A DNA stretch of 64,000 nucleotides from NCBI RefSeq assembly GCF_031769215.1, contig NW_026781945.1, forward strand, positions 806,001-870,000, in the 5' to 3' direction. The stretch comes from Ylistrum balloti (taxonomy: Eukaryota). This document shows, piece by piece, positions 1-64,000 of this stretch. A program made the position numbers and the translations under genes. Every line of letters starts with the position of its first letter. Position 1 is the stretch's first letter. Under the pieces are notes generated by a model, which was not told where the DNA came from, ran no database searches, and saw only the letters and a list, made by a program, of their open reading frames with translations.

Positions 1-13011: not shown

Positions 13012-15043
13012 GTATGTACAACTGGTGGCTTTTTGGCTTTTATCTTTTCTTGTTTTCTACTTAAATTGTTTATTTTGCTTTGCTTTATGTTATTTGTGGA
13101 GGTAAAATTTATTTGAATGTTATATTTCAACATCTTCTCAATTATTAATTTTTTTTTTTTGTAATTAGCAAAAACCCTTTTCATACATTGTGTATATTTC
13201 TCATCCTCAATTCACATTTTACATTCACTATCTTATGAAGAACGTTAAATCTGCATTTAATGTCGATGTTACAGTCATGCGCGAGCATCAATGAAGGGGA
13301 TTTTGTTTTATTTACTTGATGGTTGTGGTTGCATTATGCGGAAAAACTCGCATATATGCCAAAGCAGATAGTTTTTGTTTCTTTTTACTGTGCCAATATA
13401 GGTATGAACTGATATAACGATTTACATCACCAAATTCATATTGTAATTTCTGGTGAAACCTATAAATTCTTAACACTTTGTAAACTTTTACAAGAATATG
13501 AATATGTAATTAAGCAGTTAAGTAGTTTTTATTCAGGAACTTATATTTTGAAGAAGAAAAAAAACGAAGATAAATATGTAAGTTTCAGTGAAATGAGATA
13601 TGGGTGTTAATCTATGTATATGATTATCTCTATAATTAACGATGTAACTGTAAGAAGAAAAATGCAATACCGTAACTGTATGTTGGCAAGTCGCTTTGGA
13701 ATGCGGAAGTCACTGTGGGGTGAAGGTTAGTCTACACAGATAATTCGTACAGTAGTTGCAGTAGTTGGACATTTGGTTATAATTAGACAAAGCCTTAGAG
13801 ACATCATAATACACAATCATTGTCTGTTTGTATCTATTTTGGGCACTTCCGTGTTTGTCGCCAGCTAAAGTACATATATATCGACATAGTCCCAGTATGC
13901 TTCATTAACATTATGCTACATCAGATGTCAGACGTAATGCATTTGATGGAAGGCAGGACACCCCACAGTCAAAGTGACAAGAAAATGCTATAGAGATATA
14001 CTATATTGTAGGAAAATATCATAAGGTAGAAATGTTTGGAATATTACAGAAATATGTAAAATGAAAGGCATATGTTATAGAATATGGATAAGATTTTGTA
14101 TGAATACATTTTATAAAGATATGTCTTACAAGAGAAACGTGTAATATTGTATGTTTATATAGTATAAAAGTAATATGATATCGATAAAAAAGAATGGTAT
14201 GAGGTTTTTTTTTTTTATATAAAACTCAAACAAGAAAGTGAAGACAACAATATGATGTTGTACTATTTTATCATTGGGATTATGTAATATTATAAAACAA
14301 TGATATGTAATATTCCTTCAGTATGCTGTTTTGATATAATAGTAAAAAAAATATCGGATAAAATCACAAAAAGTGAGACTCAATTTTATCGTTGTGTTAA
14401 TTAATTAAGCTTTAATGAATGTTGTAGTCATAGATTTTATCATAGTATCCTATTTGATGAAAGAGTATTTGTCTAAATTGGATATCACACAGACTTATGT
14501 AATGATGTGGAATTTCTTTGGAATGTTGATGAAACACCGGCTTGAGATGTCTGCATGCTAAGAATTGGCAAGCTGCATATTTCATATCTTCAAGCAGAAT
14601 AGACAAGAAAACGAAGATTTTTTTTCCGACAAAAACATCCGCTTTATGCAATTTTCACATTATTTATCACAGTCTTAGGTATAAATCTTCTTCCATACGC
14701 AATGTTTGCAAAGGGCATATTTTCATGGTAACAAAACGAAGCAAATTTTACGAGTAGAGAATTGCCGTTCATGGTTTCATCAATTGATTGTTATAAGTCT
14801 TCGAGAAAAAAAATTGTCAGGAACCAGGATAAAGATGACATCTCGAGAATAGTGAGAAAAGTTAAAGTATTCACATTTCAGAAACACGATTTTTTGTCGC
14901 TTTTTATTCCTTTCTTGAGTGGAACCTGTCTTTGATGGAAACCTGAGAAGATAAAACAATGATTTTAGAAAAAAAAACAACAAAATTTCGACACATGAAA
15001 TGAAAATAAAACTGGTTTAGATCATCCATTACATTTATGAAAG

Positions 15044-18000
15044 TTATGACAAGACAAAAGTTGAAATGACTATTGTAATATTTTGCAAACTCCAACCAAA
15101 TAACATGTTTCCAATATAGACAGATTCCTGCGACAAACTTTCGAATTCCAGTGTAGCTGCTGAGCTTGAGCTTGTCCATGAGCTAACTTAAACAGAATAA
15201 CTTCCTTATACTGCCATTGTTCATCTTAATTTTGACGTTTTAAAAAGATACAATGATATATCGAGAGAAAGTGTGAGCTATGACAGGAAATGAAGCCTTC
15301 AAAATATACAGGCGATAAGTATAAATCGCCAGTGAAACAAGGGGCAGTATATCGAAGCTGTTGTGCTGTGTAACTGCCTTAACTTTTTATATGTAAACAC
15401 CTACATGAGGCATTTGTTGATGAGTGTGCCCTCATGTACCTGCTGATGCTGCAGTGTGCACTTGGCGATGTCCATCATTTCCTGTTAAGATGGCATCTAT
15501 GTTATGTGCTAAATACACCATACTTGTCAGTTTGTGTTATGTGTATGTTGTTCTAACATGTTTTTCGCATTGTTAGCTTAACGTTGTATTGTATCACTAC
15601 TTAATATGTATTTGTTACAGCAGTATCTCATCACTGGCAGCTGAACATAGTAAAACGTTAGTTTTTTTTACCAAAGAAAGTTCAGATTAACGTTATTCTC
15701 AGGTAAAATTCAATTGTAAGAACATACTTTGTATTGTCGGTTTTTACTTCTGTAACCATGACACTAAAAACTAGCTTAAACAGTACAGTAATATTAATAA
15801 TGTAGTTTAAACGTAAACTTTCATCATCTTGACTTGATCATCACTTGTCCATGTAACCAATGAATAACATCTGGTCTAAATAAAAGATGAAAGAATTGTT
15901 ATCTCTTTATAATGGCAAAGAAGGCATTGTTTCATTACGGATGAAACATGAAGGTTTAACCATCACAGAAAAAAATACCTGCATTGGTGTAGATTTATCC
16001 TATAAAAAGTACTTCTACACTTCAATAGATTTTTAATTGCTGTTAAATTCATTTGTTGATATAATCAAATTACAGTTTTATTGTTTGTAGTGTCTTTTAA
16101 TGTCGTTATTGATTAGTAATGTAAAGTAATGTTGTTATGTATTAGATTTCACTATCCGCTTATTTCTCATACTATATGTATCATCTATCGTTATTTTTTT
16201 ATCATTATTTACTTATACAAATGATGATACATACAATCTAATATCTGAAGTATAAACCTAACTTCTTATCCAACAGACGTGAGGTATGTTACAGTGATAC
16301 CTAATATCTACACTCCTTTTTTACTTTAATGATTCATGCATCTAAAAATAGATTTTAAAGTGTGTTCCCATGATGTTATGCAATAACATTACCTTTGCAC
16401 TGAAAGTATCTGTTCGCAGATTTTCAAATTATAATAAATCATTTTTGGTTTATGGTTTTCTTGGCATATGTACCATGACATCACACGTTCAGCTTCCTAA
16501 ACGTGATATCTGTGAAATTGTTTGAAGTTAAAGGTAGTATAGTTGTTGAGGCCTAAAACATATGTTATAAATTAGAAAAATTCTTAAAGCGGTAACGATA
16601 ATGAATCCGGAATTTAAGCAACTGTTTTTCATATAACGTTTTGTAGCACATGATAGTAATTGATTTGATCATGCCGGTCTATAATGCTTAATAGAAGTAC
16701 TTTAAAACTGACAAATTCCATGATAAACGAGGACATAACATTCAGCTTCGTTAAAAAAACGATATATAATTGAAAAATTTGTAAACTCAAAGAAAAAAAA
16801 ATTCTCTAGACAACTGCTAAGTATTAAGATATACACACTTTACCAAAACCAAGAGGACTTAAATCCATACTTTATATTTGTCTTTAAGTTATGAGATCTT
16901 CTAGATATTGAAACTTACAGGCGGATATCACTTTTATGATTTTATGATATATGTCAGAGTACCTCTCAAATAAAACTGGTTCTTACTTTTTCGCCTTAAA
17001 ATGTAATTCAAAGTTTTGTTTATCGTGTTGCCATTCCTATATCTAAGCATTATAACCCTACAGTCGATACTTTAAATGGCATACATATTTAATAATCGCA
17101 CTAGAAACATCATACTAGGTTGTCAAAGTGGAATCAACAACACTCTGAATAATTTAGATGTTTCCTTAACAGTATCATGTCTTTTCGGTTTAAGCAGTCT
17201 TAGATTCATTCTTGTGTTTAATAGTTTTTGGCCAATATTATTCTAAACAGGACTAATTTCAAGAACTTACTTGAAACTTTTTTTTCAAAATCGTAGTCTT
17301 GCCAAAACTTTTCAAATTTCAAGATTGGAATTTGAAGAACCAGCATGAATTTATATATTCATTTTATACATGTTAGTGTCTGTATGACTCATACCGCGCG
17401 CAATGCAAGCGAAAACACGTATGTACGCCAAGTTCGTATGTAAATATGGCAAAGCAGTAGTGCTGAAGTGAGGATAGGTATATATTGCCTCCTTGACTCG
17501 CCCCCTTTCTCCCTTCTGTCATGTTCCGCGCTATCTTTGATTAACATATCGAAGATGCTACTGCTGTTTGGCTTGAGAAGTTAATTGCTTGTGAGAGTCC
17601 ATTACCTTCGTGGAAACAAGTTCCCGCGGTAGGATCCTCGAGATTGAGGAGAGCGATATGTGTGGAAGGTGTGTTGTATCAGTCTAAGGCCTGACTCGGT
17701 ATATATAATGCAACTGGTCAGTTTTAGATCTCTATCTCTTTAATCTGCTATCAGATATACTACATATGCTTCCACAGTGAAGATGAACTATCTGATTTCA
17801 TTATCTTTATGTAATATCTTTACCGTTCTTTGTACCTGTTATATCCCCCTGTTTGCTGACTAGGCAGCGACTTAGATCTTACAAATACCTCACGCAGCAC
17901 AAACAAGAAAAAAACCTACAGGCCATATTTCGGATTAGTGACTTCTTGAGGCACAATCAAATGCGAGCCATATGTCTATTAGGGAAATAAACAACTGTAT

Positions 18001-19329
18001 CAAAGTGTCGACATAACAACTTGAAATTTGGATAAAAAATTCTTGTTTGTGAAAAAATATCATTTATGTAACGTCATTTCTTGGAGCACAAACGTTGTTG
18101 GCAAGGTGTCTACATAGCCTATGGGTTGCCAATAAATTCTTGCAACTGTGGACGAAAAGTCATCTGCAGCAGATACTTACTTGCACGAGAACTGCACACT
18201 TATAATTGAAGTCGAAACGTTGATGTATTCTAGCTATGCAAGCAATTGCGGTGAAAACGTCAATGAGGAATAAAATTTTCATCCAAAATGAGGACAGTAG
18301 AGAATTATTATAAAGGTTCTAAGCCGAACTATTTCACAATGTGCAACCGTCTGTATACAAAATGTCTTTTTGATTTTTTGATTACTGACAAACACTTGTG
18401 GACAAAGCGTGTACAGGATTATGTTTTATTCGTAATAGGCACAAAAGAAGCCAACAGAGAACTTATATGAAATTCAGTTCGTATCGCATAATTTTTTTTT
18501 CTCATTATAACACATTATAAAAATCAAATTGTCATAGAAATATTTTAATTTCTAGTCTTGTTTACCTTTTTCGGGCGAATTTTGTCATCAATAGTGGTTT
18601 TCATTTAATAAAATGTTAAATTCAGACAATTCGTTCAAGGTTTCATTGATTGCTACCTACTGGATAGAGAATTTCATACAGCAATCGTGTTGATAATCAA
18701 CCAAATTACATTCGTCTTAGCAATGTTTAAAAGTGGCGTACAAGATTGATGAAAACAGACTGTTATCATTCAACAGAGCACCTGTGTTGATTTTATCCTG
18801 TCTCACACCTCTCGTTTGATTGTAATACATTATTTGCCTGTCAGCAACAAAGATGTTTTCAAAGATTAAAATGCCAGTAAGGTGTGACTATTAATAACGA
18901 TTATCCTTAATTTATACAGTATAGTTGTCAATTAACAAAGTTATCGTTTCAATATGTCTAATTAATTTTCTAATTGTAATATCATTTCAATATTTATGTT
19001 GTTTCATTCAATATTTGGATGATTTAATACAACAGCAACCTGCCATATGCTGGTTCTGTGACTTGTAGTGATGCTAAGGGCTTTTTTTAAACTTTGGAAG
19101 AGACCGCGGGAAATCAAAATCGTTCCAAGAAATGTCAAAATGAAATTGCAGAGGTTCAGTGACCCTATAATTCCATAAATGCAATTTTCATAATTCCGAT
19201 AGGAACACTGTCATATACCGAAATATATCGAAATCCACATTTGTTTTCCTCTCGATAATACCGCACACGTTTCGATATGATCTGCACAGCTGAATCATCA
19301 AATCTCAGATGCACTGCTGTTTCTTCAAT
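15044..19329 (-). CDS. Candidate 3' exons of a CUB-like extracellular-domain protein (partial)
   Basis: Exons 19329-19219, 18233-18181 and 15182-15044 have AG/GT boundaries and compatible phases (0/0, 0/2, 2/stop). Product: IEETAVHLRFDDSAVQIISKRVRYYREENKCGFRYISLEYINVSTSIISVQFSCNSWTSSSSAATLEFESLSQESVYIGNMLFGWSLQNITIVISTFVLS*. The pattern L.FDD...C...I.LEY...C..SSSS..TLEF.S resembles CUB strands. Confidence 0.35.
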
Positions 19330-20196
19330 CTAAATACACGGGATGATTGATATAGCGCAATAGGCATCTCTCATACATACAGATAACATGTGTTTGGTAG
19401 GAATAGAGTTACCATATACTTTTCCTGCCACATTTAACATAGTAATCCACTCCTTAAAGCGGCAGATCAAAAACAAATAGAATAATTTTATGCTTAATGT
19501 ACATGCTGACGTTCATCTTAAAGAGTAGATCACAAATAAAAAAAAACTAGTAAAACTGACAGGAAAATTTCAAGCAAAAATTGGCAACGGTAACATCAAT
19601 AAAAGTATGATAAGCTTGTTCAGTTTCATAACTTCCGTAAAAATCTTGCAACAGAACTGTGATTTAAATTTTCTTGTTTGTCTCAGCAATAAGCAAGTGA
19701 TTTAAAAATGTTTACTGCAAAGGCAAATTGTTTCAATTATGAAAAAAACTCAGTATTGTGTACCAAAATCATTTGTGATGAAATCACTAATACCCTACAC
19801 ACGGAAAATGTAATTTGCTTTGAGTCATTTGCTTTTTAGGGAAGCTGGAAAAAGTGTCATTCTTTTTAAATGTGTAAACACCTAAGACGTTTTGTTTAGA
19901 ATACTTACATTGCACAGAATTGTAGAATATAGATGTTAGACTTTATCTATTCATTACACGCGTACTTTCCCGACAATCATAAACTACTGGCAGCAGTTCC
20001 AACACTGCTTTACATCAGATAAAAAGAAATCAAAGGAATATTTACAAAGTGGAGTCTTAGAATGCGGTAACAAAATTACCTGTTGTCGATCATTGGCGTA
20101 AAATATCTGTTACGGTATTCACACAAAATAAAGAAGGAATATAAAATGTTACTACGTTGTACATCGAAAAACTAAATGATTCGGAAATACAAATCA

Positions 20197-20488
20197 AAAG
20201 CAACATGTTGATAGCACCATCTGTTACTAGATCGTATTCAATTAAAGCAACATGTTGATAGCACCATCTGTTACTAGATCGTATACAATTAAAACAACAT
20301 GTTGATAGCACCATCTGTTACTAGATCGTATTCAACTAAAGCAACATGTTGATAGCACCATCTGTTACTAGATCGTATTCAATTAAAGCAACATGTTGAT
20401 AGCACCATCTGTTACTAGATCGTATACAATTAAAGCAACATGTTGATAGCACCATCTGTTACTAGATCGTATTCAATTAAAGCAACAT
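20197..20488. repeat. 47-bp minisatellite B, 6.2 copies
   Basis: Unit AAAGCAACATGTTGATAGCACCATCTGTTACTAGATCGTATTCAATT starts at 20197, 20244, 20291, 20338, 20385 and 20432. It contains the palindrome CAACATGTTG and the E-box CATCTG. Confidence 0.97.
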
Positions 20489-23400
20489 TAGAAAGGCTGG
20501 TTACAAAACAAAAACTAACCCAATAAAATGACCGGCTGACAGTTGAATAAGAGGTTGGATCTTCAAAAAAAAGATATCCTGACTTGTTGTGTTAGTAAGA
20601 ATCTTCTCGGATGGGGTAATTTCGAACTAAAATCGAATTTGCAATTTATGTTGTCCGTGATGTGTTATTCTATTCAATACGTTTTTGCCAAATTTTGAGT
20701 TTCAATACGTTTCAAGAGGACAAAATATCGTTTATTAAGGATTGGGATATGTGTAAGACTTGTACAAAGTTATGGATTTTTTTAAAAACTTTATTGAAAT
20801 ATAACTGGCAGAATATATTTTTGATACATTCGCTAGAGATCATAAAATTTATTTCTTTTCTTGTAGAGCGTCCCTTGTTGTATAAGTGCCTCTTTTGGGT
20901 CTTAATGGCATCATTTGTTGCCTCCTGAGGTCTGATTATTATTTTACAGCGCATTTTGCTTATAGCCTTATATCAAAGATGGTTGTTTTATATTTCAACC
21001 TGACGTCTGTTCCTAAGAAGATATTACATTTAACACTTATCCAATAAGGCTGTTGTCTATACCATTCTGTTCTGAAATATACATAATTAGGTCTACTAAA
21101 CTCTTTCATTTATTCAAAATGTGGTTCAAAGGAAAGTATCTTGATTAGATGTTGCAAAGGAAGTATGGGGATGCCAATAACACTTTATGGTCAGTAATTG
21201 AAGAGTACAACAAAAATCCTAGTCTACATTTTGGAGAGTATCCAAGAGATATGCCAGGAATCAACACATACGTCATTCTGCTACACTGGGTGCCTTTGTG
21301 TTGTAGAAGTTTGAGAATTCTCCCTGCTAGGTAGACTCGATTTAATCACTCGGTCATCACAATACACATGTTTCATTATCACAAGCCCATTTTTTTCAAA
21401 CATTAAGAAAGCAAATGAAGTTGATGTATGAAGTTTGCTATTACAAAATCGCAGAGATCAATGGAAACAAAAGGACATTACACGTCCCTTACTGTTGTAT
21501 TGTATTGGGGTTTTATCTATAGACTAGCATGTAGCATTGCTTTCGCCGAAATCTAAAACTGATCGTAAAGGATAAAATGTCTAAAAGATTGGTCCAGATG
21601 TGCTTGCCTCGAATAAGTTGTTATCAGACACTTCAAATCCTGTACCGAAATAAAGCATTAGACAGTATGGAAAAAACTTAATTTTATAGAAAATAATGCT
21701 AATTCTTAAATTCTAGTTAAACGATATTGTTAAACTAGACTCAAACTTTTTTTATATAATAATTATGTAATTCGCGGCATTACTTCCAAGCTATCCTTCC
21801 TAAAATTACATTATTTTGTTGTTTAGCACAAATAAAAAAATAAATTCTAGTATTTAATGATGTTTCTTAACATTCAAGATTTTTGATATGTTTTCAAATT
21901 ATGGTCAGCCTCCTGAAGAACTTTAGACGTCAAATTATGGTAACTCATATATTAATGCTACATTTCTGTTTCATGCGAAAAAAGTTAGATAAAATATGAT
22001 TAACATCAGTTGTAGTGGAGGCGTACGCATTTATTCTGTAGCAGCACTGATTGTGTTTACAGGAAGAACTACGAAAGAATCATTTTACTTGAATAAATGG
22101 ATTCGAATACACAAGTCATATTTACTTAATTAACTCTGACAGGCATAAAATCAAAACCAAGGCACGCGCAAACAGTATGATTATCCATCCGCGCGCATAA
22201 AACCGTGCAAACTTTACCTCAAACAGACGATACAGTGTATTTCCTTATCTGCTGGTACACGCTTGTTATCGTTGACGTATCGTTTGCGTGTGCAGAAACT
22301 AAGAGATAGTCTCAACTTCTAGGATATCTACTGCACGGGTTATCAGCTATCCAATTATACTCCTGTGGAGTCTTCTTTAATACTATCATACTTTATCTAC
22401 TTTACATAAATAGGATTCATGTGGAGGCTCTTAAGCTTGTTAACATTATATCTAAACATCCTGTTGTGTGACAGAAGCAAAAGAATATTTGTTCCAAACT
22501 ACCAAGTTACACAAAATGGGACAGCATTTGTAAAAGTACTAATTTCCCTAGCGCAAATATGTTTATATAAAAGAGATAACTTCGTCAAGATGTGATTGAT
22601 GTGGACGATTTTACTCAGTGATGAGTTCAATTTTAGAGCCACTAATCGTCATGGATATTGATCCCTATTATCATTTCTTTGTTAATGTGGCTTATGTGAA
22701 AATAGGAAATAGCGCGTTTTAAAAAATCTCTAGAATGATGGTTTCTAAAATATGTAGATTTCTCTTTGAGAATTGTATTTATAAAATATAAGATAAAACC
22801 TGATTCCATATTTCGAGAAAACCTCCAATAGCTTAAAAGAAAAATGATAAATTTACGTCTTTTCTATGTTAAAACTACATAATGGAATATAGTTCACTAA
22901 AAGTATACAATTTATCTTTTGCTTAGGTTATTAGGTTTAAACCTTCTTGAAAACAAATTAAGCATTTCATTAAGAGTCATCATTATAAAAAGCTAGGTTG
23001 TATGATTCTTACCTTAAACCCTGATCATCAGAACAATAAGTCGCATTATCAGTATGACGTAAAATAATTGTTTAAATACAGAACTGTACTAATGTTTACC
23101 AGGCGCAAACAGCAACACAAACATCGATAGAAGTTGATTTATCTGACTACTCCTTATCCATAGCAGAACTATCTGTTAGAGAGAGAGAAATAGACACATC
23201 TATGTAAACAAATATCTATTTTCGCGTCAGCAGAACCATTCGCCCGCTTTATGACTCATACTGAAGTATATAACACAAGGAAACGAGGTCGTGGACAATT
23301 GAGTTCTGTTTTGTAAATATATTTTATATGTCTGCGCTATTTTTAGATATGCACGTACGTTGAGTCATGCAAACGGTATATCGTTTAATGATTGTTCATG

Positions 23401-24118
23401 TAAAGCACGTGCACAATGTATGCTTTCGTAACACACATCTTTCATTATTAACATTTTAGTCATGAATTCTAAGGACTAAATAAATGATAAATTTATCACT
23501 GTTATATAAATAAATTTCTTTGGTCAAAAATAAACTACTTGTGAGGAATAAACCATAACTTTTCTATACAAATTCAATGTAGATACGAACACACAAATTT
23601 GCCAAAAGAATTGACTACATTTGAATGTCTTCTGCCATTTCGTTATCTTGTTGTTCTCGGGTATATAAATATTGACAACATCTGAAATCATACGGTAGTT
23701 ATCCTCAAATTTTAATATCAAATTTGAAAATAAATATTCTGAACTCTTAACAATAATATTAAATCTTTATCAAATAAGATCTCAATAATTTGAATAAATC
23801 TTACTTATTAACATTAACTTTCATTTGATATAGTTATTTGACTTTCCTTTTTCCCAGAATGTTAGTTTTAGTTTCTTGAGTTTTCAATATTTTACAAATA
23901 ATAAGCTACAATTTTTTATACATATTTTATTAAGTAGCAAGTAGAAATTTATAACAGTAAGTAGTAGGAATGTACATTGTTAAATTAATACGCTATTAGT
24001 ATAGTATATACATGTATATGTATGTTTACTAACAATCCACATATTTACAGGTGTGGGAAGGTGTGTCAAATTTTCGGTTTTCTGCATCAGCATCTGATAA
24101 CCCAAAAACTGCTTCAAC

Positions 24119-24181
24119 ATGAGCAACACGAGAGCGCAAAAATCTGGAGCCGCTTGGGGCATTGAAAAGAAAATGGAGGAA
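24119..24181 (+). CDS. Alternative start exon A of the CH gene (MSNTRAQKSGAAWGIEKKMEE)
   Basis: Acceptor ttttctgcatcAG at 24090, in-frame upstream stops, tcaacATG, phase-0 donor GTAAGC at 24182. Confidence 0.88.
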
Positions 24182-27100
24182 GTAAGCGTACTTGTTATCA
24201 TTGTGCTGTTTCATTTTCTTTATTCAGGATAAGAACAAGGTTAAACCGTCAAGATGTCCACACGAGCCAAAAAATCCGGTGTAGCGTATGACATCGAACG
24301 GAAGATGGAGGAAGTAAGAGAAGATCAGTATTAATGATGCGCTTGAAACAAACGGCTGATTAGTGTTCTTCTAGTAACAAGCAGAGATCTGTAACAAGAT
24401 GCAGAAACCTTCGGATTTCGGATATATGTTTTTTTCTAATCGTTCTAATCGAATTATTGTTTCGTTTTAACAGTAAAAGTAATGTGAAGCAAAATTTTTT
24501 TGTGTTGGAAGAACACTAATTACTTGCCATGATATCAGTTATAATATAATGAATGCTTTTTGATATCAAATAGTGATTATGTGTTATATTTGATATATGT
24601 TTCTGTCTGTGTCACATATTGTCACAAAAATTATCTTACACGTGTCAATAGCGAAACATCAACTAGGCGAAACATCACTGAAAAAAATATCACAAAGCGT
24701 TCATTATCATTGTAACCTGATTCTTTTGTAGTGACTGCTCGACCTCGATCTCGGAGGACTGCCAACACTAGAGATGCATGAGTTTGTTCCCCAAAATCAT
24801 TCATACATAACCTGTATATCACGTGTCTCTGTTCACAGTACCCCTTCCCTACTGTTTCATCTTCCAATCATCGTCATCAGCGTCGAGATGTCTTTAAGAT
24901 CTAGTAAGGCGGGCTTTGGTTATGAAGTTCAAAGAAAAATGGAGGCTGTAAGGAAACCTATCAAGTACAATAACGTTGTTTCTAAGACATGCATTTACTC
25001 GATGAAATCACATGAGAATATTATAGTAGATTAGCATGAATCATAACCATTTCAATATGTAGTGTTTATCTAAAAGACCGTTTGTTGATGCCATCTCTTC
25101 GTATGTAGGAAAATTTGTTGGTTTGTAACAAAAAGTAAATATACTCTTTTCTGTTAATTTTTCTGTCCTTACTTTATGAATTTAGGATTTTTTAAAAACT
25201 TGATAGCTCTAAGGTAAATATATAATTTTCAATATTTCACTCTTTGAAGTCTGAGCTGTTTTAAATTAGAAATAAAAACAGATAACGACAAAAAAATCTG
25301 TTTAAATAACAATAGCGATAAAATTGTGAAATCTTATATACGTTTTGTTTAAAACGCTCCACTAATTTTATGCAATAAGCCATGGGAGGTAACTCTTATT
25401 TTCAATTTTTCTATCAACAATGAGGTAATGAATACAGATCGGCTTGTTACCAAATATTTTTTAAAGAATGAAAAATGGATGATCATATAATATCATATAT
25501 CTAGAATAAGAGATGGTATCGCAATACTTATACTTATGAAAATTGTAGATTTTATTTAGACATTCTCTATTATCATAAATGGAGTGATATGCATGATAGA
25601 TCCGTTAGATATTAGAAACAGAATAAAATTATTTACAATGTAGTAAACAAAAACTGGTCTAAGTTTGTAGTTCAAGGCTATTAGCCTTGATGTATGCAAT
25701 CATTTTAAATGCCATTGATGACATTTCCCCCCTTTTTCAGATTTTTTACCTTTCGAATTCCTCTTCAATTTCATTTCAAGTTCAATTTCATTATTGCACT
25801 TACATAGTATCACTTCATCATTTGGATAATATCTTACTCCGTCTTTATATGGACAATATTTAAAGCAACTTCAGTTTTTATTTTGTTAACCATTCTTATT
25901 TCAACGATCATTTGATGGATATCCTTCGCCTACCATTTTCGTAACCATCAATTTTCTACTTTTCTGTTTACTAAGTATGCGCATATGCGACCGCTTCAAC
26001 ACGTAATATATCACCAATCAAAAATATATTTTTTGTTTCAAAGTTTTCTATTTTGTGTTATTGGTTTTAGTTTTCACTCAGAAATAAGGTTTCAAATGAT
26101 CTACACACGACACACGTATTGCATTTTATGAAGCACTCGTCACCTGCCATGCAAGCGCGTACGATCTTTATATATGCACTATATCACCAATTTTACTGCT
26201 CATTTTTCATGTCATGTCATAGACCACCTTTGTTTACTGTGTTTGTCCAATCAGCAATGACCTATTTAAAACGAACCGTGCTTGATGTTTACTAGATATG
26301 GTTCTATAATTTATATTTTAATTGAGACTTCGGAAATCCAATGATAATTCATGGAGTCATCTGTCCCTAAGGCGTTCGTTTTAGATAGGTGAGGGTCAAA
26401 AATATTGTCGTCCTTTTGTTCTTATTGTCCTATTCTGTATTAATTTGTTACATTTATATACGGATACCATAGAATAAAGACATATTAATTAACAAATACT
26501 TTCAATTTGAAACTGATAAAATGAGGTCAAAACTTTGACAACAGAAAGTTTCAAACGAAATCCTTGAAAAAAACATCAGAGGAAGACACCCCTTTGTTCA
26601 ATAACGGCCAGCGAGTCTTACCACATCTACTTTTCTTATACGAGTGCACAGAAAATTTTATTTTCAAAATGTTGGTTAGGAAAAAGGACTATTTGGATAA
26701 CATAAATGAGTGTTTGTGAATTTGAGGTAATGAATGACATAACAAAATCTGTTAACAGCAAAGTAGGATGCATACTACTGTCAACAGGAACTGAAGATTT
26801 TCTGAACATATTTTGCATGAAGAATATAAAAAAAGAAGACGACTATGATTGGTAACAATAGTGTAATATCCTATTAGATAATACATAGTTAATTGTTTTC
26901 AATTTCATATACATATATATCACGGCATCATTTACTATGTATTTAGTCATCCCTGTGTCTTGCACTCATATAATAATGGTCTAGTGTTACTAAAAATTCA
27001 TTATGATTATATCACATATATACTGGAATTTTATATGGATGTGATGGATATTTTGACACTCTGAAAATAATCTGCAAATAATTGATGATTTTTTTTGTTA

Positions 27101-30100
27101 TATAACATGTATTTGAAAGAGTAGAATCAATCTTCTGATACCTATGTTCTACTCAACAGAAATTGACTTAAGAAATTAGCTTTATACTCAAATCCACGAC
27201 TGTCATCTACTGGATTAGTAAATGTGTTTAAGAATACTAACGAATATTGTATTGCCTACGCGGTCATTGTTTAATTATTTAATTTTTTTCGATAATCAAT
27301 TATTTGCAAATTATTTTTTATTTATAAAGATATTATCACAAGTAATGTGTTTATTGCTGTGTTTAACAAGATATGAACATTCGAATTATATATCATATTG
27401 ATCACTGTAACAATAATAACTTCATTTCCATTCGTTTATAAGATGAACGTATAAAAAGAGTAATTCAACAGAACATTGATAATGTTAACATCTATGTTTT
27501 CTCTTGGTTTTCATGATATATCTTTTATACTGAATATTAATTTGATTTTTTTTTCATTTCATTAAGTATCATGTGCTATGATGAATTGATTTTCTATTCC
27601 ATTTTCAGATGTTATGTTTTTTTCACGTTTATAACCAGCAAATGTAATATTGTGTCACATTAAAGTGAATGAATTTTATTATTTCATTGATGCTATGAAA
27701 GATATGCGTATCATGTTGAACTATATTTAAAAGGTAACGTATATGGAATATGTATCACACATTGTGTAAAGTAAAATCTGAGATGCCTTTCTTTCTATAT
27801 GCTTATTAGCAGTAAACATATTTAACTATCTGTTTATTTCAAAGTTTGAAAAAAGGCAATGAAACCAAACGAACTCACTTTGTTTAAGAAGGAGACCAAA
27901 AAATAAGGAGTTCGGTTGTCTAGAACAATTTGACAGTTGCTTTATATGGTCATACCAGAAGTAAACTTTGACTGTTCAGAAATGTGGAAATGTTACTGGT
28001 TATATCTTTCAAGAACAATGCGACAAATGAATGTTCTGGTAAGGAGATATTAAATCAAATCTATAAAAGATGTTCTTGGATGGTTCGTGGTTTGCCAAAC
28101 GTTTAACGAAAATATCACTTTTTACAAACAAAAGGAACGTATAATGGACTTCACTTGAGTTAAGTTGTCATGGTGTCCATTTTTCGCGATGTTGAAACAT
28201 CCCCGAAAATTTGCTTTTCGTCCTTTTGTGTACAGAACTATGACAGAGAGGAAGCACAAGGTACTCCTAAGCACATCAGAGAATGGATTAACAGTGTGAT
28301 GGCTAATGACCCTAACTACACAAAATGCGTAAGTATTTCACTGTATTAATGTATTGTTTTTGTTACAATCATTTCTTTTGATTTTAATTCCTCGTGTCCA
28401 ATATGTCTCCATTAGTTATAAACTGAAGCTGACAATCTTTGAAGACTACAGGAGCAAACCAATTGCAAAAATCTTAAACATTTCAATTCATCAAAAAGGA
28501 ATATTTTGTACATATTATCATCTGCTTATGCTTTTGCTTTTGTTTGTATTGTGTTATATGCTTAAGGAACTTTTCTGTAATGATACAACTAATATCAAAA
28601 CTATCATAAAGCTCCAAAACTTTATCAACCGACACTATACGGTTGTATCCTTTGCTAATATTGACTTATAGAAACAAGATATATCTTAAACGTATGTTGA
28701 CGTATATTTTGTCTCATCAGTTTTGATTATCTCTCAAAGTAGTGACTAAAATTGCACAGAACATTTGACATGCACATCTAATTGAATAACAGGTGTATAA
28801 TACACTCGCTATTGATATATGACGTCACAGAATCGATGTGAATATAGAATTTATTCGTACGAACATCCGTGACGTCACTAAGGACGTCGGTTTCCTTTGC
28901 TTGAATTCGCTAGGTTGACAAAAATATATACAAAAATAGATGAATAAATAGATATTTGAATAAACAAACCAATACCATCAAAAAGTCTATATACAGAACA
29001 AACTCAAAAAAATTCAAAATCAATTTGATATTTTGCATTTACTTATCAATTATGCTAAACATTTTGCATATTTTTTTCATGAAACTAACTCTTAATTCTA
29101 ATTTATAACAATTATGAGGTATATGTTACCTAATGATTATTATATAAAAAGCTGTCTTTGAATAAAAATCCAAACCCTACTGTTTTATCTGTTTTATGTT
29201 TATTGTATGACGATCTATCCACAGAAACTATATTATAGTGGAGAAACATGAGCGCCAGTGGTGCCGATTTACAGGTATACATGGTTTGATCAGAACGCCA
29301 CCAGAGTGCATTTTCGAACACCACCATTTTCCAATATTTTATCTCCATGTGATGCCCCGAAATCTCATTCCAGACCAAACACCTATTGTAGATGCTTGCG
29401 GAATCAATGGTACGCCATTTGTGGTCTCTTGAAAATGCGTGAAAATCTCACTGATCCTTTCGTTATTATTCATTCCTGAAGCCTTAAAGTCTCATTTCAT
29501 ATATTTTTTTTTTTTAATATCTGCAACGAATCAGCACCAGAACAAACTATAGTTTTTAATTTGGGTTAATCCTACTCTAAATTTGTACCGAAAAGAACTG
29601 ATATAATGTGTGTCGTTCCGTGCAATAATTGGAATTTTCAAAGATGTTTTCAATGTCATTTCCCTTGAACACAATGGCGTGCGGTTACATTCCAGTCTCC
29701 TTCACAAAAATATCCTCCAAATCCTTACAATGACGATAGGGAAAATACCTACCTTCCCTCCATCTAACCTGTGAAAAAAGTGATATATGTTCAGCAAAGA
29801 AATTCACGCGTGGCCAATTAAAAATGTTGTCAATCTTTAAAACTTCAAAGATTTGTTTACAAAAACATTTGAAACAAAAATAGATAGTGTATTAATTTCT
29901 ATAGCAAGATATTTACGGTAACGTATAAAATATTCCATGCAATGAATGTGATTACATATATGCTTGCCAGCTACCTGTTCATCAATTGATTGATCGTATC
30001 ATTTAAATGTTTGAACTTTTTAATTTGAGTGAATCCTGATTTTTTTCAGTGAAAAAAATCCCGGTATCATCAAGATTTTATGCATTTTATACTGCCACTC

Positions 30101-32533
30101 TTTTATATAAGAATCGAAACCAGGAGTTAAATGCCTGTTCCAATTTGCAAACTTTGAAAAAGTAGATACTTAGGTATGTCAAAATGAACTTTCCACTTGA
30201 AATATTGTCAAATTTCCATAGTGCAAAATAATCAAAATAGGCCTCATTTTAAAAGAAGTTGAAATTCAAAATTCACAGAAGCAGGCATACTCCTTCCATC
30301 TTTATTTTAATTTGATTTAAATTGTTTACAATGTGTAATCTAAACACCATTTTTTATAAACCCGAGTATATATATCAACCCCATAGTACTAACCGCCTGG
30401 AGAATCCCACCCTTCCTCACCTTATGTCCTCTGATCTTTTTATTTTAGGGTGACACTGACTGGAAAGGCTTTTGCACCTTTTTAAGAGACGGTGTTGTTC
30501 TATGCAAGTAAGTCACGTAAATCTATAAAGTAACAGGCCTCTTTCTCTCGTTATGCATGCCTTCTTTAACATTAACTCCTAACTAATAGTTTCCATAATA
30601 AAATCACCTCTCCGACATTTCATCAGCTCCATGATAAATTTAAAAGTCACAAACAATTTTGAAACTGTTTTCCTATAGTCAATGTAAAGAATTATCTTAA
30701 GGACAATGGAATGTGATTGATTTGTAGGACAAACTATTTATCTTTGGTTCCCAGTTCAAACACTTTGCAGTGTAATATAACGGTCCGTCTTCTAATATAA
30801 CGTTGCATTCTGACATTTTAATACATATTTTGATATTTCTGCACATGTGTTCTATGTATTTTTTTATGCCTTTCATTGTATTCTGAACCAGATTAATTCA
30901 AAAGTACGTTAACAGAGTTACAACAAATACTAAAGAAATATTATGACCATGGAACTATCTAAATGTGTTTGTCATTCTAGATCTTGTGGAAAATATCAAC
31001 GTCGGAAATAAAATAGTAACCTATCCTTGTTTTGCATACCATCTTGCTTTGAAAAATGATGATTCATGCAGGCACAGGTTGTCTGGACATATCACGTTAC
31101 AATGTCGTAGATCTATGACATTGTATTTTGTCTTGGTTCAAGTTCAAAAGTATCACTGATTGTGCTTCACCTGCTGTTTGTATAACGTATTCGAGCTTTC
31201 ATCGTTCTTTATTAAAGTGATTGATATTGTAACAGCTCTTTTATCGTTTCCATTGACGAAATATCGACATATAAGGTCATTTGATAATTTTTGATTATCG
31301 TATACTTTAATATTATGAAGTAAATGTCTAAACATTGAATTTTGTGAAACATCATTACTTCCCGAAGTAGTAAAAGAAAAATAAGAAAGAAAAAAACTTG
31401 TTTCCTGTGTATATCCTCCATTTGGTCTTCGGTAAACATCAAATCTGACAACCTTTCTCGCCAAAATGTAATCAGCTGTTTTTACAATTTCATCATTTGT
31501 CGCGTTAATCCGTCGGTGCGTACAATTGTTATTCATAGTACAAGTGATTATAAGATTTGTTTCTTTGATGTTGCATATAGATGCGTATACTGCAATTTGA
31601 AAACAGAAATTTCAACACAACACGGCATCACGCTTCATTTAAAATATCTGTAGAAACAAGAAACAAAAAACGAATTCTCAAATATGATCATATGACATTT
31701 TGATTCGATTTTGATTTTAGGTTCCTCAACGTTTTATTGGCAAGCGATGACAAACCCAAAGTATCGTTCACTAAGAAGGTCGCAAACAGCTTCGCTGCAA
31801 TGACAAACATCGAAAACTTCAACAAAGGATGTGAAACATACGGTCTTGCCAGGGAGTTCTCCTTTCAGAGCGGAGACTTATGGGAATTACGCAAAGGGCC
31901 ATTCTACAACGTCATTAACTGCCTACACAGCTTAGGTTTCACGGTAAAATGGCATTAATATTTTTGTTCTATTATATATAATATTATATTCCATATTTAA
32001 CAATATTACACGTACATAATTTATATATAGTAATCTAACAGATTTAGTAGTAATCTGACTGAAACGGTAAGTGATTCTATCTCCGAAATTAGAAATTAAA
32101 GTAAACATATATGTACTAGACTTCTGAAATGATTATATATATCTAATTATAAAAATAATGGGATTAGTACATCCTCCCATCTAGAATTTCACTTTTCTTC
32201 CGATCACTTAAAATTTTCTTCAATCGCTTCTTAGGTTTCTAGGTTTCAAATTTTATGCCAGTAGCACCACTGCCGAGTCTTGGAAGGACGAAAATCTGTA
32301 TTGATGTATATGTGGCTCTACTATATCTGATTCTGAATTTGTATTCAAATGTGTTATTCATTTGTATATCTGTTTAAAACACATTTCAAACTATTGTTAC
32401 ATACTATATTTTTCCTACGTCATACATCATAAACAAAACAATGAAGTCTAATGTTTATGTTTTCCAGGCCAATTCCAAATCCTTTTGTCCAGCATATAGC
32501 GGGGAAGTAACCAAATATATGGACAGGGATTAA
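24119..32533 (+). CDS. Calponin-homology domain protein, transgelin/myophilin/Mp20-like, 166-167 aa, with three alternative N-terminal exons
   Basis: An alternative ATG exon (24119-24181, 24254-24313 or 24888-24947) joins shared exons 28236-28328, 30449-30507, 31721-31943 and 32468-32533; all are GT-AG and in phase. Shared part: NYDREEAQGTPKHIREWINSV..GFCTFLRDGVVLCKFLNVL..FAAMTNIENFNKGCETYGL..FQSGDLWE..VINCLHSLGFTANSK..RD*. These are type-3 CH domain hallmarks (IREWI, LRDGVVLC, NIENF, FQ..DL.E, V..CL.SLG). Confidence 0.93.
24254..24313 (+). CDS. Alternative start exon B of the CH gene (MSTRAKKSGVAYDIERKMEE)
   Basis: Acceptor ttttctttattcAG at 24227, in-frame upstream TAA, tcaagATG, phase-0 donor GTAAGA at 24314. 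Confidence 0.88.
24888..24947 (+). CDS. Alternative start exon C of the CH gene (MSLRSSKAGFGYEVQRKMEA)
   Basis: Acceptor tcgtcatcAG at 24880, tcgagATG, phase-0 donor GTAAGG at 24948. Closest of the three to the canonical transgelin N-terminus (G...EVQ.K). Confidence 0.88.
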
Positions 32534-33974
32534 ACAGCAACGTGACGTCACCAATAACTGCCATATCTTTAGATAATCTGATATTTCATCCGTCCAAGTT
32601 TTAACAGGAAAAAGATACCAGTTCTAATGTTTGAAATGAACAAGACCATCGTGTGATTCTAACTACATCGGAAAGCTCCAAATAAACCAAACGAGATGGC
32701 AGCTTTAGGTCAACGTCATGCTACAGTGTCCATCTAATGCTATACACGTGTACTACTTCTGTTTATTATTTTATTTTCTGTTTACTTGGCTTTTTTGTCT
32801 GTGTCGATGTAGGGCAGAAGGATATAAACGTTTATTGTTGTAAGTGACTGTCGGGGAAATATGTCACCGATGAGAAAAACAAGCATTGTGAAAACTATCA
32901 CGGAAAAAGAGTCGAAAGAATTTAGTCTGATGTCCGGTATAATTACACAATCACTAGAACCGAATTGTGACAGAATATTGGAGATTCGTGTTTGGATCAC
33001 GTGGTCTTTATTTTTTGGTGATGTTTTCCTGTTAGGAACACGTTTGTAACGGATCCATGATGGGATTGCATCGTAACAATTCGGACAACTAATATCATCA
33101 ATATAGTTGGGTTTAAAAATTCCGATGAATACAAGATCTTTGGATCTGAAACAGAAAGGAGACATATTTTTGCAGGATATTGTTTCGTTAATCAAATTCC
33201 ACTGACTGTTTCAACAGAAAGTCATTCTAGAGGAAATCTACTCGATACAAAGATCAAAAGTATCCGAACCATCACAATAGATTAGACAAAATAAATCGTC
33301 TTTATCATTATTTATACAATGAAATTTGCTTATGAAAATAAATATATCATTATTGTTACTATTCCATATGTTGTTTTTTCAAGTCTAAGGCATATATGGT
33401 AATATGTTACGATGATGCATTATAGACCACTGAATAATGATGTCCTATTTTACAAAGACACCAAATAGATATAACCTTTTGATACAAATTAAATTTTCGA
33501 AACAGTTTTTGCTACATAACGAATGAAATTGTAGTACTCGACTGTGATTCTTGACCTTCAGTGAGTAAGTTTAAAAGACTAGCTATGACAAACAAATTCG
33601 ATGATTTCCGTAAAGTTTTCATATTTTATGGCGAACAATATCCATATTATAAAGACTAAATTTCTAAATGGAATATAATACTCATGTCAAATATTACAAC
33701 TGTTCTAACACAAACAACTGAAACAAATTTCTATCATTCATACTAATTATAATTGATAAGGAACTCCAGCATATCATCACAGCGAAAATTTGTCTTCGTC
33801 AAAAGAAATATGAAAAAATTCTCATATAATAACAGTTAAGCAAGTTTGAAAGAAAATTAAGATATTATGTCTGCTTGAAAGGTGTGTCAAAAACGAAGAA
33901 AATATCGACATATTAACAGAATCTTAATTCAGACATAGATTTAATGAAGCGAGGGCAAAAAATGAAGAAAGAAC

Positions 33975-34532
33975 AAGGAGAATAATACTTTGTTCCGGTA
34001 GGGTAAGCGTCTTCTGCTTCACCGATGAATGTACATCTTGGTAAATCCAAGTAAGGGATTTCACATCCCCAAGCTAAACAACAACTGAATCACCAGACGC
34101 ACACTAAAGAGCACCAAACAAGCCCAACTTCATATAGCACATGAAAGCAAAACATTTCCAAATAAGCCCATTGTGATGACCGTAAAACTTCCCCATACTT
34201 TGTATCTGCCTGTATCTCTTGATACCCCTTGTTTGTAAGGTTATCTGTCAGATGACGATATTTGCACAAAACTCCCGGCATACAGCTTGATGGAAAGCTG
34301 TTCATGTTGGTTCTTTTGTAGGAAAAGATCGAGGTAAGCGGCGGATGTAGAAGAATCTGTCATGTCCTTGATTGCCGACTCTAGTGGGCATATTATCTAT
34401 CAACGCATGATCAATATAGTTTAAAGTGAAATTAAAGCACTTCGCAAGGTGTTAATGACCTGTGTTGATAATCTCTTCGATGAATTCAGATTCGTGTGAA
34501 ATAGACAAGACTGTCAAGAAAGGGGCACAGCT
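33975..34532 (-). mobile_element. Penelope-like (Naiad-type) RT 3' fragment, inverted arm
   Basis: The minus strand reads SCAPFL..ESEFIEEIINTGH*HLAKCFNFTLNYIDH..DSSTSAAYLDLFLQKNQHEQLSIKLY..MGKFYGHH, then the tail GAAGCAGAAGACGCTTACCCTACCGGAACA. Confidence 0.88.
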
Positions 34533-35290
34533 CCATCTTCCAACAGACAATTGGCATACCTATGTGAACCAGCTGCGCCCTTCTGTTAGCCAACTCGTTC
34601 TTGATTTCAGAAGAGGCTGAATTTATTGAAGAGCTAATCAAAACAGGTCATAATAACCTTGCAAATTCGTTTAATTTTGCCTTCAGATCTATTGATCACG
34701 TCTTGTCTTTAAATAACAAGAAATTCATTGATTACGTCCATCGTATAGATACGACAGACTCTTCTACATCAGCTGCTTGTCTCGATGTTTTACTACAACG
34801 AAACCAACATGGGCAGCTTTCCATAAAGCTGTATGTTAAACGTGATGATTTCAATTTCCCTATTGTGAATTTTTCCATTTCTGGAAAGCAACATCCCTGA
34901 ACCTCCAACCTATGGTATTTACATGTCACAGTTGATTCGATATTCAAGGGCCTGTTTCCAGTATCACGATTTTCGTGCAAGAAGTAGTCAACTGACTGAC
35001 AAACTCGTAACAGAAGGGTTCAAAAGATGCGGGTTGGTGAAAATTATGGGGAAGCTTTATGGTCGCCATAGTAATCTCATTGAGAAATGTTCTATTTCCT
35101 AGTGCGACATGAAGCTGGACGTGTTTGATGCTCGTTGGTTTGCCTGTTGGTTCCGTTGTTGTATATCTTACACTACTTACTTGAACTGACAAAAGTTAGG
35201 GCAGGTGTCGTCGATGAAGCAGAAGACGCTTACTCTTCCGGAACACCTGATCTTATTCTTGTACTTTTTTCAGGAGTCTTCGTGTTCATA
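34533..35290 (+). mobile_element. Penelope-like (Naiad-type) RT 3' fragment with 3' tail
   Basis: IFQQTIGIPM*TSCALLLAN..EAEFIEELIKTGHNNLANSFNFAFRSIDHVLSLNN..DSSTSAACLDV..KLYVKRDDFNFPIVNF..YGIYMSQLIRYSRAC..MGKLYGRHSNLIEK. The tail GAAGCAGAAGACGCTTACTCTTCCGGAACACCTG follows the RT with no downstream endonuclease, as in N-terminal-EN PLEs. Confidence 0.92.
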
Positions 35291-35997
35291 TTTTGTAATA
35301 ATTTTTGGAATTTGAGTTTGAATTATGATGCCATGTTGGTGTTTTCTTGATGTTTTTCGTACATTAAAAACGACTAGAATTATACTATAATATACACATC
35401 AAAATTAATAAGATTATAATCTCCGTTCTTCACGGTACAAATTACTTTTACAGAACATTTGAAAATTATTTTGTTTAGACTGTTCTGAAACGCTTGTGAA
35501 CGTGAATGTGATGAATTTGTTAAATAAAATATGGTACATTGATGGACGATAAAATAATTTTATAACGTAAAGATGCTTAGGCAAGTATACGTGGGTTATT
35601 ATTTTGCGCTTTTTCTGTACGTTACAAATTCAATATTTTTTTAAATATCACATTCATGTTCACAATAACATGTATCCTGAAGAGCTGATTTATCCACTTT
35701 AAACAGTTAGAAAACGTATCATATTTAACCCGTATCTTATTGACATATCCATGTAAACACCGAAAAAATCAAAGTTTGGCAAAAATTGAAATGTACTTAT
35801 ATTGTAGATTTCTAGAAAGTGCCAAGTCCTCGGAGGGAGGGGCTGTATGAGGTGTTTAATTATTTGGCTCCACTGTATCTGCTTCTACAGTTGTATTGAA
35901 AAGTATTCTGTGTTTACCGTTCTTAGTAATATGAAGTCATAGTAAGTTTTAAAGAACCATGAACTTTTTACTAACTTAAGTTCATAATTTGGAGTCT

Positions 35998-36497
35998 AAC
36001 AAAAGGCACAGAGGCTTTAACGGTCATCTGACGACAAAAACTTTCAGGAGGGCGAAGGGTTGTTTTTCTACTTTGAATGAAATCTTACGAAGAAGCTGAT
36101 TCCATGACATTTTGGTGAGGCCTCCCTGGCTGCTGTATCTAAGTTTAGACAAAGTAAAAAAATAACAACACTGTTGGCTAACTATCCTTAACATTCTGAA
36201 CAATTTTAGCTCAATGGCACCAAGGGAACAGGAGAAGAAGTTTAAAATATGTTTTTCAAAATGGCGGCTATGGCTGCCATCATGGATTTCAGACATACCC
36301 GAAAGATAACAATACTTGGTCAGGACCATCTCAGGATTATTTCAGGATCATTCATTCCCACTGGTGGAACTTGAGAAGTTTGAAATGTCAAAAGTTTATA
36401 CACGTCGCACGACACGCACGATGGACAGTGTACGATGGACAGCGCACGACAGACAAAACATAATGGTTATAAAATTCACACTATGGCTGGATGTATA
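35998..36497 (+). mobile_element. Non-autonomous modular interspersed repeat (AACAAG...GCCATC(A/T)TGGATTT...GACG/GACA family)
   Basis: Starts AACAAAAGGCACAGAGG, contains AAAATGGCGGC/GGCTGCCATCATGGATTT, and ends in ACGACACGCACGATGGACAG simple repeats. Same architecture as 38662 and 54200. Superfamily not determined. Confidence 0.6.
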
Positions 36498-38661
36498 GTA
36501 ATACTTTAACTTATTCTTATTTTAGCATCTTTGTTACTGAAAATATTGTGCTGAAATATAATTTAGCTAACTGCACTCTCTGTATAATGTTTGTTTAACT
36601 ATCATCATGCAGACACAAATTCACCATTGCACTTATTTGCCAAAAAAAATAAAGCACCAAATTTGCTCTTTAGAGTATCTACTGCTTTCAACATTGCAGA
36701 TTAAAACAAAAACAAACCAAACTTTACATTTTTTTAATTTTTATTTGGCTTATGTCATGTTCTTTTTAACAAATATGTCATCAACAAATATTTCTGATAT
36801 TCACAAAGTGAACTCGAATGAAGCTGCTTGAAGTTGCTTTTTTCCTTTCTGTCAATTACAATTTTGACAGAGCTTGTGTATATGTATCATACCAATTAAT
36901 CAGTTTACTAAATAGAAACGGTAAAAAGATCTACTGAAACACATTTAGAAAAGCAAACTTGAGACATGCCTGTTTATCACAAAAAATATTGAAAACTAAT
37001 TATCCCTATGGAACAAGGTCTGTGACAACATTCTTGTTGCCATATATACATTATGGTCAAATATTGTGGTACTCCTAACACCCTGTGGGTGTAATGTCAC
37101 CTCTCGATTTGCTTAAGCTACATAATCATATGCAAAATGGCAGATATACACAAGCTGCACTTGTTGAGATGATTAATATTTAGCTGGTCAGTTGGATAAT
37201 GTGATCCACTAAGTTAGTCTGTAAACAAATAAAACATGTACTGTCTCATATTTAATTGTATTCTTGTAAACAAACTGATTCAGATGATTTTTGGTCCAAA
37301 ATGTTTTCTAGATGATGGACGTTCACTGATTTTCCACAAAAATTTGAAATATCTGAACATCACAATTTCATTGTTTTGTTTCTTACATTTTTATGAACAT
37401 ACAAGATTTTAACAAACAAGTGGTCTGACAGGCATGTATTCTTACATATATTACAAAATGTAAATTTGCAAACACGTCTCTTATTTGTGATCTACAAAGT
37501 GAAATGCTGACAAATCCATCAAAATTGATTTGACAGATAAAATCTTAACATATAAATTTATAAGTCGTCTGACAGGCTTGTATTCTTACATGGTATTCAA
37601 ACATACAAATTTACAAACACAGCTCTAATCTGTGATCTGTAAATCACCATCAAATCTATCAAAATTTAATTGATAACAAGAAAGCTAGTAGAGCCCACAA
37701 ACGTTTTGGTTGATGAAGCTGGATGCCCCAGCCAGCTTCAGATCCTTACTACCACACATGTACTTTAAACCCCTCAGTTTAAAGGATATCTAGAAGTAGT
37801 TACTAGAGAGTACAGACCTGAAAACAGATACGACTAATATAATCACAGTGTATTTATCACTTACAGGAATAACTGAAAGTGGAGACTTTACTCCTGGACA
37901 TAAACATTTACAGTGGTATCAAGATATTTAGGTGGTGTTCAGTTATACAAATACTCCAATCATGTCCTGTTTGTGGTGGACACAAAGGAGGGGGGATTTG
38001 TTTGTAAAAGCCAACAATATGGTGTTACTTGTCTCATAAAAAGCATGGTTGAAAGTGAATTTGAAGTGTTACTGGACTGTCTCAAAATGTACTGGTGTCA
38101 CAAACATATAAGTTTGGATACCTAAATGTTTCTGAAAAATGGAATTGGAATTCACATTTAGTTGCAAAAACCACCGACTAAAGAGTCATCAACACCATTC
38201 TATCCACTCTTGTAAATTATGATCGAGTTACAAAACCAGTTTGGTTTTACAGTGGAATAATATGGTTTCTGCAAGGTTGTTTATGCCCCCATTTTCATTC
38301 AAGGGATATAGCGCCCAAATTAAAAAATTTCTGGCTGGTCTGTACCTTTAAAAACCTGTTCTTATGACTTTTAAACCTACTGTTACCAAAGGACTATTGA
38401 GTAAATACATATGTGTGTATGCTGTTCACTAAATTTCTGCTCGGGTTACAATTTTATCAAGTCATTAGGTTTATTTTCTGTTGATTTATGATTTACTCAA
38501 ATATTTGATTCTGTTCAACTTTTAACAAGCAAACCTGCTGTGATGCAATCAAGGCCTTGCAAATGTTCATTAATAGATCTAGCTAGAACTTAAAAAGAAT
38601 TTCTACAAATTATATTTCATATGTTTGTTTAAAAGATAAATTGAAGTGTACTGTTTATAAG

Positions 38662-39195
38662 AACACAAGGGTTCCTCAGAAATGTATGTGTCGCCTGCAT
38701 AAAGTGTCACGGTCACCCAGAAATCAAACTGGATGTGCAACGTTCAACCATAAAGTTTTGATACCAAATTTCATTTCTGTAAGTTGAAGCATAAAGGAAA
38801 AACTGTGCAAAGCAATATCCCTGAGAAATTTTCTAAGTTCAATGGGGCATAACTCTGCCAAGAAGCGTTACAGACAGCCAGGAATTTTACTTAATCTGTA
38901 CCCTTCCAACAAGAAGCCATATACCAAATTTCATTTCAATAACTCAAAGAATAACCCAAAAAGGTCCAGAAAACAATATTTCCAGTGAATTTTCTATGTT
39001 CAAAGGAGCATAATTCTGCCAAGAAGGGTTACAGAGAGCCAGGAATCTAACTTAATCTGTACCCTTCCAACTAGAAGCCATATACTAAATTTCATTTTGA
39101 TAACTCAAAGCATAATCGAAAAAAGTCCGGAAAACTTTTATACGGACGCTGCCAACGCATGACGACGGACAAAGTGATCCCTTAGTGTAGACGTC
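38662..39195 (+). mobile_element. Non-autonomous modular interspersed repeat with two 161-bp internal modules
   Basis: Modules starting at 38831 and 38992 are clearly homologous (GCATAA(C/T)TCTGCCAAGAAG...TTAATCTGTACCCTTCCAAC...ATA(C/T)(C/A)AAATTTCATTT). Ends GACGACGGACAAAGTGATCCC. Confidence 0.7.
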
Positions 39196-39708
39196 TGGAT
39201 ATAGAGATGTTCAATTTTATTTACAGATAAGCTCATTATATGTCTACAAAGGGAAATAATTAAATTGCCAAGATATAGCTATCAACTCTGACAAATGTTT
39301 AAAAATTTATATACGTAAGTATATATATTAAAACATAAGAACACCCCATGTATATAAATCCTACTCTATATTTCACTGATAAATACATTTTGATATCAGA
39401 TAAGAAAGTTACAGACTATCAAGGGCCAAACAGTATGTCTGACCTTATATATTACACATGTACTAGACAGATGCCAGTGATGAGGCAGATCAGAGAGAAG
39501 GGGCATAACTCTCATAATTGGTTTCTGGCAGGACTGTTGAGAAAATAGTCTTTAATTCTGGACAGACAGATAGAAAGATAAACAAATATGAAACCCTTAA
39601 AAAATATTTACTTAATTCAAATGGAAAGTAGAAAGAAAACTAAATGTTTTCTTCCTTAAAGATCTTTTTTGTTTAATTTCTTCTCTCTTTATTAATGGCT
39701 ATGAATCA

Positions 39709-42700
39709 TTACTGGCTGTATGAGTCTTGTAGTGAGCCTGAGTCACTTCTAGTTCTGTCCAAGTTTCTCCCTGATAAGACATCATCAATGATACGAGTCA
39801 GTCTCTCCTGCTTGTGGCTGTTTGCCACCTCAGACAACCACTCCAAAGCACAGAAAGTTTTATTTGACATCTCTTTCATGATATATATCAGATATTTAAG
39901 ACGAACTCTGCTGCATGAAGAGTTCAGGTATACTAAGATGTTCTGTACTGTGAGGTCTTCTTGTTCAGCAAGGGCACAAAGCTGAAAAGAATAGAAGAAA
40001 CACGTAGGATTAGTTATAGTCTGACATCACACTAGTCTCCATCACAAGTCTATCTTCCATATTTCTATACCAGCATATATATGATAATTTTTGTGTTACC
40101 AACTGACCTATATTTGAATTTGCTGAAGGGTTAGTTCTTTGTTACTTTTTAATTGTGTCATTGTTTCTTGCGTATTTTTGAATTTGTCATCAGTTTCTGA
40201 ATACAAATCCACCGTGTCATTAGTTCTTGACTTCCTTGTGTACTTTTTGAATGTGTCATCAATTAATTATGGCTACATACAGCCTAAAGATGAAGATACA
40301 TAAACATATCATCGAAGGTATTTTACAGAAATACATTTGTTCAAAATTTGAATGATGTAGAAAATACACAAATCAAACTCTATTGCTAATTATACATTCA
40401 ACCAATGACAATGGAGCCATTCAAAACTTTTCTTTGCAGAGAGAAAGAAATGCTTTATGAAGGGAAGTAACTCCAGGGAAAAACAGCTTTGAAGTCAGTG
40501 GAACTCTCCTTGGTGATTATACAATGTAACAAGTACAGTGGTTCACTACAAACTAGGGCTTTCATGCATTCCTCACCTTCATTTTGAAATATGTGCATGA
40601 AAGTCTTTAGTAGACTCCATAAGACAGCTGGTATTGATAGATCATAAGCATCTTAGCAAAACTTGCAAACTAGTTTTTCCTGAGTTGTAACAGGAAAAAA
40701 CCAACAAAAGACATTTCATGTTTACTGTCACCTATAAACCAGCAATCTTAGGCACACAATACCTCGACACAGCCAAACCCTCCCTTATCACTAACAATGT
40801 ATCATAGCCCAAAAGTACCAAGGCCTGATAAAAAACAGAAAGCCTAATGACCAACATTATAGATATCAACTTTGGGAATAACTTCAAAGTCTTATTAAAC
40901 TCTTACATACCACATCGTAGAGGAATCCTTTGACAATGTTATACAGCATAGAAAGTTTCGCAGTGAAAGCCTCACTGTCCTTTGAAGCAGAGTCATTTCT
41001 GTACAATGATGACAGAGGTTTCAGATTGGTTTCTTGGGATCCCCCTGCATCACTACAGGAATCCCCACATGTTGTTTTATTGTCACCATTTTGGTGTAAG
41101 TTTTGCGAGATATCTAGTCCATCTGTTTTAGTTTGTAATGAAGTCGATGAGGAGGAGTTCTGAGAATTTTCCGAAGAATCATGAGATGAAGAATATGACC
41201 TTGACATTAGCACTAATGGTGACAATGCTTCAAGTATTTTGACAAAAATTCTTATCAAATTTTCACCTGAAATAAAAGATAAAACAAGGGATGTATTTTC
41301 TTCTTTCTGTTCTCTTTAAAAACACAAATCTTAGCAACTGCATTATTTCTTGCATGAAAAAAGTTCTTTTACACTTCTAACATAATTTAATCACAGCATC
41401 AAAATTTAATGTTAAAAATTGTCAGATTATAGTCTAGGGTCAAATCTATATCAACTGGTCAGTCACTGAGACTATGAAAAAGACAGACTTTCCAATCCAA
41501 TACCAGTATTCCAATAAATCTCTTATAAAATCAATTACCACACAAACTTCTCCTGAAACTATAAGTTGTTACAAAAGACTATATCAATAAAATATAAGTA
41601 ACTGAAGAGTAACTACTCCAAAAGTTCCCAAAGATAGTCAATTTGACAAAAAATGAAATTGCTTTATTTATGAAATGATTTTATTTTTCAACCATTATGA
41701 AAAAAGCTTTAAGCTTTCCTTAATCCTAAAGAATTTTTTGGCCTAGATTGAAGTGCATGAATAGTCTTAAATTCGTTTGACAGACCTCTGGTCACTGTGT
41801 TAAGGAACCATGTTTAAAACTCCAGAATAGCAGTCATTTTCATGTTAACAAACATGTAATTAAGAGTCCACAATAAGACACCAATATGTACTATGTGTGA
41901 TATATTTCAAAAGCCATGTTCATGGGCTTTTTACTTGATTAACACAAAATAAATCGGTCAACATCTAATTATAATGTACTAACATTCATCCATTTATGTG
42001 GAAACTTCTTCAAAAATGCTAACAAATGAAAATTAAACCAATAGGAATCTTACTTGAGATGAGTTTGTCATGGACAGAATCATCTGAGAGGAAGAGAATG
42101 TTGAGTACAGACAAGGTGGATGCAACACATGCTTCTCGTCCGTCCAGACCAACGATCTCGTCCTCACAAAGCACACCTAAGTATTTCATTAGTGGCACCT
42201 CTAGACCAGCACTACATGTAACTAAAACAAAAAAAGATTGTTTTCAATCATCTTTCAAATATATGTTATTTACAACAATGACAAGAATTTTTTAAACTCA
42301 TTCTAGATTCAAGCATAAAGTATGCAATATCTTCCTCATTTCTGATAGAAAATATCAATTTATTTCGCAACAAAACCAATTTTAAAAACATTGTTTAAGA
42401 TATTCAATAAATGTATACATTTCTGAGGTTTGAAATTATGAACATACACAATGCTTATCTCTCCAGTGGATTTTTTTCTTAGTTGGCAAATGTGAAATTT
42501 ACAAGAACAATTTTCAGGACATGTAAAGCATACAGAATCTACAAATTTTGTATGTGCTTGTAATTGACATTACAACCAGCTTGCTGGACCTATACATTCT
42601 CTTAAAGTATGATGGAACTGGAAGTTAGTTAAAGACAGTTCTGATTCTTATATATATAATAATTCTCAGTGTGAAGCTGTCATAACTACATTCTCTTTAG

Positions 42701-45700
42701 TACAGTGAAGTTTTAAGCAACAAGTAGGTAAATATGTGACATGACAACATACCTAATGTTTCGACTCCTTTCTCTGTTGTGGAAAACATCTGAAATATGT
42801 GGAAGTAGATCTCCAAAGCATCACTATGATGACATCTGTCATTGAAGAAAAACATATGTATCATAACTGTCCTGTATTAAGCCCAGGTACCAATAAAGAA
42901 ATTCTACATCAAAGTCAGAGGTTGGACTTGCTTTTTCTTAGTGAGGTGGGTGTATATCCAGGGGGTGGGCTTATTGACACATACTGGGTATACACTGTAA
43001 AATGTAACAGCAAAACCCACAAATACAAGCATTAACTCATTCTAGTTGAATTTATTCAAACATAGCAACAAATACAAACAAAGAAGATGAGTTTGAGCAA
43101 AATGAATGACCCTGCCAGCGACGGATGAGAAATTTAATTGTTTTGGACTTTGTTACAGTGTAACACAAAAGTAGGAATTAACTATGAATTGTAAATAAAA
43201 GATTCTATATCTTTGGTATACATTTTTCTGTAATCTATATTAAGACTTCCAAATGGCGTTAGGCAAGGCTCTCTGATTTCGGTCGATCTATTTTATGTAC
43301 CATGTAAATGTCAATTAAAATTCTTCAAGTGAAATGGCCATCACTAAAGAAACAAGGCGGCAACTATGTGCTCCCCAAAACATTTTCAGGGAGCATTAAA
43401 AAAAAATGGCCATAAACAAATCATAACCTCACCTGAGATATTATCATTATACAACTACATCACAAATTACAGCTCTATATCTGTAGCTGTTAAACAGTAA
43501 TGGAGTCCAAACAGAATCATGATGTAAATGATGATCAAGGGTAACAAAACAAGGGTGACAAAGAAATAACGTGGGCATCATAAAGTCATTCACAGGTTAC
43601 AACCAAATCAAACTCTGACTATACCGTATTTATTCTGTAAAAAATCAACATGTTACTTCTGAATTAAGGTCAGGGGGTGGGCTTGTTATGCAGCAATGAT
43701 ACAGAATTTGTTAATAAGTTAACTGATATGAATGTACTTTGATATAACCAGGCATGGTTCAATCAAATAGATACAAACAATTATTTTTGTGCAGCCTTAC
43801 CCTATTTGTTTGATAGCCTCCATCAGTGCCGTGATTAACCGAGAGGTTGCCCAAGCATCACACAAATCCTCTCTCTGGTCCAGCAAGATGTCGATCACCT
43901 CCCCAGCATTCTTCAGTAAGTCACCTAACATTATACGATCAAAATTACATGGGTCAGCTCATCACAGGAGTCTGTATATTAAGCCAATGTTATCTTAGTG
44001 TATGCAGGGAATATACTGATAATTTTTTGTTTTTGACAATTTATATCAAACACAAGTTTTTGAATATTGACAATTTTATATGTTTGTTTGTTTACTGGGA
44101 TTTATTGCCCCCTAAACAGCAAGAGGCATTTTGTGAGAGGGTCTCTTTGTAGTAGCTGGTGGCTACCTTACAGTACATCATGCTGGAGGCACCAGGCATC
44201 ACATGCTTTCCTGGGCAATTGGGGTAAAAGTGGACATGAAACAGAAAAATATCTCTTGTATTCTTAAGCCTTTTAACAATGTATTTTTCATACACAAAAG
44301 AATTCTTTTTCTAAAACAGAAACAACAAAACTTTCAAAAAACTTGAGAAAGGCCAGAGACTTACAATTTGTTGAGCTGCTGAGGATGAATATCAGATTGT
44401 CAAGAATTTCCTCTGATTCTGATACTGCTGATATCCAGGGCCCACTTGTGGAGGACTTGGATAAACTTGTGTACAGCAATCTGGAAAATAAACCCATTGT
44501 TAATACACAGAAATTTACAATCATACTGGTGTTTTTATGACATGTGATCATCACAAAACCCACAGATAGAAATTTTATAATCAAAGTGCCAAACTATTTT
44601 TTTTCATGGGAATGAAATTATCACTAATTCTGTAATAATCAAGAGTATTTCTGTGAAACTTAATCTAAGCTTTGTCCTTGTAAATGCATTATATGAAAGT
44701 TGACCAATCTATCTTGGTTTACCATGTTTCAATAATAAATAGGGAGACACCTATAAAAGCGTAGTACGACTGCTTCTATCATAAATTTGTCTCAACTTCT
44801 AACTTACCTTAAGCTAAATTAGGCAAGAAATTACATGTTTTATACAAAGTTTCTCCTGAATTGGACATACAATGTAAAATCTTAGACAGTAGTTCTAACC
44901 TTGTAGTTTCCACTAAAGTCGGTGGGTCTCTGTTTTCAAGCAGCATGATAATCAGATTTCTGTTAAAAAAAAAATAATAAAAATCAACTGACACTTTATT
45001 GGAGCTTTCGTCTTCTTTTTTTTATTTCATCTTTTAACAAGCTCCTTGCATTTTTGTCAAAATGGGAAATAATTAGCTGAAACATTATACTCCATTCTTT
45101 TTTTCAACAATGGGTCTATATCAATCACCTATTATGATTCTTGTAACATTAATGGGGTATTTAGTGAAAGAAAATGCCAAAGAGTTTTTAAAAAAGAACA
45201 AAAAAACAAAAAACAAAACAGGATTGTGTTTACTTTATCAAAGTACTGTAATTATCATTCTCATTCTCCCATTTAACCAAGTATAAGCCTAGGGCTCTCA
45301 TAGAGCAAATGTACTGAAAATGGACATTAGTAGGGGATGGACATATCTTCTATGCCAAAGGGAAATTTTAGCCACCATCTTTGATTAAAATATGGAAGAT
45401 GATCATCAAATCTACTTCTTACTTGGGGCGTGGGCTCATTTTTTGACAAAATTTTTTTTATTGGATATCAACATAACTGGAGAGCTTATCTTCAAATATT
45501 GGCTTATTTCTGCAGTATTATGGTGACTTACATAAGTTGTGTATTTTCGGCCATCACTTGGCTGATTTCTTCATCACAAGCCATGTTGCCTAGGATACCA
45601 ACACATATTTCCTGTAACAATAAACCTCAGCATTGACACACATTTCTGTATACTAAAAAGTTCACAATGGAAAGGGAATCATTCGTTGTATTTGTCTGCA

Positions 45701-48700
45701 AGTTTCTTTTTCTATCGTGTAAAAATGAACATCACTGATATAGCACATGAACCCCAAGTGAAGATTGTTTAATTATATGAAGGTTATATCAAATGTGTTA
45801 CGGTAATTGAATTTTCTTAAATCCAGTTAAACTTGAGAACCTTATGATCATATATTATAAGTGTTATTACCGTAACTCTTGGTGCTTTTGACTTTCCAAT
45901 GACACTGATTAGAATGTCTATCGCTTTGAATTCTTGCAAGAATCTTGCAACATCCTGCAATGCATAAAAAGAAAAAGATAAACAAAATTTCCCACACTAA
46001 ACACTGCAGTGAAATGTACAACAGGAAAAATACATCTGATTTAACGTTCTAACAGTATTTGCTTCAATTCAATTATGATAAATGTTACTTCAGATTCAGC
46101 AAGTCAAAACTATATTCTATGACATTGCAGATGGAATTCATCAGTTTGGTGTATATACTGTATAGATACAAATTTCCATGCGAGTTCTATTATCACTGGA
46201 TTTGGGTTTACTCTGGAATCCAAAAATCAAAATGATATGCAGATGAAACTTAACTGATTTTAGTAGTAGTAGAATTCATGAGCAAAATTATCCAAGAAAT
46301 TAAGTTCCAACGAAAATGCAAATTTTTTCTTAAATCACGAAAAACTGAAAATTTATGCTTTTACAGTAAACAAAATATGAGAACATCTTTATCTTTAGCA
46401 CAAACAAAATATGAGAACATCTTTATCTTTAGCACAAACAAAATATGAGAACATCTTTATCTTTAGCACAAACAAAATATGAGAACATCTTTATCTTTAG
46501 CACAAACAAAATATGAGAACATCTTTATCTTTAGCACAAACAGCAATTGCAAACAGTTTTCAAATCTCTGATAGCACTAAAGATCAACATCTCAAATTAC
46601 ACTCTATTAAATACAATCCAATACCATATTCATGGAGATATCCCACAGTTTGCAGAGCTCATTTTGTAATTCCTCGTCTACATCCAATCCAAATGTGACA
46701 TCCTCATCCCCCGACTCAGGTTCTTTATCAACCTCCTACCAAAACAACAGTATACAAAATCAAAATTATGTTTCATTATGTAATATTTAATTCATGAAGT
46801 CCCAGTCCTATCCTCTCTAATAGATAGATTATCAATACCTTAAACTTATTAATTAGAAGTTCTAACACTTCAAATTATCTAGTCAAGAGATCTAATGACA
46901 CTTAATTCATGGTCATTAGAAACAGCATCAGGTTAATTACCCTGACTACAAATTCTCAAAAAAAAAAAAAAAAAAAACGAAAGGAAAAAAAAATCAATTC
47001 ATCTCTATTGCTATTGAGTAGAATTTTACCCCCTCTTCCTTCCCAACAAAAAAAATTGAAAGTATACGATGAAGTTTCATAAAACTGAGTTTGGATCATT
47101 AAAAGTCTGTAAACAGGATCATAAAATATCCTAAGAAAAGTAAGCAGAGACAAACAGAATTGTTTACCTCTATAAGCTTCATTAGAGTAGAGAAAAGCCA
47201 GTGTTTGCTGAAGGTAGTGTTACTGATAGAATCTGCCTCCAGCAAATCAGTGTTACTGCGTAGTTCTGGGGGTGGAGATGGGTTACGGGTACGCTCCGGA
47301 GAATCAACATGGCCAACATCTGAAAGATTTATAGATATATCTATTATATATATTTACCATTGTATGGCAGTAAATGACACAGTGCACCCTTACAAAAGTC
47401 AGCTGTATACTACCATTCCATGAAATGCCAACATTGCAATATAGGCAAGAATATAATGTACACATACACTTCCCCACCTTACTCTGTTTATATCTATAAG
47501 CCACGCTTCCTCTAGTCACATGCCTATGTTCTTGTTGCTTCTTCCACATGCAGAGAGATTTAGACAGCAACGTAAACAACAGCATTTCACTTTCTCTGTC
47601 CACTTCTTTTGTACAATCATTGGAGTCATTATTTTTGTAAGTGAAATTAGGCTTAGAGAATCCGTTTGTTTGTTTTATTGTTGTTGTTGTTCCTTTTTTA
47701 TTGTAATAGTATAAAACATAACTTTGGAGAAATCCTGATAAGTCATTATCATCCAAATACAGGATAAGGTATATAAACTTATATTTGTTCTAAACTTTGA
47801 AACATAACATTGGTTATCACCTTGTAGATGAAAACAATCAGGCACGCATATGGAAATGACAATTAATTCTCACAATCATCAATAAGACATTTGAATTCTG
47901 CCCCAGATATGGCTCACATACTTCTCTCATTTTTTTATATTAACAGCGCTGGAGTTCTGATGTCCTTCACCTCCCAAACTAATTTTGAAAGGCTATTACA
48001 TTAAAAAAAATCACATGACTGTTAATGTAATCTCTGTATTCAGTGAAGTTTATGTTAGCTAGCCAGGCTGTATCACTCTACACAATCTGTGATGTATAAT
48101 GTGCATATGATGTTTGGAATTCTACTTATGACAAGTCAAAGTAAGAATAAGAAAAAGTTGCTATCTATAGTTACTGGTAAATCAATTTATGGTATGAATG
48201 TGATTTTTTCTTCAATGGCATTTTTTATCATTTAACCAGAGTAATACTTTCTAAACGTGAATGTTCACAATACCGATTCTGTAAACCTTGTTCAGATTGT
48301 CTGAAAGAAGTACACCACCTGAAAATACTGTGTAGTTCGCATGGAAATCTCACAAGTTATCATCCCTGAAAATTTATAAATAACCATAAACTATTTATTG
48401 ATATCCATAAGTGATTTATAATTCATTAATGGATATCCAAATTTAGGTAGTAATCTTTTGCCACTTTGCTATGATTGAAGTGGACAACAAATAATTTACA
48501 GCAATTATAAGTTGGCTGATGGCCCCTTGAAAACAATTGTGGCTTACTTATGAGGAATCGTGATTTTGCTTTGCTCATTACTGACGAGCGGACGCAATCC
48601 AAGTCTGGGACTCATGTATGCTTATCGACAACTCGGACGGAAAATCAACAACGGAAAATTCGGGCCGAATTGTCTCTTTAACATGCACGAGGCGACGTAC

Positions 48701-48742
48701 ACATATATCTAATCGCTGAAACAAAAACATACCGTCAGCCAT
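39709..48742 (-). CDS. SAAL1: Protein SAAL1 (serum amyloid A-like 1) orthologue, 12 coding exons, 538 aa
   Basis: Exons 48742-48733, 47319-47168, 46735-46625, 45954-45871, 45611-45532, 44959-44900, 44480-44365, 43924-43801, 42835-42753, 42221-42054, 41266-40911 and 39981-39709 total 1617 nt, all GT-AG and in phase. Motifs [72 protein letters not shown] and EAIKQI match vertebrate SAAL1 as I recall it. Confidence 0.96.
46368..46542. repeat. 34-bp minisatellite, 5 identical copies, in SAAL1 intron 3
   Basis: Unit AAACAAAATATGAGAACATCTTTATCTTTAGCAC starts at 46368, 46402, 46436, 46470 and 46504. Confidence 0.97.
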
Positions 48743-49167
48743 CTTGCTTTGACGTTATTATTTCAAGTAAAATGTGACTGGAGGTACGCATCAAGACATC
48801 ATACTTCGAAGGAACATTCAATGCTTCTTGGGCAGCAAAACACTCCAACACTTCCCGCTAACCCACTGACCTGTGGGGGTATCCCTACAGTGTTCTCGAT
48901 TTTGATTGGTTAGAGACGGGGATTCCGGATGTTGATAAAAACTTCGATCTGGCACTCTGGACATATCAATAAAAGAGTAGTCTTGTTTGTATAAGGACAC
49001 CTAAATAATGTTATGAACTGAGGTTGTCGCTCATAACATATTGCACGAAATGCATTCCACGTATGGTTAACTATTACATTGTTACTATGATCAAATTTAC
49101 TTGACATGAAGTATATATCGGACTGTTCCGGATTCTGAATGCTACACTAATATTAGTATAAACCAAT
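48743..49167. promoter_or_regulatory. Putative bidirectional promoter between SAAL1 and the KH gene
   Basis: Divergent ATGs are 425 bp apart and the region is locally richer in CpG. Confidence 0.6.
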
Positions 49168-49815
49168 ATGGCAGCCTCTATGGTTAGAACGTGCGGTTTC
49201 CGACTGAATAATAGTATTGAAATATTTAGCCGTGTGTTTTGTGAACCAGACTACCAACGTCGCATTTCTAGACACTTCGTTTCACAAGAACAGTATAGTG
49301 ATTCTGTAAAAATCAAAAGGAAACATATCGCGGAGAAAGTGTGGACGGATAACGATTTTGAAGTCCATAACAGGATTTGCGGATTGCTGCTTGGAAAAAA
49401 AGGAAAAGCGCTGAAGAAATTTATATTTGAAACTGGGATTAAGTTTAATGTGCAAACGACGGATGATGGCTATATTTTAGTATCCGGGAAAAATGCCGAA
49501 GTGGTGAAGAAAGCAGTGGGAATAATTACGCCACATATCAACAAAATTAAACGAGAAGTACAGAATTCTATATGTGAAAAACTATTTATAGACGAAGACG
49601 AAGCTATTCGTTACAAAATTACTGGTCAGTTGATCGGTAGAAACGGACAAAATATTGACAGGATAAGAGCAGACATTGGGATTGAATTCAAGGTGGTAAC
49701 ACTTTATGATGGTCATTTACTCGTCTATGGGACTGATGATGGAGCGGTAAAGTGCGCAAAAGAAAGATTGACACTGGAAATACAAGAAATAAGAAATGGT
49801 ATTTGTGAATATTAG
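49168..49815 (+). CDS. Intronless tandem KH-domain (2x type I KH) RNA-binding protein, 215 aa
   Basis: Single ORF with two mutually alignable KH repeats with intact GxxG loops (ICGLLLGKKGKALKKF..ILVSG; ITGQLIGRNGQNIDRI..LLVYG). AATAAA near 50077. Confidence 0.85.
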   Translation: MAASMVRTCGFRLNNSIEIFSRVFCEPDYQRRISRHFVSQEQYSDSVKIKRKHIAEKVWTDNDFEVHNRICGLLLGKKGKALKKFIFETGIKFNVQTTDDGYILVSGKNAEVVKKAVGIITPHINKIKREVQNSICEKLFIDEDEAIRYKITGQLIGRNGQNIDRIRADIGIEFKVVTLYDGHLLVYGTDDGAVKCAKERLTLEIQEIRNGICEY

Positions 49816-51099
49816 GCTTATTTGAATTAAACTCTGACAAACATTTATAGGAAACTTTGTTACTGGCGGATCTTCATTCAGAAAACAATCCATAGATATA
49901 TTAAATGTTTTCATACAATCAAGAATCCCCATGTTATTACATCTCTCATACTGCTTATTTGTTTTTGAGAACATCTATAATTTTCCAAAGTTCCTTTTGG
50001 TGTTAGTAAAGTTCCAGATAAGTATTTAGATTTTGAAACATTTTCAGGCGCATATAGCTGCCCAAATATAATGGGCCAATAAATGACCCCATGGCTGTGA
50101 ACTTTATATTAAGATAGAAAGACCTTGAAAACCTACTTTTAAGCTATGTGAGTCTGTTTTAATATTTGTGACTTCATCAATCATGCATCTATACTAGTAA
50201 AACACACACAACAAACTTGTATTTATTTGGATCAATGTCCAGTACCAATATTGGACTATACAATTGACATTGCTTGCTAGACTCTATCTTAACAACATTG
50301 TCCAAAGCACACAAGAATTGAAAGCTAAACTATACATATTCACTGATGCTACCTCTCTTTACACCACTGTTGATTTTTCTTTAATCAATGCTTAAATTCT
50401 TAATTGTTACCTTAATCAAATTCTTCAATGATTGCAAAGGCAGCAACTCTACATTTTACCTCTTCTAAAACTGAAACCCGCCTAATTAACAGAAAATTAG
50501 GACCATTAACCTACATTTGTAGAAGTAAAAAAAATCATAACTATAATGAAGACAAAAGTGTTCCACAAAGTATGCATGGAATTAGCACATGCTTCACACA
50601 GTACAGTTTTAATGTCCAACTTCAGAATTTTGTTGCAACCAAGGGCATATATGGTATTTCATAAACACATCTTGTTCTTTCCAGAAATGGTCACTAAAAT
50701 GAGCACATCAGTTATCCAAAACTGAGATTTTTCCTAAAATAAACATCCTGCATAAGTTAAAATTCTCAATGAACATATCCTAATTCAACACATATACATG
50801 TCCTAGAGTTTGGGACTGCCATACTAAAGCTCAATATGAGTTATTAGAAGATGTATATTTAGAAGCAGCTCACAGTCACAGGTGGTACTAGAAATACATG
50901 TAGATTTAAAATGTATATTTAAACAGGCAGACTTCCTCTAAAGAAAAGATGTAAACAACGCAAGGTTATTTTTTTCCACAAACAACCCCCCCCCCCTTCA
51001 AAAAAAGAAAAAAATACCAACATGTCTACGTAATCATAATTCAAACTCACATTCAATAAAGCTAAGGCAAGTGGGAACAAAAGAAAGATTTACTTGGAG

Positions 51100-51380
51100 A
51101 CTCCTGAGAAAGTACAGGGAGAATAAGACCAGGTGTTACGGAAGATAGAGTGTCTTCTGCTTCATTGACAACATCCGTCGTACAAATCTTGGTCAACCAA
51201 AATAAGTAATGTCACATTCTCAGATGAGAATAAGGTATACAACAATGAACTAAAAGGCAAACTAACGTGCTTCAAATGTGTCCACTTTCCTATCACTCAA
51301 AGAAATAGAATATTTCTCAATGAGATCAGTCTGATGACCATCAAACTTCCGCATGATTTTCCTCAACCTGCACTTCATGC
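51100..51380 (-). mobile_element. Penelope-like RT C-terminus and 3' tail fragment
   Basis: The minus strand reads RLRKIMRKFDGHQTDLIEKYSIS, followed by GAAGCAGAAGACACTCTATCTTCCGTAACACCTGG. Homologous to 35040-35230. Confidence 0.8.
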
Positions 51381-54199
51381 ACAGAAATGATAATGATCCA
51401 CGGTCTGGTTCCTAATGTAATCAAAACTATCGTGATTCTCATATGGGCTAGTATTTTCGTCCAAAAGCTTGTCATATGAATGCTTTCTGATATGTCGTCG
51501 GTATCTTCTTGCTAGACCTTGTTAAGAACAACCCTTCAATTTATAAATTTTAAATCAGCTCACACAATTTCAATTTTCTGCTTTAGTGGCACTAGATTGT
51601 GTCAAATACATCATGCTAAATTAAGAATGAAGTGTATAGTTCCTTTAAATTTTATCTGTGCTGGAAAAATCTTATTGATAGTCCTCTGTGTTCTTCTACG
51701 GAAGCAGATGAAACCAACAAACATTATTTATTTCATTGTGTTTTCCCCAACTTTGATTACAAATCACTCATTAAATCACAACAGATTTCCTTTTGTTAAT
51801 CAGAAATGATAAGCTTACAGATGGAAGTACTTCCTGTTTTTGTAAGTCCTCACTAATCTTAAAGATTTGACCAATTTCTTTTCATTACACACCTGCCTGA
51901 TTTACCTTTTCCTTTTCACATTTGTACAAATTTCCATAACATGTACACCTCTTGAATTGTTTTTTTTAAAACAAACAATTTTGGTCTGGCATAGTTGAAA
52001 TATAACTTGATATTGATAGAGTGATGTAAAAGCATGTGGAGAAATTCCAAATCTTCATTTTTGTGACAAACTAATGTTTCTGAAAAAATGAAGAACCTTC
52101 TCCCAGTGTTCCATCATACTGCTTTTGTAAAACATTAAAATGACTGCTTTCTTCAAAATAATATCTGTTGTTTTGCCTCTTCATAAACAATGTTCACAGC
52201 AAAGGAAGACAAGAACAGATCATTAATTTCAAATGTTTAGTATTCAAATGGCAACGACGATATACAATACTGTAAACAAGTGAATGAGTTTGTAAAAAAT
52301 TGATTGAATAGAGATAGCTCATAAAATTAAGTGCCCTTCATAAATCTATCTAATATAACCTAGAAAAGGTGTATAAACTGTATCACATAATTTTGTATGG
52401 AGTAAATAATAAAATTCAATTTAATGGAGCATTTTCATAAAAAATTGAAAATGCCTTTCTATCATAATGTAAATTATAGTTTAGTAAATGTAAACTGCAT
52501 TACATTATCATGTATGGAGGTAAAATACCACAGAGCATTAAACAGAGATAAGTAATGCTGGATGATGGATAAACAGAGGTTTGTGAAAATAGATGCCATA
52601 CAAACAATTTCTGAAAACTTATTTATAATGGACAGTAAACAATATTCAATAAAACGTTAATACTCTTTATAAAAGGTATTGTTACAAACATTGTTAAGAT
52701 TAATAAGATATTGTTTTTCAAAGCATTTCTAAAAAAGTAAGAATTTTATAATACAAAGTATACAGATGATATTCTCAAGGTTTAAATTTGGTATGAAAAT
52801 TTTTAATGGCAATATCTTTACATGTATGAATGATCATTTTTGAAGATTTGAAAAATGAAAATAATTTCTAAGGTGTCCATTGTTTTAACTCGGTATTTAA
52901 AAGTAACTAGTAAGATAGTTTTCATGATATGGATTAGAGACAAAATTTTGAAAATAGATTTCAGTAAAATCTTTGATAATTATCAGAATTTTATGAAACT
53001 TGTGTGTTATCTTCAAATCAATGACTGAACGAGAACATGAAATATAAGTTTAAAAGTGAAAACAAAAAGTTAAAACCAGATGGAAATGTCTGGCCAATAA
53101 TTTGGGAGCATAAAAATCCTAATTACCATACAATATTTCTTATCTACTGAAACACAAATAACAGAAATACGATAGTCCATGTTGATATGGGAGTAGTTGA
53201 AAATGCGATACTGATGTGTCAGTTAATTTTCTGTAAATATGGACATTATTTTTGGTTGCTTACATAACTCTGGTGGTGCCAGGTACTTTTCCCTTCGTCC
53301 ATTCATCATTTCATTACAGTTAACAGGTGATGGGCATGGTAAGAGTAAACGTGACTTCCAGTGTCCTTTTTGAAAGAATCATATTTCAATACTATTATTT
53401 CATGTATAAATTTTGAAATACAGCAAGTTTTTAAATTATGACTGACTTTCATCTGATTGCATTTTGAAAGTGTATTGAAGTTTTATTGAATTCAGTAGGT
53501 TTATGCCAATGTTTCCGATGTATATCATATTCCTTATAAATCATATTCTAAAAGTGATAAACGCTACAAACACGTTTCCCTACTTTTGTGTCATTCATTG
53601 TGCCTCAACTTCCTTTGTTATCATCCCTGTCCCATCCATACCCAGTGTTTTAAGGTAGGCCTATACTTTCATCAGATCACAGAGAAACACAAAATGGCGA
53701 TGTTTGTAATTAATATTAAAAAATACTCTTTTTCTCATGAGTTCCTGTATACACGACCATTCCCTTCATCATCACCCTGTCCGCAATGCACAGTGCCGAT
53801 TGAAAATAGTCGGTAGCCAAAGGAGTTAAGTCTACTGTGTCTGCCATTTCAAAGATCTCATGGGAAACACCTGGCATAAAATAAATATTTTTCAAGCTGC
53901 AGACCACGTCGGATTTATGCTGACACACCTGTCAATCTACAAAAGCATTCCCTTACCTGTCATATTTGCGCGCTTCAAAAACTTCTTAGCTATGGGTTGC
54001 TATATGCAAACAATGATGACGTAACAATAGACTACACAGGTTTATTTAGTCACACTCGACAAGACTATTGATTACACACTCGAACAAAGATCTGTATTTA
54101 AGCGTCTGGATGAACGAGACGAGAAAATATACAGCATAATTTCCAGATACTTTATCAATGCTTGCTTGTAATAAACATGTATAAGTGATAGCCTACCAT

Positions 54200-55011
54200 C
54201 TAATGACAAATCAAATCGCCATATGTCCGTAGTTCGTCCGTCCGTCCAAAAAATTGTTATTGATATTTCTTGAGAAGTACTAGATGGATCTTCCTCAAAT
54301 TTCTCCTTGGTCCCTAGTTGTGCACTTTGATTTTGGAACTGACCAGAAAAACAAAATGGCTGACAGGTGGCCATCATTGATTTTGAGGGCAAGTTTGCTA
54401 TTGCCATTTCTTGAGAACTACAACATAGATTTTCCACAAATTTCGTGTGTAGGCTTCCCTTGATCCCTAGTTGTGCCCGTTTTATTTGGTTCTGATCGGT
54501 AAAGGGAAATTGCCAACAGGCGGCCATCTTGGATTTTGACTTTGAAAAATTGTTATTACTATCTTTTTTTAGGAATACTGCATAGATCTTTCTCAAATTT
54601 CATGTACAGGCTCCTCTTGGTCCCTTCTTGCGCCTGTATGATTTTGGGACTGATTGGAAAAACAAAATGGCTGACAGTCATCTTGGATTTTGCATAGTAA
54701 AGATTGTTATCCCTATTTTTCAAGAAGTACTGAATGGATCTCTCTCAAATTTTTCATACATATGTTCCCTTTGGTCTCTACTTGTGCCCGTTTGATTTTG
54801 GAACTGATCAGAAGAAACAAAATGGCTTCCAGATGACCATATTGGATTTGGCAGGTAAAGAATTCATCTATTTCTGCAGATGAATTTTCAAATTTCTTAT
54901 CATAAGAGCAAAAACAAAGAAGAGGAAAGAAGGGAAAAATTCCAACTTTCAGAGAGCAACAAAACAAATCAAACAATGGTGGGTGCCAAGATCCTTCTGG
55001 GACCTCTTGTT
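54200..55011 (-). mobile_element. Non-autonomous modular interspersed repeat (AACAAGAG-type)
   Basis: The minus strand starts AACAAGAGGTCCCAGAAGG. It has 4-5 related modules (CCCTTGGTCCCT..TGATTTTGG.ACTGA..AAACAAAATGGCT..CCATCTTGGATTTTG) and ends in GACGGACGGACG. Confidence 0.75.
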
Positions 55012-56559
55012 TCATAACTATGGTGTATCAACAAAGGAAAGCATTGCGATAACATGTATATATAAGTTAGTCAGCAGGGTAACAGAAAATAATTATTCAC
55101 ACCGTTATTGGTGAGATAAAGGGGCTATAACCTTCAGGAAAGGCTATTAAGTTACAAACACAAGGAGTGAAACTATTGCATTTATAATGATAAAACAACA
55201 CAGTTAATCAAGGAATGAGTCTTTTTTAATGGAATGTTTTACAGAATGGCTGGTCATAATCCTGGTTCAACACCAAAGTTTCTTTGAATTAATATATGTA
55301 TGTGTAGCTGATATCATAGATATAAATCCCCTTGGATATATTTAGTCTAAATCAAACGCAAGAATACACAGGTACATATGTATATTACCAATAACCAATT
55401 AACATTAATTCTGAAAATAAACCTGGTTACCTAAACCATTACTGAAAGTACAGGATTATACAATCAAAAAATAGTAAACAAAATTATCTAAGTATGAGTA
55501 TAGCAGGACTGTAAAAATAAACATTCATGAAATGTTCATCACTTACTTAATGACTTTAAAGTTGATTGTCTTGATACACAATTGATCTAATTTATACTTT
55601 GATACTATGCATTTACTTTACACAAATCTTCGTCTTAACTTATTGAATATCTTTCTCTGTTTTTAGTTTTGTTTCCTGTCACTATTCTGTTAGAAACTGC
55701 ACAACATGATAATGGTGTCTTTTCACAGCCTGTTCATCTTCCCCATGATGCCTCTAGGAGGTCCAATCTTGAATGAGGTTATAGATCACAATCAACTGAG
55801 TGAATCTCATAAAGGATTTCTATACTAATACACTAATACATTTACAGTCAAGACATATTTTATGTACTTTAAGTACAGTTAACATACAGAAGGAAACATG
55901 TATTTCCTCCATCATCTTTAACATACAAGTTTATGAAGTTTGCCTTAACAATGATTTGATTATCCTAGATATGATGTAAATTAATCCAAAGGCAACAAAG
56001 AATGAAGTCAATATCTTATTACAGCTAGCAAAGCTGTATTTCCAATAAATATAGTTATAGCAATACCATTTTCTTAAGAAAAGAGAAAAAAAAGGGAATC
56101 GCGAATCATCCTAACACAAAAACACTAATTTAATTCAAATTCTATTATTACGTTGCAAAAACCAAAAATAAAACTAAAGATACATACAGAGACAATTTCT
56201 TCCAAAAACGAATTCACGATTCTATTGGATTTCTGACAGACCTGAGAAAAATCATATCTATTTGCTATCTGTTGTATTGCATCACCACTTGGAACTAAAT
56301 CAAACTTTGACACATGTTATGAGTAATAGACACGTCACTAGCAATAATTTAAGAAACAATTATAAAGTATGATTCAGACAATTATGTACATAATTATATC
56401 ACATGGCACTTTATTACACCCACTATACAAACCCGCAGCACTCATCTAGAAAATTCTAACATTACATAATACATTACATAATATAACACTACAAAACAAA
56501 TGTAGGACATTAAATCAGTCCAATAAATCTCGTAACTCAATTTAATCAAATAACTGTCC

Positions 56560-56990
56560 CTACTCTGAGGAGTAAACTAATTTTCTCAACTCTGGCAAGT
56601 GAAATTAAACTGTGTCAAATAGCTCTCCCAATTCTGATAAGTTAATTCTCCTCTCTTTTAATATGAGTAGAAATAAAAATCCCAATTCTGAGGAGTTAAA
56701 ATCCCTTCATTGAAGATGAGTAGAAATAATTCTCCTAATTCTGATGAGTCAAAACCATTCTTTAAGACAAGTAAAAATAACTCTCCAAAATCTGATGAGT
56801 TAATTCCCCTCTCCTTTGATATGAGCTAATTCTGATGAGTTAAAACCCCCTTCTTCCAAAAAGAGTTGAAATAACTCTCCCAGATCTGATGAGTTAATGC
56901 CCCTCTCCTTTGATATGAGCTAATTCTGATGAGTTAAAACCCCCTTCTTCCAAAAAGAGTTGAAATAACTTCTAATTCTGATGAGTTGAA
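56560..56990. repeat. Degenerate tandem array of ~27-bp subunits with a 94-bp higher-order duplication
   Basis: AATTCTGA(T/G)GAGTTAA recurs. 56790-56880 is nearly identical to 56884-56970. Confidence 0.85.
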
Positions 56991-59904
56991 TTGCCTTCCT
57001 ATAAGAGGTGGAAGATTAACTCTACCAATTCCAACTCAAAAGATGGAAGTATAAAAATATGTACCTCCTACCAGTTGAAATGAATTTAACTTTCTAGCAA
57101 CTTAGGATGAGTGGTTATTCTTCTCAGCCTTGAAGAGTTGAATAACTCTCATTATGGTTAAACAACTGGTCCTGATATATAAGAATATTATTTCTATCTT
57201 CAAAACTCAAACTTTCTCCTTGCTGCTGATTCAGAAACTTCACAAACAGAAATAAGGAAAGAAAACAAATGGGAAAACATTGTATAAATACACTAATAAA
57301 GTGTAAATATAAGTAAAAAATGTTTAAACAATTTGTGTTCAAATTAAACATAAACTTAATCCATAATACCAACTGCTAAAATAGTCAAATAAATGTGAAA
57401 ACATATGTTCTAGAAATAAAACAGCTACAAACAATTATTTTCAACCTTGTATCCTCATCAACACTTCTGTTTGTTCATAAACTCCACATACAAGCATACA
57501 TCATACATTTTGTATTTTCAATTTCAAGTACAATGCAAAATAGATTTCTATCTTAGAATTCATATACATAAATATACCCAAATTCAGTTTCAACCACAAG
57601 ACACAAATATATCAAAGTACATGTGTACTCCAAACAGACAACATGTACAAACATTCAGCTACTTTTAATCTGGTACACAATGCCAGAATTATCACATGTT
57701 ACATCTGCTACAAATGTTTTATATACCATCATTTATCATAATATATGTACAAATATCTAATTTAACTTTTTTATTTCAATGTTGAGCATAAAATGTATAT
57801 CTACACATACAAAACTATCATACTTTTGCATGTTATCAGCAGTCTTGTCACTAAATATTTTGCCTGGAACTTAAAAACAATCGACTGATGTAAATAAGAA
57901 TATGTTAGCTATATTTATTGCAATACTTAATACAGAGTCACCAACTCAAAGGGATAACTAGAAAATGTCTTCCAGACATGAATTCCCCTGCTCATATGCA
58001 AACAAGAACCGGATCACATGTAGAAATTAATGTTGTGATACTATGCATCAAATCTGTCGAGATGTTCGCATGATAAGACATTGATTTGGAATGGGACGGG
58101 ACTTGATGCAATGTAACTGGATACTATGAGTCGGACGGACAAGGGAAACATGATATGCTTCCTACCAAATGACTGGAGGCTTGAAATCACATTATTTTGT
58201 AAACGAGGGTAAAAGGATGTTTGCATTGAGTAAAATGCCTTTTTTTCAAATTTCAGATTTGGAATAAAGCAATCACATTTGTATGAGTTCAAACTATAGT
58301 TCATATATTATATTCTATGCCCTTTGTGATTTTGGTTCAATTTTTAGGTATTGATTTCAATATTTCCAATTCTGATCTAAAACGTAAGATATCAGGGAAA
58401 TGAAGCCTGTATATGGACTTGACAAGACATGGTCATTTTGCCAGTAAAATACAGGTGAGTTAGCAGCACTGACAATATACCTTTAAACAAAACTCTATTC
58501 TGAAAAGCAAGCTGCCAACTCCCAGAACAAAATGGGTACATGTAAATTTGTATGTGCGGAAGTGAGGACAGCATTTATCATAAGTACATTTTCAAAAGGA
58601 CTCTCCAGACAGCACTACCAACTACCTATGTCATATGTGAATCCCACAGTTTTGTTTTTTTGAGAGATCACTTCACATAAAAATATAGGTTCAAAATAAA
58701 GATTGGTAATAGAATTAGAGTGAGACTGGTGATTCAAAATAATTATAAAAACAATGTAATTACAGTATAAAGGATATTTTTGTCCACAAAATAATGAAGA
58801 CCTTTTGTGTCTGAAATCTCTAGTTTCTCCATTGATCTTTTTGGACACTTTGACAAATTCTGATTTTAGGAAAGTCATTTTGACCTCTTGAGAACATTTT
58901 ACATGTATACATTGTTCGACACAGTAGCTAAGTAAATGTTGTTATATTTAAAAATGTAGGAAAATAATAACTGCTATTTCAGTAAAACATCAAACTGACC
59001 CCAGGACCCCAAAAATAATCATTTCTATCTATGGTTCGGTTTCCTGCCTATAGATAGCAAATTGTTCATTAAATTGTATGTGTAGTGTCTGTAAACAAAA
59101 CATAGGTATTTGGGGGTGGGAATGATATTTTACTGGAATAACCCTAACAAACAGCTCTGAATAATCACACACATCATAAAACAGTCTATCTCATTTTAAC
59201 CTGCTAAAACAGTCAAATGATGACGAATGATTCATTAATCATGGCTCTGAATAATCACTAACAACATATATCAGTCTATAGTGTAGAAATGGTCACTTCT
59301 AAACATGTCCTGTAACAGCCCCAAATAATCATTCATATAACGCCATGGTTTCATGAAAAAATTACTGTACTTTTTTCAGAAGTTGCAATTTCAACTATGA
59401 TTATCTTTGGAAGACACCAAACAGGAAAACATATTGTTTATTAATCTATAAATAAATACATTTGTTAATGTTTGCAGTAATTTTGTTGATGTTGATTACA
59501 TTCTAAAACCTGTTGTCTTACTGAATAAATAAACCATCACAAACAAAACATTACAAAAAAAATCAGCCAATATATTTGATCAATTACAATAATGACACTT
59601 ACCCAGTTAAAACATATATATCTAGATACATTTACAAAAGAAAAATTGCGTAGAAGAAGTGTGTAGTATACAATATGTGTTTCAAATTCTTGTAAAACAA
59701 TGATTATTTAATTTTTCTCCTAAAACCTGGCAAATTACACTTTATCAGGAAAAATGGTGAAGAGAAACATTTCTACACCCAGACTAAATATCTAGGATTT
59801 CAGAATTTGTATGATTCACCCACCATCATTACTACAATGACTAACAGAAGGAGGACAAGGACAGACAGTAGAATATCGGGTGTGATTATCCAGAGCAGTA
59901 ACCG

Positions 59905-62900
59905 TCAAACAGTCTCCACGGCACCCTGAGATCGGCTTGAAGTCTCGCTCGTCTCACTCGTATCGGTCTCTGCTGTTGATGATGTTGCCTTTGGACGACG
60001 TCGTCCAAAAAATCTCCTTTGCGCTGCTTCAATCTATTAAGGATGAAGAATTGTTACCAATAATGAAAATAACAACCTTTGTAAAATAAAGATTAAAATG
60101 CAGCATGAAAATTTGTTTGTTGATTATCAGATATTCATTCTTTATCAAAAATGTTTCTGTAATCATACCATGTATAGAATGAACAACGCTTCTAAACATA
60201 TTTTCATACCATTTCACATATATCACTGTAAATATAAATTACATGAAATAGGATAAATACCACTTCTGGTGATGTAAACCTATTACGGGATCAATCTTGT
60301 CTTTTCAGGAAAGCTATCAAAACTGGTCTCAATCAAAAACGTCAGGTGATTTTGAACTACTGTACGGCATCTAAATGCATTGTGTAAAAATCAAGTATTT
60401 TCATAGTGATAAGTATATCAACCAACCTTTTCTGCAAAAAAAGATGCCACAGTAAAGATGACCAACACAGCTAAGGCTAAGTGTGTCCAAAACTTGAGCC
60501 AGTCTCTGTATTTCCTCCTGAAAATTCATAGCATTCAAGTGTTGTCAGTCACAATTTTTTTCTCTGAATAGAAATATTTTGGTGTTTTATGTACATGTAA
60601 GCAAATGTATATTTCAATCTCTTAAAATGCCTAGTTCATGTACTATTTATAATTTCAATACCAAGATATTTAGTGGTGTTTCTATCTGGTTAAGAAAGAA
60701 AACAACTTACTTTATAATTACTATGGTATAAACTGAAGAAAAACATGTGACCACTTCAAAACTTATCATGTGGAAACGAAAATCTGGACAAAATGAAATT
60801 AAAACATAAGAAAATTATTAGAGAAGAAAATGTTGTGTAACCTACCATTCCCTTAGGTCATCAGTATGAAGGAAGCGGTTCCTGTACTCTCGTGGAAGTT
60901 CAAACTGTGATGGTATAGGAAACACAGCTTCATAGAAATCTTGGAGTATTGCTTTAACCTGTTGAAAAATCATAAAATAAAGACTGTGAAATAAAAAATA
61001 ACAAAGTGAATCAACCTAAACATTGTACGATGTAGCAGTTGTTATATAGGGAAAATGATCTAGAGCACTCGCAGAGCACAGTCTGTAACCCAAGGCAGGC
61101 TCATTACGTACCATCAGTACAACTGACCATAGGTTACTGATGATGTTAAGAGAGTTAAGAAACAAAATATACTGTTCTGTAAAGTCTACTGTTTCTGAAT
61201 CAATTTTCATAGGATGTACTCACTGTTTTGGCGTCCTCCTTGTTATGGTCAATGTTGTCATTTAAACAAATGAATTTTCTGGAAAAAGTCATGAATTTGT
61301 CAGAAAAAATATTAACAATAAAATGTCTATATCTACACTACTAATGCATACTGCTGTCTAATACAGTTATTCAAGGTGTCAACAATGTCAAGACTAGACA
61401 ACGTCTATATCTACACTACTAATGCATACTGCTGTCTAATACAGTTATTCAAGTTGTCAACAATGCCAACACTAGACAACGTCTATATCTACACTACTAA
61501 TGCATACTGCTGTCTAATACAGTTATTCAAGTTGTCAACAATGCCAACACTAGACAACGTCTATATCTACATTACTAATGCATACTGCTGTCTAATACAG
61601 TTATTCAAGGTGTCAACAATGCCAACACTAGACAACGTCTATATCTACACTACTAATGCATACTGCTGTCTAATACAGTTATTCAAGGTGTCAACAATGT
61701 CAAGACTAGACGTCTATATCTACACTACTAATGCATACTGCTGTCTAATACAGTTATTCAAGTTGTCAACAATGCCGAGACTAGACAATGTCTATATCTA
61801 CACTACTAATGCATACTGCTGTCTAATACAGTTATTCAAGGTGTCAACAATGCCAACACTAGACAATGTCTATATCTACACTACTAATGCATACTGCTGT
61901 CTAATACAGTTATTCAAGTTGTCAACAATGTCAACACTAGACAATGTCTTTATCTACACTACTAATGCATACTGCTGTCTAATACAGTTATTCAAGTTGT
62001 CAACAATGCCGAGACTAGACAATGTCTATAAACAATGCCAACACTAGACAATGTCTATATCTACACTACTAATGCATACTGCTGTCTAATACAGTTATTC
62101 AAGTTGTCAACAATGCCAACACTAGACAATGTCTATATCTACACTACTAATGCATACTGCTGTCTAATACAGTTATTCTGTCTACACTACTAATGCATAC
62201 TGCTGTCTAATACAATACAATGTCTATATCTACACTACTAATGCATACTGCTGTCTAATACAGTTATTCAAGTTGTCAACAATGCCAACACTAGACAATG
62301 TCTATATCTACACTACTAATGCATACTGCTGTCTAATACAGTTATTCAAGTTGTCAACAATGCCAACACTAGACAATGTCTATATCTACACTACTAATGC
62401 ATACTGCTGTCTAATACAGTTATTCAAGTTGTCAACAATGCCGAGACTAGACAATGTCTATATCTACACTACTAATGCATACTGCTGTCTAATACAGTTA
62501 TTCAAGTTGTCAACAATGCCGAGACTAGACAATGTCTATATCTACACTACTAATGCATACTGCTGTCTAATACAGTTATTCAAGGTGTCAACAATGCCAA
62601 GACTAGACAACGTCTATATCTACACTACTAATGCATACTGCTGTCTAATACAGTTATTCAAGTTGTCAACAATGCCAACACTAGACAATGTCTATATCTA
62701 CACTACTAATGCATACTGCTGTCTAATACAGTTATTCACAATCTTACAGGGGAATAAACTTAGGAAACAAGCACTGGCTTAACTAAAGAAATCATTAGTA
62801 ACAGCTGTGTATATGACATCATTAATTAACAAGAGGCCTATACTGAAATACTAATGTGGTTTCGTAATCAGGGTAGCATTTTCCTTTCCACTTTTTCATA

Positions 62901-63918
62901 TTACTTGCATAACTGCTATCACTCAACTGCTGAGCAGTTAGTGAAAAAGCCAGGCAACAACAAACAGGAAAGAATGAAAATGCTGTAGAATATGCATACA
63001 TATTCCTACATCAGGTTTGAGCAAATTTTTCTGGTCAATTACAAAATTTCAGCCACCAAAATAAGTCAGATATTATGTCTAACTTGTGGTCTCTTTGGTG
63101 ACTTGAGGCGTCTGTGTTCAATGAAGAACAGAATGTATTCATTTACTGTAAAATTTATAAAAGATACATCACCTTTTTCTATGTTTTAATCAGTTTAGAA
63201 AAGTCTCAAAATATTTCAACTTCTATCAAAAAAAGCATTATCAGTAACTGAATGGTTATTTAGTGATGGATGTGTGAGAAGTATACTTACTTAGGGTGTT
63301 TACGAATGTCGTCTAATTGTCCAACAACGGTGGAAATATTACTTTTTATCATCTTAAATGCAATTTCTGTATCATCCATCAATGTAAAACTAAATCAGAC
63401 AGAGAAGAAAAATTCAAATTTAAGTTCTTCTGCACCTTAAATTATTGTATGTGAAAACAGACAAAAACAGTTCTTATTAAAAGTAAAAAATATCCTAGAG
63501 CAATCTTTTTTATTGGTTATTTTACCAGGCTAAAGTGACCAATGAATTGTAGTTCCTCCCCAAAAACTTAACCTGTAAAGTACACAGGTTCAACTGTACA
63601 GCTAAAGAAATATTTAACAAAATCAATATTCTTGAATTCTGCCTTGTTTTGTAAAGATAACTGAAGACTATTTAAGATAAAATGAGAAAGCAGAGGGCAA
63701 ATTGAAAGTATGGATATAAATGCACTATATACACTTCTCTTTTATATTATATTTTTTCTGACATTAGTGAACAAAACACACTCACTTTCAATGTATTTAT
63801 ATTAAAATAAAAACATCAAAATGTGGCCTTACCTATACTTGTTCACTGGCTTGAAATTTTTGTGAACAAGTTCAATCATTGGCTCACAATGTATGAACAA
63901 GTTTCTAGTCACCTGAGG
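59905..63918 (-). CDS. GNPTAB: N-acetylglucosamine-1-phosphotransferase alpha/beta precursor, last six coding exons (5' part outside window)
   Basis: Exons 63918-63833, 63389-63291, 61278-61224, 60958-60846, 60517-60427 and 60033-59905 are in phase. Product: ..[123 protein letters not shown]... This is the Stealth CR4 (FICLND) region plus the C-terminal TM helix, close to human GNPTAB as I recall it. Confidence 0.97.
61323..62738. repeat. 78-bp minisatellite, about 18 copies, inside a GNPTAB intron
   Basis: Unit TCTATATCTACACTACTAATGCATACTGCTGTCTAATACAGTTATTCAAGTTGTCAACAATGCCAACACTAGACAATG. It explains the 223-aa and 169-aa repeat ORFs. Confidence 0.98.
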
Positions 63919-64000
63919 CTGTGAAACAAATAAACAAACAAGTTTATATAAAATATGATAAAATACAATCTTGAGTTTGTTTGTGAAACCAGGTGATGGC

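Follow-up and report, generated by a model that had tools for sequence, protein, structure and literature searches.

Three short paralogous exons, each with its own start codon, lie in the window (the whole 64-kb stretch of Ylistrum balloti DNA that was analysed) upstream of a set of constitutive exons encoding a small calponin homology (CH) domain protein. The features of the gene, all on the forward strand, are:

12861-13011, forward strand: exon 0, non-coding 5' UTR, its 5' end uncertain, with a GTATGT donor from 13012
13012-24050, forward strand: intron 0, ~11 kb, with a conserved block at 23280-23379
24051-24181, forward strand: variant exon 1a, starting at 24051 or 24091, CDS 24119-24181, 21 codons
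24182-24227, forward strand: 1a/1b intron, 46 nt
24228-24313, forward strand: variant exon 1b, 26-nt leader, CDS 24254-24313, 20 codons
24314-24838, forward strand: 1b/1c intron, holding stems I and II and a conserved ~200-nt block
24839-24947, forward strand: variant exon 1c, starting at 24839 or 24881, CDS 24888-24947, 20 codons
28236-28328, forward strand: constitutive exon 2, phase 0
30449-30507, forward strand: constitutive exon 3
31721-31943, forward strand: constitutive exon 4, core of the CH domain
32468-32533, forward strand: last exon, coding part and stop codon; the 3' UTR extends to at least ~33329, as judged by similarity to Argopecten irradians transcripts

The variant exons encode the peptides MSNTRAQKSGAAWGIEKKMEE (1a, ATG at 24119, donor GTAAGC after 24181), MSTRAKKSGVAYDIERKMEE (1b, donor GTAAGA) and MSLRSSKAGFGYEVQRKMEA (1c, donor GTAAGG), in coding segments of 63, 60 and 60 nt that all run from phase 0 to phase 0. 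An earlier note on this DNA, made from the sequence alone, had proposed three paralogous start exons of ~20 codons with a common TC(A/G)A(C/G)ATG context and phase-0 GTAAG donors that fit the single exon at 28236. Its description of the coding segments is borne out: the exons were located at the positions it gave, with 20-21 codons each, the common context is present at the variant start codons, and splicing of each variant to exons 2, 3 and 4 and the coding part of the last exon yields a RefSeq isoform that is identical over all 166-167 residues. These are XP_060086373.1, XP_060086374.1 and XP_060086375.1 (P0161/P0108/P0162), the "transgelin-3-like" isoforms X1, X2 and X3, and since the spliced window models reproduce them exactly, the three products of Y. 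balloti were already annotated. Paralogy of the variants is above chance in tblastn searches inside the window (1a against 1b, E 1e-5; 1b against 1c, E 1.2e-4), and a profile built from 39 N-termini of bivalves and gastropods matches exactly three window sites, at 41-48 bits; no fourth or decayed copy was found in the window, where the next-best profile match scores 6 bits.

A conserved polypyrimidine tract and AG stand ahead of every variant exon. The earlier note's assignment of an acceptor to each exon is upheld by ortholog splicing from exon 0, except that the 1a site it had placed at 24090 is probably not the conserved one. At 24049-24050 four scallops share an invariant AG, which in Y. 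balloti is preceded by a TACTAAC branch-point motif, and the alternative AG at 24089-24090 has become CCG in A. irradians; the conserved 1a acceptor thus probably sits at 24050, and the exon may start at 24051. The 1b acceptor is placed by the junction of exon 0 with 1b in A. irradians transcripts. Both candidate acceptors of 1c have AGs that are invariant in the four scallops, and the 1C acceptor of the oyster Crassostrea gigas lies 61 nt 5' of the ATG.

Protein products

All three full-length isoforms carry a CH domain (Pfam PF00307, 46 bits versus a cut-off of 26); a single-exon Pfam search gives a weak CH match of 17.8 bits, below the cut-off. Pfam searches at E up to 1 detected no calponin-like (CLIK) repeat, PF00402, and, apart from the CH domain, only one noise match; the protein extends for ~20 residues past the CH domain. 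An N-terminal K-x-E-x-x-Y-D motif is present, and phmmer aligns the protein with human transgelin-2 (1wym) from residue 17 (KMEENYD/KIEKQYD). By sequence, the protein matches best in the PDB to transgelin-2 (1wym), the Vav-3 CH domain (2d86), transgelin (1ujo) and calponin-1 (1wyp), and by fold Foldseek ranks highest the CH domains of calponin-2, transgelin, IQGAP/Rng2 and calponin-1. Like vertebrate transgelin (SM22) and calponin, the scallop protein has a type-3 CH domain with an N-terminal extension, and unlike them it has no detected calponin-like repeat. The earlier designation as calponin/transgelin-like therefore holds for the CH domain and the N-terminal motif and not for the repeat, and the protein is best called CH-only, transgelin-like.

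In the AlphaFold model (AF2, pLDDT 89.7) the variant exon encodes a disordered, basic head together with the opening half of the N-terminal helix that precedes the CH domain, the variable segment comprising disordered residues 1-9 and the start of a helix at 10-27. As had been proposed, the isoforms are alike except for this segment, the RefSeq sequences being identical from exon 2 onward.

Exon choice in transcripts and intron structure

Exon 0 was positioned by six A. irradians transcripts (L001-L006), whose 5' UTRs align to it at ~85% identity and then jump to 24227-24313. It contains a uORF of 7 codons (12933-12956). A search of 10 kb upstream of the Pecten and Mizuhopecten loci did not find it, so that in these genera it lies farther off. 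Logan RNA-seq contigs of C. gigas join exon 0 to the acceptors of 1A (L019, L021, L022, L012), 1B (L015) and 1C (L016), and the three variants run on to exon 2; each of the three C. gigas isoforms is listed on Logan contigs (62, 21 and 4). In A. irradians exon 0 is followed by 1b and then exon 2. Because a common exon 0 is spliced to each acceptor, the variants are best read as internal mutually exclusive exons and not as three promoters; homology of exon 0 together with the RefSeq models suggests that exon 0 is likewise spliced to all variants in Y. balloti. None of 20 Logan transcript contigs of orthologs has two variants spliced together. Four C. gigas contigs (L010, L012, L013, L015) retain an inter-variant intron, and exclusivity at the RNA level is thus not absolute.

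The alternative that the variants are first exons, each with a promoter of its own, so that the isoform is chosen at transcription and not by splicing, appears improbable. It could account for the conserved ~200-nt block upstream of 1c (24690-24887), in which 79% of positions do not vary among three scallop genera and a CACGTG motif occurs, and for C. gigas contigs that begin within exon 1B (L013) or in the 1B/1C intron upstream of the 1C acceptor (L014). In a further contig, L007, 1B follows another upstream exon, and exon choice may therefore be coupled in part to promoter choice. However, exon 0 is spliced to every C. gigas variant acceptor and to 1b in all six A. irradians transcripts, each variant is preceded by the tract and AG of an acceptor, and the 46 nt between 1a and 1b leave no space for a separate 1b promoter.

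The 1a/1b intron is 42-48 nt in four of five lineages: 46 nt in Y. balloti, A. irradians and P. maximus, 47 in M. yessoensis, 48 in C. gigas and 42 in Solemya, and 76% of its positions do not vary among three scallop genera. The unionid Sinanodonta has 82 nt between its first two copies, and a steric block to joining them is therefore not universal. Two conserved stems were found by RNAalifold, and also on folding the species singly: stem I pairs 24357-24374 with 24505-24522, and stem II pairs 24539-24566 with 24687-24715. For the two stems 95% of cells are paired versus 27-54% in slid controls, and 5 pairs have changed on both sides. Both lie inside the 1b/1c intron, where they are able to form together and do not compete. 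The block in intron 0 has ~80% of its positions invariant in three species versus a background of ~0.3-0.36. A search of 22800-25800 for known RNA families returned one noise match only (E 0.86), so the conserved blocks of the introns belong to no known snoRNA or miRNA. No docking-site/selector helices emerged from a search over 4.4 kb for helices conserved in three species. Two shorter pairings were set aside, one between the end of 1a (24166-24175) and the 1b polypyrimidine tract (24212-24221), whose 10 conserved bp set purine-rich coding sequence against pyrimidines and may reflect composition, and the other of 24339-24346 with the AG at 24880, which at 8 bp is too short for reliance.

Age and constraint of the cassette

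Exactly three copies with an intact ATG and GTAAG are present in each of six species (four scallops, oyster, unionid), while the protobranch Solemya has four and the gastropods Pomacea and Patella have one each. Three isoforms are likewise found in Argopecten, Mizuhopecten, Pecten, three Crassostrea species, two Saccostrea species and Ostrea, and in Mytilus, Mercenaria, Dreissena, Ruditapes and Mya; the RefSeq isoforms of more than 10 other bivalves diverge only in their first 16-22 residues. On the basis of these genomes and gene models the cassette is conserved across all bivalves checked. Its proposed origin by tandem exon duplication fits both the paralogy and the conserved order of the copies. 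In A. irradians, whose locus was located through isoform X3, a paralog of the gene (P0007) lies elsewhere on the same chromosome.

Judged by nucleotide substitution, all three variant exons are strongly constrained: pS is 0.11-0.17 versus 0.42-0.50 in the constitutive exons, and pN is 0.035-0.055 versus 0.12-0.14 (Fisher p from 4e-5 to 7e-3). The earlier note had named decay or loss of variants in related species as evidence that would count against its proposal; instead the ATG, reading frame and GTAAG donor of all three are intact in four scallop genera. It is accordingly very unlikely that Y. balloti has a single functional exon and that the other two are duplication relics made into isoforms by the gene predictor. 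Such a reading would agree with the finding of no Logan contigs that encode the exact Y. balloti proteins and with A. irradians Logan contigs for the B isoform only, but it sits poorly with a pN of 0.02-0.10, with synonymous change at about a quarter of the level seen elsewhere in the gene, with transcription of all three variants in C. gigas, and with a 3'-most type recognisable as the same exon in scallops, oyster, mussel and Solemya. That every start exon belongs to a separate downstream gene copy, the other objection raised in the earlier note, can be practically dismissed, since tblastn with six homologs found one set of exons 2-5 and no second copy in the window, and the RefSeq isoforms share their residues from exon 2 on; nothing was found in its favour, the A. 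irradians paralog lying elsewhere on its chromosome.

A probable choice among three N-termini and its meaning

The locus is thus best interpreted, with a probability of roughly 85%, as three tandem-duplicated, mutually exclusive internal exons in a single-copy gene for a CH-only, transgelin-like actin-binding protein of Y. balloti. Transcription would begin at the common exon 0, ~11 kb upstream of the cluster, and exon 0 would be spliced to one of 1a, 1b or 1c; translation would start in the chosen exon, which would encode the first 20-21 residues and join exon 2 in phase 0, giving three proteins in which the N-terminus alone differs. Joining of 1a to 1b would be blocked because the intervening 46-nt intron is too short. 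An mRNA with two variants (1a or 1b with 1c, or with a retained intron) should shift frame and stop early, given leaders of 26, 49 or 7 nt: in the models, double inclusion through the acceptor of 1b, or through that of 1c at 24839, leaves ORFs of 39-42 aa and intron retention leaves ORFs of 26-37 aa, and double inclusion via the 24881 acceptor (7-nt leader), read by hand, meets a stop eight codons into exon 1c. Skipping of all three variants would leave no proper start codon. The stems of the 1b/1c intron probably tune the choice of exon, and the isoforms, we infer, would probably adjust actin or partner binding to the muscle or cell type.

Parts of this arrangement have known counterparts. 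Smith and Nadal-Ginard (1989) reportedly showed that exons 2 and 3 of alpha-tropomyosin are exclusive because the branch point lies too near the upstream donor. The scallop cluster resembles that case in having adjacent alternative exons whose intron is too short for joint splicing, and differs from it in that a third exon lies 567 nt beyond and that the variants carry the start codon. In insect exon clusters such as Dscam exon 6 and 14-3-3 xi, docking-site/selector RNA pairing operates. The scallop gene shares with these its duplicated exons and conserved intronic RNA duplexes, but no docking element complementary to each variant was found in it, and stems I and II can form together in one intron.

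The bivalve and gastropod lineages split more than 500 million years ago. A wider proposal, which we regard as speculative and rather doubtful, is that the switch arose in the bivalve ancestor after that split and was hard-wired by an unspliceable 42-48-nt intron and the stems, so that, depending on its N-terminus, the one CH-only protein would favour different actin structures or partners in catch muscle, in striated muscle and where muscle attaches to shell.

Literature searches found no published description of the cassette, and alternative N-terminal exons are unmentioned in a 2023 review of the family (PMC10285543). The earlier claim that it had not been described holds for the literature and not for the databases, since RefSeq X1/X2/X3 of Y. 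balloti and the sets of other bivalves represent the same gene with the same three N-termini; these are database models, and the records consulted are silent on the exon cassette, its mechanism and its age. The cassette is an ordinary kind of alternative splicing, recorded by public gene models. Orthologous CH-only proteins of ~19 kDa are known from Mytilus as "transgelin-like proteins" TLP-1 to TLP-7 of the shell and myostracum proteome (PMC4517812), and TLP-1 of M. coruscus binds actin with a KD of 9.45 uM by BLI and is highest in adductor muscle (PMC7530383). They are presented in these papers as separate proteins, and the string 'splic' is absent from PMC4517812, but the deposited TLP-1, -2, -4 and -6 are either identical in sequence to splice isoforms that RefSeq gives for a single Mytilus gene or members of the 90% cluster of those isoforms. 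Mytilus also swaps its C-terminal exon, giving 3 x 2 isoforms, whereas the scallop window has one last exon and holds no second, alternative one of the kind present in mussels, clams and Solemya.

General views of splicing and of the transgelin/calponin family are unchanged by the cassette. For bivalve biology it means that the shell and muscle "transgelin-like proteins 1-7" are partly splice isoforms of one gene, among which the probes, antibodies and knock-downs used to date do not discriminate. It also provides a compact, very old and strongly constrained case of mutually exclusive start-codon exons, with a candidate mechanism built in (the 46-nt intron, frame traps and conserved stems), and a natural experiment on how the segment before a single CH domain tunes actin binding.

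Three start exons and one downstream gene body

The three duplicated start-codon exons of the transgelin-like gene, 1a, 1b and 1c, lie at the positions claimed for them in the earlier note, as borne out both by reading of the sequence and by tblastn between the copies. TC(A/G)A(C/G)ATG surrounds the start codon in all three.

Coding parts of the gene in the window
24119-24181, forward strand: exon 1a from its ATG, 21 codons, phase-0 end at GTAAG
24254-24313, forward strand: exon 1b, 20 codons, phase-0 end at GTAAG
24888-24947, forward strand: exon 1c, 20 codons, phase-0 end at GTAAG
28236-28328, forward strand: exon 2, constitutive
30449-30507, forward strand: downstream exon
31721-31943, forward strand: exon 4
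32468-32533, forward strand: last downstream exon

Within the 64-kb window, which contains no runs of N, 1a and 1b match each other at E 1e-5 and 1b and 1c at E 1.2e-4, and a profile of 39 mollusc N-termini matches only 1a, 1b and 1c (41-48 bits; runner-up 6 bits). The top match to exon 4 among 1.8 billion representative proteins is a 169-residue scallop protein with 86% identity across the exon, and a search with this protein plus two cluster look-ups yielded NCBI isoform sets from many bivalves. Among these are the Y. balloti "transgelin-3-like isoforms X1, X2, X3", whose N-termini are exactly the window's three peptides. Exon models, one per isoform, were found by search across GT/AG boundaries; each variant exon spliced to the four downstream exons translates to the RefSeq protein at every residue, so that the window comes from Y. 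balloti or bears an identical gene, the phase-0 join to 28236 proposed earlier is correct and the three-isoform interpretation is supported. Since the window holds a single downstream exon set, a separate gene copy for each start exon is ruled out.

The isoforms are therefore already public as gene models; the cassette itself is without a found description. Of the deposited Mytilus "transgelin-like proteins", numbers 1, 2, 4 and 6 either match RefSeq splice isoforms of one gene exactly or fall in a 90%-identity cluster with them. The shell-proteome paper lists transgelin-like proteins separately with no mention of splicing (PMC4517812), and neither the TLP-1 paper (PMC7530383) nor a calponin-transgelin family review from 2023 (PMC10285543) mentions it. 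Nor is the cassette covered in a study of fast and slow scallop muscle, and the literature yielded no description of the three-exon arrangement.

Internal exons in the transcripts of relatives

Logan assemblies of public RNA-seq runs from Argopecten irradians and Crassostrea gigas bear out that the variants are internal exons flanked by shared exons, as had been inferred from their acceptors. Six A. irradians contigs, all encoding the B isoform, carry a 5' UTR that aligns at ~85% identity to window 12861-13011 (exon 0), a block whose 3' end lies at a GTATGT donor (13012), and then resumes at 24227-24313; these transcripts fix the 1b acceptor, with the exon starting at 24228 directly after ...ttattcag. 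For C. gigas the analysis covered 14 transcript contigs alongside the genome locus. Here a single non-coding exon 0, ending ...CCTCAT/GTAAGT, is joined to the acceptors of 1A (four contigs), 1B (contig L015) and 1C (contig L016), and the 1A, 1B and 1C donors are all joined to one common exon 2. Four oyster contigs keep inter-variant introns and use the donor of 1B (L010) or 1C (L012, L013, L015); they may represent intermediates of splicing or by-products laden with uORFs. In contig L007, 1B is joined to a second upstream exon, not to exon 0. On the C. gigas genome locus L018 the L007 upstream exon lies at 8815-9040, and the intron-retaining contigs concern 9963-10619.

The acceptor of 1a required correction. 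The AG at 24089-24090, chosen in the earlier note, is CCG in A. irradians, and the AG at 24049-24050, preceded in Y. balloti by TACTAAC, is invariant in four scallops, so that the conserved 1a exon probably starts at 24051. Exon 1c has two candidate AGs, 24837-24838 and 24879-24880, both invariant; C. gigas 1C uses a distal acceptor, 61 nt ahead of the ATG.

Exon 0 contains a uORF of 7 codons (window 12933-12956, MSRPLVL then stop); since it is also found, with two residues changed, in the A. irradians transcripts, it may act as a conserved translational brake. Further upstream, a 47-bp unit is repeated in tandem at 9073-9359 (6.1 copies, 97% matches).

Age and constraint of the cassette

With an intact copy defined as ATG plus GTAAG and counted with the N-terminus profile, three copies each are found in Y. 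balloti, A. irradians, Pecten maximus, Mizuhopecten yessoensis, C. gigas and the unionid Sinanodonta woodiana, and four in Solemya velum, a protobranch; within 10 kb either side of the gene, Pomacea and Patella, both gastropods, have one each. Only one of the three Sinanodonta copies is annotated, the two intact start exons absent from the deposited annotation lying at 9826-9894 and 12212-12271 of its locus L026. The four tandem Solemya start exons occupy 8571-10060 of locus L028 (ATGs at 8571, 8715, 9039 and 10001); two alternative last exons lie at 19434-19703, and the 120-residue protein on deposit is an incomplete model. Mussels, venerids, Mya and Dreissena likewise have three N-termini in their RefSeq isoform sets. 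In Mytilus, Mercenaria, Ruditapes, Mya and Dreissena the C-terminal exon is swapped as well (2-3 versions), which brings the isoform number to as many as 6 or more; one C-terminus is seen in scallops and oysters, and the window has a single last exon. For the 3'-most scallop start exon, the best-scoring counterpart in oyster, mussel and Solemya is the 3'-most exon there, so at least this exon type is older than the bivalve crown group.

Comparison of scallop genera gives a synonymous divergence of 0.11-0.17 for the variant exons versus 0.42-0.50 for the gene's constitutive exons, and a non-synonymous divergence of 0.035-0.055 versus 0.12-0.14 (Fisher p between 4e-5 and 7e-3). None of the three is decaying, and no other part of the gene is as constrained as the variant exons, also at the level of RNA.

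Possible mechanism of exclusive choice and the variable N-terminus

Exclusive use of one variant may depend on the short 1a/1b intron, frame traps, a penalty for skipping and conserved flanks. The 1a/1b intron measures 46 nt in Y. balloti, 46-47 nt in other scallops and 48 nt in C. gigas; that between the first two copies is 42 nt (predicted) in Solemya and 82 nt in Sinanodonta. The short intron is the same arrangement as in alpha-tropomyosin exons 2 and 3, adjacent exons that cannot splice to each other, and two variants are spliced together in none of the 20 A. irradians and C. gigas contigs. Because the leader ahead of the ATG measures 26 nt in 1b and 49 or 7 nt in 1c, double inclusion would shift the frame and bring an early stop: computed ORFs are 39-42 aa via the 1b or 24839 acceptor, and with the 7-nt leader of the proximal 1c acceptor a hand reading places the stop eight codons into exon 1c. 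Retained introns give computed ORFs of 26-37 aa, and an mRNA that skips 1a, 1b and 1c altogether lacks a proper start codon. Three-way invariance reaches 0.76 within the 46-nt intron and 0.79 over the 200 nt upstream of 1c (ordinary intron, ~0.3). The last codons of 1a (24166-24175) form a perfect 10-nt complement to the 1b polypyrimidine tract (24212-24221); three scallops keep this match, which could hide the 1b acceptor or stem from base composition alone.

The consensus fold of the 1b/1c intron has two long-range stems.

Predicted stems, forward strand
24357-24374 paired with 24505-24522: stem I
24539-24566 paired with 24687-24715: stem II

Both are recovered in each of four species folded separately, with varying inter-arm loop lengths; pairing holds in 95% of cells versus 27-54% with the partner slid 1-3 columns, and five pairs are altered on both sides. 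Such conservation across four species is suggestive but falls short of proof. There is no competition between the two stems, a search for helices kept in three species across 4.4 kb showed no docking/selector layout, and Rfam gave no match at the stems or conserved intron region. Rfam likewise had no match for a 100-nt block in intron 0 (23280-23379), ~750 nt ahead of the cassette, which is ~80% invariant in three scallop genera versus ~0.35 around it.

Every isoform has a single CH domain (Pfam, 46 bits); calponin repeats were detected in none. The closest solved sequences are transgelin-2, the Vav-3 CH domain, transgelin and calponin-1, and the closest folds the CH domains of calponin-2, transgelin, IQGAP and calponin-1. 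In the AlphaFold model (pLDDT 89.7) residues 1-9 are unstructured and 10-27 helical, so the variable exon is predicted to encode the basic head together with the N-terminal half of that helix. TLP-1, the ortholog in Mytilus coruscus, is highest in adductor muscle, occurs in the myostracum and binds actin with a KD of 9.45 uM (PMC7530383). The N-terminus may tune actin or partner binding. With the observation confirmed and its interpretation supported, the cassette is a very old, well-constrained case of an established type of alternative splicing, of moderate relevance, mainly to bivalve muscle and shell protein research and as a compact model of exon choice.
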